Part shown: one piece after another, positions 1 to 64,000 of the stretch
How positions within the stretch are numbered: position 1 is the stretch's first letter
Layout: each line of letters begins with the position of its first letter
DNA from: an uncultured virus (IMG/VR IMGVR_UViG_3300025695_000008)
Lineage: Duplodnaviria; Heunggongvirae; Uroviricota; Caudoviricetes
DNA: 64,000 bases
Direction: 5' to 3' (one strand)
IMG/VR virus record: IMGVR_UViG_3300025695_000008
Translations under genes and position numbers: made by a program
Notes under the pieces: generated by a model
The model's input: the letters and a program-made list of their open reading frames with translations, nothing else
The model's database searches: none
What the model was told of the DNA's origin: nothing

Positions 1-151
1 CGTACTTAGCGTTCTCCCACCAACCTTCATTAAGTGGATCTAAATCTATTTTAGACAATTCGTTATTTATTAATTCCTCTTCATTTATTAATGATAACCC
101 CATCTGAGTTCTAATATCATTAATTTCTGTTAAAATGTTTTTATGTGACAT
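1..151 (-). CDS. 5' part of a putative internal head protein (runs off the window)
   Basis: ATG at 151 reads MSHKNILTEINDIRTQMGLSLINEEELINNELSKIDLDPLNEGWWENAKY; repeated L/I-x-E motifs; TATTTATA motif upstream at 211-218. Confidence 0.65.
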   Translation of the reverse strand, partial: MSHKNILTEINDIRTQMGLSLINEEELINNELSKIDLDPLNEGWWENAKY

Positions 152-247
152 ATCTTTTTTTTTATGTATGGTTAACCCCATTAACCAATTACTGGTTAAA
201 TTACCATATATATAAATAGGTTGTTAAGTTAAAAAGTACAGACCTTT

Positions 248-556
248 CTAATTGGTTAGTATACTTATTAATAGTGGTGCTAATTTATATCCAGTAAAGG
301 CACCTATAGCTGTAGGTATAGGGAATACTATGAATTTACCTAGTGAGGTTATATATTTGGGTCTGTTAACAACTTTACCCAAGAAAAAGTAATAGATTAA
401 GTATGATAAAAGCACTGCGATATCAATCCCAGTAGTTATAGTAACAACCACCATGGCACCTAGTAACCCGTAAACAAAGTTATAAAGAACCCCGTCTAAC
501 CATATTTCTTTCTTATCGTTTTCTCGATATTCTTCTATAATTTTTTTACCGTTCAT
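248..556 (-). CDS. hypothetical membrane protein
   Basis: 102 aa with about 3 hydrophobic segments; overlaps upstream gene by 4 nt. Confidence 0.7.
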   Translation of the reverse strand: MNGKKIIEEYRENDKKEIWLDGVLYNFVYGLLGAMVVVTITTGIDIAVLLSYLIYYFFLGKVVNRPKYITSLGKFIVFPIPTAIGAFTGYKLAPLLISILTN

Positions 557-858
557 CGTCTATTAAATATATTATTGAGTAGTGAGATAAACGAGCTTAC
601 CATATTATTGCGATTTATTTTAGGTCTAATTAAATCGTAATATTCATTAGCCACGTCTGGGTTTTTCTTCATATATCCGATAAACATTTCATTGAATAGT
701 TCTTCATTTAATATAGTATATTTACCACAAGTATAATGAGCTAACTCATATTCTAACCCAAATAATGGGTCATAAATACATATCCTATATACGTCTTTAT
801 CCATGCGTTCAATTACGATTTCATTAAAATCGTCATAAATATATTTAATGTATGTCAT
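553..858 (-). CDS. hypothetical protein
   Basis: 101 aa ORF, translationally coupled to neighbours. Confidence 0.65.
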   Translation of the reverse strand: MTYIKYIYDDFNEIVIERMDKDVYRICIYDPLFGLEYELAHYTCGKYTILNEELFNEMFIGYMKKNPDVANEYYDLIRPKINRNNMVSSFISLLNNIFNRR

Positions 859-1075
859 GTTTGTCTTTTTTATGATTAAAAGAGGAGGTTAAAAAAGTTA
901 TTAAAACCCTTAACCCCAAAGCTTTCCAAAACGTTATAATACTTAACCCTGAGACTGTTGTTACTAAACAAGTGTTCCATAACCACATTATTAGGTACGA
1001 AGTTATAATGGTGTAGATTATTACGTGTAATAGGGTACCAATTAAATTACTTGTTAGGTTCTTAATTCTATTCAT
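845..1075 (-). CDS. hypothetical membrane protein
   Basis: 76 aa, two hydrophobic helices, MWLWN...ITFWKALGL pattern typical of small phage membrane proteins. Confidence 0.7.
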   Translation of the reverse strand: MNRIKNLTSNLIGTLLHVIIYTIITSYLIMWLWNTCLVTTVSGLSIITFWKALGLRVLITFLTSSFNHKKDKHDIH

Positions 1076-1605
1076 TATAAAGATGTTTTAAGTATAACGT
1101 AATTTTGTTGTTGGAAATCTACGTTGAATTTTCTCATAAGTGTCTTTAATGAATCTAAAGGATCTAGTAGAGGGTATAACTCTGCAACGTCCTTAGGCAT
1201 GTTGTAATTAGGGTAACTACACCCATTCTTTTTAATCCATTTGTGGTTTTTGTGCATGAATGTAAATTCTTTACCAGTTTCATCAATAAAATCGAATTTC
1301 TCCCAACCCTCTTTATCGGCTGGTTCAACCCAACTCTCTTCGTATTTAATGAAGTTATCAATGTGATCAATTATTATATCTGGATTTTTATATATATCTT
1401 CCAGTACACCAACTAATTTATATCTACCTAATTCTAAACCACTAAACTCAAGCAAAATCTCATTATTGGTGCCGAGTCTTTTAACTAAATTACCAGTCAT
1501 ACCATCCATGAATACCTCGTCGTAGGGTCCAACTAATTCCACGAAGTGAAATTTAGATGTATAGGTGTCGGCCTCTAGCCCAGACCATATTTTATCTTCT
1601 GTCAT
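1075..1605 (-). CDS. hypothetical protein
   Basis: 176 aa ORF abutting next gene. Confidence 0.7.
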   Translation of the reverse strand: MTEDKIWSGLEADTYTSKFHFVELVGPYDEVFMDGMTGNLVKRLGTNNEILLEFSGLELGRYKLVGVLEDIYKNPDIIIDHIDNFIKYEESWVEPADKEGWEKFDFIDETGKEFTFMHKNHKWIKKNGCSYPNYNMPKDVAELYPLLDPLDSLKTLMRKFNVDFQQQNYVILKTSL

Positions 1606-1626
1606 ATCTATTTTATTTATCTATTT

Positions 1627-1887
1627 TTATAACCAAGAGTAGTCCTCAACCCAGATTGGTGATTTGTAATCACTTAGTGAATTAAATATGTTATCCGTAG
1701 CGTATTGAGTGGCTTGGTCTGGGGTTAAAGACTCATTAAACATTAATATGTCAATGACTCTGCTTCTAGAATATACGACTGACCATGTGTTCTGGTCAAA
1801 CCCTATAATAGCCTCATCAAGTCCGCTAACATATATAATATCTTCTGATGGTTCAAAATCAAACCCTATTCGTTCTTTAATACTCAT
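1627..1887 (-). CDS. conserved phage hypothetical protein
   Basis: 86 aa, GLDEAIIG...VVYS...PIW pattern; host-type promoter 4 nt upstream of ATG. Confidence 0.7.
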   Translation of the reverse strand: MSIKERIGFDFEPSEDIIYVSGLDEAIIGFDQNTWSVVYSRSRVIDILMFNESLTPDQATQYATDNIFNSLSDYKSPIWVEDYSWL

Positions 1888-1891
1888 AACA

Positions 1892-1922
1892 CAAATATAG
1901 TCATTATTTTTGTTTTAAACAA
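1892..1922 (-). promoter_or_regulatory. Bacteroidota-type housekeeping promoter (-33 TTG / -7 TATATTTG)
   Basis: TTG-N20-TATATTTG ending 4 nt before ATG 1887. Confidence 0.7.
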
Positions 1923-1929
1923 GTCTTAA

Positions 1930-2808
1930 CTAAAAACAACTAAAATATCTGTCCCCTCTATCACAAAGGAAGGTTATTACAGGACCATCTGGGTTATATT
2001 TTTCAATATATCTTTCCGCAGCTAATATATTAGACCCAGCTGAAATACCTACAAATATACCATGTTCTTTAGCTAACTTAGACGCTCTTAGTTTTGCATC
2101 CTCTGTACTAATAGTAATAATTTTATCTACAACACTCAAATCAACTAAAAATTTTGAGCCGTCACCTATCCCCTGTATACCGTGTAAACCTGGTTTACCA
2201 CCACTCATCACAGGAGATTCTTCAGGTTCCACAGCAACTATATCCATATTAAGGTAGTGTGTTTTTAACGTTGGTCCCACGCCCATTAGTGTCCCTCCAG
2301 TACCCGTACCACTGATTATTGCACTTGGTTCTATAGAAATATTTCTACATTGGTCTAGTATCTCTACCGCAGTACCCTCCTTGTGTGATTCAATGTTTAA
2401 AGGGTTATTAAATTGATTACAATTAAACCAACCATTTGCTTCACACATTTCATCCCTAAGTGTAATGGCGTGATCAAATGCACCTGCATCTACCTCAATA
2501 AGTTCAGCGCCATAAAGTTCTAGAGTTTTCTTTCGTTCAATTGACATATTGTTGGGCATGATGATAACACACTTATACCCTCTTTCTGCCGCTAACCAGG
2601 CAAAACTAACACCCATATTCCCAGAAGTGGCCTCACATATGGTTCCACCTGGTAATAGGGTACCGTTTTTTTCCGCATCGTTAATAATAAGGGATGCTGG
2701 TCTATCTTTTATAGATCCAGTTGGATTTAGTAATTCAGCTTTAGCGTAAATTTTATCCGTTATTTTAATTAATGGTGTATTACCAATAAAGGTTGATAGA
2801 CTATTCAT
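1930..2808 (-). CDS. cysK: cysteine synthase (PLP-dependent O-acetylserine sulfhydrylase, CysK/CysM family)
   Basis: IGNTPL, NPTGSIKDR (PLP lysine), EATSGN, GTGTGGT, HGIQGIG, DRGDRY motifs. Confidence 0.92.
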   Translation of the reverse strand: MNSLSTFIGNTPLIKITDKIYAKAELLNPTGSIKDRPASLIINDAEKNGTLLPGGTICEATSGNMGVSFAWLAAERGYKCVIIMPNNMSIERKKTLELYGAELIEVDAGAFDHAITLRDEMCEANGWFNCNQFNNPLNIESHKEGTAVEILDQCRNISIEPSAIISGTGTGGTLMGVGPTLKTHYLNMDIVAVEPEESPVMSGGKPGLHGIQGIGDGSKFLVDLSVVDKIITISTEDAKLRASKLAKEHGIFVGISAGSNILAAERYIEKYNPDGPVITFLCDRGDRYFSCF

Positions 2809-2819
2809 ATTATATTACG

Positions 2820-2827
2820 TATTTATA
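2820..2827 (+). promoter_or_regulatory. putative phage late promoter TATTTATA
   Basis: same motif recurs on the sense strand upstream of about 10 late/structural genes. Confidence 0.5.
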
Positions 2828-2844
2828 CTATATAAGTATACGCT

Positions 2845-3447
2845 ATGGGTTATAAAAAAAAACTAATAATATACATAATATTAATTATAAGTCCGTTAAG
2901 TTTATTAGCCCAAAGGGATAGTATCCACTTTAAAAATGATATATTCTCTGGTATATATTCAGAAGTTTACCAACAACCTTTAACAATTTCATATAAAGTG
3001 CTTTGTCCGAATGGTAGCGCATCTAGATATGGTATGGATTTTTATACAAATGATAGTATAATCACCTCAGATAATAACGATTATAAAGATAATGTATGGG
3101 ATAAGGGACATATAGCTCCAGCCGCTGACTTTAATTGTAATTTAGACACCTTAAGAAAGACTTTCACTTACCTTAATTGTGCACTACAACACAAAAACCT
3201 TAATAGGGGTTTATGGAGATCTTTAGAGTCTTATGAAAGACAGTTAGGTTTGAATAATGACGTATCGATAGTTGTCGATATAATTTTTAGTCCTAAATCA
3301 AAAAGATTAAGTACTGGAGCTGTTGTACCTGACGGCTTTAAAAAAAGTATATATATTGATGGCGTAATGACCGAATGTTATTACTTCCCAAATTCAGAAA
3401 CTATTAAAGGGGTCACTTACAAACATTATATGGTGGATTGCTTGTAA
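2845..3447 (+). CDS. secreted DNA/RNA non-specific endonuclease (NucA/Serratia beta-beta-alpha-Me family)
   Basis: N-terminal signal peptide (KKK, hydrophobic stretch, LLA); DKGHIAPAADF, N..LQ...LNRGLWRSLE, VPDGFKK motifs. Confidence 0.88.
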   Translation: MGYKKKLIIYIILIISPLSLLAQRDSIHFKNDIFSGIYSEVYQQPLTISYKVLCPNGSASRYGMDFYTNDSIITSDNNDYKDNVWDKGHIAPAADFNCNLDTLRKTFTYLNCALQHKNLNRGLWRSLESYERQLGLNNDVSIVVDIIFSPKSKRLSTGAVVPDGFKKSIYIDGVMTECYYFPNSETIKGVTYKHYMVDCL

Positions 3448-3449
3448 GA

Positions 3450-3764
3450 CTACTTAGTGTTATCTTCAATCCAGGTAATAACTTTATCAGCGGTTTTAGC
3501 ACCTAACGTGGTTGCAACCTCTTCACCCCCTTTGATTAATTTAAGTGCGGGTATTGATCTTATACCGTATTCTTTAGCTAAATCACCATGTTCTTCAACA
3601 TTAATTTTACAGAAAGTCACATTATTAATTTCAGTACTCAATTTATCTAAAACTGGTAATAAAACCTTACAGGGGCCACACCAATCGGCGTAGAAATCCA
3701 TAACCACAATGTTGTTATTATTAATAATATCCTCTATTTGTTCTCTATTTTCTATCTTTATCAT
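3450..3764 (-). CDS. trxA: thioredoxin
   Basis: DFYADWCGPCK active site, IRSIP cis-Pro motif. Confidence 0.95.
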   Translation of the reverse strand: MIKIENREQIEDIINNNNIVVMDFYADWCGPCKVLLPVLDKLSTEINNVTFCKINVEEHGDLAKEYGIRSIPALKLIKGGEEVATTLGAKTADKVITWIEDNTK

Positions 3765-3807
3765 ATAATATAATTATCTCAATTTTTATCACAAAGTAAA
3801 TAATTTA

Positions 3808-6033
3808 TTAACTAAATAATTCTACTTCATTCTCTCTATCATTAACAGTTATTAGTTCACATAACGATGTTTGGGTTTTATCCGTTTTTACTGTCGCCAC
3901 ACCTTGATAGAAGGATCTTTTTCTACCAATAACCACACATAATTTTTTAGCTCTAGTTATACCAGTATATAATAAAGATCTATCCGACATGTGTGTGTGC
4001 TCGCTTATTATGGGCATTATGACACAATCAAATTCACTACCTTGTGATTTATGTATGGTTATAGCAAAAGCTAACTCTATTTGGTTTAAATCTTGAGTGG
4101 AGTAATTAACCGCTTTGTTATCATAAGATACCACACAAGTCCTGTCTTTACCATTTATAGATACGATTTTACCTATCTCGCCATTAAAAACTTCTAATTC
4201 GTAATTATTTTTTACGTGTATAACTTTATCATTTAACCTAAACCTTTTACCACTGTTAAGAATTATCTGATTATTTAAATCTGGGTTAATAATATCTTGT
4301 ATCATGGAGTTTATATTATCACACCCAACAACACCAACCCTTTTAGGTATTAATATTTGTATGTCTCGTATAGATCTGTACTTTTTTATCGTATCGGTAT
4401 AGAGTTTTACGATCATCTTTTTTATATCCATATTATAATGTAATGTAGACTCTTTAGGATAATCAGATGATCGTCTACCATCATTTAAATCAGATTCTAG
4501 GAACATAAAATCGGTATCTGAACTCCATATTTCTGGGTTAACTATTGGTGACATTAGGTTTACTGGAGAACCTTTTGATATTGAGTGAGCAGACTTAACT
4601 ATGTCTGAGTTAAGACCTTGTCTAAATATCTTATTAAGTCTATAGGATGGAACCGCACCGCTATTAATCATATCTTTAAATGGGGAACCTGGACCTATTG
4701 GGGGTAATTGCTCGTGATCACCAACGAATAGAACTTGACAATCCTCTGGTATTGAATCTAATAGTGATGCCATGAGTTTAATGTCTATCATTGACGATTC
4801 CTCTACTATAAGATAATCACAATTTATAGGATTGTCGTAATTTCTAGTGAAGTTTTTTGTAACAAAGTCAAATTCTAATAATCTGTGTATGGTCATAGCC
4901 TTATGCCCTATGACTTCACTACTCCTAGCAGCAGCTTTACCCGTTGGGGCACATATAATAACTTCTTTAAATGATTCGGTCAAATTATCAACGATAGTTT
5001 TAGTCGTATATGTTTTACCACAACCTGGTCCACCCGTAAGTATCGATATTTTATTAGATAATGCCCCTATAACGGCTAGTTTTTGCTCTCCACTCAGAGT
5101 CGTATCGTTAACACTTACGTTTTCCACGACATTACTTTGTTGTAGTAACATATCCTTTATTATGTTTACCACACTTTGCTCCGCATTATAAAGTCTTAAA
5201 GAGTAATACCTATCTTCACCACATAGTGTTAATTTAACCACCTTGTCACTCAATAATGCCCTATCAATTAAATCAATATCTTTTTTATTAATTAGGCTCC
5301 ACACCTTATCAACTAATTGTCCTTTAGTTAAATAACAACTACCGTAATTAGTATCGCTCTCTAATATATATTTCAAACACTCTGCATATCTGGTTTCAGA
5401 GTCCTCGTCTAACCCCATTTTTAGAGCTATTTTGTCAGCCATTCTAAAACCAATACCATCTATTTCTTCTATTAGAATATAGGGGTTCTTAGTTATAACC
5501 GCTATGGAATTCTCTCTGTATCTATCATATATTTTTTCTAGATTAACTCCAGTGATACCGTTTTGTTGTAAAAAAACGATTATTTCACTCTTAATCGTAT
5601 TGCTCAACCACACCTCCTTTATACCCTCTAATAAAGTTTTCTTAACACCAGGTACATCAAGTATTATGTCTGGGTTATCTTTTATTTTACCAACGGGATT
5701 GTCACCCAGAAAATCAACTATCTTATTGGCGGTAACTTCACCAATACCCTTAAATAAACCAGATTTTAGGTAAACCTTAAACCCTTTAGATGTGTCAGGT
5801 AATTGTTCTATGGCGAACTTGGCCTTAAATTGTTTACCGTATTTAGAGTTGATGTCAAACTCACCACTAAACTCTGCCATAAACCCCTTTTTTATATTAG
5901 GGTGGTTAACAGATACGACCATGTCTAGACACTTTAACCCATTTTTATCTGAATCATCAATCGAGACGGAACATATATTAAAATCATCACTTTTGTATAT
6001 AACCCTCTTAACTTTACCTATTAATTTATCCAT
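3808..6033 (-). CDS. recD2: RecD2-like SF1B DNA helicase
   Basis: N-terminal OB/HhH region (GIGEVTA, GIGFRMAD), Walker A GGPGCGKT, APTGKAA, VGDHEQLPPIGPG, IFRQ, AITIHKSQGSEF, LLYTGITRAK. Confidence 0.93.
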   Translation of the reverse strand: MDKLIGKVKRVIYKSDDFNICSVSIDDSDKNGLKCLDMVVSVNHPNIKKGFMAEFSGEFDINSKYGKQFKAKFAIEQLPDTSKGFKVYLKSGLFKGIGEVTANKIVDFLGDNPVGKIKDNPDIILDVPGVKKTLLEGIKEVWLSNTIKSEIIVFLQQNGITGVNLEKIYDRYRENSIAVITKNPYILIEEIDGIGFRMADKIALKMGLDEDSETRYAECLKYILESDTNYGSCYLTKGQLVDKVWSLINKKDIDLIDRALLSDKVVKLTLCGEDRYYSLRLYNAEQSVVNIIKDMLLQQSNVVENVSVNDTTLSGEQKLAVIGALSNKISILTGGPGCGKTYTTKTIVDNLTESFKEVIICAPTGKAAARSSEVIGHKAMTIHRLLEFDFVTKNFTRNYDNPINCDYLIVEESSMIDIKLMASLLDSIPEDCQVLFVGDHEQLPPIGPGSPFKDMINSGAVPSYRLNKIFRQGLNSDIVKSAHSISKGSPVNLMSPIVNPEIWSSDTDFMFLESDLNDGRRSSDYPKESTLHYNMDIKKMIVKLYTDTIKKYRSIRDIQILIPKRVGVVGCDNINSMIQDIINPDLNNQIILNSGKRFRLNDKVIHVKNNYELEVFNGEIGKIVSINGKDRTCVVSYDNKAVNYSTQDLNQIELAFAITIHKSQGSEFDCVIMPIISEHTHMSDRSLLYTGITRAKKLCVVIGRKRSFYQGVATVKTDKTQTSLCELITVNDRENEVELFS

Positions 6034-6448
6034 TATTATTATTAAATATATTTTCGTAATTTAGTTTAAGTAAACTAATTCTGTTTGTTATTTCTACATC
6101 ATCTTTTAGATCCATTTCATGTATATTACAGTCACTAAGGTCTAAACCAATCAAGTCAGTAATTAATTTAAATTTTGTTTCGTCTTTGATATATGTTACC
6201 ATATTTTTTTCTGGGTACCTAGCTAACCAACCAGATAGACCTTTTATGACGTTGTCTATAGATTCTTTAAGTTCTATTTCCTTATGTTCTGGATCGGCCT
6301 CTAAGTGAAATATAGTGTCGTTATACTTTAACTCCTCTATGCGAATACCACTGCTTATAGGTTCGGCGTAAAAGTGGCCTTCTGTTGATAGAAAGAATAC
6401 CGACCTAACTTCATTATCAATTAAATCTATGTCGAAATATATATCCAT
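6026..6448 (-). CDS. hypothetical protein
   Basis: 140 aa; promoter 4 nt upstream. Confidence 0.65.
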   Translation of the reverse strand: MDIYFDIDLIDNEVRSVFFLSTEGHFYAEPISSGIRIEELKYNDTIFHLEADPEHKEIELKESIDNVIKGLSGWLARYPEKNMVTYIKDETKFKLITDLIGLDLSDCNIHEMDLKDDVEITNRISLLKLNYENIFNNNNG

Positions 6449-6452
6449 GGGT

Positions 6453-6484
6453 CAAATATAAGTATTATATTATTAATAACCAAA
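6453..6484 (-). promoter_or_regulatory. Bacteroidota-type promoter
   Basis: TTTG-N20-TATATTTG ending 4 nt before ATG 6448. Confidence 0.7.
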
Positions 6485-6955
6485 TACAAGGGTAACATCT
6501 TTCAGTTCATCTAAACATCTCTCGTTTTCTTTGATATAATTTATATCTAGAACCCTTTCTTCGTCAAAACCAGTCATTGTGGTTGTTAGCCTAATAAATT
6601 TTGGGTAATTGCTAGCGTTTTTACCCATGAAAATATCTATAGAATCCCTCTCTTCTTTGGTTGAGTTTGTTATTACTATTCTTTGTAATTGGTATCTATC
6701 TGGTCTATTTTTTATTATAAATGATAACCTAGATCTAAATTTACTTAGGAACGTCAATAACTCATTATCGAAACCGCCGCTATAAAACTCTTTATTATCA
6801 ATGTTGTATAACAAACCTATTTGTGATAACGTTAGTACAGATTTATTTTCATCAATATTATCATCTTGGGAGGTTAAATAATGCACCGTTTTTATATGCA
6901 GGTGTAATCTATTACCCTTTATATAATTCGATAACATTGTATTGAAAATATTCAT
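6473..6955 (-). CDS. hypothetical protein
   Basis: 160 aa ORF with own promoter. Confidence 0.6.
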   Translation of the reverse strand: MNIFNTMLSNYIKGNRLHLHIKTVHYLTSQDDNIDENKSVLTLSQIGLLYNIDNKEFYSGGFDNELLTFLSKFRSRLSFIIKNRPDRYQLQRIVITNSTKEERDSIDIFMGKNASNYPKFIRLTTTMTGFDEERVLDINYIKENERCLDELKDVTLVFGY

Positions 6956-6973
6956 TAATTTGTGTTATTTTCA

Positions 6974-7004
6974 CAAATATAACAATTTAATTTAATTAAT
7001 CAAA
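6974..7004 (-). promoter_or_regulatory. Bacteroidota-type promoter
   Basis: TTTG-N19-TATATTTG. Confidence 0.65.
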
Positions 7005-7397
7005 CAAGAATGTGGTTATTGGTTGAGGTTTGGGTGTTTTTAGGGTGTTAAGTGTTATACCCTTTGAATCGAATAGTCTTACTAATTTCTTCCTAGTCTC
7101 AAGACCTATTTTGTTATTAGAACACTCGTAACCAATTAATTTAGGTGTTAATGAACCATTAGAAAAATAAAACTCTATGAATATTTTATCTTTAAATGGG
7201 GATAAGTTATTAAAAAAGTCGTAGTCTAGATTCGACAACTGATGGTTTTGTGATTTAGTTAAACTTATTAAGATGTGGAAATAGTATATGTTTAATCTAA
7301 TTATGTTTTTAGGTGGTGATTTATCGTGCAACGCTTTTAAAAAAGTAATTAAATCTTTATCAACTTCAATAGCAGTCGAATATATTTGATTACCCAT
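6996..7397 (-). CDS. hypothetical protein
   Basis: 133 aa, coupled to upstream ORF. Confidence 0.6.
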   Translation of the reverse strand: MGNQIYSTAIEVDKDLITFLKALHDKSPPKNIIRLNIYYFHILISLTKSQNHQLSNLDYDFFNNLSPFKDKIFIEFYFSNGSLTPKLIGYECSNNKIGLETRKKLVRLFDSKGITLNTLKTPKPQPITTFLFD

Positions 7398-7726
7398 TAT
7401 ACATCAAGTTTGTACCTATCTATTAGGTGGGCTTTGGTTATATGGTCCAAATCATGCATAAACTCTTCTCTAATTAAAACTATTGTACCAAAACTATTTG
7501 CGAAATCTTGATAAAAAGACATGTTTTCTGGTTTGAACTCACCGCGCTTTAATATATCAACATAAATACCGTTATTTATCACGTATTCAGGTTTCATTAA
7601 CATACTTTCATTTATAAAGAAAACTTCGTGATTCTCAGTTATACTTAACTCGTTCTTAGCACACCAACCCAAAAATTTTCGGTTTAATTCAATATGTAAT
7701 CTCCTTTTTGAATTGTTCATACTCAT
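7397..7726 (-). CDS. hypothetical protein, possibly degenerate PD-(D/E)xK nuclease fold
   Basis: KPEYVINNGIYVDILK resembles the PDF...IYIEVK motif. Confidence 0.55.
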   Translation of the reverse strand: MSMNNSKRRLHIELNRKFLGWCAKNELSITENHEVFFINESMLMKPEYVINNGIYVDILKRGEFKPENMSFYQDFANSFGTIVLIREEFMHDLDHITKAHLIDRYKLDV

Positions 7727-7785
7727 GGTAATAAATAGATGGAACTGACATTAAAAATTAAAAAAAAGGGGTTCTTAGTTATTAT

Positions 7786-8166
7786 TTAATCAGTTAAAAG
7801 ACTTTTTGTGTCCTTAACTAACTCATTCTTATTATTTTGATCTAATTGATCAATAGTGCGATATATATCGGCTAGTCCCTGTGATATATTATCCACTGTC
7901 TTATCTACTCTACTATCGATATGGCGATATAATTTATCTCTATCTAAATCTACATTCCTCTGCAACTCAGATATCGAATCATATGTTTCTCGCTCATTGT
8001 CGTTAACTTTAGTTCTCATAATACCAGCTTCGTATAACTGGTTCATTTTAAAATTTTCAAGATCTGCTTTAAGAGACTTGATTTTCATGTTGTTCATAAA
8101 CATACCCACTACCATCAATAACACGATGACAGCACATACACCTAAAATAAATGATGTTAATTCCAT
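7786..8166 (-). CDS. single-pass membrane protein with coiled-coil
   Basis: N-terminal TM helix then helical region; enclosed by 13-bp inverted repeat 7764-7776/8197-8209. Confidence 0.75.
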   Translation of the reverse strand: MELTSFILGVCAVIVLLMVVGMFMNNMKIKSLKADLENFKMNQLYEAGIMRTKVNDNERETYDSISELQRNVDLDRDKLYRHIDSRVDKTVDNISQGLADIYRTIDQLDQNNKNELVKDTKSLLTD

Positions 8167-8188
8167 AATTTTCTATTTTTTTAATGTT

Positions 8189-8202
8189 ATATGTCAAAGA
8201 AC
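8189..8202 (-). promoter_or_regulatory. boxA-like antitermination sequence
   Basis: GTTCTTTGACATAT directly 3' of tRNA-Ser resembles rrn boxA. Confidence 0.45.
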
Positions 8203-8210
8203 CCCTTTTG

Positions 8211-8295
8211 CGGAAGTGGTAGGATTCGAACCTACGGTACCGTTAAGTACGCTTGTTTTCAAGACAAGTCCATTCGACCACTCTGGCACACTTCC
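8211..8295 (-). tRNA. tRNA-Ser(TGA)
   Basis: GGAAGTG/CACTTCC acceptor stem, CTTGT-CT TGA AA-ACAAG anticodon arm, long variable arm, GGTTCGAATCC T arm; no encoded CCA. Confidence 0.95.
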
Positions 8296-8360
8296 TAATT
8301 ATATACCAATAATAGTAAATAGGCCTTATAATAACAAGTATTAATTTAAATTATATCCAT

Positions 8361-8390
8361 AAAAAAACCCACAGACTTTAATCTGTGGGC
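8361..8390 (-). terminator. intrinsic terminator after tmRNA
   Basis: GCCCACAGA-TTAAAG-TCTGTGGGT hairpin followed by T-tract on minus strand. Confidence 0.85.
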
Positions 8391-8392
8391 TT

Positions 8393-8779
8393 TGGTGGAG
8401 GTAACGGGATTCGAACCCATGTCTCGCTTAGTTATTAAATAACCCTCATTCACATGCTTAGTTGATTTTTATAAACCAACAAAATACCCAATTCCCTTTT
8501 TTTAGTGGTTCGGTTTATTGGTAACTAAACTTCCACTCGCTTATAAGATAGCGACACATCCTTTTGCAGTTTTGGGTGACTGTTGTTAATTAAGCTTACG
8601 CTTAAACTAATTCTAGATCTGCAAACTCAACAGGCTGTCCGTCCAACACGATGTTGCCTTCAGCGTCTATGTAGCTTTCGCTATTTATTTGTTCACATAG
8701 GTTATTAAAGTGTTTCCAATGCTAACACTGCATGCATCAAATTAAATAAGTAGCTACCGATCAATACCGATATACCCCC
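8393..8779 (-). ncRNA. ssrA: tmRNA (387 nt)
   Basis: 5' GGGGGTA pairs with 3' TACCTCC-ACCA including the G3:U70 Ala determinant; GGGTTCGAATCCC T arm; GCATG helix-2 motifs at both ends; internal tag ORF 8682-8602. Confidence 0.93.
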
Positions 8780-8793
8780 AAATTAATATAAAT

Positions 8794-8891
8794 AAAATAT
8801 AACCAAATAACCATTCTGGTTCTCGTAAACAGAAATCCCATCTTATTTAACCCTACTGTACGATACGGGTAGTTAAGTTAGGTTATATTTT
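8794..8891 (-). ncRNA. candidate structured ncRNA A (three-way junction, loop-loop pairing)
   Basis: 11-bp terminal stem AAAATATAACC/GGTTATATTTT, two internal hairpins, complementary loop segments TCGTA/TACGA. Confidence 0.55.
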
Positions 8892-8893
8892 TG

Positions 8894-8965
8894 TAGCCCG
8901 TAGGGGAATCGAACCCCTCTTACCAGGATGAAAACCTGGCGTCCTAGCCGATAGACGAACGGGCC
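8894..8965 (-). tRNA. tRNA-Glu(TTC)
   Basis: GGCCCGT/ACGGGCT stem, CCAGG-TT TTC AT-CCTGG, GGTTCGATTCC. Confidence 0.95.
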
Positions 8966-8969
8966 AAAT

Positions 8970-9089
8970 AAAGAGACACTTCGGGTCTTTCAAGGTTTCT
9001 GGTTAATGGTTTGCTTACGCTCGAACTACTCTAAACCCTTTTTCGTTCTTTTAGCACCACCATTAACTACAGCTTCACTGTATCTCTTT
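8970..9089 (-). ncRNA. candidate structured ncRNA B (possible pseudoknot)
   Basis: terminal stem AAAGAGATAC/GTGTCTCTTT, 9-bp inner stem GTTAATGGT/ACCATTAAC, loop GGGTTT complementary to downstream AGACCC. Confidence 0.55.
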
Positions 9090-9166
9090 TGGCGGTCTGG
9101 ACGGGACTCGAACCCGCGACCCCCTGCGTGACAGGCAGGTATTCTAACCAGCTGAACTACCAGACC
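9090..9166 (-). tRNA. tRNA-Asp(GTC)
   Basis: GGTCTGG/CCAGACC stem, CCTGC-CT GTC AC-GCAGG, encoded CCA. Confidence 0.96.
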
Positions 9167-9170
9167 ATAA

Positions 9171-9208
9171 ATAAAACTAAGTACCGAAGTGCTTAATTTT
9201 TTTTTATT
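9171..9208 (-). other. C(UUCG)G hairpin spacer between tRNA-Leu and tRNA-Asp
   Basis: TTAAGCAC-TTCG-GTACTTAG with A/T-rich stem extension. Confidence 0.55.
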
Positions 9209-9209
9209 G

Positions 9210-9293
9210 TACTCGGAGCGGGAATCGAACCCGCACTTCCAGATGGAAACAAGATTTTAAGTCTTGCGCGTCTACCAGTTCCGCCACCCGAGC
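9210..9293 (-). tRNA. tRNA-Leu(TAA)
   Basis: GCTCGGG/TCCGAGT stem, CAAGA-CT TAA AA-TCTTG, variable arm, GGTTCGATTCC. Confidence 0.95.
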
Positions 9294-9406
9294 ATAATTA
9301 ATAATAGAACACGTTTCACATTTTATTGTGTTCCAACTCTACGACCTTAATAGTTGTGAATCTAATTTTAAAGGTTTCCTCGGTGAAGAGTTTATTATTA
9401 ATTACA
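9294..9406 (-). ncRNA. candidate structured ncRNA C (tight three-way junction, loop-loop pairing)
   Basis: 12-bp terminal stem TAATTAATAATA/TATTATTAATTA, P2 AACTCT/AGAGTT, P3 GAACAC/GTGTTC, loop segments TTCACA/TGTGAA complementary. Confidence 0.6.
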
Positions 9407-9510
9407 TAAAAGAACTTTTAGTGATAACCAAATCACAATACAATGTTAATGATTAATACCAAATAAAACAAGATTATTCATCATTTTTTTATAATAATAA
9501 CCATGTCGAG

Positions 9511-9582
9511 TAGCCCCACCAAGAATCGAACTTGGAACTAATCTTTAGAAGAGATTTGTTATATCCATTTAACTACGGGGCC
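9511..9582 (-). tRNA. tRNA-Arg(TCT)
   Basis: GGCCCCG/TGGGGCT stem, AATCT-CT TCT AA-AGATT, AGTTCGATTCT. Confidence 0.93.
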
Positions 9583-9627
9583 GTTTGATTTTATAAATCT
9601 AGTTATTATTATCGAATTAACAATACT

Positions 9628-10485
9628 TTATTTGAAATATTTTTTCATATCTAATCCCATAACTTTCTCTATAACATCTTTAGGAACTTTAAACTCCTCA
9701 AAATCACCATTATCTTTAACCAAAACTATAACACAACCCATCAAACTTAGATTTTCATACTTACTACCTTTTAACATTTTAAGTATTAATCTACCGTAAA
9801 ATGGTAACTGTAGGTAATAGTGACCCAATGCGTTATCTGGGTGTTCCTGGAAAGGTTTCTTCATCTGTTTGGTCCATTTATTAACACGCATGTTTTTCTC
9901 TTTATTGGTTTTCCAATCAGTTATAACCATACCAAAACCCGTATTCTCTTTATTCATGATCAACCAAACTTTGTCAGGCTGACCTGTATACCCTAATTCT
10001 GGATCACCTAATACCATTTCAGTATCTAATAGTATAGCACCTCTTTTGTTCATTAAATCTAAGAATTTCTCTCCAGCCTCAACCATTGAGTTAGACTTCA
10101 TAGTTTGTTGTGTGTCTACTACAAATATGGGTTCCCTAACGCTTTTATAATTCCCATTAGATTCTATTAATTTTTTCTCTAAAATATAATGTACTCTAGA
10201 CCCCATATTGGTAGCGTATTCACCAGCGGCCTTCCATTCGTTTAATAATTCTTGTTGTACAGCTAAATCACCTTTAGCTTTTCTTAGTGATATTTCTTGG
10301 GCTGGGAATTCTGTATAGAAGTGTTTTAATACCTTTGATACAGATGGCCAGTCACTTCTTACGTCACCCTTATCATCTTTCATGAAATAGGTGTGGGTAT
10401 CTTCTATGAAGCTTAGGTTTAACTCCTTTTTTTTATCTTCAAATATTTCTCTTATCTCTTTTGATACTTGTTTTAAATCTACCAT
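9628..10485 (-). CDS. PD-(D/E)xK superfamily exonuclease
   Basis: SVSKVL, GSRVHYILE, TGQPD, ITDWKTN, YYLQLPFY motifs. Confidence 0.85.
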   Translation of the reverse strand: MVDLKQVSKEIREIFEDKKKELNLSFIEDTHTYFMKDDKGDVRSDWPSVSKVLKHFYTEFPAQEISLRKAKGDLAVQQELLNEWKAAGEYATNMGSRVHYILEKKLIESNGNYKSVREPIFVVDTQQTMKSNSMVEAGEKFLDLMNKRGAILLDTEMVLGDPELGYTGQPDKVWLIMNKENTGFGMVITDWKTNKEKNMRVNKWTKQMKKPFQEHPDNALGHYYLQLPFYGRLILKMLKGSKYENLSLMGCVIVLVKDNGDFEEFKVPKDVIEKVMGLDMKKYFK

Positions 10486-10523
10486 AATTTTATTTTTTAT
10501 TTTTTATCTATCACCTGATTATG

Positions 10524-10531
10524 CAAATATA
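10524..10531 (-). promoter_or_regulatory. Bacteroidota-type -7 element
   Basis: TATATTTG 38 nt upstream of ATG 10485. Confidence 0.55.
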
Positions 10532-10594
10532 ACATTTATTTACTTAACACGTAATATATTTACATTTTTATTTTTAACCCTACCTTTAATGTAT

Positions 10595-10906
10595 ATGAGC
10601 AGAATATATTTACTAGCTAACGATGAGTGGACTCAATTTAAGATTGGGATAACAAAAAAAACCACTTCTGAAAGAATTAAAGGTTTACAAACAGGCAATG
10701 GATCTGAAATTACTGTAATAAAGGAGTATAAGACTAATAACGCTAGGAGAATAGAATCTTACTTACACAGACTATACAAAAGTAAAAGGTTAGTGGGTGA
10801 GTGGTTCGATTTAGATGATGATGATATTAATAACTTCATTGATGTATGTATTAATATTGAAACATCGATCAATTACCTTAAAGAACATAACCCATTCTAC
10901 AAATAA
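10595..10906 (+). CDS. GIY-YIG-like T5orf172/MUG113 family protein (start probably 10595 or 10589, not 10391)
   Basis: IYLL...FKIGIT...ERIKGLQTGN...IESYLH...GEWF motif. Confidence 0.85.
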   Translation: MSRIYLLANDEWTQFKIGITKKTTSERIKGLQTGNGSEITVIKEYKTNNARRIESYLHRLYKSKRLVGEWFDLDDDDINNFIDVCINIETSINYLKEHNPFYK

Positions 10907-10907
10907 C

Positions 10908-11372
10908 TCATCTACATAATTTATCGGCACATTTACTGCTAGCCCATGCGTCTGGTTTACCAACCGCATCATAACCTTTAGATTTAGCGTAACTAATACC
11001 AGAATCATATAGTTGATTAGATTTACATTTTGGGTCTGGGTTGTAATCCAGGTGTATAGTTACCTTAACCCCTAAATCACCTATTTCATCAGCTACATTT
11101 ACCGCTCTGACCACTTCAGACCAGAGCTTAGAATACATATAATCTGTTTGTTTACCTTTGTTAGGTTTGGTTAAAGTATCTTTAGTATGTACAACATGAG
11201 CACCTTTACCTATCTCGTAAAGACATATGACTGTAACGTAATTTATCCCCATTTTAACTTCCTGAGAATCGCAACCAACATAAATTTCGGATTTAGGGTG
11301 CACCTTTAACCATTTAATTATGTAAACAGACACATCTTTAATAATGTTACCAGATATATCTCTAAAAACCAT
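10908..11372 (-). CDS. RNase H-like YkuK (DUF458) family protein
   Basis: IYVGCDSQ, KLWSEV, IHLDYN, KPDAWASSKCAD motifs. Confidence 0.85.
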   Translation of the reverse strand: MVFRDISGNIIKDVSVYIIKWLKVHPKSEIYVGCDSQEVKMGINYVTVICLYEIGKGAHVVHTKDTLTKPNKGKQTDYMYSKLWSEVVRAVNVADEIGDLGVKVTIHLDYNPDPKCKSNQLYDSGISYAKSKGYDAVGKPDAWASSKCADKLCR

Positions 11373-11377
11373 AGACC

Positions 11378-12967
11378 TTAGATATCAAAGGTGGTGAATT
11401 TACTTTCTCCGTTTTTGTTTTCTATGAAATTAATGTGTTGAGCCTTTCCGTCTTGATGTATAATTACGTGTGATTGTAGCCATGAGCTAGGTCCTATATT
11501 GTACCCAACTCTGAGTCTTGTTGAGGTACCTACAGCCAATGCACCATCTTTTCTACCAGGTGAGTGATAATGACCTACAATTATCTTAGTGTTTAGGTTC
11601 CTGAACTGTAAAAGGGACCCTCTACTACCATTAGACCCAACATCACCGTGTTGACCCAACTCCCAATTCTTAACAATATAAGATGCATTTCTGCCCAATG
11701 TTTTGAATTTAGGGAATCTTTTGTTTATAATCTCTGGGATAACCCCTTTAACATCTCTTTCACCATATTGTCTTAATAACATTGCACTATACTCCATATA
11801 CACTAAAGAGTTCTTTTGAGTAGGTTGTTTTTTCCAATCTTCGTTCTTTAACCATCTATCTAAGAAATCATCGTGATTACTCCTTACAATAACAACATTC
11901 TTATAATCTTTAAAACTCTCTAGACCCTCCATCATATTATCAACCTCATTTTTTAATGAGTTCGTACCATCTAGTTCTTTAGCGTATTGAATAAAAGGAT
12001 CTTTCATCTGATGGTGACTAATAGAATCCCCATCGAATACATCGTGTAGCACAACGTTTTCTGGTTTAATCTTAGTTAGGAACTTGTGGGTGGTATCGAT
12101 CACCTTTTGGTCATGGTGACCATAATGTAAATCACCTAAAACGATAGCTGCTATAGAATCTATCTTTTTAACTTTACCTTTGGTTACGTTGTAACATAAG
12201 TCAGTGAAGTTACCAGTTTTATCATCAGCAGTAACTTGTCTAACATAGAAAGTCTCTTCATCATCTATTTCAACTAAAACAAAACCATATGTATGGTGAA
12301 ATTCACCTTTTTTACCTGCTTTAGAGTCGGTGTAGTTCATTTTGGTTACCGCACCAGTAGTAAGCATCATTTTAGGTTTATTACCCTCTAATACGGGTAT
12401 CATCTCCATTTGTACTTTAGGTGCGCCGAAAACACATGAATTAGCTCCGCTTACGCCCCTCAAACCACTCATTGGGTTTATCGCAGTGGGTTGCATCTTA
12501 ATGTCTGACATTATAGATAGGTATTTGTGGACATTATGTCTACCAGCGTCCATATATTTCTCTATCTCTGGTACCCAGAAATCTTCGTCCCTATCGTTAA
12601 AGACTGATGTTGGGTTTTGGTATCTACCCAGTATGATGTGTATATCCGCACCTATAAATTTAGCGTATGCCTCCATGTTATCGTAAAAACCTTTATGCAC
12701 TGGAGTGTTATTTTGTCCCCAAGTGATAATAAATCTTTTTTTACTTTTATCGACTATACGTTGTTTTGCTGATTGGTATTGTTCTGGTTCAACCTCTACC
12801 TTTTCTTTAAAACCTAATTTTTCTGAACACCACTTTCTTACAGTCCTTTCTGACTTACCAAATAAAGCCTTAAGTGACTCCATCCTATCATCCCAAGACA
12901 TCTCTTTATTTAGATATATCTCCTTAGCTTTATTAATATCTGACTCTGTTAAATCTTTAAACCTCAT
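11378..12967 (-). CDS. T5 A1-like metallophosphoesterase/nuclease with N-terminal HTH
   Basis: GDLH, HDVFDG, SNHDDFL, HGD, GHYHSP motifs; KAGKKGEFHH and GYNIGPSSW segments recalled from A1-like proteins; FGKSERTVRKW HTH. Confidence 0.75.
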   Translation of the reverse strand: MRFKDLTESDINKAKEIYLNKEMSWDDRMESLKALFGKSERTVRKWCSEKLGFKEKVEVEPEQYQSAKQRIVDKSKKRFIITWGQNNTPVHKGFYDNMEAYAKFIGADIHIILGRYQNPTSVFNDRDEDFWVPEIEKYMDAGRHNVHKYLSIMSDIKMQPTAINPMSGLRGVSGANSCVFGAPKVQMEMIPVLEGNKPKMMLTTGAVTKMNYTDSKAGKKGEFHHTYGFVLVEIDDEETFYVRQVTADDKTGNFTDLCYNVTKGKVKKIDSIAAIVLGDLHYGHHDQKVIDTTHKFLTKIKPENVVLHDVFDGDSISHHQMKDPFIQYAKELDGTNSLKNEVDNMMEGLESFKDYKNVVIVRSNHDDFLDRWLKNEDWKKQPTQKNSLVYMEYSAMLLRQYGERDVKGVIPEIINKRFPKFKTLGRNASYIVKNWELGQHGDVGSNGSRGSLLQFRNLNTKIIVGHYHSPGRKDGALAVGTSTRLRVGYNIGPSSWLQSHVIIHQDGKAQHINFIENKNGESKFTTFDI

Positions 12968-12987
12968 ATATATATATTTTTTTTTGT

Positions 12988-13392
12988 TTATAGGAACTCC
13001 TCGTACTTTTTGTTATAAGCTTCTATAAGTGCGTATTTTTCGTTATAAGCTTCGATAAGTTTTTCATGAACATCAACTAACCCATCAATCTCACTAAATT
13101 TATCCATCCAAAGTTTAGTCATTGTGGTTTGTTCTAAACTATCGTTAGATTGCCCCAGCATCGTCATGTAATATGGTTCGACCATGTTTATTAGATTGGT
13201 CTGTTCTTCAATTATTTCAGCCCTCTTAATATTAAATTCATCCCTTAACGAATCTAGTTCATTATTAGTCTTTAAGATCAAACTCTTTAATTCCTCTTCT
13301 TCGGGACTAGAATTAACAATCCCAGACAAATTAACCCCATCTTTTATTAACTTGTTTACAGACCACCTAGCTATTTTATACGTTAAACCCAT
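12988..13392 (-). CDS. hypothetical coiled-coil protein
   Basis: 134 aa with C-terminal duplicated LIEAYN(E/K)KY. Confidence 0.65.
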   Translation of the reverse strand: MGLTYKIARWSVNKLIKDGVNLSGIVNSSPEEEELKSLILKTNNELDSLRDEFNIKRAEIIEEQTNLINMVEPYYMTMLGQSNDSLEQTTMTKLWMDKFSEIDGLVDVHEKLIEAYNEKYALIEAYNKKYEEFL

Positions 13393-13436
13393 ATTTTTTT
13401 ATAATAATAATAATTAATTTTTTAAAAACCAAATAT

Positions 13437-13826
13437 TTATTTTTTTTCTTGCCATTCTCTATACAGTCTATAGCTATCTGAATCATAGTGTTCAGTCGAT
13501 ACTTCAAACAAAGTACCATCTGTTAAGGCTAATATTTGATGTGGTTGCCCAGGTAGTTGTCTAACGGTATCACCTTCAACCAAGTGTTGTTCGTTAACTT
13601 CACCCGTTTCAGTATCAATCCATCTATATGTAAACTCACCTTCTTGTACATACCAGGTTTCGTCTTTAATTAAGTGGTAGTGCATACTAAAATTACAACC
13701 CTTTTTAAATACCAATAATTTACCACAATAAAGTTCATTATTTTCAAATATTATCTCGTGACCCCATCCTTTGGGTACAGTGCATTCTTTGCACTCCTTT
13801 GCGTTAAAAACTATTGGTTTATCCAT
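13437..13826 (-). CDS. cupin-domain protein (sugar isomerase-like)
   Basis: VPKGWGHE, YCGKLL, SMHYHLIKDETW, PGQPH, EVST. Confidence 0.85.
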   Translation of the reverse strand: MDKPIVFNAKECKECTVPKGWGHEIIFENNELYCGKLLVFKKGCNFSMHYHLIKDETWYVQEGEFTYRWIDTETGEVNEQHLVEGDTVRQLPGQPHQILALTDGTLFEVSTEHYDSDSYRLYREWQEKK

Positions 13827-14076
13827 TTCCTACTTCTTTTTCTGAACTCTCTTCTTTACTAAAGAGTTTTAATGTGTTTATAATAATCTCAGATTCTTCA
13901 AGGGAGAACACCCCTTTTGATTGCGCATAGCGCATAGCAGCATTTACCACTAATATTATTTCTGCTTCAGAACCAGATTTTACCTGGTCTAGAAACCCTT
14001 GGTATTCTTCGTCAGACATATACGCCAACATACCAAACAATACACCTTTTGGTTTTTTTTCTTCGTTATCACTCAT
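13819..14076 (-). CDS. hypothetical protein
   Basis: 85 aa, GVFSLEESEII. Confidence 0.7.
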   Translation of the reverse strand: MSDNEEKKPKGVLFGMLAYMSDEEYQGFLDQVKSGSEAEIILVVNAAMRYAQSKGVFSLEESEIIINTLKLFSKEESSEKEVGNG

Positions 14077-14122
14077 GTGTTATAATCGTATTAATTAAAA
14101 TTTATAATACAATTATAGTAAA

Positions 14123-14368
14123 TTAATCGTGAATAAAAAAGTCTTCTATATTAATTTTTTGGAATTGTTCGTCCAGTAAGACGTTGTTTTTCTTTTTATA
14201 CCTACATTTATAGATGTTGAAAATTAGGTTAGGTAAATATATTAAATAAAATAGGACCGTAAACGAATCTAGTGGGTTATCCATAAACAAGGTAGTCGGT
14301 GATAATATTATTAATATATCAAAAATAAAACTACTTATCTCTATTCTATTGTTAACCTTTTTTTTCAT
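14123..14368 (-). CDS. hypothetical membrane protein
   Basis: 81 aa, two hydrophobic segments. Confidence 0.5.
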   Translation of the reverse strand: MKKKVNNRIEISSFIFDILIILSPTTLFMDNPLDSFTVLFYLIYLPNLIFNIYKCRYKKKNNVLLDEQFQKINIEDFFIHD

Positions 14369-14372
14369 AGTA

Positions 14373-15539
14373 TTATGATACGACTCTTCTAATTTTACCA
14401 GCTAAAAAGTCTTTGTAATTGGGTCCTTTTAGTATTATAATCTCGTTACCCTCTCTTTTAAAACTAAATATACCCGCTGATTCGGCTGAATCTAGTAGCG
14501 TTTGTAAATACCCTTGCTTATGTTTAAGATTATTTTGTTCAAAAAAATCATCTAGAATAGGTTTTTTAGCGACACTTATAAAGCTAATTAAATCCAACAA
14601 TATCTTATTCTTATTGGGTGAACTAAATGAATAGGAGAAACTAGGGTTATCCGTTTTCCAAAATATATATTCTGTGTTAAATGGTTCTAGTGTTATGACT
14701 CTGTTGTCAATAAACTTCTTAAGTAAATTTATGTAAGTCTTTCTTATAAACTTCTCAGCTAAAAAAGCGTCTGTTGGTATACTGTATACCTCGAAGAAGT
14801 CCTCTATTAATACCTCACCTTTCCTTGTCTTTACTTTAAGTTTTATCTTATTAGTATCATTAGGGAATAAAATAGTCTCGATCAAAATATTGTTGGTCAT
14901 ATCAGTTTCCCATGTGATGGCTAATTTACCATCATCTTTTAGGGTTTTGGTAGGTTTCCAGTTACCAGCATCACTCTTTATAGTATATTCATTGAATTTG
15001 GTTTCAAAAACAGACTTTAACAATAGATCCACTCTTTTAGGGTTTTGAGTTTTTTCTGATTTTGCTTCATCGGGTATGTGCTTTGTTTGGTCTTTACTTG
15101 GTTCTTTATTTAAAGGTACATCGCTAACCGTATTGATCTCAGCACTATTAGTAACCTTTTGTTTACCTAAATCCGCATCTATTTCACTAAATAAGTCTTC
15201 CAATAACTCATCGAACTCCCTTAATATAGGGATATTTATTTCGTAACCATCATAGAAGTTTGTGGTGTTTATGTCGATAACCTCAGTGTCAATTAAATAA
15301 CCAGATTCATTAAGGACGTTTGATACCCTATTATATAAAAAATCGTTTAAGTATGTGTCGATATTAGAGTCATTAAAGTTGTTAGTAACACTTCTTATTT
15401 CATCAATAGTTATCACTTCTCTATAAATACCGCTATTAGTATCTCTATCATAAGATATGGAAACTCTGTTGTTAGGTGATTTACCTTCAATTAATATTTT
15501 ATTAATTATTTCTTTTCTATATTGATCTGAATTTTTCAT
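14373..15539 (-). CDS. hypothetical protein, possible head-associated
   Basis: 388 aa, ILIE/VLNES motifs, TATTTATA upstream at 15563-15570. Confidence 0.65.
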   Translation of the reverse strand: MKNSDQYRKEIINKILIEGKSPNNRVSISYDRDTNSGIYREVITIDEIRSVTNNFNDSNIDTYLNDFLYNRVSNVLNESGYLIDTEVIDINTTNFYDGYEINIPILREFDELLEDLFSEIDADLGKQKVTNSAEINTVSDVPLNKEPSKDQTKHIPDEAKSEKTQNPKRVDLLLKSVFETKFNEYTIKSDAGNWKPTKTLKDDGKLAITWETDMTNNILIETILFPNDTNKIKLKVKTRKGEVLIEDFFEVYSIPTDAFLAEKFIRKTYINLLKKFIDNRVITLEPFNTEYIFWKTDNPSFSYSFSSPNKNKILLDLISFISVAKKPILDDFFEQNNLKHKQGYLQTLLDSAESAGIFSFKREGNEIIILKGPNYKDFLAGKIRRVVS

Positions 15540-15614
15540 AGTATTATATATGTGGCTACTAATATAAATATATGGTTTTTTACCTTTATTACTTTATATA
15601 AATATACTAGTATT

Positions 15615-15815
15615 ATGTTAATGGATTTAGAGGTTAGAACATATAATAATTTAGTAGAGGTTCACGTAATTGACGCTGTTAATGGTAGACCTATATCTAT
15701 TAAAACCTCTAATAAGTCTTCGGTTAATTCATTAATACGTGACTTAATGGTTAAATTCCCCGTAACTAAAATCTACAAGTCTAACAAACAATTACTAATT
15801 AGTCATCGTATTTGA
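15615..15815 (+). CDS. small hypothetical protein (start likely 15615 or 15621)
   Basis: fills gap between divergent/convergent genes; globular-looking sequence. Confidence 0.5.
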   Translation: MLMDLEVRTYNNLVEVHVIDAVNGRPISIKTSNKSSVNSLIRDLMVKFPVTKIYKSNKQLLISHRI

Positions 15816-17502
15816 TAATAGTAACCTCATTAGACCTCTTGTTATTATTTAATTCTTTCATTAGACTATCATTTACATCCGTATAATCTAAACATATAAC
15901 CACAATATCTGACATCCCGCTCAACTCTTTAGGTACTTTACTTAATTTAGGGTTTGAATGTAAATCTATTAAATATAGGTTACTACAATTTAATATACCA
16001 TCATCCAATGATTTTACATTACAATTGGATGCTGTCAACCTATTTAAATTAACCAAAGTATTTAAACCTTTGGGTAGTTTAGTTAATTTTTTATTATAAT
16101 CTAACATTAGGGCTGTTAATGAAGTTAAACCCGTTAAATCTAAATCATTATCCACACCACAATTAGATATGTCTAGGAATTCTAACGCTTCTAAGTTTTT
16201 TATCCAGGTTGGGATCACGCTTATTAGGTTATTCCTCAACTTTAGGTATTTTAATTTATTAAGTTTACTAATGTTATGTGGTAATTCGGTTAACGAACAA
16301 TCTGATAGGTCTAACTTTTCCAAACTATTTATTTCACCTAAACCATTTAATAAATCATCATCTAGCCTAGTACCACAAAAATCTAAAGATTTGGGTTTAG
16401 ACTCTTTCAATATATCTACCACTGAACCACCATAACCTAAATTAAGTAAAAACTTGATGATTTTTGACGAGTCTTTATCATCATTAAATTTATTAGGTAG
16501 GACCACTTTAGTTATATAACTCTTAAAGTAATTCTTAACTCCAGTGTTATCAAATAAAAAACTATTTATATCTATAGTACTGTTAGTGGCATCCATATAT
16601 TGTTGGTCCTGAAAATGAAATTGTAACCTATTTAATGGGTTTTTTTTTATGGACGCCTTAGAACCATTACCCTTACTTATTAAAACAAATAAATCACCTC
16701 TACTGGTGTATGATTTAAACATGTTAGTGTATTTAGTACCTGAAGTACACCATGTTGCGTATTTACCGAACTCTACATTAGCCTTTTCGTCATCCGTTTT
16801 AACAATTACCCAATAATCATCTTCAAATAATAGTGTGGCCATCCCCACTTCACTATCATAATTACCCTTGTCCCTCTTAAAGTTTTCCGCATTTTGGATA
16901 CATTTAAGCTCCCTATGCGTTAATGTGTGTGTATTGACATCATCATCATCATTTAATACGTTGTAAGGTGCTAAGGTTTGATTTAAGGTCTCGTAATTTA
17001 CATATTTGTTTACATCTCTTTTATCAAGACTGAGAACCTTTGTTTTTTTTATGAAACTAAGTGTTTCTAGTGAAGATTTAACACTACTCATTAAATCCTC
17101 GTAGAAGTTACGTATGTTTAAGGGAAAACCTTCCCATATATGATCATCTGGTTTTTTATCTAACCCTGAGATATGTTCTCCGATCAATATTAACTGTTTT
17201 TTATATAAACCAATCAACCAACTTAGATTTTCTTTGTTTGGGGTGGGATCGCAGTCTACCAACCAATTAAAAGTAAGTTTCATAGCGCTATTTTCTTCTG
17301 AATCAATATATTTGCTGGTTACGCCCAGATCCTCTAATAAAGAGAATAACATAACGTCTATGTGGTCATCAATTAAATTTAATTTATATACGACACTTAA
17401 GTTATCGTCTATTTTATTTAATTGTCCCCTTTTTATCGCTTTTTTATACGTTGGTTTGAAAAAGTTTTCGTATAGATAATCGATTCTAGATTTTTTAACC
17501 AT
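15799..17502 (-). CDS. leucine-rich-repeat protein with phage-type DPT/WCT N-terminal domains
   Basis: about 7-8 LxxLxLxxN/C repeats in the C-terminal third; DPTPNK..LSWL and ATWCTS motifs. Confidence 0.85.
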   Translation of the reverse strand: MVKKSRIDYLYENFFKPTYKKAIKRGQLNKIDDNLSVVYKLNLIDDHIDVMLFSLLEDLGVTSKYIDSEENSAMKLTFNWLVDCDPTPNKENLSWLIGLYKKQLILIGEHISGLDKKPDDHIWEGFPLNIRNFYEDLMSSVKSSLETLSFIKKTKVLSLDKRDVNKYVNYETLNQTLAPYNVLNDDDDVNTHTLTHRELKCIQNAENFKRDKGNYDSEVGMATLLFEDDYWVIVKTDDEKANVEFGKYATWCTSGTKYTNMFKSYTSRGDLFVLISKGNGSKASIKKNPLNRLQFHFQDQQYMDATNSTIDINSFLFDNTGVKNYFKSYITKVVLPNKFNDDKDSSKIIKFLLNLGYGGSVVDILKESKPKSLDFCGTRLDDDLLNGLGEINSLEKLDLSDCSLTELPHNISKLNKLKYLKLRNNLISVIPTWIKNLEALEFLDISNCGVDNDLDLTGLTSLTALMLDYNKKLTKLPKGLNTLVNLNRLTASNCNVKSLDDGILNCSNLYLIDLHSNPKLSKVPKELSGMSDIVVICLDYTDVNDSLMKELNNNKRSNEVTIIKYDD

Positions 17503-17528
17503 TACACATAATTTAATACTTTGTTATA

Positions 17529-17560
17529 CAAAGATATATTAAAGTATTAAATTAAACAAA
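17529..17560 (-). promoter_or_regulatory. Bacteroidota-type promoter
   Basis: TTTG-N20-TATCTTTG upstream of LRR gene. Confidence 0.7.
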
Positions 17561-17561
17561 T

Positions 17562-18029
17562 CTAATCGATATTTTTTTTACTGGTTAAGTCTACTGATTC
17601 AAATAAAGATGAACCGTTTTCTTTTGTCTTAATGAATTTTTTAACTATTTGCCCAGCTATAGCGTTGGCCTCATCTTCAATAATACCCCCCACATCTTGT
17701 ACGGGTAACTCAATACGATCTTCTTCGTATTGTTTTTTGTGTACCAGTTCGTGAGCGACACTCCTCATGACATCACCTAACATTCTATTCTTGGCATATA
17801 CACAAACTAGTTTATCTTTGTCTCGATAAAAAGCTGTTGTCTTAACACCATTCTTCTCTCTGTCGTGACAGAGTATACATTTGAAGTTACCAGAAATACC
17901 CAACTCATCACAACAAAATTTTATAAATTCTTTAGTGACCTGAACCTTATTTTCCGAGAATTCCAAACCATCCTCAATTTTAATCGAGAATGGTTCGCTA
18001 TTTAGTTTTAAAACTTCAATTAATTTCAT
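17562..18029 (-). CDS. HExxH zincin-like protein
   Basis: AHELVHKKQ...EDEANA. Confidence 0.7.
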   Translation of the reverse strand: MKLIEVLKLNSEPFSIKIEDGLEFSENKVQVTKEFIKFCCDELGISGNFKCILCHDREKNGVKTTAFYRDKDKLVCVYAKNRMLGDVMRSVAHELVHKKQYEEDRIELPVQDVGGIIEDEANAIAGQIVKKFIKTKENGSSLFESVDLTSKKNID

Positions 18030-20860
18030 TATAATAAGTTATCTAGATCTCTATTCTTATATTGACCAACGGTTCCGTTATCACCATCAACTAAATAGTT
18101 AGCTGGTTGGTAATTAAAGTACGACTGTTTTTGTACGTTTACTGCTAACCAATCTGAACCATCGTACAATAAATCAGTACTCTCTAAAGTTTCTAGTGGA
18201 TAAAAGAATCCCGCGTCTTCTAACTTAGTTTTTAGGTTAGTTGACATAATTCTATTAGTGGTACCGCCTGACACCCATTTACTAGAAACAATTAAATCAT
18301 TTTTAACCTCTAAATTATTTCTCTTAGTAATGAATTTTATTACCCTGCCATCATCATTTGAATCAGTGAACTCTGGTAGAATAGTTATATAGTTTAGGGT
18401 AGACCCTGTATCCACAACATCTAAAACAACATATGTTGTCTTTGCCGAAAAATCGCTTAAATTAAACTGGTAAAACATAGTGGCGGTATTTATACTACTC
18501 ATTTCGAACACACCGTTAAATGGTTGTGCACTAAAACTAGTTTCATCTAAGAAGATAAACCCGTGAGTAGTAACACCATTTTTATTTTGTGTATCATTAG
18601 AAGGATCGAAATCTACACTAATAGTAGATGAATCACTATTCGTTATTTCTAAAACTGAATTAGTTAATTCGGCACCAGTAACAGTACCACTTTCACCAGA
18701 AGTACCAGATGAACCAGTAGGTCCTGTTTCCCCTACCCCAACAACTTTAACTAGGTCAAATGAGAAGTTTGACGGAGTCATATTTACTGTAGTGCCGCCA
18801 CCTAATCTTTTGATGTATAAGGATATTGTATCGTTTTCATCTAGATCAACTAACTCTGTTATGCTAAATGACCCGATTGAATCGGAGTTGAAATCTCTAT
18901 TAACTTCAGTGCTAGGTAAAGGGATACCGTTTTTATATACTACAATAAATACGGTTACGTTATTGGTATCTACGGATAAAGATAAAGAGGCGTTTATTTG
19001 ATAAACTCCAGTGTATGGGGTTTGAATCGTTAAAGTTGACGCATCTGACCCAGAACCTGGTGTATGTGTTATACCTAGTATTTCACCTACAGTGTCTGTA
19101 TTCCATCCCTGATAGTTTTCTTCTATCGACCTAGATGCCCCATTTAATTCAAATAATTGTGCGTATGAAACACCACCAGTAACCGTACCAGGGGCTCCGT
19201 CTACACCAGAAGTACCATCAATACCAGAAGTGCCGTCAATACCAGAAGTACCAGAAACACCAGAAGTACCATCAATACCAGAAGTACCAGAAGTACCAGA
19301 AACACCAGAGCCTCCAGAAGCACCTTCTGCTTCAATTAACATTAAATAAGGTACTCTACCTGAGTTTGAGGATACTACCCCCCCTTGATTAATATAACCC
19401 CCAGATAACGGTGTTCCATCAATTTCTATGGGTCCACCAGACGATCTCGTTAATACTAATGTTGGGTCACCTAAGCTAGCTGTTAAGCTAATACCAGTAC
19501 TTGAAGCGTTACCAACAACGTTACCACCGAAAGGGTCAGTCGCAACATTTGTTAAAGTAACTCCTGTTGCCGAACCGTTTGTTGTTATTCTAATAGCATC
19601 ACCGTTGTGTTCTGTTGATGTGTAGGTTTCTACACTTAAGTTAAGACCACTTGCCGTTATAACCGTTTGTATTGCTGATGCTATTCCAGCTGGGGATATG
19701 ACGTTATAACCAATAGCTGTAGCGTCTGAGGTATCAAATACAACATTCTCTGTGTTGATACCGTCCGAAATAGTTATTTCAGGGTACGTACTTGGTAAAG
19801 GTTCACCCAAGGCATTAAGGGGTATAAATATATCGTTATCACCCCACGAACCAGGGTAGGCTACTGTATTAGATTCTGCATCAACAACTCCAGGAGATTG
19901 TGTTATAGCAGAAGTTACGTTTGTTTCTGATGTGAAAGTGTTTATTTGATCACTTAATTCACTTGAGTTACCTACAGTGTCTCCTCCAGGGCCATTAAAT
20001 ACGGTTACACCATTTATGATTAGGGTATCGGTGGTACCAGGTTGAGTTGTCGATGTGATCGATTGTGTTGTTGGTATAGGTTCATTTAGTTGTATGAATG
20101 TCGCTACACCACCTTGTGTTGTGGTTATTTTACCATCTTCGTTTATATCAGTATAATAGGTAGAAGAAGGGTTACCATCTAATGTTTCAGGGTTAGAGTA
20201 ATCTCTTATTATATCATTGAATGGTTTTACAAAAATATCTTTTCCGTTCCTTAGTTTATCTAGTACTATACCAACCTTCGTTTCTGTACTACCTGTTGTA
20301 CCGTACTTAACTAACTCACCAGAAGTATTTATAGAAACAACATCGCCAAGATCTAATGAAGGTGCAGATTCGTGAGAGAATTTAACTCTATCATCTTTTT
20401 CGTTTAAGTTAAACCTAGATTGTACTTTATCGGCGGCACCACTTAAAAAAGGTGAGCCTACAATTACGGGTTCACCTTCTGGGTTTAAATCGAATATTAC
20501 TATATTACCATTATTAGCCACAGTATTACTACCGTTAATTCTAAAAGATAACATGTCTACATCCTCAACAACACATGTCACTGCGTTAGTAGCTTTATCG
20601 GATATAGATACTATCTTTAATATAGTATTAGCATCTTCACTGGCAATAAACATACCAGATTTTATATCTAAACCGTTGTAAAGTAACGGTTCTCTGCTGG
20701 ATTCATCAGCATGATTTTGATTTAATACATCTTTTATCGTAACATCATATCTAATGTAATCTGATTGTAATCCAGACCCATCGGATTCTCCGTATAGGAT
20801 AGAGCCTGACATAGATTCTATTTTAGCTCTTAATGTTATTGGTGTGATTTTATATGACAT
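18029..20860 (-). CDS. virion structural/fibre protein with short collagen-like segment and possible C1q/BclA-like domain
   Basis: T/S/G-rich, (GTSGID)n block followed by [11 protein letters not shown] beta-sandwich-like region. Confidence 0.65.
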
Positions 20861-20904
20861 AACTTTATATTCTTTTTTATTTAATTATAGTACTTAGCAT
20901 TTAC

Positions 20905-23900
20905 TTAGAAACTAAACACTATGTATACGTGAGTCTCTTTAGCGGTAGGAAAACCTACTCTATCCCAGTCAAAATTACCTTTAGCCATATCTATCCCAAT
21001 AGTAAAGATGCTACCAAAATCTGTGAATAAATTAGCGTCAAATTGATTTGGTAAACCGCTCGGGCTCGTAAAACTGCTGAAGTTAAAGCCAGTTAGTTTA
21101 TAGTTTGTATTAGTACCACCACCGTCTAAGTGTGTTACTATGTACTCGTTAGTTGAGGTGTTAGCCGCATAAGCCAATATTGAGCGCGGCGGGTTAACCT
21201 CCTGGGCAAATTGGAATTCGGCATTCATGTCAGTATTAGCGGCTGATGCACCAGCAGTGGCTATATCGGAGTTACCGAATTGATCGAAGAACACAGCTAC
21301 TATCTGCTGTGTGGCATCGAATTCTACTCTAGCGATATACGTGTTGGTCCCAGACCCACTTACACCAGATGTACCTGCTACTCCTGATATTCCTGATGTA
21401 CCATCATTACCATCATTTCCATCTAATCCTGATATTCCTGATGTACCATCGTTACCATCATTTCCGTTATTTCCATCAACACCATTTATTCCTGATGTAC
21501 CATCGTTACCATCATTTCCATCTACTCCAGATATTCCTGATGTACCATCGTTTCCATCGTTACCATCATTTCCATCTACTCCTGATATTCCTGATGTACC
21601 ATCGTTTCCGTTATTCCCATCAATACCATTTATTCCTGATGTACCGTTCTCGCCATTTGCACCGACCTTAGTATAAGAGATTCCGAATGAATTGTAAAGT
21701 GAGTTCGATCCGTTTGCTGCAATAACTGTTACGTTGAATGTAACGTTAGTGCCGTTATCTGTTTTACCAGTTACTTCATATATACCGAATTCTGATGTAT
21801 TTGTAGTTTTGTATAGTGAAATAATATCACCTACTTCGATTCCAGCTAACCAATTCTGCGCATTGATAGAATTAATAGCTGTTTCGTTAATAGTTATTGT
21901 AGTTACTGATGCATTAGTGCTGGATGACATACTAAAGAACTCAGCATTTATAGAAGGTCCGATTGACCATCTTAGAGTGTTAGCACCATCAACACCATCA
22001 TTGCCATCGTTTCCATCTACTCCTGATATTCCAGACGTACCATCATTTCCATCTATACCATCGTTTCCGTCAATACCATCATTCCCATCGTTTCCGTCTA
22101 TTCCTGATATTCCAGACGTACCATCAATACCATCATTCCCATCGTTTCCGTCAATACCATCATTACCATCGTTTCCAGATATCCCTGATGTACCATCATT
22201 ACCGTCATTACCATCATTTCCATCTACTCCAGATATCCCTGATGTACCATCATTACCGTCATTACCATCATTTCCATCTACTCCAGATATCCCTGATGTA
22301 CCATCATTACCATCATTACCATCTACTCCAGATATCCCTGATGTACCATCGTTTCCATCTATTCCTGATGTACCATCAGCACCATCGTTTCCGTCTATAC
22401 CATCTACTCCAGATATCCCTGATGTACCATCGTTTCCATCTATTCCTGATGTACCATCAGCACCATCGTTTCCGTCTATACCATCTACTCCAGATATCCC
22501 TGATGTACCATCGTTTCCATCATTTCCATCAATACCATCGTTTCCATCTACTCCAGATATCCCTGATGTACCATCAGCACCATCATTTCCATCAATACCA
22601 TCAATACCATCGTTTCCATCTACTCCAGATATTCCTGATGTACCATCAATACCATCATTTCCATCTACTCCAGATATTCCTGATGTACCATCAATACCAT
22701 CGTTCCCATCATTTCCATCAATACCATTTATTCCAGACGTACCATCATTTCCATCTATTCCAGATATTCCAGACGTACCATCATTTCCATCTATTCCAGA
22801 TATTCCAGACGTACCATCATTTCCATCTATTCCAGATATTCCAGACGTACCATCAGCACCATCAGCACCATCTATTCCAGATATCCCTGATGTACCATCG
22901 TTTCCGTCAATACCATCGTTTCCATCTACTCCTGATATTCCTGATGTACCATCTGCTCCAGATATCCCTGATGTACCATCAGCACCATCATTACCATCAA
23001 TACCATTAATACCATCAATACCATCACCACCAGTTGCTCCATCTAGGTTAACTGTCCATGATGTATATGTCCCGCCACCAACAGTTCTTGTTGGAGCTCC
23101 GAACACCAATTCACCTGTTATTGAATTATATGTTATAACCTCACATTCTTGGAAGTTAGCTGTGTCGTATACAATTATAATTGACTGGGCTGGGGTATAT
23201 GCTAGATCGGGGTCGACAAATAACGTACCGCTACTGCCTAGGATTAGTGAAGTTACTGATATCGTCTTATATTTGTCCCCATCAGCACCATCAGCACCAT
23301 TTATTCCAGATGTACCGTCAGCACCATTTATCCCTGATGTACCATCAGCACCATCGTTACCATCAGCACCATTTATTCCAGATGTACCGTCAGCACCATT
23401 TATCCCTGATGTACCATCAGTACCATCAGCACCATTTATTCCAGATGTACCGTCAGCACCATTTATCCCTGATGTACCATCAGTACCATCAGCACCATCA
23501 GCACCATCGTTACCATCAGCACCATTTATTCCAGATGTACCATCAGCACCATCGTTACCATCGTTACCATCAGCACCATTTATCCCTGATGTACCATCAG
23601 CACCATCGTTACCATCATTTCCATCTACTCCTGATATCCCTGATGTACCATCAGCACCATCGTTACCATCATTTCCATCTACTCCTGATATCCCTGATGT
23701 ACCATTAGAACCAGAGGATAGTGAACTTAGATCTATGTTAACCAAATCACCACCAGAAGTTGTGAATATTAAGTTTGATGTATTCTCGTTGAAGCTAGCT
23801 CCCACAAATTCGTCACCCGTTGATGAACCTCCACCGCCAGCTACTTTTCTCCATAGCCTAATGTCGGAACCGTTTATTTTAACTACTTCAGAAAAAGTGT

Positions 23901-24108
23901 TGTTTGAACTACTGTAGCTAAACTCTGTGTGTGATTCTATACAAACATAAAGTGATGTTGTACCATTATCGCTTATTATATAAGTGAATTGACCTGATTT
24001 AAAGTCTTGGGGTATCCATTTTATTATCTCTAACGTCTTTAAATTATCGTCTAGCTCGTTATGTGTTAATGGTCTGGATAGGTTTGACCTGAGTATTAAA
24101 TTTGACAT
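20905..24108 (-). CDS. collagen-like (Gly-X-Y) fibre protein
   Basis: N-terminal RPLTHNELDDN attachment-type motif; three G-X-Y blocks separated by globular inserts. Confidence 0.85.
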   Translation of the reverse strand: MSNLILRSNLSRPLTHNELDDNLKTLEIIKWIPQDFKSGQFTYIISDNGTTSLYVCIESHTEFSYSSSNNTFSEVVKINGSDIRLWRKVAGGGGSSTGDEFVGASFNENTSNLIFTTSGGDLVNIDLSSLSSGSNGTSGISGVDGNDGNDGADGTSGISGVDGNDGNDGADGTSGINGADGNDGNDGADGTSGINGADGNDGADGADGTDGTSGINGADGTSGINGADGTDGTSGINGADGTSGINGADGNDGADGTSGINGADGTSGINGADGADGDKYKTISVTSLILGSSGTLFVDPDLAYTPAQSIIIVYDTANFQECEVITYNSITGELVFGAPTRTVGGGTYTSWTVNLDGATGGDGIDGINGIDGNDGADGTSGISGADGTSGISGVDGNDGIDGNDGTSGISGIDGADGADGTSGISGIDGNDGTSGISGIDGNDGTSGISGIDGNDGTSGINGIDGNDGNDGIDGTSGISGVDGNDGIDGTSGISGVDGNDGIDGIDGNDGADGTSGISGVDGNDGIDGNDGNDGTSGISGVDGIDGNDGADGTSGIDGNDGTSGISGVDGIDGNDGADGTSGIDGNDGTSGISGVDGNDGNDGTSGISGVDGNDGNDGNDGTSGISGVDGNDGNDGNDGTSGISGNDGNDGIDGNDGNDGIDGTSGISGIDGNDGNDGIDGNDGIDGNDGTSGISGVDGNDGNDGVDGANTLRWSIGPSINAEFFSMSSSTNASVTTITINETAINSINAQNWLAGIEVGDIISLYKTTNTSEFGIYEVTGKTDNGTNVTFNVTVIAANGSNSLYNSFGISYTKVGANGENGTSGINGIDGNNGNDGTSGISGVDGNDGNDGNDGTSGISGVDGNDGNDGTSGINGVDGNNGNDGNDGTSGISGLDGNDGNDGTSGISGVAGTSGVSGSGTNTYIARVEFDATQQIVAVFFDQFGNSDIATAGASAANTDMNAEFQFAQEVNPPRSILAYAANTSTNEYIVTHLDGGGTNTNYKLTGFNFSSFTSPSGLPNQFDANLFTDFGSIFTIGIDMAKGNFDWDRVGFPTAKETHVYIVFSF
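21350..23703 (-). repeat. 9-bp-unit coding tandem repeats (GTS/GIS/GVD/GND/GAD/GID triplets)
   Basis: three blocks at about 21350-21665, 21982-23040 and 23281-23703. Confidence 0.95.
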
Positions 24109-24145
24109 ATCTTTTTTTAATTTCTATAACTTTATTGTTACTCTA

Positions 24146-24153
24146 TATAAATA
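24146..24153 (-). promoter_or_regulatory. putative late promoter TATTTATA
   Basis: 37 nt upstream of collagen gene ATG. Confidence 0.55.
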
Positions 24154-24237
24154 GTTATTAATTATATAAAACACGTTAGGTTATTTACTTTATTATAAAT
24201 AAAAAAATAATAGCCCCTTAGATTTATCGCCTAGGGT

Positions 24238-24897
24238 CTATTTTCTATCCATAACTGCGTCTATCATCCCATATTTTTTAGCTTCATCAGATTTCATCCA
24301 GTAGTCCCTCTCAGAGTCTTTATAAACTTTACTATATTTCTGACCACTGTGTAATGATATTATATCGTACAATTCCTTTTTAAGCTTACCTATTTCTCTA
24401 GCAGTTATCTCTATGTCAGTAGCTTGTCCTTCAGCACCACCTAGTGGTTGGTGTATCATGACTCTTGAGTGTGGTAGTGCATATCTCTTACCTTTGGCAC
24501 CTGCACATAATAGTACTGCACCCATTGATGCGGCTAAACCAGTACATATAGTGGATACTTCTGGTTTTATATACTGCATAGTATCATAAATCCCTAGACC
24601 AGAATATACTGAACCCCCTGGCGAATTTATATATATTTGGATATCTCTATTTGGGTCCATAGATTCTAAAAACAGTAGTTGAGCTTGAATTATGTTAGAC
24701 ACTTGGTCATTTATACCTGTACCCAGGAATATGACTCTTTCCATCATTAGTCTGGAAAACACGTCCATTTGAGTTACATTCATTTCTCGTTCTTCCATGA
24801 TGTATGGTGTGACAGAACTTTTAAAGTTATTAAGTGATTCTGATTTTATACCCATATGCATTGTGGCATATTTACTAAATTCTTTACCTAGATTCAT
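24238..24897 (-). CDS. clpP: ATP-dependent Clp protease proteolytic subunit
   Basis: MDVFSRLMMERVIFLG, YINSPGGSV, catalytic Ser (AASMG), His (MIHQP), Asp (ERDYW). Confidence 0.97.
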   Translation of the reverse strand: MNLGKEFSKYATMHMGIKSESLNNFKSSVTPYIMEEREMNVTQMDVFSRLMMERVIFLGTGINDQVSNIIQAQLLFLESMDPNRDIQIYINSPGGSVYSGLGIYDTMQYIKPEVSTICTGLAASMGAVLLCAGAKGKRYALPHSRVMIHQPLGGAEGQATDIEITAREIGKLKKELYDIISLHSGQKYSKVYKDSERDYWMKSDEAKKYGMIDAVMDRK

Positions 24898-24932
24898 GTT
24901 TTTTTGTTTTTTTATAATTAAATTTATTTATA

Positions 24933-24963
24933 CAAATATAGTTTTATTTATTGGTATAACCAA
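24933..24963 (-). promoter_or_regulatory. Bacteroidota-type promoter for clpP
   Basis: TTG-N20-TATATTTG. Confidence 0.7.
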
Positions 24964-26431
24964 TAGATTCTTTAAAAATAGTGATATGTTCATCATTAAT
25001 TTCTGAACGTAACTTTTCCTCAAATTTGGATATAGAATAAGCACTACTAACATTTAACCCAAACTCACCATTACGCATTTTTTTATCAACCCTATCCATT
25101 ATATTGTGTAAATCGTCTGTTATCTGAATATCATTTAAGCTGGCTGCGTCAAATGTTATGGTCATATAAGACGGTGTCACTAAATAGGTCTCCAATATTT
25201 TACCACTTACGTTTCTTATTTCTAATAACCCCCCAATATTACGTACATTTTTATTACTTATTTTAACCACAGCTTTATATTTTTTACGTAAATGTCTTTT
25301 TATAGAACTAATTAAAGAATTTTTAAGATAATAAACCCCTGTTGATTCGGTGCTATAGGTTAAAGATTCAAAAATTTCATCAAAAAAATTGACTAATTTA
25401 GTCGAAAAACCTGGTTTTAAGGTGATACCATAAATCTCTTCTAGGTACATAGCTTTTTCGATTATATATTTTATATGTTTTAAATCAAAGCCTCTTAGTG
25501 CATCTCTGTGCTTGGATATAAAGTTCATACCCCAAGCCCTTGTATAACCATTAGAAAAAATTATATTCCCATCATTATGGAATTCTTCTGTAGGGTTGGT
25601 GGGTATTACGTTATTATAGATTTCTTCTGTTGAAGTTATGTCAGTCCAATTGTAACCTAACTTATTATATATGGATAGGTTATCCATATCAACCCCCTTA
25701 AATCTTAACGCTTTTTTTACTATATCTGGGTTATTTATGTAATTTATGTCTGATATATAATCAGCTATATCCATACCTCGATACAACTTCTTATTAAATC
25801 TAAATGTCTTCGCTACATTAATAATATCATTAGTATTATAAGTTATTTCGTATTTGGATAAAAATCTACTTAATACGTACCTAGTTAAGATGTCTTTATC
25901 ATCACCAATCTTACTTGATATTTTGTAGTTTGGTTGGGTGTTTCTGATTAGAGTAGTTAAGATTCTATTTAATTCTTCTGAACCGAATAGTGTCGAACTA
26001 AGCAATTCTCTTATTAAAAATATAATGCGGTCATTAACTATATTTACCCTAACATAATTAGGTCTATTGTTATTACTATGATATATGCTAAACCCTGGCT
26101 CGTTTCTGTTTAACGTTAAACTAGTATATTCTTTTATCTCATCTATTAGTTTATACTGCTCATAACCGTTTTTAAATTTTCTGGGGGTAGCTGATTTATG
26201 AGTTACATACTTTTTAAGTATTACCTTGCCGACCTCTAAATCTTCTTCTACAACTATTGTCTCTCTGTGAACACTAGCATCTATTCGGTTCTTCATACCG
26301 TTATTAAAGGTTTCTTGGTTAACAAGAGTTTGACTCTTAATGTTGGTACCATCATCAATAATTAAGTATAAGTTCTCGACGCTTATCTTATCTAATAAGG
26401 TTAAGGAGGGTTTGGTATCATTGACCTTCAT
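24944..26431 (-). CDS. hypothetical protein
   Basis: 495 aa ORF, no motif recognised. Confidence 0.75.
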   Translation of the reverse strand: MKVNDTKPSLTLLDKISVENLYLIIDDGTNIKSQTLVNQETFNNGMKNRIDASVHRETIVVEEDLEVGKVILKKYVTHKSATPRKFKNGYEQYKLIDEIKEYTSLTLNRNEPGFSIYHSNNNRPNYVRVNIVNDRIIFLIRELLSSTLFGSEELNRILTTLIRNTQPNYKISSKIGDDKDILTRYVLSRFLSKYEITYNTNDIINVAKTFRFNKKLYRGMDIADYISDINYINNPDIVKKALRFKGVDMDNLSIYNKLGYNWTDITSTEEIYNNVIPTNPTEEFHNDGNIIFSNGYTRAWGMNFISKHRDALRGFDLKHIKYIIEKAMYLEEIYGITLKPGFSTKLVNFFDEIFESLTYSTESTGVYYLKNSLISSIKRHLRKKYKAVVKISNKNVRNIGGLLEIRNVSGKILETYLVTPSYMTITFDAASLNDIQITDDLHNIMDRVDKKMRNGEFGLNVSSAYSISKFEEKLRSEINDEHITIFKESIGYTNK

Positions 26432-26741
26432 TTTCAGATTTTTTTGGGTTTATATTTGAGCTATAGACAAAATCCCCATCCGAATTTATACCATCTATAC
26501 TAATAACCCCATCTTCAAGTAAAACGTTAAAAGATTCTTCTATTATAATAGACTGAGCCTTATCTAGGGTATTAGTTAGTTGATCTGGTGTTATATGGTG
26601 ATAACCATCTTTTTCATGGTTACTCTCTAAAACTTTTGTCAATAGATTAGATACGAGTTCACGGTCCATAAACACACCAGAACGACCGAAAAAGTCTTGA
26701 TCGTCCAACAAACTCATTACATACTTTAAATATTCTTTCAT
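26418..26741 (-). CDS. hypothetical protein
   Basis: 107 aa; TACTTTCG promoter-like element 4 nt upstream. Confidence 0.7.
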   Translation of the reverse strand: MKEYLKYVMSLLDDQDFFGRSGVFMDRELVSNLLTKVLESNHEKDGYHHITPDQLTNTLDKAQSIIIEESFNVLLEDGVISIDGINSDGDFVYSSNINPKKSENEGQ

Positions 26742-26764
26742 ACCACGAAAGTATGAATAAATTT

Positions 26765-27121
26765 TTATACCACCAAATTATCTCCGTAGTTTTTTTCGAT
26801 ATCAATTATATCTCTCTTTTCCCACATAGGTATTTGATTATAATAAATTATAAATTCTCTATACTCTTCACGAGTAATAGCGAATGATTCTATCTCCGTA
26901 TCTTCAAAGATACTATTTTTTTTACTATTAAAATAAAGACTACCCACCCTAGAATTATGTTCATTATCAGAATTTTGTATCTGATTTACTGCTAAATATT
27001 GGTGGTCACCATCTGGTGATATAAAATATATTTTAAACGTATTATTGATATAATCACTAACGCTAAATTTACAAATGAACAAGTTGTTCATCTCTATTAG
27101 TTTATTTACGAAATCTACCAT
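26765..27121 (-). CDS. hypothetical protein
   Basis: 118 aa ORF. Confidence 0.6.
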   Translation of the reverse strand: MVDFVNKLIEMNNLFICKFSVSDYINNTFKIYFISPDGDHQYLAVNQIQNSDNEHNSRVGSLYFNSKKNSIFEDTEIESFAITREEYREFIIYYNQIPMWEKRDIIDIEKNYGDNLVV

Positions 27122-27194
27122 CTTTTTTGGTTTTTTAGACTATTTATTATTACTTGTGAGTATAATAAGACTTCAAATATAAATACATTAAATT

Positions 27195-27626
27195 ATGGGA
27201 AAAAGAGTAATTTTTACAGAAAAACAAATAAAAATGATAGCCGAGGCTGAGGAATCTAAGATGAGAGATATTGATCTAGAGGATACATTAGCCAAACAGT
27301 TGGGTGATGATGATAGCGATAGAAGAATTGAGTACCCAAATAATGATGAAGAGGTGATTGATGTGGATAACGAAGATATTGATACGGATGTAGATACGTC
27401 TATGGATGTTGAGCCTGAAGCTGATAGTGATATAGCTATGAAAGACCTAAAGGGTGCTCATGAATTGTTGGAGTATTTAGATAAAATGGAGGAAGCTAAG
27501 TCTATTTTAAGTAAAGTAGCCGCTAAAGAAGATGACGATAAACTTAAATCTAGAATATATAGTCATTATGAGAAGGCACAGAAATTAGTTTTCGAACTAA
27601 TAAAGGAATTCGGTATAATTCACTAA
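27195..27626 (+). CDS. acidic putative internal head protein
   Basis: MGKRVIFTEKQIKMIAE N-terminus, acidic; TATTTATT at 27141-27148; own terminator. Confidence 0.7.
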   Translation: MGKRVIFTEKQIKMIAEAEESKMRDIDLEDTLAKQLGDDDSDRRIEYPNNDEEVIDVDNEDIDTDVDTSMDVEPEADSDIAMKDLKGAHELLEYLDKMEEAKSILSKVAAKEDDDKLKSRIYSHYEKAQKLVFELIKEFGIIH

Positions 27627-27670
27627 CATTATATCAACAAAATTAGTATTAAATTTTAAAAACAATGTAC

Positions 27671-27701
27671 GTGGCGTCTAATTTGGGCGCCACTACTTTT
27701 T
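27671..27701 (+). terminator. intrinsic terminator between convergent genes
   Basis: GTGGCGTCTA-ATT-TGGGCGCCAC hairpin followed by T-rich tail. Confidence 0.75.
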
Positions 27702-27715
27702 AGTATACCTAGGTT

Positions 27716-28351
27716 TTATCTGGTACTAACCCTGGACATCCAACGTCTGGATATACCGTGATTATCTTCTAACGAATCATAAACTCGCCTTATAGTTTCG
27801 TGTGTTGGGTCATTAAAGAATATAAAATTATTTAAGTTGTTCGAATAACTAAAATTTTTAATAGTATCGTTTAATCTTTGCGAATCTGAGCTATTCTTTA
27901 GTACGAATACATCTATAAATTCATTTTCAAAGTACTCTATAACTAACTTATTATTTATAGATATAACCACTTTAGTTTCATTACCTAACAAAAACTTTTT
28001 AACTATACCCTTAAAGTCGTAAACTACCCCACTATTTTTGTGTTTAAATTTCTCCTCTATAGTATACGGTCGTATTTTCTTTATGATAAAATCTCCGTTA
28101 GTTTTAACTTTAACAAGGGCACCCATGTCGTTTCTAAAATGTTTTATTGACGTACCCTTTTTAGGACCAGTTAACACTAACTCGTAATCGGTTTCATTAC
28201 CCAACCAATCATACTCCTTAGGGAAGTAACTACTGTTAGTATCCAAAGCGTCTTTATATAACTTTAATGACTCCGAGTACGTTCTAGCCGAACCAACAAT
28301 TTTAACTCGCTTACCAGAGTTGTATAAAACTATTTTATAGGGTTTGTTCAT
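27716..28351 (-). CDS. hypothetical protein
   Basis: 211 aa basic ORF. Confidence 0.75.
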   Translation of the reverse strand: MNKPYKIVLYNSGKRVKIVGSARTYSESLKLYKDALDTNSSYFPKEYDWLGNETDYELVLTGPKKGTSIKHFRNDMGALVKVKTNGDFIIKKIRPYTIEEKFKHKNSGVVYDFKGIVKKFLLGNETKVVISINNKLVIEYFENEFIDVFVLKNSSDSQRLNDTIKNFSYSNNLNNFIFFNDPTHETIRRVYDSLEDNHGISRRWMSRVSTR

Positions 28352-28356
28352 ATAAC

Positions 28357-28575
28357 CTACTGTCGCTTTATTACGAATACAATATCACCTATTATAATAT
28401 CAAAACTTTTCCTAGATTTATAACCTAAACCAGTTTTGTTCATATGTCTATATACCTCTTGCTGTAGACTCTCATGATTATCGGATGACAACCTTAGTTC
28501 AATCTTTATACTAGACTCAACATCGATCTTACCAGTAATACTTTTAGTTATATCGTTAAGGTCTTTTAGTCTCAT
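28357..28575 (-). CDS. hypothetical protein
   Basis: 72 aa coupled ORF. Confidence 0.65.
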   Translation of the reverse strand: MRLKDLNDITKSITGKIDVESSIKIELRLSSDNHESLQQEVYRHMNKTGLGYKSRKSFDIIIGDIVFVIKRQ

Positions 28576-28778
28576 ATATATTTAAATACTTTATTTATAA
28601 ACTTTTTGAATTTAACCCACCTACTAGGTTCTTCTTTGATGTAAGTGTTTATATCGTTAATCTTGTCACCTAAACCGTTTTTAATTTGTTTTATATAGTT
28701 TGATTTATGTCTGTCAATATCTAACCTGTCTTTCTTTAGCTCCCTTTCGTAACTCCTATAAGCTCTATCATCTTCCAT
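28572..28778 (-). CDS. hypothetical protein
   Basis: 68 aa coupled ORF. Confidence 0.65.
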   Translation of the reverse strand: MEDDRAYRSYERELKKDRLDIDRHKSNYIKQIKNGLGDKINDINTYIKEEPSRWVKFKKFINKVFKYI

Positions 28779-28779
28779 A

Positions 28780-29361
28780 TTATTTCTTTATATGTATTGT
28801 GAAGTCTTCATTCCCTAGATAACCATATAATAAATCAACTTTACCTATTTTAGATAGTAGGTTATGGATCTGATCCTTATCATATGTATTTAAAGGGTGT
28901 AAACCACTTTCTTTTGTTAAAAAGTTAAACGCGACACCTTTGTTGGCTTTGTCGTAAGATAGTTTAACGACATTGTATATCTGTTCTAAGGTGGTGTTTA
29001 CAGTGAACACGCCTGAACCAATTATATAGTCCACATCATTTACACTATTTATATCCCCCGAAACTCCAACCATAAAATTTTTATCTGGGTATAAGGATTT
29101 GGCCTTATCTATATAGTTTGGATTTATATCAATACCTAAGTAGTCTATGTCTTCTAACCCAACTTCTTTTATATAGTCGTTTAAGTGACCTAATCCACAA
29201 CCATAATCCAATACCTTATCATTATTCCGTATTCCAATACGGAATAACGCCTCAAACCTACCATACTGGTTATCCCTATCTGTCCACCCAACAGAGCTGG
29301 GGTTTGTCACATCAAAATGGTTTAGATAAGTGTTGTAAAACTCTATTAATTTATTGCTCAT
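28780..29361 (-). CDS. class I SAM-dependent methyltransferase
   Basis: VLDYGCGLG, YLGIDINP, DYIIGSGVF, GVAFNFL. Confidence 0.9.
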   Translation of the reverse strand: MSNKLIEFYNTYLNHFDVTNPSSVGWTDRDNQYGRFEALFRIGIRNNDKVLDYGCGLGHLNDYIKEVGLEDIDYLGIDINPNYIDKAKSLYPDKNFMVGVSGDINSVNDVDYIIGSGVFTVNTTLEQIYNVVKLSYDKANKGVAFNFLTKESGLHPLNTYDKDQIHNLLSKIGKVDLLYGYLGNEDFTIHIKK

Positions 29362-29707
29362 TCGGTAATTTTGATTCTATTAATAATTCAAGTAGGTATA
29401 TATGGTATATAACACTGGATATAAATGCGGCATCAAATATAGTAAATATAAAGTACCTTATTGTGTCTGGGGTGTAATTATTAACGTATTCAATGTATAG
29501 TATCTTTGATGGAGAAAAACCTAGACCTATACTAAATAATAACCCTACCCAAAAACCAGTACACATCATACAGTTAATTAATTTACCTAAGTAATTAAGT
29601 TTTTTCGTTAATGTCTCTCTGATTGGTTTAAATATCTTACTCTGGACTATTATGGTTGACACACCATAACAACCTATTATAAAATATAATACATCAAACA
29701 ATATCAT
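29351..29707 (-). CDS. DUF1360-like membrane protein
   Basis: IFKPIRE...LINCMMCTGFWVG CxxC pattern, three TM helices. Confidence 0.75.
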   Translation of the reverse strand: MILFDVLYFIIGCYGVSTIIVQSKIFKPIRETLTKKLNYLGKLINCMMCTGFWVGLLFSIGLGFSPSKILYIEYVNNYTPDTIRYFIFTIFDAAFISSVIYHIYLLELLIESKLPNEQ

Positions 29708-29708
29708 T

Positions 29709-30230
29709 TTAACTATTTTCTATTTCTAATTCGTTACCCTCATCGACTTCTTCAGTTTCTAACACCTCATCGTTTTCTGCCTCAATAACTGATTCATTTT
29801 CTAGTTGAGGGTCCTCTTCTTCTGACTCTAGTTTAGTTTGGGGGTTAGGTTTGGGTAGTACAGATAAAGGGGTCTCAAAAGATAGAGAAGTCAATTCTTC
29901 ATAATCTAACTTACCAAAAATATCTTTAAGTTCAGATATCTTCTGTGTGAAAAGTTCTTGTTTCTTTTCTAGATTCACGTTATACTCTATAATCTCAACA
30001 AACATATCGTAAAGCTCTTCTAGGGAGGATTTTTGAGAATACATTACGTAATAATTAAATCCTGTTTCTTCAGAAACTTTTTGTTTCTTGACTTCAACTC
30101 CTTCTTTTATGTGTTCGTCTAATATATTCCATTTAGGGTTCAACCAATAGTCGATAATATTAACACCCTTATTTACCCTTAAACCAATTAAGTTTTCGGG
30201 GTAGTTCTTAAACATTTGATCTATTTTCAT
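29709..30230 (-). CDS. hypothetical protein
   Basis: 173 aa, acidic tail. Confidence 0.75.
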   Translation of the reverse strand: MKIDQMFKNYPENLIGLRVNKGVNIIDYWLNPKWNILDEHIKEGVEVKKQKVSEETGFNYYVMYSQKSSLEELYDMFVEIIEYNVNLEKKQELFTQKISELKDIFGKLDYEELTSLSFETPLSVLPKPNPQTKLESEEEDPQLENESVIEAENDEVLETEEVDEGNELEIENS

Positions 30231-30436
30231 AATTTAATTCCGTTTATGATACTTGTAATTACGTATGATACCGACATACCTAAATAAACTAATTCACGTA
30301 TTGTTAATTTAAATTTTACTGGTTCTGAACTTAAAATGTTTCTTATGAACGAAAATGAGTGTCTGATTATGACTAAAATAGATAACACTAGTGATAATAA
30401 TAACACTTTATTTAATAACGATATAATTACTTCCAT
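30227..30436 (-). CDS. small two-TM membrane protein
   Basis: 69 aa hydrophobic. Confidence 0.65.
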   Translation of the reverse strand: MEVIISLLNKVLLLSLVLSILVIIRHSFSFIRNILSSEPVKFKLTIRELVYLGMSVSYVITSIINGIKL

Positions 30437-30475
30437 ACCTTTTTTTTATAAAAGTACTAATAATATTTCGTATTA

Positions 30476-30949
30476 TCAATGATTCTTCAGAAAATACTTG
30501 TCCATAGTTTTAAATATCTCACAAAATAAATCGTAATCTGATTTAGTTTTAGGGATATCCATTGTCATAGTATCCTCCCAAGAGGTTATTAGTTTTGCGT
30601 TTAGCGTATTAGTTTTCTTAGGGTTATCATAAAATATATCAGTAAAGTAATTTAAGAAATAATAATAGTGTTCCCCTTTAGATTGTAGGTATATATTTTC
30701 TTTAGCGAAATTATTTATATTATTACTCCAACACCAGTTAAAGTGTGATAATAGCGCGTTTTGGTTATCTATGGTGTCGTCACCTAAATAGGTATCAATT
30801 ATTAAATACGTTAAAGATATACTAAACTCCTTAAATAGGTCAACTCGCTCAGAACTTATATTGTTAATTGTGTTAAGATAAGTTATCTGTTCTTGAGTTA
30901 GCTCTTTCGAGAAGTAATCCATGAATTTATTTAATTTGTTTTTATCCAT
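30476..30949 (-). CDS. hypothetical protein
   Basis: 157 aa, TYLGDD...HFNWCW. Confidence 0.75.
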   Translation of the reverse strand: MDKNKLNKFMDYFSKELTQEQITYLNTINNISSERVDLFKEFSISLTYLIIDTYLGDDTIDNQNALLSHFNWCWSNNINNFAKENIYLQSKGEHYYYFLNYFTDIFYDNPKKTNTLNAKLITSWEDTMTMDIPKTKSDYDLFCEIFKTMDKYFLKNH

Positions 30950-30965
30950 ATTAGGGGTTATATAT

Positions 30966-31005
30966 AATAAATAAGGGCCTCTTATGCAAGAGGCCCTTAT
31001 TTATT
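30966..31005. terminator. perfect 18-bp hairpin, probable terminator
   Basis: AATAAATAAGGGCCTCTT-ATGC-AAGAGGCCCTTATTTATT. Confidence 0.8.
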
Positions 31006-31023
31006 TAGATATGTTAAAATAAA

Positions 31024-33498
31024 TCATAAAATACCTTTTTTACTAACGCTCTTTAAGAACATTTCGTTCTCATTAACTAAATTAGTTTTTCTTTCCACGT
31101 TTATAACTTCTTGTTCGTAAGAGAACATTTTTTTAATCTTATCTAACTCTTCGTTAACCTTACCATTCTTAGTAGTTTCTTCTTCTTCCTCTTCGGTTGA
31201 TATAGGTCTTGAAGTATAATCTTTATCTGCATTACCCTGGTTTTCTTTGGCTGCATCAAATATCTTCTCACCAGCTTTGCTTTCATTATCTATGTTAGCT
31301 TCAGCCCCAAGGGTTTCTTCGTCACGCTTAACTGAATGTCCAGTCTTAACTTCCATCTCAACTCTCTCCTTATACTCATCAGAAGGTTCGTTAGTGTAAT
31401 CTAGGTTTAAAGCATTTTTATAACCTAAAGATGATTCTTTAGCCTCTACGTCTGATTCTGTCTCCATTTCTGGTGAGAATTTTTGGTTTTTTAAGTTATC
31501 TACTTTTTCTTCAGTTGATTCTTGTGATTCTTCAGCGTCTTTAATACCCTCTTCACCTTCTTTCTTGGCATTCGTTTCGTTTTCAGCGTCAACAAATTTA
31601 CCTTTTATTGGTTCAAACTTAGACAGCTCTGCTTCTTCTAGGAAGTCTTCATCGCTATCCATGTCTAATGTAGACATCTTTTCGATATTCTTTAAGTCAC
31701 TCATCGTTGGTTCTTTCTCATCAGAGAAATCGTCTTCAGTTTCGCTTTTTCCATCACTTTTACCTTCTTTTCTATCCGTATAGTCTTGGATAAAGTTTCG
31801 TTTCTTATCAACTTTAGGTTCCAATTCACTTACGGTGTCTAACGCGTTTAATAAAGCGTCTTCGTTATTCAACCCGCTTTTGTCTAGAAACCCTCTTTTA
31901 GCTGGTGATGTTAATAACAATAATATACTTTGGTTACCACCTTTAGAGAATAACCTATCGTAGTATTCTATATGGTTCTCTTCACCACTTTTCTGTATGA
32001 AATCTATAAACTCATCCGCATCAGCATTAGCGCTAGACGCAAATGATCTAAAATAAGCATTAAACATTTCTTTTATTGTATCTGGTGCTAGAATCTTAGC
32101 GACATTACCTAATGCGACTTCAATACTATTCATAAATTGGTTAAATTGCCTCAATTCGGTTTCGTATTGTTGCGAATCTGATTTAGTTTTAACAGCTTCG
32201 TCTGACAATTCTTCAATAGTTTCAGGTAATTCTTGAGCCATTGATTTTTCCTTTTCGTCACTACTATGACCAAAAGTTTTGTGAACTAGATTATCTAAGT
32301 CTTTGTGAAATTCGTCTTCTTTATTAACTTCTTTTTCTGGCGCTTCCATTTCATTCATTATGAAATCGAATACTTGGTCCATACTTTCTTTAGATGTAGC
32401 AATGTGATCTTGTGCCCAATCATGACCATTATCTAAAAGCTCTTGTACTTTAGTTTCGTCAAGTGCTAATAATATATCAGACTGTCTTCTCATCTGTTCT
32501 AAATTAGAAAAAAACATATACCTTTCATCATCCTCATTAATGGCTGCTCTAGCATTATCTTCTATAGGACCTTCAGATGTAGTTTTTGAGGCATTACAAT
32601 ACTCAGTTATGTATCCTTTCATTTCGTTGGTACAATCACTTTCGTCAGTACTCATAGTACAAGATTTGATCATTTCCAAACATATATCCGAATCTTCCAT
32701 CATACTTCTACATTGCCCTTCATAGGTCTCACCTTCTTCAATTGTTTCTGGTAAAAACCCTTCTTTAACCAAAGTTTCGTACATGCATTCAGCAAGATCT
32801 TTATTTTCCATTATGCTGTCCATGCATTTAGATGCTAACTCAGCGGTTAATTTAATATTTTCCATTTTATCGGTATTTTCTAGTATATTATATTTTAGTT
32901 CTATTGACTCGTCTAATTTTTCTGGTATAGAGTCTTCGTCTAATCCCATCTCTTCGGCCTGTGTTATGTATTTACCTCTGATTAATTTGGCTACGTGTTC
33001 TGGTGAACTCTTGCTTTCTTTAGCAACGTGAGAACAATAATCATAACAATTATCACACATATCTTCTTTTGTCTCACCAATCAATTTAATTGGTTTATCT
33101 AAAGCGCCTTGTGAACAGTAAGGGAAAGCCAAACATTTAGGTTCTATACTTACGATTTTACCTCCGTTGTACGCAGTACCTTGTTTTAGATCAGCCCCGA
33201 ACCATTCCATTAAATCACCTTCGGTAACCATTTCACCTTCGTTGCTATATATATGTTCTTCAACATACCCTTGTGGTGGTTCAACTACAGTACCAACACC
33301 ATCAGCATTTTTAACATTCTTGTCAGCCCAGGTGTAGAATAATCTGCTATTCAATTTCTTTTTATTTATCACACTTAATGGTCCTATAAAACCACCGTAT
33401 GTTGGGCTACCTGGTACTCCAAGTGTGGACCCTAAAGATACTGATTCATTAAGTTCTATCGTCTCTTTAATTTTATTTAATAAATCCTGTTTTTTCAT
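31024..33498 (-). CDS. large acidic putative head/scaffold protein
   Basis: many L/I-x-E motifs, Cys-rich segments, C-terminal NEELDKIKKMFSY. Confidence 0.7.
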   Translation of the reverse strand: MKKQDLLNKIKETIELNESVSLGSTLGVPGSPTYGGFIGPLSVINKKKLNSRLFYTWADKNVKNADGVGTVVEPPQGYVEEHIYSNEGEMVTEGDLMEWFGADLKQGTAYNGGKIVSIEPKCLAFPYCSQGALDKPIKLIGETKEDMCDNCYDYCSHVAKESKSSPEHVAKLIRGKYITQAEEMGLDEDSIPEKLDESIELKYNILENTDKMENIKLTAELASKCMDSIMENKDLAECMYETLVKEGFLPETIEEGETYEGQCRSMMEDSDICLEMIKSCTMSTDESDCTNEMKGYITEYCNASKTTSEGPIEDNARAAINEDDERYMFFSNLEQMRRQSDILLALDETKVQELLDNGHDWAQDHIATSKESMDQVFDFIMNEMEAPEKEVNKEDEFHKDLDNLVHKTFGHSSDEKEKSMAQELPETIEELSDEAVKTKSDSQQYETELRQFNQFMNSIEVALGNVAKILAPDTIKEMFNAYFRSFASSANADADEFIDFIQKSGEENHIEYYDRLFSKGGNQSILLLLTSPAKRGFLDKSGLNNEDALLNALDTVSELEPKVDKKRNFIQDYTDRKEGKSDGKSETEDDFSDEKEPTMSDLKNIEKMSTLDMDSDEDFLEEAELSKFEPIKGKFVDAENETNAKKEGEEGIKDAEESQESTEEKVDNLKNQKFSPEMETESDVEAKESSLGYKNALNLDYTNEPSDEYKERVEMEVKTGHSVKRDEETLGAEANIDNESKAGEKIFDAAKENQGNADKDYTSRPISTEEEEEETTKNGKVNEELDKIKKMFSYEQEVINVERKTNLVNENEMFLKSVSKKGIL

Positions 33499-33848
33499 TA
33501 GTTAGCTGCGTTTTTTAGATCGTTAGCCCAGAAAGCTCTTCTAGTCCATAATTGTTTGTATAGTTGAACTAGTACGTTTCTACTTATTTCAACAACCTTA
33601 TTTTCTAAATCTTTATCACTTTTCACAGTGTCTTTGAACGTATCCTTAACAATATTCTTAACTCTAGTCTCAAACTGGGAACTACGGTTTATTTCTAAGA
33701 AATCTTTAATCTCTTTTTTAACCATAGATTTTATACCATCTTTATCGGTTTTAGTTAACTCTTCGTTAATCAATGAGTTGGTATCAATCTCAATTAAACA
33801 CTCTTTAAGGTGTTGTTCTAGTTCAGAATCTGTTATTTTTACTTTCAT
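33498..33848 (-). CDS. putative head-associated protein
   Basis: MKVKITDSEL, LINEELTK; TATTTATA at 33865-33872. Confidence 0.7.
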   Translation of the reverse strand: MKVKITDSELEQHLKECLIEIDTNSLINEELTKTDKDGIKSMVKKEIKDFLEINRSSQFETRVKNIVKDTFKDTVKSDKDLENKVVEISRNVLVQLYKQLWTRRAFWANDLKNAAN

Positions 33849-33902
33849 TATCTAAGTTTATTAATATAAATAGTTAGTTTTTTATAAATGTTAAATATTA
33901 AC

Positions 33903-34481
33903 TTAATTACTTAATTGTGTTAGTTTAATTAAATTATTCCTCCCTATCTGGGGATCATCGTATGTTCTACTAACTAGTTTTAATAAGTTTAACAAATCAC
34001 CACTTAAAGTAAATGATCCTGATACAGTATTAATCATTACATCTTCCTCGTCAGTATCGATAGTAATCTCTTTAACGACATCTAAGGACGGGTTTTTAAT
34101 AACGTCAGATGTTATAATAACTCTACTATTCTCAACCCTTATATTTACGTATGGTAACAATAAACCAGTAGATTTTATTAACTCAGATACTGAATCTTTA
34201 AACGCGTCCATATCAATATTAACGTCATCAGATTTACTCAAATAACCCACTGTGTTTATACCATCAAAAGTAATTTTTTCACCAGATTTGTTATCAATTT
34301 CTTCTGGTTCGGTTTTAATAACCTCATCTTCACCTAAATTATTATATAGGTGGTTACTATCCTTTGGATCTATGTTAGTCACACCTGGTATAAAAGATTC
34401 GTTTAGGTGAGCGTCTTTAACTTTTTTTATTAATGATTTTATGTCATCATAATTCTTGTCGTGATTAAATCCTCTACTCAT
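33903..34481 (-). CDS. hypothetical (putative head) protein
   Basis: 192 aa, HLNES motif. Confidence 0.7.
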   Translation of the reverse strand: MSRGFNHDKNYDDIKSLIKKVKDAHLNESFIPGVTNIDPKDSNHLYNNLGEDEVIKTEPEEIDNKSGEKITFDGINTVGYLSKSDDVNIDMDAFKDSVSELIKSTGLLLPYVNIRVENSRVIITSDVIKNPSLDVVKEITIDTDEEDVMINTVSGSFTLSGDLLNLLKLVSRTYDDPQIGRNNLIKLTQLSN

Positions 34482-35085
34482 AACTTTTGTTTATTAATTT
34501 AGTTAACTTTTTAAAATCAAATGCTGGTGATAAGTCGTAATAATTTTTACTATAATTACTTCTATTAAGTATCCCTTTGTGTTGATCTGGTTTATCTATT
34601 ATTATATTAGTCCCTACAAAGTCTTTTTCAATCCCATGCTTTAAAGATAAATAGTCTATTAATTCTACAAGTTTAGTATATTGTATTTCGGTGTAGTTGG
34701 CCCAAACCTTCTTACCCCTCCAAGGTATGTTTATTACGCTTTTTGTGTAGTAGGAACCTTTCCAATCAACTAGTTTACCAGTAATAACATCTTTATGTAA
34801 CCACCCAACGTTTTCTAAAGCTACCGTTATACCATTTTTCTCTATACCATACTCCGATAACATATCATTATAACTATTAACATCGTAATGTTGGTATACA
34901 TCACCATCTCTAGAAATAGAAAAACACGGTACCTTGGTGTATTTACCATTGTACCGTGTTTTTATTTTAACCAAATACTCCTCAAAAGTACAAGTCGTAT
35001 TTGTTAGAATTATTTGTTTTTTCTTAGCTTTTGTTTTTGTGGTATGTTCTTTATCTTTAAAATAAAACTCTTTATTTATTTCCAT
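34474..35085 (-). CDS. N-acetylmuramoyl-L-alanine amidase-like protein, probably inactive
   Basis: Amidase_2-like scaffold (ISRDGDVYQ, LENVGWL, YTEIQY, DLSPAFDF) but Zn-ligand histidines appear replaced. Confidence 0.65.
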   Translation of the reverse strand: MEINKEFYFKDKEHTTKTKAKKKQIILTNTTCTFEEYLVKIKTRYNGKYTKVPCFSISRDGDVYQHYDVNSYNDMLSEYGIEKNGITVALENVGWLHKDVITGKLVDWKGSYYTKSVINIPWRGKKVWANYTEIQYTKLVELIDYLSLKHGIEKDFVGTNIIIDKPDQHKGILNRSNYSKNYYDLSPAFDFKKLTKLINKSYE

Positions 35086-35977
35086 CTTTTTTAAAAACCA
35101 TTATACTATCATCGTATTTATTATCCTCTATAGTATCCTCTATAGTATCCTCTATAGTATCTTCAGAAACTACGTTTACCGTATCTTGGTTTTCGAAGTC
35201 TTGTATATCCATGTCTTCTACCATATCATTCATCACCATATCCAACGCATGGTCTTCGTCCCATTCTTCTTTTAGGTCAATTTCTTCTGGTTGCGAATTT
35301 TCTCTATAAGCTGCAATATTTTCATAATACTCTGATAATGATTCTTCATCTTCTAACTCATGATTTTTATCATAATCCCACCCAATAAACGGGTCTTCAT
35401 CCACATCTTCGTCCAAGTTATCACCATATGTGGTCCATCTATCAATCTGATCGTTATAGTCATCTAAATCATCTTCAATATCCTCAACCACTTTTTCTGA
35501 AGATACATTTTCTTCATTTAAAACCTTTTCAGGTGCTGGATCTTCGGATGGTCTAATATAATCAACTAGTGATTTTATAAAACCTAAAGCTACTAGAGGT
35601 AATATCGCTCCACTAACAATTGACATGACTCTTTTTTGAAAAATTGGTTCGAAATCAACCAAACCAAATAATTCTGACCAGGTTTTAAAGTCTTCCAGGT
35701 TATTGTACGCATAATAAGTGTTACCCATAGCTTGCATTGCGGTCAATATGAAGAATAGTGCCCAAACTATACTTTTGTTCATTTTTTTTAGGGCTATTAT
35801 TGAAGCTAATGATGCCGCAGCACCAACTTCAAAAGCTATAGCTAATGTAACTGCTAACCATTTTGGGTTTGATAACTCAAAGAAGTCTATTACGTGTATC
35901 GTTGATATAATAGATACCATAACGTATAAAGTTACGAAAGTACCTATAATGAAATTCTTGCTTAGTTTCTCTCCCAT
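35072..35977 (-). CDS. multi-pass membrane protein with acidic tail
   Basis: four TM helices in the N-terminal half; (EDTI)x3 12-bp repeat. Confidence 0.75.
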   Translation of the reverse strand: MGEKLSKNFIIGTFVTLYVMVSIISTIHVIDFFELSNPKWLAVTLAIAFEVGAAASLASIIALKKMNKSIVWALFFILTAMQAMGNTYYAYNNLEDFKTWSELFGLVDFEPIFQKRVMSIVSGAILPLVALGFIKSLVDYIRPSEDPAPEKVLNEENVSSEKVVEDIEDDLDDYNDQIDRWTTYGDNLDEDVDEDPFIGWDYDKNHELEDEESLSEYYENIAAYRENSQPEEIDLKEEWDEDHALDMVMNDMVEDMDIQDFENQDTVNVVSEDTIEDTIEDTIEDNKYDDSIMVFKKDGNK

Positions 35978-37503
35978 TACTTTATCATGTTTTTAAATAT
36001 AAGTTTAGATTCATTTATCTCCTCAAGTATTTCGTCTATAGATTCTACACTTTTTTTAATAGGGGCTTTAAGTAATTTAGCTACGTCACTCATTGACACC
36101 ATATCCCCGTGTATCTCTTGTTCACCTTCGACCTCATTAACTTTATCTATGTGTTTGTTTATAGATTTTATGATAATGTTAGCTGTAGTCGTTATTACAT
36201 CTAGGTTACCGATTATACTATCTTTAGTACCTTTCCAAAGAGCGATATAATTAACCGCATATTTTAACCCTGGTACATCAAAAGATTTTAAAACAACATA
36301 AGCAACTGATTCTGCCTGTAATTCTAATACCTCGCTAATATCTCTACCAACGTAAGCGTCTAATATATGTTTAGTTTTTTCACCTAACTTATCTTTATCT
36401 TTACCACTTTCTGCTTTTGTTTTAAGGAATTTCTGATGCATTAGCTCGTGAGCAAATTCATGTATAGAAACAGAGGCCTTACCTATGCCCTTAGTGTCAC
36501 TAGAAATTCTTATTTTACCACTAGCCGAATAACCCTTCTCCTTGCCTTTAGCATCCTCTATAGCGAAGTCGATACCGTAATCATCATAAACTTTAACCAT
36601 TGCTTCAAATATTCTGTCAGCAATTTCGTTTTCTGTTTCATCAAACCACTCTAAATCAACACTTTCTGGTTGTTCGTACTCAGATCCGTCCTCTTTTATA
36701 ACATCCTTTGTATCGTAAACTGGGTATAATACAAATGGCATTGAAGCGACTGGTGCTTTAAGTATTTTATTTAATTCTTTTTGTTTATCTGGTGTCATCC
36801 CACCCTTGTTTCTTTTTAGGAATTTTTCAGTTCTTTCTTTTTTAACCGACTCTGTTGGTGGTTTTAGTGTGGGTCTCCAAATTAAAATCTGTTTAGCGTC
36901 TTCTTTTGGTTTTAAACCTAATTTAGACCAACCAGTTTTAGAGTTTACTTTAGTTGCATCTTCGTTCTGTATAAATATTAACAATTGGTTAGTGAAGGAA
37001 TAGTTAGGGAATTTACTTAAGAAATCAAAGTACTCTTTAATCTTAGTGGTTAACCTTATCGTGTCCACTTCTTCTGCCAATTCTGTGATAAAACCTTGTA
37101 TTTTCTTAGTGATATCATCTTTTGTTACATTAGCTTCTGGTGATACTGGTGCGGTTGAAATAAAATCTTTAATATCCTCTAACTTAGCTATGATCTCGTT
37201 AGCCTCATTAGATTGGTTTAACTTTTTATTAGCTTCCGCAACCGCGTTTTTAGCTATATCAATAACTTGTTCGATAGGCTTAAATTTGTCGTTTAACCAC
37301 CATTGCTTGTTCTTACCGTCCCACATAAAACCATGTTTTTTTAATATATCTTTAACGGATATAACTTCAGATGTAGCCTTATTGTTGTCCTCTATATCTG
37401 AGACTATAACAACTCTACTTGACCCAAATTGGTCTTTGGTTACCTTGGATAGCGTAAGAGCTTCGTTAATATTTTCGTTTGTGATGTGTTTGTGTAATAA
37501 CAT
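35977..37503 (-). CDS. ArdC-like ssDNA-binding domain plus HExxH metallopeptidase-like protein
   Basis: YSFTNQLLIFIQ...ATKV..KTGWSKLG..K...ILIWRP ArdC-N pattern; IHEFAHELMH, ELQAESVAY, YIALW. Confidence 0.8.
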   Translation of the reverse strand: MLLHKHITNENINEALTLSKVTKDQFGSSRVVIVSDIEDNNKATSEVISVKDILKKHGFMWDGKNKQWWLNDKFKPIEQVIDIAKNAVAEANKKLNQSNEANEIIAKLEDIKDFISTAPVSPEANVTKDDITKKIQGFITELAEEVDTIRLTTKIKEYFDFLSKFPNYSFTNQLLIFIQNEDATKVNSKTGWSKLGLKPKEDAKQILIWRPTLKPPTESVKKERTEKFLKRNKGGMTPDKQKELNKILKAPVASMPFVLYPVYDTKDVIKEDGSEYEQPESVDLEWFDETENEIADRIFEAMVKVYDDYGIDFAIEDAKGKEKGYSASGKIRISSDTKGIGKASVSIHEFAHELMHQKFLKTKAESGKDKDKLGEKTKHILDAYVGRDISEVLELQAESVAYVVLKSFDVPGLKYAVNYIALWKGTKDSIIGNLDVITTTANIIIKSINKHIDKVNEVEGEQEIHGDMVSMSDVAKLLKAPIKKSVESIDEILEEINESKLIFKNMIK

Positions 37504-37506
37504 AAT

Positions 37507-37872
37507 TTATTTCTTTTTCTCAATAACTTTTATTTTATTATCAATAATTTTTTTCTTATCAATAATATCAAATTGTAATTCCATCATACTTTTATTCCTA
37601 TCGTACTTGGATATACTATTATTAACCCAATCCAAGATCTCAGATTTAGCCTTGTAATCTATCAGGTTTATTTGCTCCTCACTAATGAGTAATGCCTTTA
37701 AGTCAATGATACTATCCCTTTTTTGTTCTAGGTCGTTGGTTAAAATAACTTTATGTTTTTCTAATTTATTGATGGTACCGTTCTTACTACAACCCCTAAT
37801 CATCATTATTAGGAATAATGTGATGAATGCGGCTAAACCGTATTTACTAAAAAAATTTTTTATCTTTTCCAT
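37507..37872 (-). CDS. membrane-anchored coiled-coil protein (spanin-like candidate)
   Basis: N-terminal TM ending in RGC then coiled coil; TATTTATA 4 nt upstream. Confidence 0.6.
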   Translation of the reverse strand: MEKIKNFFSKYGLAAFITLFLIMMIRGCSKNGTINKLEKHKVILTNDLEQKRDSIIDLKALLISEEQINLIDYKAKSEILDWVNNSISKYDRNKSMMELQFDIIDKKKIIDNKIKVIEKKK

Positions 37873-37902
37873 ATCTTATAAATATTTAGTTTTTATTTAA
37901 AA

Positions 37903-38709
37903 TCACATTAATTCGAAAATACTACTCGAATAGAACCTTATTTTCTTTATCGCCTTTTCTTTTATTTGCCTAACACGCTCTTTGGTTAGTTTTAGATCTA
38001 CCGATATATCCTGTAATGTTGATTCATCACAATCTAAACCGAAATATCTTGTTATGACTAACCGCTCCGTCTCATTAAGTTCCATTAGAACCTTTTTTAA
38101 AGCACGATTTAAGTTCGCTTGTTCATTGTCGTACATATCATCAGGTTTTAATGAGGAGACGTCTTCGGTCTTGTCGTATAAACTTAAACCGTCTTCATCA
38201 TACTTATCGTCTAAATTAGATACTGATGGTAGGTTGGCGTATTTTGTACTACTAACAGCCTGTTTCTCTTCAGTTAAGTTAGTAGCCATTTCCATGTTCT
38301 CTTTCCTGACCTCATTAATTACATTTATAGGTAACCTAATAGTCCTAGAATTATCATTAAGAGATTGTATTATAGATTGTTTTATCCACCATACGGCATA
38401 AGATAGGAATCTCACCTCATCTTGCTCGTAATTAAACCTTTCGGCAGCTTTTAGTAAACCTAAGTTACCTTCTGATATTAAATCACTTAAAGATAAACCG
38501 TTGTTTTGGTATTTTTTGGCAACAGTTATTACGAACCTAAGGTTTGAGTATATTAGTTTATCTTTAGCCCCAGACTTGCCTGATCTAATTTCTTTTAGTA
38601 ACAAGTGTTCTTCTAACCTAGTCATAGGCTCGTGTTTCCTTACATCATGTAAATAGTTGATGATTTCATTCTGGTCAATCCAGTGCGACGTATCTATTTT
38701 ATAATTCAT
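37903..38709 (-). CDS. RNA polymerase sigma-70 factor (RpoD/SigA family, Bacteroidota-like, no region 1.1)
   Basis: NLRFVITVAKKYQ, DLISEGNLGL, YAVWWIKQSI, RTIRLP, LTKERVRQIKEKA. Confidence 0.93.
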   Translation of the reverse strand: MNYKIDTSHWIDQNEIINYLHDVRKHEPMTRLEEHLLLKEIRSGKSGAKDKLIYSNLRFVITVAKKYQNNGLSLSDLISEGNLGLLKAAERFNYEQDEVRFLSYAVWWIKQSIIQSLNDNSRTIRLPINVINEVRKENMEMATNLTEEKQAVSSTKYANLPSVSNLDDKYDEDGLSLYDKTEDVSSLKPDDMYDNEQANLNRALKKVLMELNETERLVITRYFGLDCDESTLQDISVDLKLTKERVRQIKEKAIKKIRFYSSSIFELM

Positions 38710-39334
38710 TGTTTGATCTATATTTTTTTAATATTAATTTTTCTTCTTCAGTTAAACTACCATAGCCATGCTCAATTATTTTATCCAATATAGGGTCAAC
38801 GACACTCATGTTAACCTCTATGTCTTTTATATGGTCATCTATATCCTCTTTTTTAGTTTCTTTAGCAAACTTTATCTCTTCATTTAGTATATCAATATAT
38901 TGTTCTCTAGCATTGGCTACCATATCAACAAAGTACTGCACCTTATTTAATATCATATCGTTGTGTCTAATAGGACCTTCCGTATATAAATGCTTATAAT
39001 AATCTTCTATAACGTGTTTAGAATAACCTCCTTTAGTTACATCAAAAAGGAAGAACGATTCGGCATATTCTGAGTACATCTTCTTAAAGAAGTTATCTAA
39101 ATAACCCATATTCTCTTTAGAGTTAAATATTATTATTATGGAAGCTGGTCCAAACACCCACTTTAATTGATGGTCGTTGTCTAGTATAGGTTTTAAACCG
39201 TGTTTTAAGTTATTCGGATATTTACCGACAAAAAACATTATATATTTCCTAGATTTTTTAGTGAAGATTTTAGTGTAGATATTAAATATAAAATACCTTA
39301 TCTTGAATATAATCATATTAATCATTTTATCCAT
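38699..39334 (-). CDS. hypothetical protein with C-terminal DUF6576-like motif
   Basis: VDPILDKIIEHGYGSLTEEEKLIL. Confidence 0.7.
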   Translation of the reverse strand: MDKMINMIIFKIRYFIFNIYTKIFTKKSRKYIMFFVGKYPNNLKHGLKPILDNDHQLKWVFGPASIIIIFNSKENMGYLDNFFKKMYSEYAESFFLFDVTKGGYSKHVIEDYYKHLYTEGPIRHNDMILNKVQYFVDMVANAREQYIDILNEEIKFAKETKKEDIDDHIKDIEVNMSVVDPILDKIIEHGYGSLTEEEKLILKKYRSNNEL

Positions 39335-39337
39335 AAT

Positions 39338-41707
39338 TTAAACTACTTGTGATATATTATCAACCTTTTCAACCTTAACTATATTATCAGCCCAGTCCTG
39401 TATATATGGGTTATGACTTATGATCCATATATGGTCAAATAAGGATTTTAGTTTATCAAAAAACAGACCTAATTTATCTAAATTATCGTTAGATACTTTA
39501 CCAGTAACTTCATCAAAGATAATAATATTTGGTTTAGGTAACGAACATATTTTACTTAAAACACACCTTAGGGCTAAAGAACTTACAGTTTTTTCATATC
39601 CAGAGCCAGATGATAAAGGTTTGTTAACCCCAGTCTCATTATCGTTCATCCAAAACTCAATCTCACCTTTTAGGTTCATCTTAACCTCTAAATCGAAGTC
39701 CGCTGTATCTGATAATAATATCCTTAAATGACTATTTATTAACGGTATCATAGTACCTAAAACCATCTTTGATATACCGTTCTTGCCATATATATCTAGA
39801 TACACCCTGAATATCTTATCTAACACTTCTTCCCTTTTTAATTCCACTATTAAATCATCACATTCTTTTATTTTGGCTTTAGATAACGTTATATCATTAT
39901 TCAAACCATTTATCTGTAACATCAAGGAATCCTTTTCATTGTTTTCTTGTTGTATTTTAAATTTTAGTTTCTGTAAGTCAGTGTCTATCTCCTTGTTGAG
40001 GGTTAGGGCTTCTTTGGCTAATCTATATTTGTCTAGTTTATCGTTACCCCTACTTAGAGTATCGTTTAGGTTAGATAATTCCATTCCTTTATTTTGTAAC
40101 AATAACTCACCTTTGTGGAATTGGTCCCATAAATCTTTTAATATCTGATCACTTTCAATCGATTTACTTAAAGATTCGATCTCATCGAATAGGTCTTTTT
40201 GTTTAGCAATTAAACCATTTAATTTATTCTCATTATCCTTTATCTCATTCTTATGATCAACACCCTCTAATGGTCTTTGACATGACTGACATATCTCACC
40301 TTCTTTAAGGTTAGTTATGGTTTTTTCTAACTGAGATATCTCGATTTTAAGTTCTATCTGGTTATCATTTAAACTCCTTAAATTTGTAACTTTTGTTGAG
40401 TACGAATCAACATCAAATTCTTTTTCTGGCTTTGGGTTTTCTTTTTTTAGATTATCTATCTCAGACTTTTTGTCTGTTATCATCTTACTAACTTTGTCTA
40501 TACCAGCCGTTATGTCAGTTTCAACTATCTTATATAACTCAGTATCTATGTTATTCACCCTACGGGAGCTTAGTCTGTCTCTATCCTCATCAAAACCCTT
40601 AAGTGTGGCAACTTTATTCTCTAACTTATCACTTAATACCTCTATAAACTTTTTATTGTTGAGTATTTTATCGTTCTCATCCTCAATCTTACTTAATATA
40701 TCTTGACTGTTGTTATGATATAATTTAGATTTTTCTTTCCATTCTTGATGTTTTTTCTTGGCTATCTTTTCCTTTTCTCTAAAAAACTCTAAACCAATGA
40801 ATTTGGTTAGTATTCTACCTCTTTCGGTTGGTTTTGTTTTAATTAGGTCATCTAGGTTGTCACCAGTTGTTAGTATGGTTATTAAAAAGTCGTCATAAGA
40901 ACCAACATATGTTTTGATAAGATCATCTGTGAACTTTCTTTGTTCACCATTTAATTGTTTTACACCACCATTAGGTAGTACCTGGTAGAAATCTAGTGTG
41001 CTTTTACAATTATATGTACCGTCTTTAGCTTGTTTCCTTTTTATAGATCTTTTTATAACATAGGAATCACCTTCTATTTCAACCAACCCTTTAACTACAA
41101 CACTATCCTCATCAGAATATCTGTTGAAGACATCTATCATCTTATCGGTTTTAGTGGTTACCCCAAAAAATAAGAATAATAATAAATCCACAGTCATCGT
41201 TGTCTTACCACCAAAGTTCGCTGGATTAGACATAACTGAAGTTATACCCATTTTGTTAGTGAAGTTTATTCTGTTGTCGTCACCAAAAGACAGAAAATTA
41301 GAAAACTCAACCTTCTTTATTTTGAATTTTTTGTACCTATTGGTTTGTTCTTTATAATCTTCTAACTCCACATTAACCGTGTTATCTAGTTTCATTAAAT
41401 AATCCATATTAACCGATAACGAGTTGTCAACTAAATAGGCTTCTATTAGTTTCTTTTGGTAATTTTCGTCTAATATAACCTCTGAAGCATCAGCCGTACC
41501 TTCAGCTATAACACCGCTGTTTTTGGCCGTTATAGGTTTGAATATAACCTTAACCCTAGTTGTTTTATATTTTTTCTGGAAATACTTCTCGACTTGTTTC
41601 TCTCTGTAACTCGAGTGGTTGTCTAATGTATCTTCCCATATGACTTTGATGTAATTCTTGGTGTCATATAAACCGTTTTCGTTTGTCTCTTTAATCATAT
41701 ACGTCAT
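39338..41707 (-). CDS. sbcC: SbcC/Rad50/gp46-like ATPase
   Basis: NFLSFG, Walker A NFGGKTT, coiled coil with CQSC hook, SGYE signature, FDE Walker B, IISH. Confidence 0.92.
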   Translation of the reverse strand: MTYMIKETNENGLYDTKNYIKVIWEDTLDNHSSYREKQVEKYFQKKYKTTRVKVIFKPITAKNSGVIAEGTADASEVILDENYQKKLIEAYLVDNSLSVNMDYLMKLDNTVNVELEDYKEQTNRYKKFKIKKVEFSNFLSFGDDNRINFTNKMGITSVMSNPANFGGKTTMTVDLLLFLFFGVTTKTDKMIDVFNRYSDEDSVVVKGLVEIEGDSYVIKRSIKRKQAKDGTYNCKSTLDFYQVLPNGGVKQLNGEQRKFTDDLIKTYVGSYDDFLITILTTGDNLDDLIKTKPTERGRILTKFIGLEFFREKEKIAKKKHQEWKEKSKLYHNNSQDILSKIEDENDKILNNKKFIEVLSDKLENKVATLKGFDEDRDRLSSRRVNNIDTELYKIVETDITAGIDKVSKMITDKKSEIDNLKKENPKPEKEFDVDSYSTKVTNLRSLNDNQIELKIEISQLEKTITNLKEGEICQSCQRPLEGVDHKNEIKDNENKLNGLIAKQKDLFDEIESLSKSIESDQILKDLWDQFHKGELLLQNKGMELSNLNDTLSRGNDKLDKYRLAKEALTLNKEIDTDLQKLKFKIQQENNEKDSLMLQINGLNNDITLSKAKIKECDDLIVELKREEVLDKIFRVYLDIYGKNGISKMVLGTMIPLINSHLRILLSDTADFDLEVKMNLKGEIEFWMNDNETGVNKPLSSGSGYEKTVSSLALRCVLSKICSLPKPNIIIFDEVTGKVSNDNLDKLGLFFDKLKSLFDHIWIISHNPYIQDWADNIVKVEKVDNISQVV

Positions 41708-42110
41708 AATTATCTTTTGGTGATTTACTTATAATAGTAACTGGTACTCTTTTAGCCTCGCTTTTAACTTTATAGATCGGTTCTTTTGGCGTTGCGTCAT
41801 CTACAATGATCTCCTCAACACTAACTTCTATACTTTCTTCAGAACTAACTTCTATACTTTCTTCGATGACGGGTTCTACAACCTCATCAACACTTTCTTC
41901 TATCATCTCCTCTTCAATATTAGTATCAACATGGGTTATATCAGAACTTTCTTTATCGAAAAATAGTGCGAATGAATCACCGTACTTCTCCATATCAAAA
42001 CCTTTTGTTAAAGCACCAGATATAAACGATTCAACATCATCTATATCATTAACCTTACAAAAAGCTATTATATCAGCATATAATGAGTTATCTATATTAA
42101 CCTTACCCAT
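41691..42110 (-). CDS. hypothetical acidic protein
   Basis: FCKVNDI...GFDMEKYG N-terminus, EESIEVS repeats. Confidence 0.7.
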   Translation of the reverse strand: MGKVNIDNSLYADIIAFCKVNDIDDVESFISGALTKGFDMEKYGDSFALFFDKESSDITHVDTNIEEEMIEESVDEVVEPVIEESIEVSSEESIEVSVEEIIVDDATPKEPIYKVKSEAKRVPVTIISKSPKDNYDVYD

Positions 42111-42900
42111 TTACTAAAATTTCTTTATTTTCGTCTATATCCGTTATATCGGTTATTTTAAATGTCAAATACTTTATAGGATTTTCTATGTCATGGAATT
42201 CGTTAGTGAATTTATTGTCTTCAGACAAATGTACGAAATTAAAACCATGTTGACTAATAGTTTCTCCATAATTTTGTTGTATTAGTGATCCTACCATTAT
42301 AATAGGTGTTTCTCCAGACTTAAATACTTGTCTTTTATGTATATCACCACATAGAACTAGATCACAATGTCTGAATTTGGTTAATTCGGCTCCGTGAGTA
42401 AATTTAAACCCCATTTCATTAACAGCACCAACTATAGTTCCGTGGTAAAGGCCTATGTAGGTACCTTTATGGGGCCTCATTTCTAGGGCTTCTGGTGCCA
42501 TATGGTTATCGAATATACTAAACACTGACCAAACAACATTATCGTCTTTATATAACCCTGATTTAGTGTAATAAGATATATTATCAACTCTTAGAGTGTT
42601 TATTATGGGTGTCAAAGCATCCATACGCTCTTTATTCTGCTCAACCACATCGTGGTTACCTGGTATTATAACCACTTTACCAGTAACGGATGAACACTCA
42701 TTTAAAAACCAAGAAACTTCGTTCACTAGCTCTGGACTAATCTGATTCCTAGAATGGACTATATCACCAGCTATGACTATTCTGTCTGGTTCCATAGTCT
42801 TCATCTGATCTATAAAGTTCTCGCAGATAGCTCTGAACTCATCATGTCTTTGTATATTCCTGAAGTGTATGTCTGCAATATGCGCTATTTTTTCTATCAT
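42103..42900 (-). CDS. sbcD: SbcD/Mre11/gp47-like nuclease
   Basis: HIADIH, AGDIVH, PGNHD, YHG, GDIHKRQ, GSLIQQNYGE. Confidence 0.92.
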   Translation of the reverse strand: MIEKIAHIADIHFRNIQRHDEFRAICENFIDQMKTMEPDRIVIAGDIVHSRNQISPELVNEVSWFLNECSSVTGKVVIIPGNHDVVEQNKERMDALTPIINTLRVDNISYYTKSGLYKDDNVVWSVFSIFDNHMAPEALEMRPHKGTYIGLYHGTIVGAVNEMGFKFTHGAELTKFRHCDLVLCGDIHKRQVFKSGETPIIMVGSLIQQNYGETISQHGFNFVHLSEDNKFTNEFHDIENPIKYLTFKITDITDIDENKEILVNG

Positions 42901-43640
42901 AATATCATTTTTTTCATCTTATAAAATTCAATTAGCATTTCAGCCTCTTTTTTCATATATGTTATTGGTATCAATTTAAATTTTTGTATATTTTTGTCCC
43001 AGTATAGTAACCCTCCTCGATTAAACTTTTTACCAGTTTCTCTTTCGTACATCAAAGCATAAACGGATAACTGAATAGTGTAATCGTTATATTGACAATG
43101 GGCTAGGTGATCTAAGGGGAAGTGCAGGAACTCCCCATACTTGTTTTCGTAATTAAATCTTTTATTAGTTTTAAAATCCCATACATTGAATAGTGGTTTA
43201 TCGGCTATATCTTCTATAATGTCAGCCGTACCAGCAATACCTTCTAATTCATTGAACTCTAGGCTCATTATATGCTCTGGTTTTAAATGTTTACTTTCCA
43301 CTAAACTCAATTCTTCGACTTCACAAACCTCTTTAAGGGCGTTTATGACTAGTTTTTCGAACTCATCTCTTGGTGAGTACATTCTATTGGGGGCTAACAG
43401 GAATCTTTCACATATTTCGTGTAGAGCTGTTCCGTACTCATTAGCCAATCTGTTTATTTCTCTCCATTCGGCGATAACATCATCTTTATGAATACCTTTT
43501 CTCTCAGCAATTCTAGTCGCATGGAACTCTTCATCAAATTTATCTTTAAATGTACCTAAGATAGTTGTTACAGAAGTATATTTAACGTTAGGGTGTTCCG
43601 TATTACTGTATGTGTGTGTAGCTTCATCTAAAGTTTTCAT
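42897..43640 (-). CDS. PD-(D/E)xK superfamily exonuclease
   Basis: SVTTIL, GTALHEICE, AGTADII, WDFKTN, YTIQLSVYA. Confidence 0.87.
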   Translation of the reverse strand: MKTLDEATHTYSNTEHPNVKYTSVTTILGTFKDKFDEEFHATRIAERKGIHKDDVIAEWREINRLANEYGTALHEICERFLLAPNRMYSPRDEFEKLVINALKEVCEVEELSLVESKHLKPEHIMSLEFNELEGIAGTADIIEDIADKPLFNVWDFKTNKRFNYENKYGEFLHFPLDHLAHCQYNDYTIQLSVYALMYERETGKKFNRGGLLYWDKNIQKFKLIPITYMKKEAEMLIEFYKMKKMIL

Positions 43641-44599
43641 TCTTTTAATCTTTTACTTGTTTGTAATAACTTTTTCAAATTCTCTGGACCATAAGTTTCG
43701 TTATATGATGAAATATCTAAACCATCTGGTAATTCGGTCACTAAAACCCTTTTGTATAACCTACCAGCATCTAATTTATTATATATTTTTATTGCGTCAG
43801 TCATAGCGTCTGGGTCTAAAGCTATGATAATAAAATTTTTAGCTTTAAAATATAACTCACTAAACAGTTTGTCCGATAATTTTTTACCTAATAACGGTAT
43901 GCTGTTTGGTACTACTATATGATCAAACACACCTTCTACTAGAAATACTGGTTTGTCCCAATCAATAAACCTTTCATTGAAGATTAGTTTTTGTTTTTCG
44001 GCCTTAGGGTTTAGGTACTTAAACTTACTCACTTTTGGGTTGACCGTCCTAGTAACAAAAAAATTTAATTTATTTTCCTTATCGTATGACGGTACTAAGA
44101 GTCTATCTTGGTATTTACCACTCAAACAAACACCTATGTCATACTTTTCTATTTGTTTGTTAGTTATACCTCTGTTATATAAATAATTGAACGCACCATT
44201 GAACCTATTGGTCTCTAATTTACCGTGTAATTTAATATATTCTTCAGGGAGGGTTAGTATATCTATTTTTTCACTAACGGTTTTAAACTCATTAAACTTA
44301 AATTTTAGATCGTAAAATTCTCTAAGGGTGGTTCTGTCTGAGTATTTTTTGAATAGTTTGGATAACCTACCTTTAGTATCGTCAATATCACCACAAGACC
44401 AACAGTTATATAAACCATCAATATAGGTGACTTCGAGATTACCTTTGCCATCAAACTCCACCCCTTTTGAGGCAGAACAATTTGGGCAGTCGAAACTAAC
44501 CTGACCGTTACGCCTGTGGTGTTTTCGGGGTTCCCCTAAGAAATTTTCCAATAAAGAGAGTAATTTGTCAATCTCTAAATCTCGATCAAATGTTGTCAT
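43637..44599 (-). CDS. DNA primase (zinc finger + TOPRIM); start probably 44599 rather than 44617
   Basis: CPNC...NCWSC zinc finger, YLYNRGI, KYLNP, LVEGVFD, ALDPDA; promoter lies between the two candidate starts. Confidence 0.88.
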   Translation of the reverse strand: MTTFDRDLEIDKLLSLLENFLGEPRKHHRRNGQVSFDCPNCSASKGVEFDGKGNLEVTYIDGLYNCWSCGDIDDTKGRLSKLFKKYSDRTTLREFYDLKFKFNEFKTVSEKIDILTLPEEYIKLHGKLETNRFNGAFNYLYNRGITNKQIEKYDIGVCLSGKYQDRLLVPSYDKENKLNFFVTRTVNPKVSKFKYLNPKAEKQKLIFNERFIDWDKPVFLVEGVFDHIVVPNSIPLLGKKLSDKLFSELYFKAKNFIIIALDPDAMTDAIKIYNKLDAGRLYKRVLVTELPDGLDISSYNETYGPENLKKLLQTSKRLKE

Positions 44600-44605
44600 A
44601 CGTGG

Positions 44606-44637
44606 CAAATATAACAAATGATTTTATTATAACCAAA
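44606..44637 (-). promoter_or_regulatory. Bacteroidota-type promoter
   Basis: TTTG-N20-TATATTTG ending 6 nt before ATG 44599. Confidence 0.7.
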
Positions 44638-44645
44638 CTTTATAT

Positions 44646-44683
44646 AAAAAAACCCCAAACAATGTTTAATTATTTGAGGTTTT
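44646..44683 (-). terminator. intrinsic terminator ending the structural operon
   Basis: AAACCTCAAATAAT-TAAAC-ATTGTTTGGGGTTT with G.U pairs on minus strand, then T-tract. Confidence 0.75.
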
Positions 44684-44702
44684 CGGTTTGGTTGTGTTTT
44701 GT

Positions 44703-45305
44703 TTAATCTATCAGACCTGTCATACGCATATAAGCCAAAGTTACAACGTAAGCGTCTGACATATCGTAATTTTCTTTTTTAAGTACTCCCTTTTTGTTAT
44801 AGAACCAGTTAATTTGTGGTTCTCTAGAATTAACTAAATCCCATATAACTTTTTTCTTATCAGTATCTTTAGGTAGACCACCGAATAAAACTAATTTTTT
44901 ACTACTACCGACTTGCATTAATTCAGGGAAAGCGTTTTTACGAGCTTCATAAGTACTTATGTATTCTGGCGTAGTGTTAAATGTGTCATAACATATTTTG
45001 GTTACCATACCATTAAACCTTAATAGCGTACCAACAGTTCTAACGTTATTCGATCTAAGTAAAGGTTCTTCTATTAACACATGTTTTATATCCATGTTTT
45101 TATACTTCTGTATAAAATCGGAAAATAAATCAGCTTTTTTAAGTAATTCCTCTGTTTTACTTTCGGGTACTGGTTTAGCTTTCGGTGAAATATGCGTTAA
45201 CTCCAAAAGTTCCCCCTTATTATTAAATAAGGATACCCCTATTGTTTTAGTTGATACGTCTAGTCCAAGTAAGTAATATTCTTCTTGTATCTCTTTTGAT
45301 CCCAT
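44703..45305 (-). CDS. RuvC-like Holliday junction resolvase
   Basis: LGLDVSTKTIG, VLIEEP, DMSDAY acidic tetrad. Confidence 0.85.
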   Translation of the reverse strand: MGSKEIQEEYYLLGLDVSTKTIGVSLFNNKGELLELTHISPKAKPVPESKTEELLKKADLFSDFIQKYKNMDIKHVLIEEPLLRSNNVRTVGTLLRFNGMVTKICYDTFNTTPEYISTYEARKNAFPELMQVGSSKKLVLFGGLPKDTDKKKVIWDLVNSREPQINWFYNKKGVLKKENYDMSDAYVVTLAYMRMTGLID

Positions 45306-45318
45306 GTTTATATGTCTT

Positions 45319-47178
45319 TTATAATCTTATTTTTACGTTAAATGAAACAACGTCGTACCAATATTTTTTAATTGGTTGTGTGGGTTTACATATAGCTAAT
45401 AGGTTACCGTCAGCATCGTGTATCCCTAATTGGGTTACAATAACTGGGTACAAATCCCCATCAGTTGTTTTAAATGAGGCATAATCCTCTATTTGTTCAA
45501 CCCCTTGTAAATCTTTAGCTGTATCATTAGATGTTTTAAAGAACTCGTCTGAAGATGCTAAACATACGATATTTAAGGATTTTTCTGTATTATAACTATT
45601 ATATTCCACTGTTGACACCTGAGTATCTGTGTAGATAAACTGCGTACTGTCCCAAACTACATTACTACCGTCTTTAGTTACGATTAGCTGGTTTGTATCA
45701 CCAGTAGTGGTTGTTCTAACATCACCTCTTGTAGATCCAGTAAAACCGTTAATTAGGTCATAATTTTTATATACGTTGGTTGATCCAGCCGTTACGATAT
45801 CACCCAAAAATACATTCTTAAAATAAGAGTCTACTATAGTTGGGTGGGTTATCACGATGAAACCTTTGTCCAAGTAAGCCACACCGACTGCCTTGTCGTT
45901 TTTGTAATTGTAGGTTGGTTTTTCTTGACCTTTAGGTGTGAATACTTTAGTTCCGTTTATCACCTCGGTATAACCATCACCCCAATTGTTAAAATTAACC
46001 GATGGTGGTGCTATAGTGTCAGAAAATAGTAAAGCCACATTACTCTCGTAAGTATTTTCTGTGGTTGATCCTATGTCTGGTCTAACCCCTACCGAACTAA
46101 CACTTATACTACTATCCGATAATTTCTTATCTAGGTTATTGTTTATGTGAGCTTCGCTGTATGTACTATATATCTCTATTAAAGAGTTTGTAGCACTCGT
46201 ATAGTCTTTTACACCTAACCTTTTTTCGTCAGCGTTTGAGCTATCAACCCCGTTGTAATATGGTAACGTTAATTTTATTGTCTTACCATCGATTATTTCG
46301 CCATATTTGTTATTAGGTATCTCTAATACTAAAAACATATCATTAGGTACTGGTAGATTCCAAGGCTTGTTAGTCTCAAACTCATTACAACCTATTGTTT
46401 GCATTACAGTACCGTAATGTTCGCCAGTATAACCCGTCGTTGGGTGTGTTACTAAAGCATCTGTTGTTCCTGTGTATGAAGATGTTATTTCAGTCCATTT
46501 ATAGTTAACACCGTTCTGTTTAACAGCTACAACATCTGTGGATGTAGCAACATCTAATACACCGTAAGCCGACCTAGAGTATTTTTTATATTCTTCATCG
46601 GTTACTGGTAAGTTTAGTGATTTAAGTAAATTAGCGAAAATGGTATTATTATCTTGTCTACCAACAAAAAACCCTGGTAACACATCTGTTGTGTTTAGAT
46701 CTGGGTTCTGATATTCGTGAGCTAATTTCTGGTACCCATCGTTTAAATCAAAAGGTACTGTCTCGTTAACAACGACAACGCTCTCTACTGGTTTCAATAT
46801 CTCGTAGTTGGTTGGGTCGTAATCATATTCTATGTAACCTCTACACGTACCACCAAATTGGGGTTGAGAGAATTCAGAGTCATCATACGATAAAGAAAAA
46901 AGATACGAATATCCTCCGTTGGCCGCTACAGCTTCAGGTTGGTTTGTCAAGTCTGGGGCTGCCTGGAATTTACCGATAACAGTATTTGTTGATATGTTTG
47001 TTAATTTTGTGTTTAGTCCGCTATTACTAGAAACTTCAGTATGTGTTATCACTACTTGTTGGTTTAATGCAGGAACGTATTTTGGTTTCTCTAGGAAAAA
47101 GAACTCAGCTACACCGTTTGTGCCCGTTGATATCGTTCTGGCGTAGTATGGTAATCTAACTTTTAGTATTGCACTCAT
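45319..47178 (-). CDS. tail/baseplate structural protein with C-terminal tail-collar-like motif
   Basis: VTQLGIHDADGNLLAICKPTQPIKK. Confidence 0.7.
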   Translation of the reverse strand: MSAILKVRLPYYARTISTGTNGVAEFFFLEKPKYVPALNQQVVITHTEVSSNSGLNTKLTNISTNTVIGKFQAAPDLTNQPEAVAANGGYSYLFSLSYDDSEFSQPQFGGTCRGYIEYDYDPTNYEILKPVESVVVVNETVPFDLNDGYQKLAHEYQNPDLNTTDVLPGFFVGRQDNNTIFANLLKSLNLPVTDEEYKKYSRSAYGVLDVATSTDVVAVKQNGVNYKWTEITSSYTGTTDALVTHPTTGYTGEHYGTVMQTIGCNEFETNKPWNLPVPNDMFLVLEIPNNKYGEIIDGKTIKLTLPYYNGVDSSNADEKRLGVKDYTSATNSLIEIYSTYSEAHINNNLDKKLSDSSISVSSVGVRPDIGSTTENTYESNVALLFSDTIAPPSVNFNNWGDGYTEVINGTKVFTPKGQEKPTYNYKNDKAVGVAYLDKGFIVITHPTIVDSYFKNVFLGDIVTAGSTNVYKNYDLINGFTGSTRGDVRTTTTGDTNQLIVTKDGSNVVWDSTQFIYTDTQVSTVEYNSYNTEKSLNIVCLASSDEFFKTSNDTAKDLQGVEQIEDYASFKTTDGDLYPVIVTQLGIHDADGNLLAICKPTQPIKKYWYDVVSFNVKIRL

Positions 47179-47184
47179 TTTCTC

Positions 47185-47430
47185 TTATTTTATTAAAATT
47201 TGATTTTTTATTGTAACGTTTTTTGATATCGCGTAAACGTTATCGTTATAATCACCAGTAACATCAGTAACGATTTGATCTACTGTTGTTAGTGCGTTAT
47301 AGTTTCCATCTTCATCTGAAACTGAAAATGATGCAGGTATAAAACCTTGTTCTAAAAGTTTTCTTCTACCTAATTCTGTTAGATAAACTTTGATTTCATC
47401 GGTATCTCCGTTTTGTGGTACAAACCCCAT
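47185..47430 (-). CDS. small structural protein (LTxxGR motif)
   Basis: VYLTELGRRKL...FSVSDED; TATTTATA at 47491-47498. Confidence 0.7.
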   Translation of the reverse strand: MGFVPQNGDTDEIKVYLTELGRRKLLEQGFIPASFSVSDEDGNYNALTTVDQIVTDVTGDYNDNVYAISKNVTIKNQILIK

Positions 47431-47517
47431 ATTGTTTTTTATTTAAAAGTATTAATTTTATTTTATAAGTCAAGTTATTATTACTTATTATATAAATATA
47501 ACTATCATCGAATTTTT

Positions 47518-48123
47518 TTATGTATTTACTAAAATTGTTGTGATAACAATATCTTCGTTTATTTCATCACCACCTTCAATATTAGATAATGCCTTTAGGT
47601 TAAAAGTGAAGTCTATTATACCAACCCTTTTATTAGGGGTGTTGGTACTATTACCATAATAGTGTTTTTTTAATACACCTAAACTTTTAACCTCATATAG
47701 AGCAGAAAACTCGAGTTTGGTTAGAGGTGGGATTATTTTATTGGACCCTATAATACCTAATTCACTAACTATTGTTAATATACCAGTAGTAAAACCGTTA
47801 ACTTTTACGATATATTGTTGGTAATGTTTATTGTCGGATTCATAGTCGTTACCCTTTGTTGCCGTTACGTTAGAACCAACAGATCTACTGTCCGAATCTC
47901 TAACTCTAGCACTTTTGTAAGTAATATCATTAAAATATATAGATTTAGTATTCGTGTTTAAAATATTAAATTTACCATCTTCTTCTAGTGTCCTAAACTT
48001 ATCAGTGTTACTACTAATACTTACCGATGGTGTGTTAATATAGTGACCTATCTTAGGTATAGCAAAGCTAAACTTAGGCATTACTTTAGTCACTTTTGTT
48101 CCGTAAATTGGTATTGAAGCCAT
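47518..48123 (-). CDS. hypothetical structural protein
   Basis: 201 aa beta-rich in structural operon. Confidence 0.65.
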   Translation of the reverse strand: MASIPIYGTKVTKVMPKFSFAIPKIGHYINTPSVSISSNTDKFRTLEEDGKFNILNTNTKSIYFNDITYKSARVRDSDSRSVGSNVTATKGNDYESDNKHYQQYIVKVNGFTTGILTIVSELGIIGSNKIIPPLTKLEFSALYEVKSLGVLKKHYYGNSTNTPNKRVGIIDFTFNLKALSNIEGGDEINEDIVITTILVNT

Positions 48124-48135
48124 ATTTTATTTAAA

Positions 48136-49245
48136 TTAATTTGAACCTGCTGATGATGATGCGCTAACCCCTGTTGACGATGCGTCTGGTAATGCTGGCC
48201 CCGCTTGAGTTAATAAGGCTGACGAAGTTGTTGTTGACGCTGGGTAGGCGATCTGTTCGTAAGTTATTATAGTTTGTGAAAAAGTACCGTTATAATCAAC
48301 AATTATTTTCATATCTTTACTGCCTTTACAAATATTAGCGTCAAACTCAGATAAAGAAGATGTGTCAAGTTCTGCGGTTACTCTAAATAAATAACCTCCT
48401 CTCATGACAGAGAAGGGGCTGCCGCCTAACTGGTTTTCGAATAAATCTATTGCGAATCCGTTGGATGGTCCATTGAATGTTGGTGTGTTAAATGATTTTA
48501 TCGCATAAAAAACATCAGAGTAAACTGTTATCGATATCGGAGAACCGAAATTCGAAGAATACTCGTTTGCTTCAATGTAGGTTACGTTTGCTGTTACTGG
48601 GGGTGATGGAAAACCTACCCCTTTATACCCTATTTGATACTCTTTAGATTCTGGGATATATGACACATCTATGTCGTCACCAGAAATACTGACATTGTTT
48701 GAGTATATATTCCCAAGACCAATAGGTACGTAACCTTCCTCTAGAGGATTTTCCGTAGTGTTTTGGTACAAAGGGTTATTAAAATCATATACACATAGGT
48801 TCGATAATTTAAGTTTTCTTTTGTTGTTACCTAGTACAGCATATAGGCTAGTAACTATATTATAACCACTATCGCCCACTTCAAACCCGTAAGCATCCCC
48901 ATCGAAATTAAAATAAAAATCGAACTTAGTGTAGTACTTTTCGCCTTTAACTAGTTCGTTAGTTTTTCTGATTTGGGTATGACTTAAATTGTGGGTCCTA
49001 TTAGTATATGAGTTATCTCCAATGAAAGCGTTACCCATAATTTTATTATGGTACTCAGATGTCTCTGGAACGCTTCTGTATGACCCGTTAATGAAAATAA
49101 ATCTATTTAAGTCACTAGATTTTAGGGGATAAAAGTCAAAATTCTCGATTAAACTATCTAACCCTTTAGCACTATACGAATTGTAATCATATGGTGATTT
49201 AAGGTGTAACCCATTGATATTCTTAAGATTGTATTGTTTATACAT
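48136..49245 (-). CDS. hypothetical structural protein
   Basis: 369 aa beta-rich in structural operon. Confidence 0.7.
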   Translation of the reverse strand: MYKQYNLKNINGLHLKSPYDYNSYSAKGLDSLIENFDFYPLKSSDLNRFIFINGSYRSVPETSEYHNKIMGNAFIGDNSYTNRTHNLSHTQIRKTNELVKGEKYYTKFDFYFNFDGDAYGFEVGDSGYNIVTSLYAVLGNNKRKLKLSNLCVYDFNNPLYQNTTENPLEEGYVPIGLGNIYSNNVSISGDDIDVSYIPESKEYQIGYKGVGFPSPPVTANVTYIEANEYSSNFGSPISITVYSDVFYAIKSFNTPTFNGPSNGFAIDLFENQLGGSPFSVMRGGYLFRVTAELDTSSLSEFDANICKGSKDMKIIVDYNGTFSQTIITYEQIAYPASTTTSSALLTQAGPALPDASSTGVSASSSAGSN

Positions 49246-49625
49246 TACTCTTTAAATGTTGTTATTGTCAAATCTTCGACCTGTAAATCTGGGTCGTAAG
49301 CGATGTAATTATTTTCAGCTGATTGTCTAACCCCTAAGAACCCGTTCTTAAAATCAATATCGTTGTCAATAGAACCTCTATTTGAGGTTTGTGTATATAC
49401 ATTGTTGCTACCATTAACCTCAACGGTACCTACGTATTTAACTGTAGGTATTGTCTGGTCTGATATTATTGTAGGGTCGAAACTATCTAATTGTTGGTAG
49501 TTAGTATTATCTATTAGAGAAAAAGATTTAATCTCATTCTTCAATCCGTTATTAACGAAAGATTCTCTACCTTTATCCGTAAGGTATATCTCAAAACTAT
49601 ATTTATTTCTCTTAAAAAATCCCAT
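49245..49625 (-). CDS. structural protein (LTxxGR motif)
   Basis: IYLTDKGRESF...FSLID, paralogous to 47185-47430. Confidence 0.7.
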   Translation of the reverse strand: MGFFKRNKYSFEIYLTDKGRESFVNNGLKNEIKSFSLIDNTNYQQLDSFDPTIISDQTIPTVKYVGTVEVNGSNNVYTQTSNRGSIDNDIDFKNGFLGVRQSAENNYIAYDPDLQVEDLTITTFKE

Positions 49626-52348
49626 TAGAAGTCTATTGTTACTTGTAGTACTAACATATCAGAATTATATTTCCTAGTTATTGGTTCTGAAAATTTACCA
49701 ATAGCCACTATCTCATCACTATTATCTTTTATAGCTATTTCAGTAAAAGCAACTTTATCCTGATCCGAATTAAAGGTAGGATTAGTGGTTGATATATACT
49801 GATTCGGTAATACATTACACGTTAATTGTGTTTTATATATCGTAGCCTTAATATCAGTTTCTATGTTACCATAAAATATAACTTCGTCACCGAACGTGTG
49901 TTTGTTAGGTTCGTTTACTTTTGGTATCTCGATATAGTCAGATAAATTATAGATATCTAATTCACTATTGTCAAGTATGTTTTGATCAATATTAACTCTT
50001 AGTGCGCTTATTGTATCTTTTGTTAATATATTAGTATTAACTGTTTGACCTAACCCAGAATTATCTAAGTAGAACATCGTTATCTCACTACCCTGAGCAG
50101 GAACAAAATTTAATTCGACTCTTCTGTCATCTATGGTTTCGTTATTAACGAAAACACCGTAAGTGCTTGATGATAGTAATACACCCTTGTAAAATAACCA
50201 CACCGTAGAATTATTAGGTTGTTTATTTAGTTTCAGTGACACCCTGTTAGGTGGTGTACTTGATTTGTATATAGAATCCGAATTAGTATTAGAATCTATT
50301 ACTGATAATGCTGGTACTGTTATAACCTCTTTTACTGTTTTAGCGGTATTACTTTTACCTATTAAATAATAGATTTGTAATAAGTCGTTATTAGTACCAT
50401 AACCTTGATTAAACACTATAACACTCTTACCGTTTGGTCCAGTAGCATATCCTTCAGGATGGTGATAATAGATACCATCTGAAAGTGTATCGTCTGAGGC
50501 TTCTTTTTGTACAACACCGTTATATATGACTATTATCTCACCAACTGGTACATTACCTAATTCGAATACATCAAATAAAGTAGTGTCTATAACACTGTGT
50601 GTTGGTATTGAATCTGTAGCGTAATCAAATATATCGGCATGTAACTCAAAATTAGTTCCGTCTACATTCATGACACCTGTAACACACCCATTGGTACCTA
50701 AGTAGGTACTTACGTCTGTGTAAGCCCAGTTACCAGGATCTGGTTTTATTTGACTTTCCGATTTTTGCCATAACAATAATACCTGGTTAGTTTTAAACCC
50801 TAACCCAGATGTATCGTCATAGTCCGTTAGGTATGAAAATTCGTTATAGTTTGGTTCAGAATTTATCTTATTAAATTCGAACATAACGTCTTTAGGGGAA
50901 TCTGTATTATTACTTATTGTTGTATAATCCTCGCAATGCATCCCAGTTATACCCTCTGTATCATTAAGTAAGTAAGATACGTATAAAAATTCGCCTGGTT
51001 GTAATACCCCTAGTGTACTAGTGTTACCACATATACCAGGTTCTGTTAGTGTTAACTTTGGTTTAGGTAATGTCCAATTTCTATTACTTTTATATGATAA
51101 CACTGTTAATAACTCAGGGTCTTCAATAATTATCACTTTTTCATCTACAAGTACTTTACCCACCACGTTTTTATTAGCTTCTTGATCTATTAGATCATAG
51201 TATTGGAAGGTGGTTCCTATGCCTTCAGAGGTACTCATCGATTTTAATTCAGTATCAGTAATGAATGTATACCCAATTTCATTAAATGTTGTGCCGCTGT
51301 ATTGTTTTTTATGCCACATTAAATAGGGTATCTTTAATTTCATGGTTGATTGTTTGAAACCCTCACCGTAAAAATTTGATACTGTATTATTCGTATAATG
51401 TATTAACCCTATTTTTGAATTAGTATCGTACTTGTTAAAATTTATTGCCGCCCCTAAGTAAGAGTTTGATACGGTATCGTATTTAGATTTATCATCTATT
51501 GATTCTAACCCAATCACATCTTCTATGTGAATTATGTTCATATTCCATACTGGTACATCTAAGTCTGACTGAGTGTTGTTGTTGGAAAAATCTAACAGAC
51601 CTCCTTGCCAATAAGCTACTGGATTCTCTTCATCGTAATAATCTTTTATAGTATCCTTACCAGGATAAATAAAAGCTGTGATGTTTGCAACTCCCTTAGG
51701 TAGCTTTCTATCTAATGTTATATCTATCACCGAACCTATCGTCATACCAGTTAAACTCTGGTTATCACCATTATCAGCAGTACCGATTTTGTCAACCACG
51801 TACCATAGGTATTGTGTCGCTGAAGATGTTATCTCTGATGTTTGTGTATATGCAGTGGACCCGCTTATGTAATCATCACTTTCGTATTTAACGAATATAA
51901 AGTCGCCTGGTTTAAGATCAATGTAATCAACGTTTTTAGTGGTACCACTGGTGTAATCAAAAGATATTTCTTTTGTGTCCCCGTTAGTGGTACTAGTTAT
52001 GTTATGTAAACTACATAATACTTTGGATGGTGATGTTGTACCAGAATAGTCAAAGAAACCTCTCTCTTTTGCCGTAGCGTAAACTTCGTTTGGTATCGAA
52101 TTTACTACGGTTATTGGGTTTGAAATATCTAATTGGCTACTTTTACCTACTGGGTAGGTTAACCCTATCTGATTTTCAGAGGGTCTGAGTATATTAACAC
52201 CACTTTTATCATCACTGGAATAATCCATTTCGCTATCACCCAGAGTAAAGTTACTGAATGTTAGTTTACCAGCCGCTAAGTTCCTTCTACCCTGGGCTGT
52301 TAGTTTAACATTAACTACTGGGTCGTTCTTTTTAATTGTATAGCTCAT
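49625..52348 (-). CDS. tail/baseplate structural protein
   Basis: N-terminal VKLTAQGRRNLA...FTLGDSE, C-terminal FTEIAIKDNSDEIVAIGKFSEPI; TATTTATA at 52362-52369. Confidence 0.75.
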   Translation of the reverse strand: MSYTIKKNDPVVNVKLTAQGRRNLAAGKLTFSNFTLGDSEMDYSSDDKSGVNILRPSENQIGLTYPVGKSSQLDISNPITVVNSIPNEVYATAKERGFFDYSGTTSPSKVLCSLHNITSTTNGDTKEISFDYTSGTTKNVDYIDLKPGDFIFVKYESDDYISGSTAYTQTSEITSSATQYLWYVVDKIGTADNGDNQSLTGMTIGSVIDITLDRKLPKGVANITAFIYPGKDTIKDYYDEENPVAYWQGGLLDFSNNNTQSDLDVPVWNMNIIHIEDVIGLESIDDKSKYDTVSNSYLGAAINFNKYDTNSKIGLIHYTNNTVSNFYGEGFKQSTMKLKIPYLMWHKKQYSGTTFNEIGYTFITDTELKSMSTSEGIGTTFQYYDLIDQEANKNVVGKVLVDEKVIIIEDPELLTVLSYKSNRNWTLPKPKLTLTEPGICGNTSTLGVLQPGEFLYVSYLLNDTEGITGMHCEDYTTISNNTDSPKDVMFEFNKINSEPNYNEFSYLTDYDDTSGLGFKTNQVLLLWQKSESQIKPDPGNWAYTDVSTYLGTNGCVTGVMNVDGTNFELHADIFDYATDSIPTHSVIDTTLFDVFELGNVPVGEIIVIYNGVVQKEASDDTLSDGIYYHHPEGYATGPNGKSVIVFNQGYGTNNDLLQIYYLIGKSNTAKTVKEVITVPALSVIDSNTNSDSIYKSSTPPNRVSLKLNKQPNNSTVWLFYKGVLLSSSTYGVFVNNETIDDRRVELNFVPAQGSEITMFYLDNSGLGQTVNTNILTKDTISALRVNIDQNILDNSELDIYNLSDYIEIPKVNEPNKHTFGDEVIFYGNIETDIKATIYKTQLTCNVLPNQYISTTNPTFNSDQDKVAFTEIAIKDNSDEIVAIGKFSEPITRKYNSDMLVLQVTIDF

Positions 52349-52378
52349 TTTTTTGTTTTTATATAAATATGGTTATTC

Positions 52379-55300
52379 TTATAATACTATGAAGTCATTT
52401 GGATCAACGGTACTTAATTCGATAAAGTTAGCACCTTCAAAATCTAACTTAACCACTCTGTCCTCATACATATCTTTTAAGGTTATTGTTCTAGTCTCTA
52501 CTCCACCTACCGATGTTTTATCAGCCTTAACAAAAGTGTTATTTATACCGTTATCGTTGTCATCAAATAACACATATTCGTCAGCGATACCATTTTTATA
52601 CCTAGTCGCATTCTTAAATATATCGTATTCAACCGATATCTGTATATTACCACCTTCTTGTATAAATAACGTATCATCAACACTGCTATTACTATTTATA
52701 GTTTTAGCTGTTGTGTAACCATTATTATCGATAGTTTTTAATGTTACTTGAGAAGACCCTGCTTGGTTTATTATTAACCTAACTACTGGGTTGTTAGTAC
52801 TCGATAACTCTGAAGGTGTTGGTGGTGCTGTTTGTATTCTACCGAATATATCATCTACCTGCTTCTCGTTAAAATCGAATAACGTACCAAATATAACTTT
52901 CGCGTTATGTCCGCAAGGGTTAGTTATGGTTAATCCACCAATAAACTCACCAGTTTTAGGTAAATTGTTCTCGTCTCTTTCATAATAATAATCCATTATT
53001 AAATCAGAACCAGATTTCCTAAATCCAGTTAAACCGTAACTATATGAATCTCTAAGGTTATCGTCCTTAGCATCATATAATTTGTTTAAACCATTAATTA
53101 ATTTGGTATCGTGAGTCGTGCCGCTAAAAGAGGTTTCAGTAAACGCGTCTCTAATCACTAAATTATTATCAAAGAAATATAAATCATTCTTTGTTGCTTC
53201 ATCTAGTGAAACTACTTCACCATCATATATTTTAATGCTGGTCCTGTCTTTATATAGTGTGTATTTACTAACTAACATAAAATCCATTTCATCCCAATTA
53301 GTAGTATCTGTATGCGGTTCATTTGTTAAAACACCACTACTTTTAGTTTTGTACAATACATTTCTGTCTAGAACATATTTCTCATTATTATACAATGATG
53401 ATGGGTCATACGCCTTCGTGTTTGAATACTCGTATATGCTATTATCGTTTTGGTCGGAACATAGTAAGTCGAATAAATTCGATATATTATTATTCGTTTT
53501 ATCCTGATTTAGCTGTATATTATTATTGTGACTGTTACCAGATGTTAGATCAGTATAATCGTTTTGTATCAAATTAGTATCCATCGTATAACCAGTGTAT
53601 ATTGATCCAGTAGTACCAGTATACGGAAAAGACGCACTACTGGAGGTTAATAGACCAATATTATCAACACCATCTAATTGGTTGTTAGTTAAAGTAGGTG
53701 TGTCGATGTAATTAGGTACCATATCAGAAAGTATCTTATCGGAACCACTGTTATGGTTGTAATATGCGTACCCTACACCACCAGGTTCAGTTGGTAGTAG
53801 GTTTGGTATTCTTAATGATGCACTTGATATGTCCAAGTTGTCCCATTCTGCTGCTTTAGTGGAGTCCCATTGATAAGAGTGTCCAGTTAAATACAGACTT
53901 ATATCCGACCCGCTTATCTTGTCGTTAGAATTTTGATTTAATGTAATACCAGTAGGGTTTAATTTCATCCAAGAAATAGGTCCCCCGCCACTGCTTGTTA
54001 TAACCTCAGTACCTGGTTCGTTATTAGCGCTCTCGTCTATTTTTAGCCAAAAGCTATAGTCTGTAGACGCCGAACCATTCTTATGCAAGACAAAACTACC
54101 TAACTTATATTCTTTTGTGGGATCATAAGTTAGTGGTTTATTGTAAACATACTCTATTAAGTTGTATGTTGAGCCAGTACCAGGTAATTTTATTATATCA
54201 CCTAAATCCAAAGTATCGGAAATGGTACCAGTTAATATTTTAGCCTCCTCGTATGTATAAGGTTTGTGGTTGGTTCTAACGATACCATTTTTCTGGTGTT
54301 TGTCATAACCGATTGGTTTAAAGGATTTAAGATCGTACCTTTCTATTGGTATGAAACAACTTCTTGCACCATTAGGTTGATAAATAGGGTGTATATTTAG
54401 ATTGGTTACCCCACCAGATTCTTTTCTTAAATGATTTGTCGTTATATCTTCTATACAGACATATAACCTATCAACATTTTTATTCTCTATTGTAGTGGTA
54501 CCATCATCTCCCTCAACAACAATATCTGTATTTAATAAGGTTACTTTAACTATATCGTTTATACCGTAATTGTTTATGTTTTCAGAGAATTCTGGTACAA
54601 CACTAAGTATATCTTGATACAATTCTGTTTGGTATACCGCATTTTCCTTTTTCCAGTATCCAGTAATGGATTGATATCTACTCTTAGATAAAAAACTGGT
54701 CTTAATGTTACCTGAATAATCAATTAAATCATAGTCAGCTAAACCTTCGTCATAACCCTTAAAATCTATTGTCGACCCAGTCGGACTTATAATACTGTCG
54801 TTTAAGTAAGAACTTAGGAAAGGGAAATTTGGTTTATTTAATTTAACTGACCTGGGTTCTGGTGTTTTACCGAATATGATACTTTTAGATAGCCCAGTAT
54901 TTTCTAGTTCTTGAGGTGTATTACCTAAATAATTATTACTAGAAGTTATCGTATGTGTGGTTGTAATACCTGGGTAAGATTGGTTTAGATTCGATACCGC
55001 GCCAATATTTTTACTTCTAACCTTAAACTCAAAATCAATTTTATCGTTATTATACTTTTTTTCGTAAGAAGTTACATCACCTATAGTACTGGTTGTTTTA
55101 TACTTATTATAGTATTTCCCGAATATTAGACCGAAATTTTTGTCTTCGTCATATGTTTGAGCGACAACCAGTTTAGGTCTAAATTTATAAGTATCGGTAT
55201 TTGAATTAACCCTAAACATATAGTGATCGACATTATAATTATTATCATCACCTACTGGTTCTATAGACATGGCCTCTTCAACGTAATGTCCGTCTAGTAT

Positions 55301-58300
55301 TGTTCTACCTGCATTGAATCCCACTCTAAATCTTGGGTCGTCAATTGCTGAATAGGTTGTTGGATTAATGTAATCTATTTCAATTTTCTCGTATCTAGAT
55401 AATCTACAACCTATCGTCTCTGGGTAAATAGTTAAATATAGTCTCGTATCTACTTTGAATAGAGATTCTGTGATTATGTTAGCTATCCTATCCTGAGGTT
55501 CGTCAGAACCACTGAAACTAAATATTTGTTCGTGAATTATTTCGTTGAACTGGTCTTGTAATCTTATTATTACGTTTTGGGTAGCCGTCTGGTCAGATTC
55601 AAAATATAGGTCTGACTCAAATTTTAAGTATGAGTTACTCTTAACTAGATAGAAACCATCACCTAAACCTATATGGTTATTATCCACATCAAAATTATCG
55701 TTAAGTGATTTAATGTTGATAAAATTTGTTTCGTCAGGTGTTAATGTTAACGTCTCTTCTAGGGTTTGAGTCAGTATCTCTTCTTCTTTGGGTAGGTAGA
55801 AAGGACCCACATTTTCATCTTTTAGAGAGTAGAACCCATCAAAAGTTAACGTTGATGAGTCACTAATGTATAGCTCATCATTAAGTATATTATCTGTAAC
55901 CTTATATGTTTCGTTAGATGTGGCCCCACTAAATACTTGGTATAGGTATAGATCTTTTGTTAGATTAAACGATATAACGTCTTTAAGTGCATCTATCCTC
56001 TTTTTATTAATTAAAGCTGGACTCAAATGCATATAAGGGTCTGTTTTGGTTCTAGACATATAAGACTGATACATACCAGGTATAATAGTAGTTGTGGTAA
56101 CTCCTGTAGGTGTGGTTGTTGTACCAGTAACACTTATGTCGTCAACAATGTAGTATACCGATCCGTGTTTAATTATATCATCTTTGTAATATAATTCACC
56201 ATCAGTCCAGGTGTTGTTTTTTCTAAATGGTATAACCCAGTTACCAGCTGTACCGTTAATCGCATTAATTGGTTCTGTAATTGCCGTATCCAATGAATAA
56301 CCATAATATATAGGTTGTCTTATCGATAATTCTTTGTCTGTTTCATCTAAATAAGTACTATAATTAGTAGTTGTATAACCTAACCCACTCATATTGATTG
56401 TTAACCCGCTATAATCGAAATAACATACGTGTGGTTTAGGTAATGGGCATATATAATCAATATCATTGGCTAGGTCTGTGTGACCTATACCAATACACTC
56501 GATATAATAATTTCTCTCTGTAGGACCCACTATTATTGGTGAATCATTAAATACTACTGTGTGACTATCTACACCAAAACTTATTGGTTGGTATACCAAT
56601 TGGTTATTAACCTTTAAGTTTAATGGAGTACCATGTTTTAAATCTATATTTAATTTAGTTATTTCGGTATTCCTATTTAAATTAGTGGCCCTAAGTATCG
56701 TAATTTGGTTAGTACTAAAAGTAAACTCGTTTTGGTAATCGTATTCTGGTATAGTGGTTATAAACGCGTTAGTGGTACCACCTATAGTGGTCAATAGTGT
56801 ACCCGATGCCGTACCGTCATATATTTTTAATTGATCCACACCTTTTATATCGAGTTTAATCACATATTCTCCCGCTCCGTTTGGTAGTACTATCGTTTCT
56901 GTATCATTAACATTATCTAAAGATATGTAGTCGCTACTATGACTTACTTTAGTGTTTATTGTTGGTAGTATACCTGTAAACATTCTATTAGTATTCAATC
57001 TGTACAAAGTATTGTCGTATTTAACGAAAACTCCTTTTGTACCACCTGAAACATTTATGTTACCATTGTATATCGTATCGTCACCATAGTTTTCGGTACC
57101 ATCCCAATCATAAACTTTTACGGTTGTATTACAGGCGTCTTCTATACTATAATAAAATCCGAAGTACTCGTTTATACTAGGGTCGTAACCAGTATAGTTT
57201 AACCCCTTTTTACCTTTAATACTGAATGTGGGGGTTTCACCTATTATAGCGTCTTTACCTTTACCAGTAGTTGAGAATGGGTTTGTCGTACCATTACTAA
57301 CTGGTTTTTGTGCTTTATTCTGGAATTCTGAACCATCATTACCTAACCAGCCTAGATCATCGTTTAACCCGTGTTTGTAGACGAATTTATTATCAATGAA
57401 TTTACTGTTTTGTATTTTTTTACCAGCGTTTAATATTGATGTTGCTGGTGTAAATTGTTGTACTAGTTTAACCCATGAACCATCAAATTTATTTAAAAAT
57501 TCTAAACTCTTTGTGTTTGTAACTGGTGTATTAGTTAGCTTAGCATAATCATAATATATCTTACTTAATGTAGGGTATGTCTTTATAGTTTTTCTGTTAT
57601 CTGGTTTGATAAATTCATCTAAACTTTTTTGTATGAATTCGTTAAATGTTAATTCACCGACATTAACTTCTTTGTCGTAAGGGAATGTTAAATCAGAATT
57701 AACACTCGTATTACTTCTGTTTAGTAACCTGTATATAGTAAAGTCGAATATTTTATCTGATGATAAAAATACCTCTAATTCTTTCGAGTTTATAACTAAC
57801 CTGGAATCATCCTCATAATATTCAGTATACCCTACGGAGTCTTCGGATAACCTTAATACTTTATCTTCTGAATATACCCAAGACTTTACATTGTCAACGC
57901 GTCTATCTAGGTTAAATAGAGGTGTCTTACCTTCGTATTCATAAGCTTTTATATAGGCATTACCAAAATCGTAAGGTCCGTAATTTTTACCATCATTGCT
58001 TAAGTTGAAGCCGCTCTCTTGGTATTGAACTTGTCCTGGTACTGTTGGATACCCATCTCTGTCTATAGGTAGTAATGTTAGCAGAACTTCGTCACTATAT
58101 TTATACCCGTAAATGTCTCGTGCCTTGTCCTCAAAATTTAATTTTTGTCTAGCAACATAAACGTGTTCGTTTATTTCGAATATAGAGTCGGGTAAACCAA
58201 CCAGATTTAATATAAATTCAATGGATTTTCTAGTTCCTTTTGATTTCCATAGATGGTACGAGTTTATAAATATTCTTCTCCATAGCTCTATATCTATTTC

Positions 58301-59821
58301 GGCTGGGGTTACTCCTGGCTCAACATTTAAATCTTCTAGACTAAACAATGATTCCATTATAGTTCCTTCATCCTCTACGTTGTAGGTTTCGAAACCTAAC
58401 ATATTACCATAGTTTTTAGTGAGTAGGTCTGGTATGTTTTCTATCTTGTCATAAGATAAGTTAGTCATATAGGTTATCCCATCAATATATTTCCTTACGT
58501 TATCGAAGTTTTTACCCATTAAACCTAATATCAAATTAAACCTTCTATCCTCTGTATCGAATTCTTTTAAAGAATCGGTAGTTAAGAACCTAGATATTAG
58601 ATTAGTTTTAGTGGAATCGAAATCATCTGATATCCCATTTAATTTAGTTAGATATGAATCAAAATCATTGCTAAATAAATCTATATTAACTTCATCTATT
58701 TGAGGGAATATTAGTTTTTCGTTAACGTTTAGATTAACCCCATTATCGTCAACCTTACTATACCTTATAGTACTAATATATTTTTCTTTATCGTAATCAT
58801 AATCCAATAAAAATCTACCCATATCAGATAGATTTGTATAGAACTCATCGTATTCTTGACGTTTTGGTTTTATCCAGAATTTTCTATTTAACGTAAGGTT
58901 TTGGTTTACTACGCTAGAGAAAGGGTCACCTTCTATGGTTAAATAAATACCAGTATCATCATCATCATAAGATGATGGTAAGGTAGCATTTATTATAGGG
59001 TATTCAACTTTGTTGTAATAAAGAACGTATTCTTTGTGTTTTTTAGAAAAATTTCTTATCGGAGCCACATTAACCTGATCATTAATTGTGGTACCACTAG
59101 AGGTATATTCTATATCGAAAGGGTTTGATATATTTGCTAAATTAACTTTTAATTGTGCCGTATCTGTCCTCTCTGAATAGTTGTATTCTGAGGCTACTGG
59201 TGATTGAATCCCTATGACATCCAAAGCTATACTGGCTGGGAAATTTCTAGTTATTTCAATAACACTATTTTTTATAACATCTTTTAAAGGAGAGTACAGA
59301 ACGTAGTTCTCTAATTTCTTTTTATCGAATAAAACCTTTACAGTTAAGTTATTATCAATTTTTTTATTTACTTGACTAATCGCACTAGTTTCATTGTTCT
59401 TAGATGGGTTGTTTTCATTTATAGACTCTGATGTATAACTCACATCACCACCTACGTATTCAGCTTGTTTACCCTCAATAACTTCTTTTTGGGTTATTGA
59501 CTTATTTATAGAGAAATTACCTAAAGTGAAGTATGGGTCACCACCTATTTCGTTTTTAGAACTAGCAAATTGTAAACCTACGGCATTATCACCTAATGTA
59601 TTATCACCAGTAATAACGTTATTCGTACCTTGTATTTTGTATAATTGTATAGCTTTTTCATAAGCCATAAAAGATGAACATGGTACGTACTTATTTTGTC
59701 CGTTTATATTATATGTTCTATAGCCATTACAACCTAATTCAGATGCGGCGGCTAGTGCAGCTTCACTAGTGTCGTACAAGTGAGCTATTAACGGTGTGTT
59801 CGTATAACCAAGATTAGCCAT
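52379..59821 (-). CDS. giant (2480 aa) baseplate wedge-like structural protein
   Basis: WRRIFINSYHLWKSKGTRKSIEFIL wedge-type KGT motif; several W/Y-containing carbohydrate-binding-like repeats. Confidence 0.7.
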   Translation of the reverse strand: MANLGYTNTPLIAHLYDTSEAALAAASELGCNGYRTYNINGQNKYVPCSSFMAYEKAIQLYKIQGTNNVITGDNTLGDNAVGLQFASSKNEIGGDPYFTLGNFSINKSITQKEVIEGKQAEYVGGDVSYTSESINENNPSKNNETSAISQVNKKIDNNLTVKVLFDKKKLENYVLYSPLKDVIKNSVIEITRNFPASIALDVIGIQSPVASEYNYSERTDTAQLKVNLANISNPFDIEYTSSGTTINDQVNVAPIRNFSKKHKEYVLYYNKVEYPIINATLPSSYDDDDTGIYLTIEGDPFSSVVNQNLTLNRKFWIKPKRQEYDEFYTNLSDMGRFLLDYDYDKEKYISTIRYSKVDDNGVNLNVNEKLIFPQIDEVNIDLFSNDFDSYLTKLNGISDDFDSTKTNLISRFLTTDSLKEFDTEDRRFNLILGLMGKNFDNVRKYIDGITYMTNLSYDKIENIPDLLTKNYGNMLGFETYNVEDEGTIMESLFSLEDLNVEPGVTPAEIDIELWRRIFINSYHLWKSKGTRKSIEFILNLVGLPDSIFEINEHVYVARQKLNFEDKARDIYGYKYSDEVLLTLLPIDRDGYPTVPGQVQYQESGFNLSNDGKNYGPYDFGNAYIKAYEYEGKTPLFNLDRRVDNVKSWVYSEDKVLRLSEDSVGYTEYYEDDSRLVINSKELEVFLSSDKIFDFTIYRLLNRSNTSVNSDLTFPYDKEVNVGELTFNEFIQKSLDEFIKPDNRKTIKTYPTLSKIYYDYAKLTNTPVTNTKSLEFLNKFDGSWVKLVQQFTPATSILNAGKKIQNSKFIDNKFVYKHGLNDDLGWLGNDGSEFQNKAQKPVSNGTTNPFSTTGKGKDAIIGETPTFSIKGKKGLNYTGYDPSINEYFGFYYSIEDACNTTVKVYDWDGTENYGDDTIYNGNINVSGGTKGVFVKYDNTLYRLNTNRMFTGILPTINTKVSHSSDYISLDNVNDTETIVLPNGAGEYVIKLDIKGVDQLKIYDGTASGTLLTTIGGTTNAFITTIPEYDYQNEFTFSTNQITILRATNLNRNTEITKLNIDLKHGTPLNLKVNNQLVYQPISFGVDSHTVVFNDSPIIVGPTERNYYIECIGIGHTDLANDIDYICPLPKPHVCYFDYSGLTINMSGLGYTTTNYSTYLDETDKELSIRQPIYYGYSLDTAITEPINAINGTAGNWVIPFRKNNTWTDGELYYKDDIIKHGSVYYIVDDISVTGTTTTPTGVTTTTIIPGMYQSYMSRTKTDPYMHLSPALINKKRIDALKDVISFNLTKDLYLYQVFSGATSNETYKVTDNILNDELYISDSSTLTFDGFYSLKDENVGPFYLPKEEEILTQTLEETLTLTPDETNFINIKSLNDNFDVDNNHIGLGDGFYLVKSNSYLKFESDLYFESDQTATQNVIIRLQDQFNEIIHEQIFSFSGSDEPQDRIANIITESLFKVDTRLYLTIYPETIGCRLSRYEKIEIDYINPTTYSAIDDPRFRVGFNAGRTILDGHYVEEAMSIEPVGDDNNYNVDHYMFRVNSNTDTYKFRPKLVVAQTYDEDKNFGLIFGKYYNKYKTTSTIGDVTSYEKKYNNDKIDFEFKVRSKNIGAVSNLNQSYPGITTTHTITSSNNYLGNTPQELENTGLSKSIIFGKTPEPRSVKLNKPNFPFLSSYLNDSIISPTGSTIDFKGYDEGLADYDLIDYSGNIKTSFLSKSRYQSITGYWKKENAVYQTELYQDILSVVPEFSENINNYGINDIVKVTLLNTDIVVEGDDGTTTIENKNVDRLYVCIEDITTNHLRKESGGVTNLNIHPIYQPNGARSCFIPIERYDLKSFKPIGYDKHQKNGIVRTNHKPYTYEEAKILTGTISDTLDLGDIIKLPGTGSTYNLIEYVYNKPLTYDPTKEYKLGSFVLHKNGSASTDYSFWLKIDESANNEPGTEVITSSGGGPISWMKLNPTGITLNQNSNDKISGSDISLYLTGHSYQWDSTKAAEWDNLDISSASLRIPNLLPTEPGGVGYAYYNHNSGSDKILSDMVPNYIDTPTLTNNQLDGVDNIGLLTSSSASFPYTGTTGSIYTGYTMDTNLIQNDYTDLTSGNSHNNNIQLNQDKTNNNISNLFDLLCSDQNDNSIYEYSNTKAYDPSSLYNNEKYVLDRNVLYKTKSSGVLTNEPHTDTTNWDEMDFMLVSKYTLYKDRTSIKIYDGEVVSLDEATKNDLYFFDNNLVIRDAFTETSFSGTTHDTKLINGLNKLYDAKDDNLRDSYSYGLTGFRKSGSDLIMDYYYERDENNLPKTGEFIGGLTITNPCGHNAKVIFGTLFDFNEKQVDDIFGRIQTAPPTPSELSSTNNPVVRLIINQAGSSQVTLKTIDNNGYTTAKTINSNSSVDDTLFIQEGGNIQISVEYDIFKNATRYKNGIADEYVLFDDNDNGINNTFVKADKTSVGGVETRTITLKDMYEDRVVKLDFEGANFIELSTVDPNDFIVL

Positions 59822-60710
59822 TGTTTCCAGTGATATTGTTTAAAGTTTTAGTCGTGTCTATCGTACTCCTTCTAGTCCTAACTTCGTATAATTTATTGTT
59901 TACGGCGTCTTTTATTTCATATAAATCGTGTTGTGCGTATATATTACCATCAAAATCATATAGGGTGTATATACCGTCTTCAACTGATTTTGTTTGATCT
60001 GAATATAAGGCTATGGCTAGACTTTCAACATCGTAATCAACTAACTCCACTTCTAAAATTTGTGGGGTAAAGTTTGTGTTTGTTAGTATAACGTTTTGTC
60101 CTTTAAACCCTATGAACGGCGCTGCTGTTGGTTTAAAACTAGGGGCTGCGTTTGGTGTAACTGTAGAGAATATCAATGACCCTGTGTTATTGTATGTGTA
60201 TTTAATACTTTTTACTGAACTATTGGGTGTGTCTACTTGTACTGGTTCTACTATGAATGATGAAGTTATTATTCTATATAGATTAGGTATTTTACTACCG
60301 TTGTCGTTAAGGTATTCAACTCTGTAACCATCCAAACCATTATTACTAAATTTACTCCTAAATTGATCAGGTACTGAATCTGTGTTGAAAACTAAACCCT
60401 TTATATCTGGGAATGTAGCTAATTCGGCACAATCTTCAATACTAACTCTTATTTGAGCAGGTCTTATATAAACGGTGTAATAACCTTTTGTACTAAACAC
60501 TGATCTAGGTAATTCCATATTATACATACCCCCAAGAACCTCTAGGGTGTTGGTGGGGTCTAATACTGGTTTTATAACGTCAGTACCGTTTAGTTTTGTC
60601 ACTTTTTGTGTTTCAGTAGAATTTCTATTCCTACTATATAAAACAATCACTTCTATATCAGAAGGATCTACGTCTGCTGGTCTTTTAACACCGTATACAC
60701 CTATTGCCAT
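59814..60710 (-). CDS. conserved structural protein
   Basis: 298 aa in structural operon, MAIGVYGVKRPADV. Confidence 0.75.
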   Translation of the reverse strand: MAIGVYGVKRPADVDPSDIEVIVLYSRNRNSTETQKVTKLNGTDVIKPVLDPTNTLEVLGGMYNMELPRSVFSTKGYYTVYIRPAQIRVSIEDCAELATFPDIKGLVFNTDSVPDQFRSKFSNNGLDGYRVEYLNDNGSKIPNLYRIITSSFIVEPVQVDTPNSSVKSIKYTYNNTGSLIFSTVTPNAAPSFKPTAAPFIGFKGQNVILTNTNFTPQILEVELVDYDVESLAIALYSDQTKSVEDGIYTLYDFDGNIYAQHDLYEIKDAVNNKLYEVRTRRSTIDTTKTLNNITGNNG

Positions 60711-60715
60711 AATTA

Positions 60716-61591
60716 TTAATCTTTAAAATCGTATCCTTTTGTATTTATTTTGTAGTAACCAAAACCACTTTTCGTTAACTCGTTTAAGTCCTTGATATTC
60801 TTAAGTTTTCTTATCGGTTCGAAAGCATTGTTTACACCTCTATCAATAAATACTTCGGATAAAACTTTTGGTTCGTCTATTGTGTCAGAATATAAATTTA
60901 ATGTGGGTTTCACCTTGTCATCTATATTATTCCTCATATATTTAAATCTAGTAAAATTACCAGGATTATCAACATAAAATATCGGGTTTGGTGTATCTAA
61001 ATAAAGTACGTACTCCACCCTTTTTTTAGTTTCCAGTAATATCATACCAACTACATTCGTACCGCTTATCTCAATTCTTTTACCGTATCTAATCTCAGGG
61101 TTTGGGGTTATAGGGTTTACGGATACCACTTCTTCAATACCATTGTCTAACTCCTCTCTTATATCTTGTGTTATTTGGTCTAGTGGTAAACCTTGTAGTT
61201 CGTCTATTCTAGGGTTTTTTAATAGAGTTTTAGTCTGGTCACCGTCGGATTCTTTTTCTAATGCCATGGCTCTATCCATAGGAAAAGATAAATCTAATAA
61301 CGAGAATTTACTATCTGTAGACCCTTTTATAAAATATTTATCATCCTTATCGCTAAAATGTTCCTTAATATCCTCTTCTGTGGATATTATTTTATCATTA
61401 GTTACGTATTTTTTACCCACTTTGCTAATTTCATTAAAAGGGTATATTTCTTCAATAGTATCCTCTATTTGTTTAATCATTGGGTTATTATGGTAAGGGG
61501 CTATAACTGTTCCGTTACCATCTATATGTGATTCTAGGTTAAATGTTACCCTGTAGTTGTCTGGGTTGTTATCTATGTTAATACTATACAT
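60716..61591 (-). CDS. hypothetical structural protein
   Basis: C-terminal EVFIDRG...GYY pattern. Confidence 0.7.
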   Translation of the reverse strand: MYSINIDNNPDNYRVTFNLESHIDGNGTVIAPYHNNPMIKQIEDTIEEIYPFNEISKVGKKYVTNDKIISTEEDIKEHFSDKDDKYFIKGSTDSKFSLLDLSFPMDRAMALEKESDGDQTKTLLKNPRIDELQGLPLDQITQDIREELDNGIEEVVSVNPITPNPEIRYGKRIEISGTNVVGMILLETKKRVEYVLYLDTPNPIFYVDNPGNFTRFKYMRNNIDDKVKPTLNLYSDTIDEPKVLSEVFIDRGVNNAFEPIRKLKNIKDLNELTKSGFGYYKINTKGYDFKD

Positions 61592-63747
61592 TAGGCTATT
61601 TTTATTTTAAGTGGTATACTTATTATCTCGTCTTGAGTACCTGACTCTTCATCGGCGTTATATACTGTTAATTCTATAGTACCTATAATTGATAGTTCTG
61701 ACATGGTACCAAACTGGTCGAGGAACCCTTTACCTAGAAATGTATCAACCGTTAATATTATCTCTTCATTTGGGTTTATCCTTCTATCTAAGGATTCAAC
61801 TAAAATAGTGATACCATTGGTCTTAACCCAACCAGGGTTTGTTTTTAATAAACTAATTATATTATCCTTAGTAACGTCAGGTTTAAGTTCATCGGTACTT
61901 TCAACCACATCGTTTATTAATTTGTTCGCTAGTGTTATTTGTTTTAATTTAGGTGATGATACTAATGAGTTATGTATTAAGTTCCCTGGTAATGGGAGTG
62001 GTTTTTCGCCGTACCCACTGTACCAACCATCAATAGTTATTACTGAATTAGCTTCTTTATAACTATCAAATGCGGTCACTAAGTTTTCTTGTAAAGAATC
62101 TATATTTAGATCCAATTTAGTACCTATAGTAATAATTCTATCAGGTAGTAAACTAGTTTCGTGTATTATTGAAGGTTCTTTATTTATCTCAGCTTTAATT
62201 TTGTGTGTTAATGATCCGCTAGTTGATAAATCCACGCTATTTTCGTTACTAGATACAATTAAATCTTTTAACTGTATATCTTCTATGATATATGTGTATA
62301 TACTACTAGTGTTATCTATTAATATAGACCCAGAACTAATCTTAGTCGATTCGACCTCTGTATTCACACATTTATTCATCTTTGTTTTTAATAACCCTAT
62401 TTTTTTTGTATCTAATACGTTGTTACCTAACTTAGTTAGATAACCAGTTGGGTCACCGTTTATTTCATAATAAAAAGTAGTACTGTAGTTATAGAATGTT
62501 TGATCATCAGTATAATAACCTTTATATACCCTATCTACTTTTTCATAATAAGGTAGATTTTTTAATCCGTCTAATAGTGTTGGGTATTTAAGTAGATTAC
62601 CTTCGTATCTTATATTCCTTGATATTTCGGTAGATGATAATACCAAATCACCGAATTTTCTTGGTAATACTGGTGTCTTTATATCGGTAGGTTGTTTGTT
62701 GATTAGTGGGTATTTAACCCAGTAATCGTCATAACCTAATTGGTATAGATCAATGTGTTTTGTTGCTTCTATATTGAATGTGTCAGTTCTTTTATTTAGA
62801 TCATATATTTTATAAGTTTTATCTGCGTAATCTAGTTCATACTTTAGGTATAAGTCTTTTTGATTAAAAGTATTCGTACCCTGTAACCATTTTTTAGGTA
62901 AGTTGTTTTTAGCTGACGGTACAAATTGTATTTTATTACCATTTAAAGCGTCCCAGAAGTAGAATTTAGCGTAAAATTCGTTTGTTGGGTATTCATTTAA
63001 AAAGAAAAATGAGAATCCATCGACTGCATCTGTTAAATTGAATACTGGTCTTTTTTGTTTAGGTATTGAATCAATAGATGGGTTTTCGTTAAACATATAC
63101 CTATCCGACACGTATATGGGTATTGTAGTTATCCTTTTTTGTCTTTCTACATTAAAGTCATCATATATCTCGATTAGAACAAAAGAATTGTACATGTAAC
63201 TCTTGTTATTAAAACCTAGGTTACTATCAATCCATTTATCTCTACTATCCCATAGGGGTAATGTAAAAGAATTGTAGAAATGTGGGAACCCTTTTTCTGT
63301 TGGGTAGTCTTTGTTTAATTCACTTAAGGGATTAGTTAGTTTTTGTGGTTTTAACTTAGCTATCTCTATAGGGGATAGGCTGATCTCATTATTTAATAAT
63401 GGGGTTATTAACCCGTTAGAGTCACCTATTTCAAATAATTCAGAAGTACTTTTTTTAAAGCTAACATATTCGCTAGAGTAGTCAGTGAAGTCTGGTTCTA
63501 TGTATAGGGATATCTCATTTATATCCTCTTTACTTAAATATTTTAAGAAGAATAAGTCTATCTCAATGTTATCTGTATCAGGTCTGTAATCAACGCTCTC
63601 TAAATCTAGTGAGGGGTTTATTTTAGCTATGGTCTCAAAATCTAAAGTGTTCTTAAAAGAGAAGTCTCTATCAGAAGTATGATCTTCACTACTCAAAAAT
63701 ACGTTATTAGATACTTGTTCTCCTCTTATTATTTTTTTTCTTAACAT
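61591..63747 (-). CDS. hypothetical structural protein
   Basis: 718 aa, NSF..IEIYD and FYAKFYFWDA patterns. Confidence 0.7.
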   Translation of the reverse strand: MLRKKIIRGEQVSNNVFLSSEDHTSDRDFSFKNTLDFETIAKINPSLDLESVDYRPDTDNIEIDLFFLKYLSKEDINEISLYIEPDFTDYSSEYVSFKKSTSELFEIGDSNGLITPLLNNEISLSPIEIAKLKPQKLTNPLSELNKDYPTEKGFPHFYNSFTLPLWDSRDKWIDSNLGFNNKSYMYNSFVLIEIYDDFNVERQKRITTIPIYVSDRYMFNENPSIDSIPKQKRPVFNLTDAVDGFSFFFLNEYPTNEFYAKFYFWDALNGNKIQFVPSAKNNLPKKWLQGTNTFNQKDLYLKYELDYADKTYKIYDLNKRTDTFNIEATKHIDLYQLGYDDYWVKYPLINKQPTDIKTPVLPRKFGDLVLSSTEISRNIRYEGNLLKYPTLLDGLKNLPYYEKVDRVYKGYYTDDQTFYNYSTTFYYEINGDPTGYLTKLGNNVLDTKKIGLLKTKMNKCVNTEVESTKISSGSILIDNTSSIYTYIIEDIQLKDLIVSSNENSVDLSTSGSLTHKIKAEINKEPSIIHETSLLPDRIITIGTKLDLNIDSLQENLVTAFDSYKEANSVITIDGWYSGYGEKPLPLPGNLIHNSLVSSPKLKQITLANKLINDVVESTDELKPDVTKDNIISLLKTNPGWVKTNGITILVESLDRRINPNEEIILTVDTFLGKGFLDQFGTMSELSIIGTIELTVYNADEESGTQDEIISIPLKIKIA

Positions 63748-64000
63748 TCTTCGTCAGTATATGGTTTAAACGGATCATCACTACTTCCGTTATTAGTATT
63801 ACCGAATAAATCTTCAGTTATGTTTCTTAAGTAATCATCAACAGAATTAACCGAATCTATATTAGATACGTCGTTTGCATTTAATCTATACTTTTTGGTT
63901 TTATTTTTTTCAATTAGTGCGTTGAATGGTAATCTAGTGTAACTATACCTACACCCATTTAAAAACGGGAAGTCAAGTATAGTACCATCTTCATCAGATA
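63741..64000 (-). CDS. 3' end of a structural-operon gene (partial)
   Basis: frame ending ...DDPFKPYTDEEC* overlapping the ATG at 63747. Confidence 0.6.
   Translation of the reverse strand, partial: SDEDGTILDFPFLNGCRYSYTRLPFNALIEKNKTKKYRLNANDVSNIDSVNSVDDYLRNITEDLFGNTNNGSSDDPFKPYTDEEC

Follow-up and report, generated by a model that had tools for sequence, protein, structure and literature searches.

Three inter-gene spacers in the tRNA/tmRNA island of a large marine phage are probably RNA genes themselves

In this study, we revisited a tRNA island in a 64,000-nucleotide stretch of viral DNA, which in its full length is referred to here as the window. We consider it probable that the island represents a tRNA/tmRNA operon belonging to a large marine phage, in which three inter-gene spacers are RNA genes themselves and are released by tRNA processing. 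The comparative data supported the view that the three spacer RNAs are conserved structured RNAs and not filler, and, as judged from its relatives, each of them has been conserved as an RNA of about 100-120 nt with a fold of its own.

The minus strand of the island carries five tRNAs, which were identified with ARAGORN, and one tmRNA, which was identified with Rfam; all features described below are located on this strand. The first gene of the island is tRNA-Arg (TCT; 9510..9582), which was also found by Rfam (62.7 bits) and does not encode its CCA end. It is followed by tRNA-Leu (TAA; 9209..9293), tRNA-Asp (GTC; 9090..9166), tRNA-Glu (TTC; 8893..8965), the tmRNA (8393..8779) and tRNA-Ser (TGA; 8210..8295), and Rfam agrees with ARAGORN on each of these tRNAs. 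In total, an encoded CCA is absent in four of the five tRNAs, while that of tRNA-Asp, whose assignment was also read from the sequence, is encoded. The tmRNA matches RF00023 with 61.5 bits (gathering score 47) over model positions 1-374 and has a CCA at its end; it is absent from the ARAGORN list, though Rfam finds it at full length. A hairpin that was read directly from the sequence (GCCCACAG / CUGUGGGU, then a U run; 8361..8390) is probably the end of the first transcription unit. This hairpin was not among the sites returned by a consensus terminator scan, and in the promoter/terminator scan sites were no commoner than in shuffles, with 9 promoter sites against 10.1 in the shuffled sequences. 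A gene of the T5orf172/GIY-YIG type is located near the island (10391-10906).

It had been predicted from the sequence that terminal stems close the spacers at the tRNA boundaries, and coordinates, fold and inverted repeats all place these stems where the original prediction had put them. In the Asp-Glu spacer a 10-bp closing helix (9089-9080 / 8979-8970) begins 0 nt past tRNA-Asp and stops 4 nt short of tRNA-Glu. The closing helix of the Glu-tmRNA spacer (8891-8881 / 8804-8794, 11 bp) begins 1 nt past tRNA-Glu and stops 14 nt short of the tmRNA, and that of the Arg-Leu element (9404-9393 / 9306-9295, 12-13 bp) stops 1 nt short of tRNA-Leu. Such helices are rare by chance: an equal or longer terminal helix was seen in the MFE folds of 1/300, 0/300 and 1/300 dinucleotide shuffles of the Asp-Glu, Glu-tmRNA and Arg-Leu sequences, respectively, and a terminal helix of 10 bp or more was absent from all 385 random natural segments taken from the window. 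An end-to-end helix was also looked for in the fold of the full 216-nt Arg-Leu spacer and none was found; the element is anchored at the tRNA-Leu side only, and its 5' boundary was therefore picked after the fact. The UUCG-capped hairpin that had been expected after tRNA-Leu is present in the 42-nt Leu-Asp spacer (9173..9200; fold -6.8 kcal/mol, z -3.03).

The RNA in the Asp-Glu spacer (8970..9089), referred to here as family 1, consists of the closing helix (P1), a long helix (P2/P2b) and a hairpin (P3); between the P3 loop and the 3' tail, a covarying pseudoknot is formed. We found 14 distinct copies of family 1 in marine contigs; these were gathered by an exact word inside P2, so that the invariance of P2 in 13 of them is partly by construction. 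In the alignment of the 14 copies 93.6% of the cells are paired and compensatory changes are seen at 19 of the 37 pairs, a number that was matched in none of 500 shuffles, whereas slid controls on the same alignment gave only 3-4 compensatory pairs. In the copy on another viral contig, L291, five of nine P2 pairs are swapped, and this copy, which is outside the training set of our covariance model R1, is found by the model at 92 bits. The strand of the RNA could be assigned because the alignment contains 26 G-U cells, which would be A-C mismatches if the other strand were read. Furthermore, while the closing helix varies, the interior of about 100 nt keeps 88-97% conservation between arrays whose flanking tRNAs differ, and the unpaired blocks are invariant among the copies. 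Reading frames and stop codons differ between the aligned copies, which indicates that family 1 is non-coding, and a micro-ORF within it was rejected as its frames are not conserved.

The position of family 1 relative to tRNAs is close in most copies. An upstream tRNA lies 0-9 nt away in nine of the 14 copies (9 nt at locus L076), and a downstream tRNA follows 4-5 nt past the end in eight, with flanking tRNAs that differ by copy (Asp/Glu, Lys/Thr, Tyr/Arg, Leu/Arg and Asn). The other five copies (L078, L215, L219, L226 and L291) have no directly adjacent upstream tRNA, and at L215 and L226 there is no tRNA within the 1-kb loci; tRNA punctuation therefore cannot be the sole release route of family 1. 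The original prediction that the stems mark tRNA-bounded RNAs is upheld in so far as the spacers are conserved and structured, but does not extend to these five copies.

The two other RNAs were compared with their homologs in L291. Element 2, a 98-nt stem-closed RNA that fills most of the Glu-tmRNA spacer (8794..8891), differs from its homolog at six positions, of which four make two compensatory pairs and one turns a C-G into a U-G pair. Identity to L291 is 94% in the interior and is lost in the flank just beyond, which is unrelated; the fold of this interior is unremarkable (z -0.92). Element 3, a stem-closed RNA of about 113 nt at the tRNA-Leu end of the Arg-Leu spacer (9294..9406), has a 12-bp perfect inverted repeat (I22) and a 13-bp terminal helix, and its L291 homolog shows compensatory changes at five of 26 pairs; for elements 2 and 3 alike, covariation is thus measured on one homolog each. 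Further relatives of the two elements were found neither in the phage collection nor by one word scan each, in which element 3 gave one match, attributable to chance. The 5' half of the Arg-Leu spacer (9407..9509) forms two local hairpins (fold z -2.77) and has no homolog in L291 or the phage collection. All three stem-closed spacer RNAs recur in L291 with compensatory changes, and family 1 is known in 14 distinct copies.

The Rfam comparison that had been suggested along with the original prediction was carried out with Rfam 15 and gave no match for the three spacers at the gathering threshold or at E values up to 10, nor was there any match over the family-1 copies in nine other loci. The weak matches seen (sX4, YrlA and plastid motifs) fall far short of the threshold and overlap with tRNAs. 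The expectation that tRNA scanners would miss these RNAs was borne out, as the spacers belong to no Rfam family and are missed by Rfam scans too. Other searches for relatives gave little. When the whole island was compared with the phage collection the tRNAs alone matched; a search through the flanking 285-aa exonuclease-like protein gave one locus, which is without tRNAs, and a scan with a word from the tmRNA 5' end gave 0 matches. A 14-mer word occurred at at least 119 loci, none of which matched among the 80 compared by blastn, and none of 17 word matches in bacterial and archaeal genome representatives fits R1. The element word is absent from six supplementary files of PMC10690425, though the element may still be among the 10,006 candidates of that study. 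In the literature on RNAs between phage tRNAs, we found only a remark on phage T4 and the work on theta ribozymes.

The original prediction had counted a 13-bp stem that encloses a whole ORF after tRNA-Ser as part of the same tRNA-punctuated array. This helix is present, is perfect and covaries, but it belongs to the cassette of the ORF. Its 5' arm (8197..8209; inverted repeat I16, also found as a duplex) starts 1 nt past tRNA-Ser and its 3' arm (7764..7776) lies 9 nt past the stop codon and runs into a T run. The ORF (7786..8166) encodes 126 aa, with a hydrophobic segment at the N-terminus and a charged helical region after it, and has an A-rich leader with no Shine-Dalgarno sequence. Homologs are present at L003, L004, L005 and L280-L283, and the ORF has no PHROG, no Pfam match above threshold and unnamed Atlas clusters only. 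Among 63 ORFs, the helix is the longest perfect one between upstream and downstream sequences, the others being at most 10 bp, while by duplex energy it ranks only fifth. The pairing is kept, over 13-20 bp, in four sequence variants; as it travels with the ORF and no tRNA lies next to it in L005 and L003, the helix is not tRNA punctuation. It is a separate device, most likely either an element for processing or stability, similar to RNase III sites, or a split terminator. With regard to the latter, a run of 8 T directly follows the ...CCCC or ...CAC end of the arms in the window and L282, and L003 and L005 have a weaker T run. A G+C-containing stem and a U run are thus present as in an intrinsic terminator, but in place of a short loop there are about 420 nt containing the whole ORF. 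With regard to the former, the pairing has the length of about 11-20 bp or more expected of RNase III-type helices, is formed from both sides of an RNA and has been kept in evolution. In bacteria, long-range helices that flank rRNAs and are cut by RNase III likewise bring together the two sequences bordering the mature RNA; a difference is that the 3' arm of the ORF helix also enters a T run in a terminator-like manner. A conserved TTGACA beside the helix was considered as a promoter and rejected, as its spacing from the ATG ranges from 13 to 30 nt and it is part of the covarying helix.

How could the three spacer RNAs be set free? Release by tRNA processing is plausible given the layout. The whole row of tRNAs and spacers would be transcribed as a single precursor, in which RNase P would cut at the 5' end of each tRNA or tmRNA and an RNase Z-type 3' tRNA endonuclease would cut past the discriminator base, a mode of cutting that fits the lack of an encoded CCA in most of the tRNAs. 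The combined cuts would free each spacer as a separate RNA, and its paired ends would resist exonucleases. In mitochondria, cuts by RNase P and RNase Z at tRNAs free the RNAs between them, which is known as tRNA punctuation; the likeness that we propose lies in the cuts at tRNA ends, while the pieces here would be small non-coding phage RNAs. Once released, the RNAs might act in trans, our guess being a protein or the ribosome as binding partner, and the decoy, sponge and ribozyme roles proposed in the original prediction are guesses of the same kind. Two contigs from RNA libraries (X13 and X20) hold family 1 together with the tmRNA. Contig ends at 9079/9080 were considered as RNA ends and rejected; the same breaks occur in contigs of a DNA run and hence reflect assembly branching.

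Stem-closed spacers are not confined to this island. In a comparison set of 68 other phage tRNA arrays, which were fetched via a tRNA-Glu word, stems close 17 of the 58 long spacers, compared with 5 of 290 shuffles, and the helix starts 0-2 nt past the upstream tRNA in 16 of the 17 and ends 2-7 nt short of the next tRNA in 15. Homologs of the spacers studied here were found in these arrays neither by blastn nor with R1. That stem-closed spacers are so common and at the same time very diverse in sequence is what would be expected if spacers were cis-acting insulators only, which fold to avoid mispairing with the neighbouring tRNAs, leave clean single-stranded junctions and become waste after cutting; the tightly set gap of 4-5 nt to the next tRNA and the interior of element 2, which folds no better than shuffles, point in the same direction. 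However, for this purpose a helix alone would suffice, yet in family 1 it is the interior that is 88-97% conserved while the closing helix varies, the unpaired blocks are invariant and the pseudoknot covaries. In addition, five of the 14 copies have no directly adjacent upstream tRNA, with L215 and L226 being tRNA-free over 1 kb, and the interior of element 2 has stayed 94% identical in L291 next to sequence that is unrelated. We therefore regard a purely insulating role as unlikely.

A first indication of where family 1 may come from was provided by the tmRNA of Cellulophaga phage phi14:2 (4031-4500), which the family-1 core matches by blastn (E 6e-4) and with R1 (25.5 bits, E 2.7e-5). Infection RNA-seq of this phage is reported to include two intergenic RNAs that are both stable and abundant (bioRxiv 10.1101/2020.03.07.982082). 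The match starts directly past the tag stop codon and thus covers the module after the tag reading frame, which by position is helix 5 / PK2. Both RNAs have a near-identical hairpin with an A-rich, G/U-containing loop and a near-identical 3' block, CCAG.AACCYYGAAAGACCCGAA, and the loop-to-tail pseudoknot is kept between them with two compensatory pairs. By these alignments, the family-1 core is homologous to the post-tag module of the phi14:2 tmRNA, and family 1 has in common with tmRNAs the pseudoknot module that follows the tag. A tRNA-like domain, with paired ends and a T arm as in a tmRNA (RF00023), is absent from family 1, which does not match tRNA or tmRNA models at E values up to 10; nor is a tag frame conserved among the copies, and closure is by a helix of its own (P1). 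The module is absent from the window's own tmRNA when this is searched with R1 with filters off, its motif was no commoner in 301 Flavobacteriaceae genomes than a reversed control, and R1 gave one noise match only on four Bacteroidota genomes.

This resemblance to part of a tmRNA could also mean that the elements are decaying tmRNA or tRNA gene fragments, or else small mobile DNAs with terminal inverted repeats, without any function as RNA. The same element is found between different tRNA pairs with up to 97% identity, the three contigs that were compared (G002, G008 and G009) share nothing else detectable with the window, and the T5orf172/GIY-YIG-type gene at 10391-10906 is nearby. However, the compensatory changes, including G-U pairs that only one of the strands allows, speak for selection at the level of the RNA fold. 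The terminal repeats vary around a conserved interior, whereas the reverse would be expected of ends bound by a transposase, and a transposase is absent. The three contigs cover 7-13% of large genomes, and the missing similarity elsewhere thus means little. An origin as leftovers or mobile DNA without RNA function appears improbable to us.

HDV-like theta ribozymes are found at the 3' ends of gut-phage tRNAs, where a tRNA-processing context has been proposed for them, as outlined in PMC10879173, and like family 1 they are small structured RNAs at the 3' end of phage tRNAs. That family 1 is itself a self-cleaving ribozyme which trims the neighbouring tRNA is nevertheless very improbable: it begins 0-2 nt past the tRNA 3' end in most tRNA-flanked copies and has invariant unpaired nucleotides and a pseudoknot, but no Rfam ribozyme family, HDV-like ones included, matches it at E values up to 10 or across the nine other loci, its 5'-most strand pairs with the 3' end and not with an internal strand as in the nested double pseudoknot of HDV-like folds, the tRNA is 9 nt away in L076 and absent from the upstream position in five copies, and it comes from marine and not gut phages. 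Hammerhead, twister and HDV folds were rejected by eye and with Rfam.

For the reading that we favour, in which the spacers are RNA genes released by tRNA processing, the closest precedent is found in phage T4. Its RNAC and RNAD, also called species 1 and 2, are made by cutting from a tRNA precursor. In the T4 layout rnaD starts 1 nt past tRNA-Arg and rnaC 6 nt past rnaD; as in the island described here, these RNAs are on the same strand as the tRNAs and inside or abutting the cluster, and a GIY-YIG-type endonuclease gene is found in or near both (segB in T4, the T5orf172-domain ORF here). The T4 RNAs have no sequence or structure homology to our elements, and R1 finds nothing in T4 68000-75000; in addition, rnaC folds with a tRNA-like T arm, which our elements do not have, and the T4 RNAs are at the end of the cluster, whereas our elements lie between tRNAs. 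RNAC and RNAD are 119 and 139 nt in size and are described in PMC3014915 as having no known role.

The two RNAs of the T4 tRNA cluster have been without a known role for decades. The presence of three unrelated conserved, stem-closed RNAs in one marine phage indicates that RNAs of this kind are not an oddity of T4, and this layout is seen again in other phage arrays, with some three in ten of the long spacers being stem-closed. At present, annotation pipelines overlook all these RNAs. A much wider reading, to which we give only a modest chance, is that phage tRNA arrays are a general expression platform for hidden small structured RNAs. Family 1 would in that case descend from the post-tag pseudoknot module of a tmRNA and now stand on its own. 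After release by the tRNA-processing enzymes it would act in trans, either on the partner of that module in tmRNA (ribosome or tmRNA-binding factor) or, as a decoy, on a host system directed against phage tRNAs or tmRNA. The link to the tmRNA module is the first testable clue to the origin and partner of family 1, and with Cellulophaga phage phi14:2 there is a cultured system in which a related module can be studied.

Five tRNAs (Arg, Leu, Asp, Glu and Ser; ARAGORN) lie on the minus strand at 9582-7764, together with a full-length tmRNA (8779-8393, minus strand; Rfam, 61.5 bits) that is absent from the ARAGORN calls for the island and for which no convincing tag reading frame could be assigned by eye. 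The first block is closed by a hairpin with a U run, read from the sequence at 8390-8361 (minus strand), beyond which follow tRNA-Ser and then a 126-aa ORF (8166-7786). The surrounding phage genes encode an exonuclease V/Dda-type helicase, a T5 A1-like DNA transfer protein, a collagen-like tail fibre and a head protease, and the sequencing runs containing the stretch are marine. The virus record G001, which is the same DNA as 23635-58741 of the window, has an estimated completeness of 12% at 35 kb, so that a genome size near 300 kb is plausible. The DNA of the tail-fibre ORF (1067 aa; 20905-24108, minus strand) is internally repetitive, and the 79 nt at the start of G001 have matches at about 20 places within 21388-23659.

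The original prediction held that the tRNAs act as punctuation, releasing end-paired RNAs and one stem-closed mRNA, and all the helices it named were found in the sequence or in folds. The Asp-Glu spacer is closed by 10 bp (9089-9080/8979-8970), 0 nt past tRNA-Asp and 4 nt ahead of tRNA-Glu; the spacer after tRNA-Glu (element 2) by 11 bp (8891-8881/8804-8794), 1 nt past that tRNA; and the Arg-Leu element (element 3) by 12-13 bp (9404-9393/9306-9295), 1 nt ahead of tRNA-Leu. The last is anchored to a tRNA on its 3' side only, the full 216-nt spacer lacking end pairing. A UUCG hairpin lies at 9200-9173. Equally long terminal helices arose by chance in 1, 0 and 1 per 300 dinucleotide shuffles of the three spacers, and 385 natural segments taken at random from the window gave none.

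When contigs of four marine runs were compared with the island, many short ones matched exactly 8980-9079, the interior between the arms of the Asp-Glu helix, with 2-20 differences, and then ran into unrelated sequence. Copies of this RNA (family 1) were collected by exact-word scans from IMG/VR (L076 and L078), from 15 of 63 metagenome loci and later from L291, a viral contig with homologs of all three spacers, giving 14 distinct sequences in all. By RNAalifold and a pair count, the RNA is closed by helix P1 and contains the long helix P2/P2b and the hairpin P3, with the P3 loop and the 3' tail joined in a pseudoknot. The share of paired cells in the alignment is 93.6%, and compensatory changes occur in 19 of the 37 pairs, the pseudoknot included; none of 500 shuffles scored as high, and slid controls gave 3-4 pairs. 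Since the word used to gather 13 of the copies lay inside P2, this helix is invariant in them by construction. The L291 copy, found through a different spacer, has five P2 pairs swapped with the helix kept, and R1, a covariance model of family 1 built without it, scores it at 92 bits. The 26 G-U cells fit the minus (tRNA) strand only, and no reading frame is conserved among the 14 aligned sequences. No Rfam family matched the RNA, either in this window or at nine further loci.

A tRNA lies 0-9 nt upstream of family 1 in 9 of the 14 copies, five having none directly upstream, and in eight the RNA ends 4-5 nt ahead of the next tRNA. The flanking tRNAs vary (Asp/Glu, Lys/Thr, Tyr/Arg, Leu/Arg, or Asn upstream), as does the sequence of the closing helix, while the interior of about 100 nt is 88-97% identical.

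For elements 2 and 3, conservation is based on one relative each, L291, and the phage collection held no further matches. Element 2 differs there at six of 98 nt; four of these changes form two compensatory pairs and one turns C-G into U-G. Beyond it the L291 sequence is unrelated, with an ORF in place of the tmRNA. Element 3 keeps its closing helix, inner helix and hairpin through five compensatory pairs. The structures of the spacer RNAs, their conservation and their placement are matters of observation.

Stem-closed spacers also occur in other phages. In 68 IMG/VR tRNA arrays, retrieved by a tRNA-Glu word alone, the distinct same-strand spacers of 60-250 nt number 58, and 17 of them have a terminal helix of at least 7 bp, against 5 of 290 mononucleotide shuffles. 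The helix starts 0-2 nt past the upstream tRNA in 16 of the 17 and ends 2-7 nt ahead of the next in 15. Further recurrent spacer families in these arrays likewise had no Rfam match. One of about 145 nt (L010:1912-2059, L032:3200-3344 and L046:2357-2499, minus strand) has a closing helix AAGATAATG/CATTATCTT, conserved blocks GTCGACAA and AAGATTGGAGCGAGA.GGGTA.TCCA, differing flanking tRNA pairs and no Rfam match. A third, stem-closed and of about 159 nt, runs from tRNA-Ala to tRNA-Asp (L007:2880-3038 and L027:2881-3038); spacers at about 3487-3620 in the same two loci carry two T-arm-like (tRNA-like) GGTTCGAGTCC motifs. Directly adjoining tRNA-Asp in another array, L046:2150-2264 (minus strand) gives a sub-threshold match to YrlA (Y RNA-like; 36.6 bits, gathering score 69).

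Among 50,697 phage records, blastn with family 1 gave a sole match, to Cellulophaga phage phi14:2 (76.5% over 67 nt, E 6e-4). It falls within that phage's tmRNA (ARAGORN tag GSSVQKLAMVA*; Rfam 46 bits, just below the gathering score of 47), beginning directly past the tag stop codon. With filters off, R1 scores this module at 25.5 bits (E 2.7e-5), and in the alignment two pseudoknot pairs are changed on both sides, U-A to A-U and G-C to A-U. On these grounds the core of family 1 is homologous to a module at the helix-5/PK2 position of a marine phage tmRNA. Descent may have run either way, a tmRNA piece having become free-standing or an element having been inserted into a tmRNA. The window's own tmRNA has no such post-tag module, and across 301 Flavobacteriaceae genomes the motif occurs no more often than a reversed control. 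A preprint describes a pair of intergenic RNAs, both abundant and unusually stable, early in the genome of phi14:2 (bioRxiv 10.1101/2020.03.07.982082). In the GenBank record, the small hypothetical ORFs gp013 and gp014 lie antisense over the tmRNA called by ARAGORN and Rfam (L297:3475-3781, record positions 4213-4519).

The perfect 13-bp helix that encloses the 126-aa ORF (8209-8197/7776-7764; arms AAAAGGGGTTCTT and AAGAACCCCTTTT) begins directly past tRNA-Ser, and it had been taken for another tRNA-punctuated unit. Homologs of the ORF contradict this, for they keep the helix while the outer sequence differs: in L282 (AAGTGAGTTCTTT/AAAGAACTCACTT) it lies directly past a tRNA, in L003 it is 17 bp long, includes wobbles and a bulge and lies 75 nt past tRNA-Thr, and in L005 (ACTGTAAGGTAAGTTCTTT/AAAGAACTTACCCTTACAGT) it follows a terminator with no tRNA. 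Retained in such differing contexts, the helix is part of the ORF cassette and separate from the spacer RNAs. No other of the 63 window ORFs has so long a perfect upstream/downstream helix, but in duplex energy it ranks only fifth. Eight T follow on from its 3' arm, both in the window and in L282. A processing or stability helix is the leading candidate, if a tentative one, and a split terminator is a less probable reading; a DNA-level repeat of a mobile cassette is improbable, and something else equally so. Another inverted repeat, of 21 nt and 86% complementary (7746-7766/8176-8196), just inside and outside the arms, crosses the helix, so that both cannot form together as nested helices. The encoded protein, which matched no named family, starts with a hydrophobic stretch and continues into a charged helical region. 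The leaders of the window ORF (8167-8196) and of its homologs in L003, L005 and L282 are A-rich without a Shine-Dalgarno sequence, which, taken with the phi14:2 link, may point to a host in the Bacteroidota.

For the three spacer RNAs, release by tRNA punctuation is plausible, as originally proposed. Each block would be transcribed as one precursor, given the shared strand, the short gaps and the single terminator-like hairpin. RNase P would cut at the 5' end of every tRNA and of the tmRNA, the fixed single-stranded gap of 4-5 nt fitting a short leader, and a 3' cut would follow the discriminator base. Encoded CCA is missing in four of the five island tRNAs; in bacteria, tRNAs without it go with RNase Z-type 3' processing. 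Together these cuts would release each spacer with its ends held in a helix.

On the opposite strand, 0.8 kb upstream of the island (10391-10906, plus strand), an ORF with T5orf172/MUG113 (GIY-YIG-type) domains recalls the segB homing endonuclease inside the T4 tRNA cluster. Within the searchable literature we found no description of these RNA families, of the tmRNA link or of the frequency across arrays. The island has the layout of T4 RNAC and RNAD, rnaD lying 1 nt past tRNA-Arg, and one source gives the role of these T4 RNAs as unknown (PMC3014915). That family 1 has a specific partner is suggested by its pseudoknot and by its unpaired blocks, which are invariant. As a kind, the island RNAs match the small stable RNAs of T4.

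Follow-up and report, generated by a model that had tools for sequence, protein, structure and literature searches.

A family of predicted kissing-loop RNAs encoded in the tRNA arrays of uncultured aquatic phages

The tRNA cluster of phage T4 carries two genes for RNAs annotated as "small, stable RNA", namely rnaD (119 nt), located 1 nt after tRNA-Arg, and rnaC (139 nt), located 6 nt after rnaD. To our knowledge, a function is not known for either of them. In the pRNA of phage phi29, a helix closes the two ends and leads into a three-way junction, and two of the loops are Watson-Crick complementary to each other; purine and lysine riboswitches combine a tight junction with side-by-side arms and loop-loop pairing. 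GOLLD and ROOL RNAs are described in PMC12286853 as being encoded "often near tRNA islands" and as having an unknown function, and the same source reports that they form homo-oligomeric cages. Theta ribozymes, which are HDV-like and are found in phages, are reported to cleave at a site that lies next to tRNAs (PMC10879173).

The locus considered here lies in a 64,000-nucleotide stretch of DNA from an uncultured virus of the Caudoviricetes (IMG/VR IMGVR_UViG_3300025695_000008), which as a whole is referred to as the window. This piece of phage genome has a GC content of 32% and uses the minus strand for nearly all its genes. Its products include a sigma-70-like factor (37903-38709, minus; with regions 2 and 4), ClpP, a RecD2-like helicase, and collagen-like fibre proteins, together with a T5 A1-like "DNA transfer" protein. 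The latter has its best cultured matches in phages of marine Flavobacteriia, namely Maribacter phage Panino (47% identity) and Flavobacterium phages. Among the other products are a 1067-aa collagen-repeat protein with eight repeat stretches (20905-24108, minus) and a 2480-aa protein without a Pfam match (52379-59821, minus). The window also has a cluster of tRNA genes with a tmRNA gene inside it (Table 1); a tmRNA is likewise annotated in the tRNA array of Maribacter phage Panino, downstream of the A1-like gene.

The RNA gene in the window

A sequence-only reading of the window had pointed to a candidate non-coding RNA on the minus strand, next to tRNA-Leu, with three helices (P1, P2, and P3) joined by linkers of 0–1 nt, a TTCACA inside P2 complementary to a TGTGAA in the P3 loop, and an additional AGG-AAA-CCT hairpin. 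P2, P3, the two complementary hexanucleotides, and the small hairpin were all found at the positions given. P1 is indeed 12 bp long with its 3′ strand at 9306-9295, but its 5′ strand had been placed one nucleotide off: it is 9404-9393 and not 9405-9394. The linkers read in the sequence are 0 nt (P1/P2), 1 nt (P2/P3), and 0 nt (P3/P1), and the 3′ end abuts tRNA-Leu as had been said, nucleotide 9294 touching nucleotide 9293.

Table 1. Features of the kissing-loop RNA and of the RNA gene cluster in the window (all on the minus strand; A3 is the larger family alignment)
Feature	Position	Strand	Basis or remark	Pairing in A3
tRNA-Arg(tct)	9510..9582	-	ARAGORN and Rfam; 103 nt upstream of kissing-loop RNA	
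Gap between tRNA-Arg and tRNA-Leu	216 nt	-	contains kissing-loop RNA	
TTG-N20-TAACATTG	9441..9471	-	string present; candidate promoter only	
Whole structured RNA	9294..9406	-	113 nt as modelled; paired core 9404-9295; R2 score 106.4 bits	
P1 5′ strand (TAATTAATAATA)	9393..9404	-	partner 9306-9295; 11/12 P1 pairs change on both sides in family	82.8% of cells paired; 11/12 pairs covarying
P1 3′ strand (TATTATTAATTA)	9295..9306	-	sequence reading, RNAfold, family covariation	
P2 5′ strand (AACTCT)	9387..9392	-	partner 9340-9335; 6/6 pairs change on both sides; 91% of cells paired	91.3% of cells paired; 6/6 pairs covarying
P2 3′ strand (AGAGTT)	9335..9340	-	family covariation	
P2a 5′ strand (CACC)	9382..9385	-	inner continuation of P2 arm; MFE pairing with GGT-G of 9346-9342, C bulged	
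P2a 3′ strand (GGTCG)	9342..9346	-	MFE fold and family alignment	
P2b hairpin (GAGG-AAA-CCTT)	9371..9381	-	3/3 modelled pairs change on both sides; 100% paired	100% of cells paired; 3/3 pairs covarying
P2c hairpin (TAG-ATTCACAA-CTA)	9351..9364	-	loop carries kiss 5′ half TTCACA (9360-9355); MAFFT and RNAalifold	
P3 hairpin (GAACAC/GTGTTC, 9333-9328/9312-9307)	9307..9333	-	15-nt loop with kiss 3′ half TGTGAA (9320-9315)	99.5% of cells paired; 6/6 pairs covarying
tRNA-Leu(taa)	9209..9293	-	ARAGORN; Rfam 56.6 bits; 0-nt gap to RNA 3′ end (9294)	
tRNA-Asp	9166-9090	-	ARAGORN/Rfam	
tRNA-Asp/tRNA-Glu gap	124 nt	-	window RNA cluster	
tRNA-Glu	8965-8893	-	ARAGORN/Rfam	
tmRNA	8779-8393	-	Rfam RF00023, 61.5 bits, full length; inside tRNA cluster; no ARAGORN call	
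tRNA-Ser	8295-8210	-	ARAGORN/Rfam	

P1 joins the 5′ and 3′ ends of the RNA and opens into a three-way junction with linkers of only 0–1 nt. Of its two arms, one is the hairpin P3, and the other, P2 with its continuation P2a, forks into two small hairpins, P2b and P2c. Between the 8-nt P2c loop (AUUCACAA) and the loop of P3 (..AAUGUGAR..) 5–6 bp are formed, by which the two arms are locked side by side. Since TTCACA lies in this 8-nt loop and not loose in P2, what it makes with the P3 loop is a genuine kissing contact between loops. Strain variants were seen in two metagenome runs at 9325-9326 (adjacent A>G and T>C, plus strand), where the 5′ portion of the P3 loop is variable; no paired position is hit.

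For the window sequence, RNAfold returns in essence the fold of the sequence-only reading. The minimum free energy of −20.9 kcal/mol compares with −13.9 ± 2.95 kcal/mol for shuffled sequences (z = −2.38; 2 of 200 shuffles as good), which is only modestly unusual and suggestive only. A fold predicted from this one sequence is not convincing by itself because the spacer is AT-rich and P1 consists of A and U throughout. It is the comparative evidence given in the next section, and not the single-sequence energy, that makes the support for the fold decisive.

The RNA does not correspond to a catalogued family. At gathering thresholds, the 4227 models of Rfam 15 detected in the window only the five tRNAs and the tmRNA; permissive scans returned nothing overlapping 9294-9406 (region 8100-9700, E ≤ 10) and nothing at the element in 10 other members (E ≤ 1), in line with the sequence-only reading, in which no family had been recognized. 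There was also no match to the GOLLD (RF02032) and ROOL models at the element or elsewhere in the window, and none to phi29 pRNA (RF00044) or purine-type riboswitches in the window or the 10 members. With respect to tRNAs and tRNA-like RNAs, neither the five ARAGORN calls nor RF00005 fall on 9294-9406, and a T-loop-like GTTCRA motif is absent from it. A literature search did not reveal a description of the family, and the motif strings and two contig numbers are absent from the files searched of a catalogue of 10,006 csRNAs (PMC10690425), two further supplementary files of which may list the family.

The promoter-like string that had been noticed upstream of the RNA is present. It resembles, with one mismatch, the −33/−7 pattern of Bacteroidota (TTTG / TAnnTTTG), and it may be a promoter for the Leu-Asp-... 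part of the cluster. It should be noted that the gene strand has 17 strings matching as loosely as this one, five of them in non-coding DNA (8% of the window), another one lying 12 nt before tRNA-Ser, and that the counts of the Bacteroidota-type −7 motif in the window are small. A sigma-70 scan did not call the string (7 sites versus 6.2 expected, which is chance level), and a terminator scan was also at chance level. Nor is the string a feature of the family: other members have a tRNA at that position.

Homologues and covariation

A covariance model (R1) made from the single window sequence and the structure of the sequence-only reading was applied to 94 viral tRNA-array contigs that share two 12-mers common to the window's Asp-Glu spacer and a spacer of the relative L004. 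Two homologues were detected, L071 with a strong score (75.8 bits, E = 9e-15) and L038 with a weak one (22.7 bits), which both showed compensatory changes in P1, P2, and P3 and had invariant loop sequences in common. A scan of viral contigs for the invariants of these two sequences and the window retrieved 29 contigs, 29 of 29 matched by R1; a second one, in which the six kiss bases and the P3 loop were left free, retrieved 41 (20 of them new), all matched by a rebuilt model (R2); and a third one, with other positions relaxed, retrieved 50, of which only the two new ones were passed to R2. The union of the three scans amounts to 51 uncultured viral contigs in addition to the window. The loci scored by R2 (E = 1e-8 to 1e-18) are full-length or are truncated at the end of a contig. 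The relatives from the collections were found by exact-pattern scans, and all three patterns demanded GGTC.

The family has been found so far only in uncultured aquatic phage contigs. An exact 28-mer of the element was found in no viral contig, and a 24-mer of the tRNA-Leu only in one unrelated high-GC phage. BLAST of positions 8100-9700 against GenBank phages matched, in the best 40 of 338 records, the tRNA parts and never the element; BLAST of two other members yielded chance matches only (E ≥ 0.09); the nearest record (G001) lacks the region; and R2 had no match in the whole records of Maribacter phage Panino and Flavobacterium phage immuto. In 185,579 prokaryote genomes, one per species, there were five pattern matches, none of which was confirmed by R2 (best 14.8 bits, E = 0.29), and therefore there is no prophage copy in this set by which a host could be assigned directly. 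Via the neighbouring exonuclease gene, one viral and 15 metagenome loci syntenic with the window were located, and tRNAs are found there only in L004. This contig (91% protein identity) has a tRNA array of different content and lacks the kissing-loop RNA. Since L004 and the cultured relatives do without it, the RNA is not essential to phages of this lineage. A homologue of the window's exonuclease was present in only one of five carrier contigs tested, and carrier contigs reach 321 kb, from which it follows that the RNA has spread, patchily, over more than one phage lineage.

Two alignments were evaluated, A2 (30 rows, 20 distinct sequences) and A3 (49 rows, 31 distinct), the latter with the full structure including the kiss, P2a, and P2c; as a control, the 3′ partners were slid by 1–3 columns. 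In A2, 92.0% of the cells pair versus 38–52% after sliding, and both partners are changed in 26 of the 27 pairs; the covariation score was reached by 0 of 500 shuffles. In A3, 92.6% of the cells pair versus 31–44%, and double changes occur in 30 of the 41 pairs; the measure of "further pair types" was unexceptional (61 of 500 shuffles). These values have to be read with the fact that both alignments were fitted to the covariance model, which favours the structure, and that many rows are close kin and fall into two subtypes. P1, P2, P2b, and P3 each covary (Table 1). P2a pairs in 97.5% of the cells of A3 and is almost invariant; being conserved and not covarying, it is consistent with pairing, and the invariance of its GGTC is partly due to ascertainment. 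In a structure-blind alignment (MAFFT and RNAalifold, 22 distinct sequences), P3 was recovered with nine pairs, all with double changes, and the hairpin P2c, which had not been modelled, was revealed as (N)AG-AUUCACAA-CU(N′). The third pair of P2c is AU in 22, CG in seven, and UA in one of the 31 distinct sequences, and is unpaired in one. P1 and P2 were not recovered in this run, in which the subtypes were mis-registered in the 5′ half.

Comparison of the rows by eye shows that in the second subtype P3 has 9 bp and an 11-nt loop, versus 6 bp and 13–15 nt in the subtype of the window, and that all three junction linkers are 0 nt; P2b is in this subtype a different 5-bp stem with a tetraloop. 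The idea that P1 is a ruler of exactly 12 bp mimicking the stacked acceptor and T stems of a tRNA was rejected: P1 has 9–13 bp across the subtypes.

The kiss itself varies. Its 5′ half, the bases of which were free in the second scan, is found as UUCACA, AUCACA, ACCACA, UCCACA, and UCCAUA. All four distinct sequences that have C at position 48 have G at position 91, and in one sequence C51-G88 is replaced by U-A. Otherwise, positions 91 and 92 are only A or G, either of which pairs with U. In 10 of the 31 sequences the outermost pair does not form, which leaves a 5-bp kiss there. Thus, the predicted contact, which the sequence-only reading had noted as a complementarity, covaries at two pairs.

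Whether the two loops pair within one molecule or between molecules has to be considered. An end helix, a three-way junction, and two complementary loops are the plan of phi29 pRNA, and a self-assembling RNA of this kind could form dimers or rings, as pRNA does in its ring on the portal. GOLLD and ROOL, found in the same niche, are reported to form homo-oligomeric cages (PMC12286853). But there is no match to the pRNA model or any other Rfam model, the phages carrying the RNA, with contigs of up to 321 kb, are large and not phi29-like, and the longer P3 of the second subtype goes along with a shorter loop, as a distance constraint within one molecule predicts. This trade-off between stem and loop length hints at an intramolecular contact, and self-assembly is considered quite improbable.

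A further suspicion would be that the element is nothing but a chance fold in an AT-rich spacer or a decayed, functionless tRNA remnant. A P1 made up entirely of A-T pairs in a genome of 32% GC, a z of only −2.4, and the lack of the element in the closest relative could be cited in its favour. However, every helix is kept via compensatory changes in 51 contigs, and neither ARAGORN nor the tRNA model makes a call; this explanation is refuted by the homologues with compensatory changes and is given hardly any credence. The comparative data thus indicate that there is indeed a gene at the locus, one for a compact folded RNA of about 110 nt, the predicted fold of which is well supported. The compact tertiary-folded RNA that had been proposed from the window sequence is borne out by covariation in P1, P2, P3, the small hairpin, and the loop-loop contact over 51 viral contigs, with compensatory changes in the 31 distinct homologues.

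Place in tRNA arrays and proposed role

The genomic context was counted for 50 copies analysed together and for two copies added later, tRNAs being called by ARAGORN within the flanks examined. Same-strand tRNAs were present in the flanks of 44 of the 50 copies and opposite-strand tRNAs in none. Thirty of the 50 copies start not more than 3 nt after the end of a tRNA, which in 23 of the 30 is tRNA(CAT), and 27 end not more than 8 nt before the start of a tRNA, which in 18 of the 27 is tRNA-Glu. A tRNA is flush on both sides in 23 and on at least one side in 34. With the two later copies, which have no tRNA within 400 nt, 34 of 52 abut a same-strand tRNA, 18 do not, and none has an opposite-strand tRNA nearby. 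These abutment counts are lower bounds since ARAGORN misses some neighbours; for example, a T-arm-like sequence is present upstream in L121, L132, and L136. The spacing between the RNA and its neighbours is that between ordinary tRNAs of the carrier arrays, which are 4–8 nt apart. The RNA gene thus occupies a "tRNA slot", on the strand of the surrounding tRNAs and usually 0–3 nt after one and 0–8 nt before the next. The RNA belongs to phage tRNA arrays, and the abutting tRNA-Leu of the window copy is therefore typical. In the window and in the flanks inspected, the neighbouring tRNAs do not have an encoded CCA.

These arrays contain other unusual RNA genes. In L131, a GOLLD RNA (2367-2857; 162.8 bits) with a tRNA-Lys inside lies 0.8 kb from a family member; L120 has a freshwater-1-like RNA (893-955; 71.2 bits versus a gathering score of 72), and L134 a YrlA-like match (710-841; 45 bits, below the gathering score of 69). 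ARAGORN also calls tRNAs with four-base anticodons (gcaa, gtaa) in L125 and L140 (2236-2311) and in L144 (429-505), which may be odd tRNAs or tRNA-like RNAs. In the window, a second, uncatalogued RNA of about 105–125 nt is found in the tRNA-Asp/tRNA-Glu spacer (8966-9089, minus), and also in L004 (4160-4286). It has an invariant AGUGAAGCUGUA ... GAAAGACCCGAAG inside a covarying 9-bp closing stem, with double changes in eight of 11 predicted pairs (16 sequences), and there is no Rfam match to it in the window. An exact-pattern scan retrieved it from 94 viral contigs, where it lies for the most part in tRNA arrays; it is more widespread than the kissing-loop RNA and lies within 1.5 kb of the latter in three of 30 loci. 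The Glu-tmRNA spacer (8780-8892, 113 nt, minus) and the tmRNA-Ser spacer (8296-8392, 97 nt, minus) have no assigned feature and only weak, sub-threshold Rfam matches. The array of L004 (3850-6855) is rearranged: Arg-Asn-Met is followed by an ORF of about 340 codons, then by Leu-Ala-Asp-Glu and another ORF, and the Arg-Asn and Ala-Asp spacers are about 100 nt long and have closing stems. As the comparison of the window with L004 reveals, the content of tRNA islands turns over fast between close relatives.

In bacteria, RNase P cuts at the 5′ end of every tRNA, and in precursors lacking an encoded CCA RNase Z cuts after the discriminator. From this known course of tRNA maturation, the tRNA-like spacing, and the neighbours without CCA, we infer that the RNA would be transcribed as part of a tRNA precursor and be set free by the cuts that mature the neighbouring tRNAs. 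Its 3′ end would be generated by the RNase P cut at the 5′ end of the downstream tRNA and its 5′ end by an RNase Z-type (or equivalent) cut after the CCA-less upstream tRNA. P1 would then shield both ends from exonucleases, and the RNA would accumulate as a small stable RNA acting in trans, its kissing-loop core being presented to a host or phage protein or to another RNA. The window copy, the upstream neighbour of which is 103 nt away, may instead start a transcript or be located in a spacer that is longer. That the RNA is co-transcribed with tRNAs, freed by tRNA-processing enzymes, and acts as a stable RNA in trans is the reading we favour, with a probability of roughly 0.6. Against it stand the 18 of 52 copies without an abutting ARAGORN tRNA. 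It should be considered that the sequencing runs matching the stretch are DNA metagenome contigs only and that RNA runs share 6% of its words.

A trans-acting RNA of this kind is ranked before a cis-acting element of the tRNA precursor, which would be a structured spacer that prevents tRNA misfolding, positions or paces the cuts of RNase P, Z, or E, or blocks exonucleases, and that would have no role once excised. A cis role would agree with the 23 of 52 copies that lie flush between tRNAs and the 34 that are next to at least one, and the frequent tRNA(CAT) upstream and tRNA-Glu downstream could mean a link to particular tRNAs. But the Met-RNA-Glu module occurs in one closely related subtype and may reflect shared ancestry, 18 of 52 copies have no abutting tRNA, and ordinary tRNA pairs of the carrier arrays are 4–8 nt apart without such an element. 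Moreover, a mere spacer would need neither a covarying kiss nor the approximately 30 loop and junction bases that are invariant or near-invariant in the family. We therefore regard a role in cis as unlikely.

Still lower in this ranking, after aptamer and self-assembly, comes a self-cleaving ribozyme of a new kind, which would remove the 3′ trailer from the upstream tRNA, as has been proposed for the theta ribozymes of gut phages. The start of 30 of 52 copies within 3 nt of a tRNA 3′ end is what has been reported for the latter (PMC10879173), but downstream tRNAs are abutted equally, the 5′ boundary bases show no conservation and are separated from the invariant core by a helix of 9–13 bp, the topology is not a nested double pseudoknot, and no ribozyme family matches. 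A ribozyme is thus very improbable.

Conservation is high among the unpaired bases that surround the kiss. This invariant core is far more constrained than would be required for stabilizing the fold, and its strong conservation argues for a specific partner. A search for such a partner among the 62 window ORFs scanned did not reveal a recognizable RNA-binding protein (e.g., Ro60, RtcB). The same conserved bases would also be understandable if the RNA were a stand-alone aptamer or sponge, the core of which binds a small molecule or a host factor, e.g., a defence signal or enzyme, and which is supplied in large amounts as a decoy by expression from the tRNA operon. A junction with arms locked by their loops is the plan of several ligand-binding RNAs, and the RNA shares phage tRNA islands with enigmatic RNAs such as GOLLD (L131) and a freshwater-1-like RNA (L120). 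On the other hand, no riboswitch family matches, linkers of 0–1 nt do not form a purine-type pocket, there is no regulated gene, and the gene neighbourhood does not give a clue to a ligand or partner; this is an improbable function, placed between the role in cis and self-assembly. A kissing-loop "aptamer" hidden in a tRNA operon, made in tRNA-like amounts, and binding and neutralizing some component of the host (e.g., a protein of its defence, an enzyme that processes or targets tRNAs, or a small signalling molecule), or else a new catalytic RNA, would constitute a new functional class, which can be put forward only as a doubtful possibility.

Comparison with known structured RNAs

With the purine riboswitches, the kissing-loop RNA has in common the closing helix P1 and two parallel arms tied together by loop-loop pairing. 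In these riboswitches, however, multi-nucleotide junction strands form the binding pocket, whereas the junction of the kissing-loop RNA, with strands of 0, 1, and 0 nt, has no pocket; furthermore, one of its "loops" belongs to a side hairpin of a branched arm, and there is no downstream gene to control. The phi29 pRNA is similar in size and architecture, but the kissing-loop RNA is found in tRNA arrays of large phages and its 5–6 bp of complementarity look intramolecular. Theta ribozymes resemble it in being small structured RNAs straight after the 3′ end of a phage tRNA (PMC10879173). HDV-like ribozymes are nested double pseudoknots (P1, P1.1, P2, P3, P4) that cleave at the 5′ end of P1, whereas the kissing-loop RNA consists of P1, the arm with P2, P2a, P2b, and P2c, and P3, with one kiss, has no conserved boundary nucleotide, and is not matched by an Rfam model.

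Because of its size, the family should be a tractable case for finding out what structured RNAs do in phage tRNA islands: about 110 nt, with its secondary structure specified in full, a tertiary contact that lends itself to testing, and a clear hypothesis for its biogenesis (release by RNase P and RNase Z), it is suited for probing, crystallography or cryo-EM, and pull-downs. A partner, if found, could show what phages gain from non-tRNA passengers in their tRNA operons. For annotation, one type of long "spacer" in tRNA arrays is explained, and a covariance model is available for finding more.

The closest parallels are in the genomic niche. T4 rnaC and rnaD are, like the RNA described here, non-tRNA RNAs of 110–140 nt on the same strand and with tRNA-like spacing in a phage tRNA cluster. 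They are not homologous to it: in T4 68000-75000, with filters off, R2 found nothing above 13 bits (E = 0.3), the best hit overlapping rnaC or rnaD had 8.3 bits (E = 2.7), and no match spans either of them as a whole. Also, rnaC ends in a T-arm-like hairpin, whereas the kissing-loop family has a kissing-loop three-way junction and no tRNA-like arm. GOLLD and ROOL occupy the same genomic niche but are 4–8 times larger and have unrelated structures. Phage tRNA islands are emerging as nurseries of enigmatic structured RNAs, T4 rnaC and rnaD having been enigmatic for fifty years and GOLLD and ROOL more recently, and the kissing-loop RNA is a new family and a new fold within this known phenomenon.
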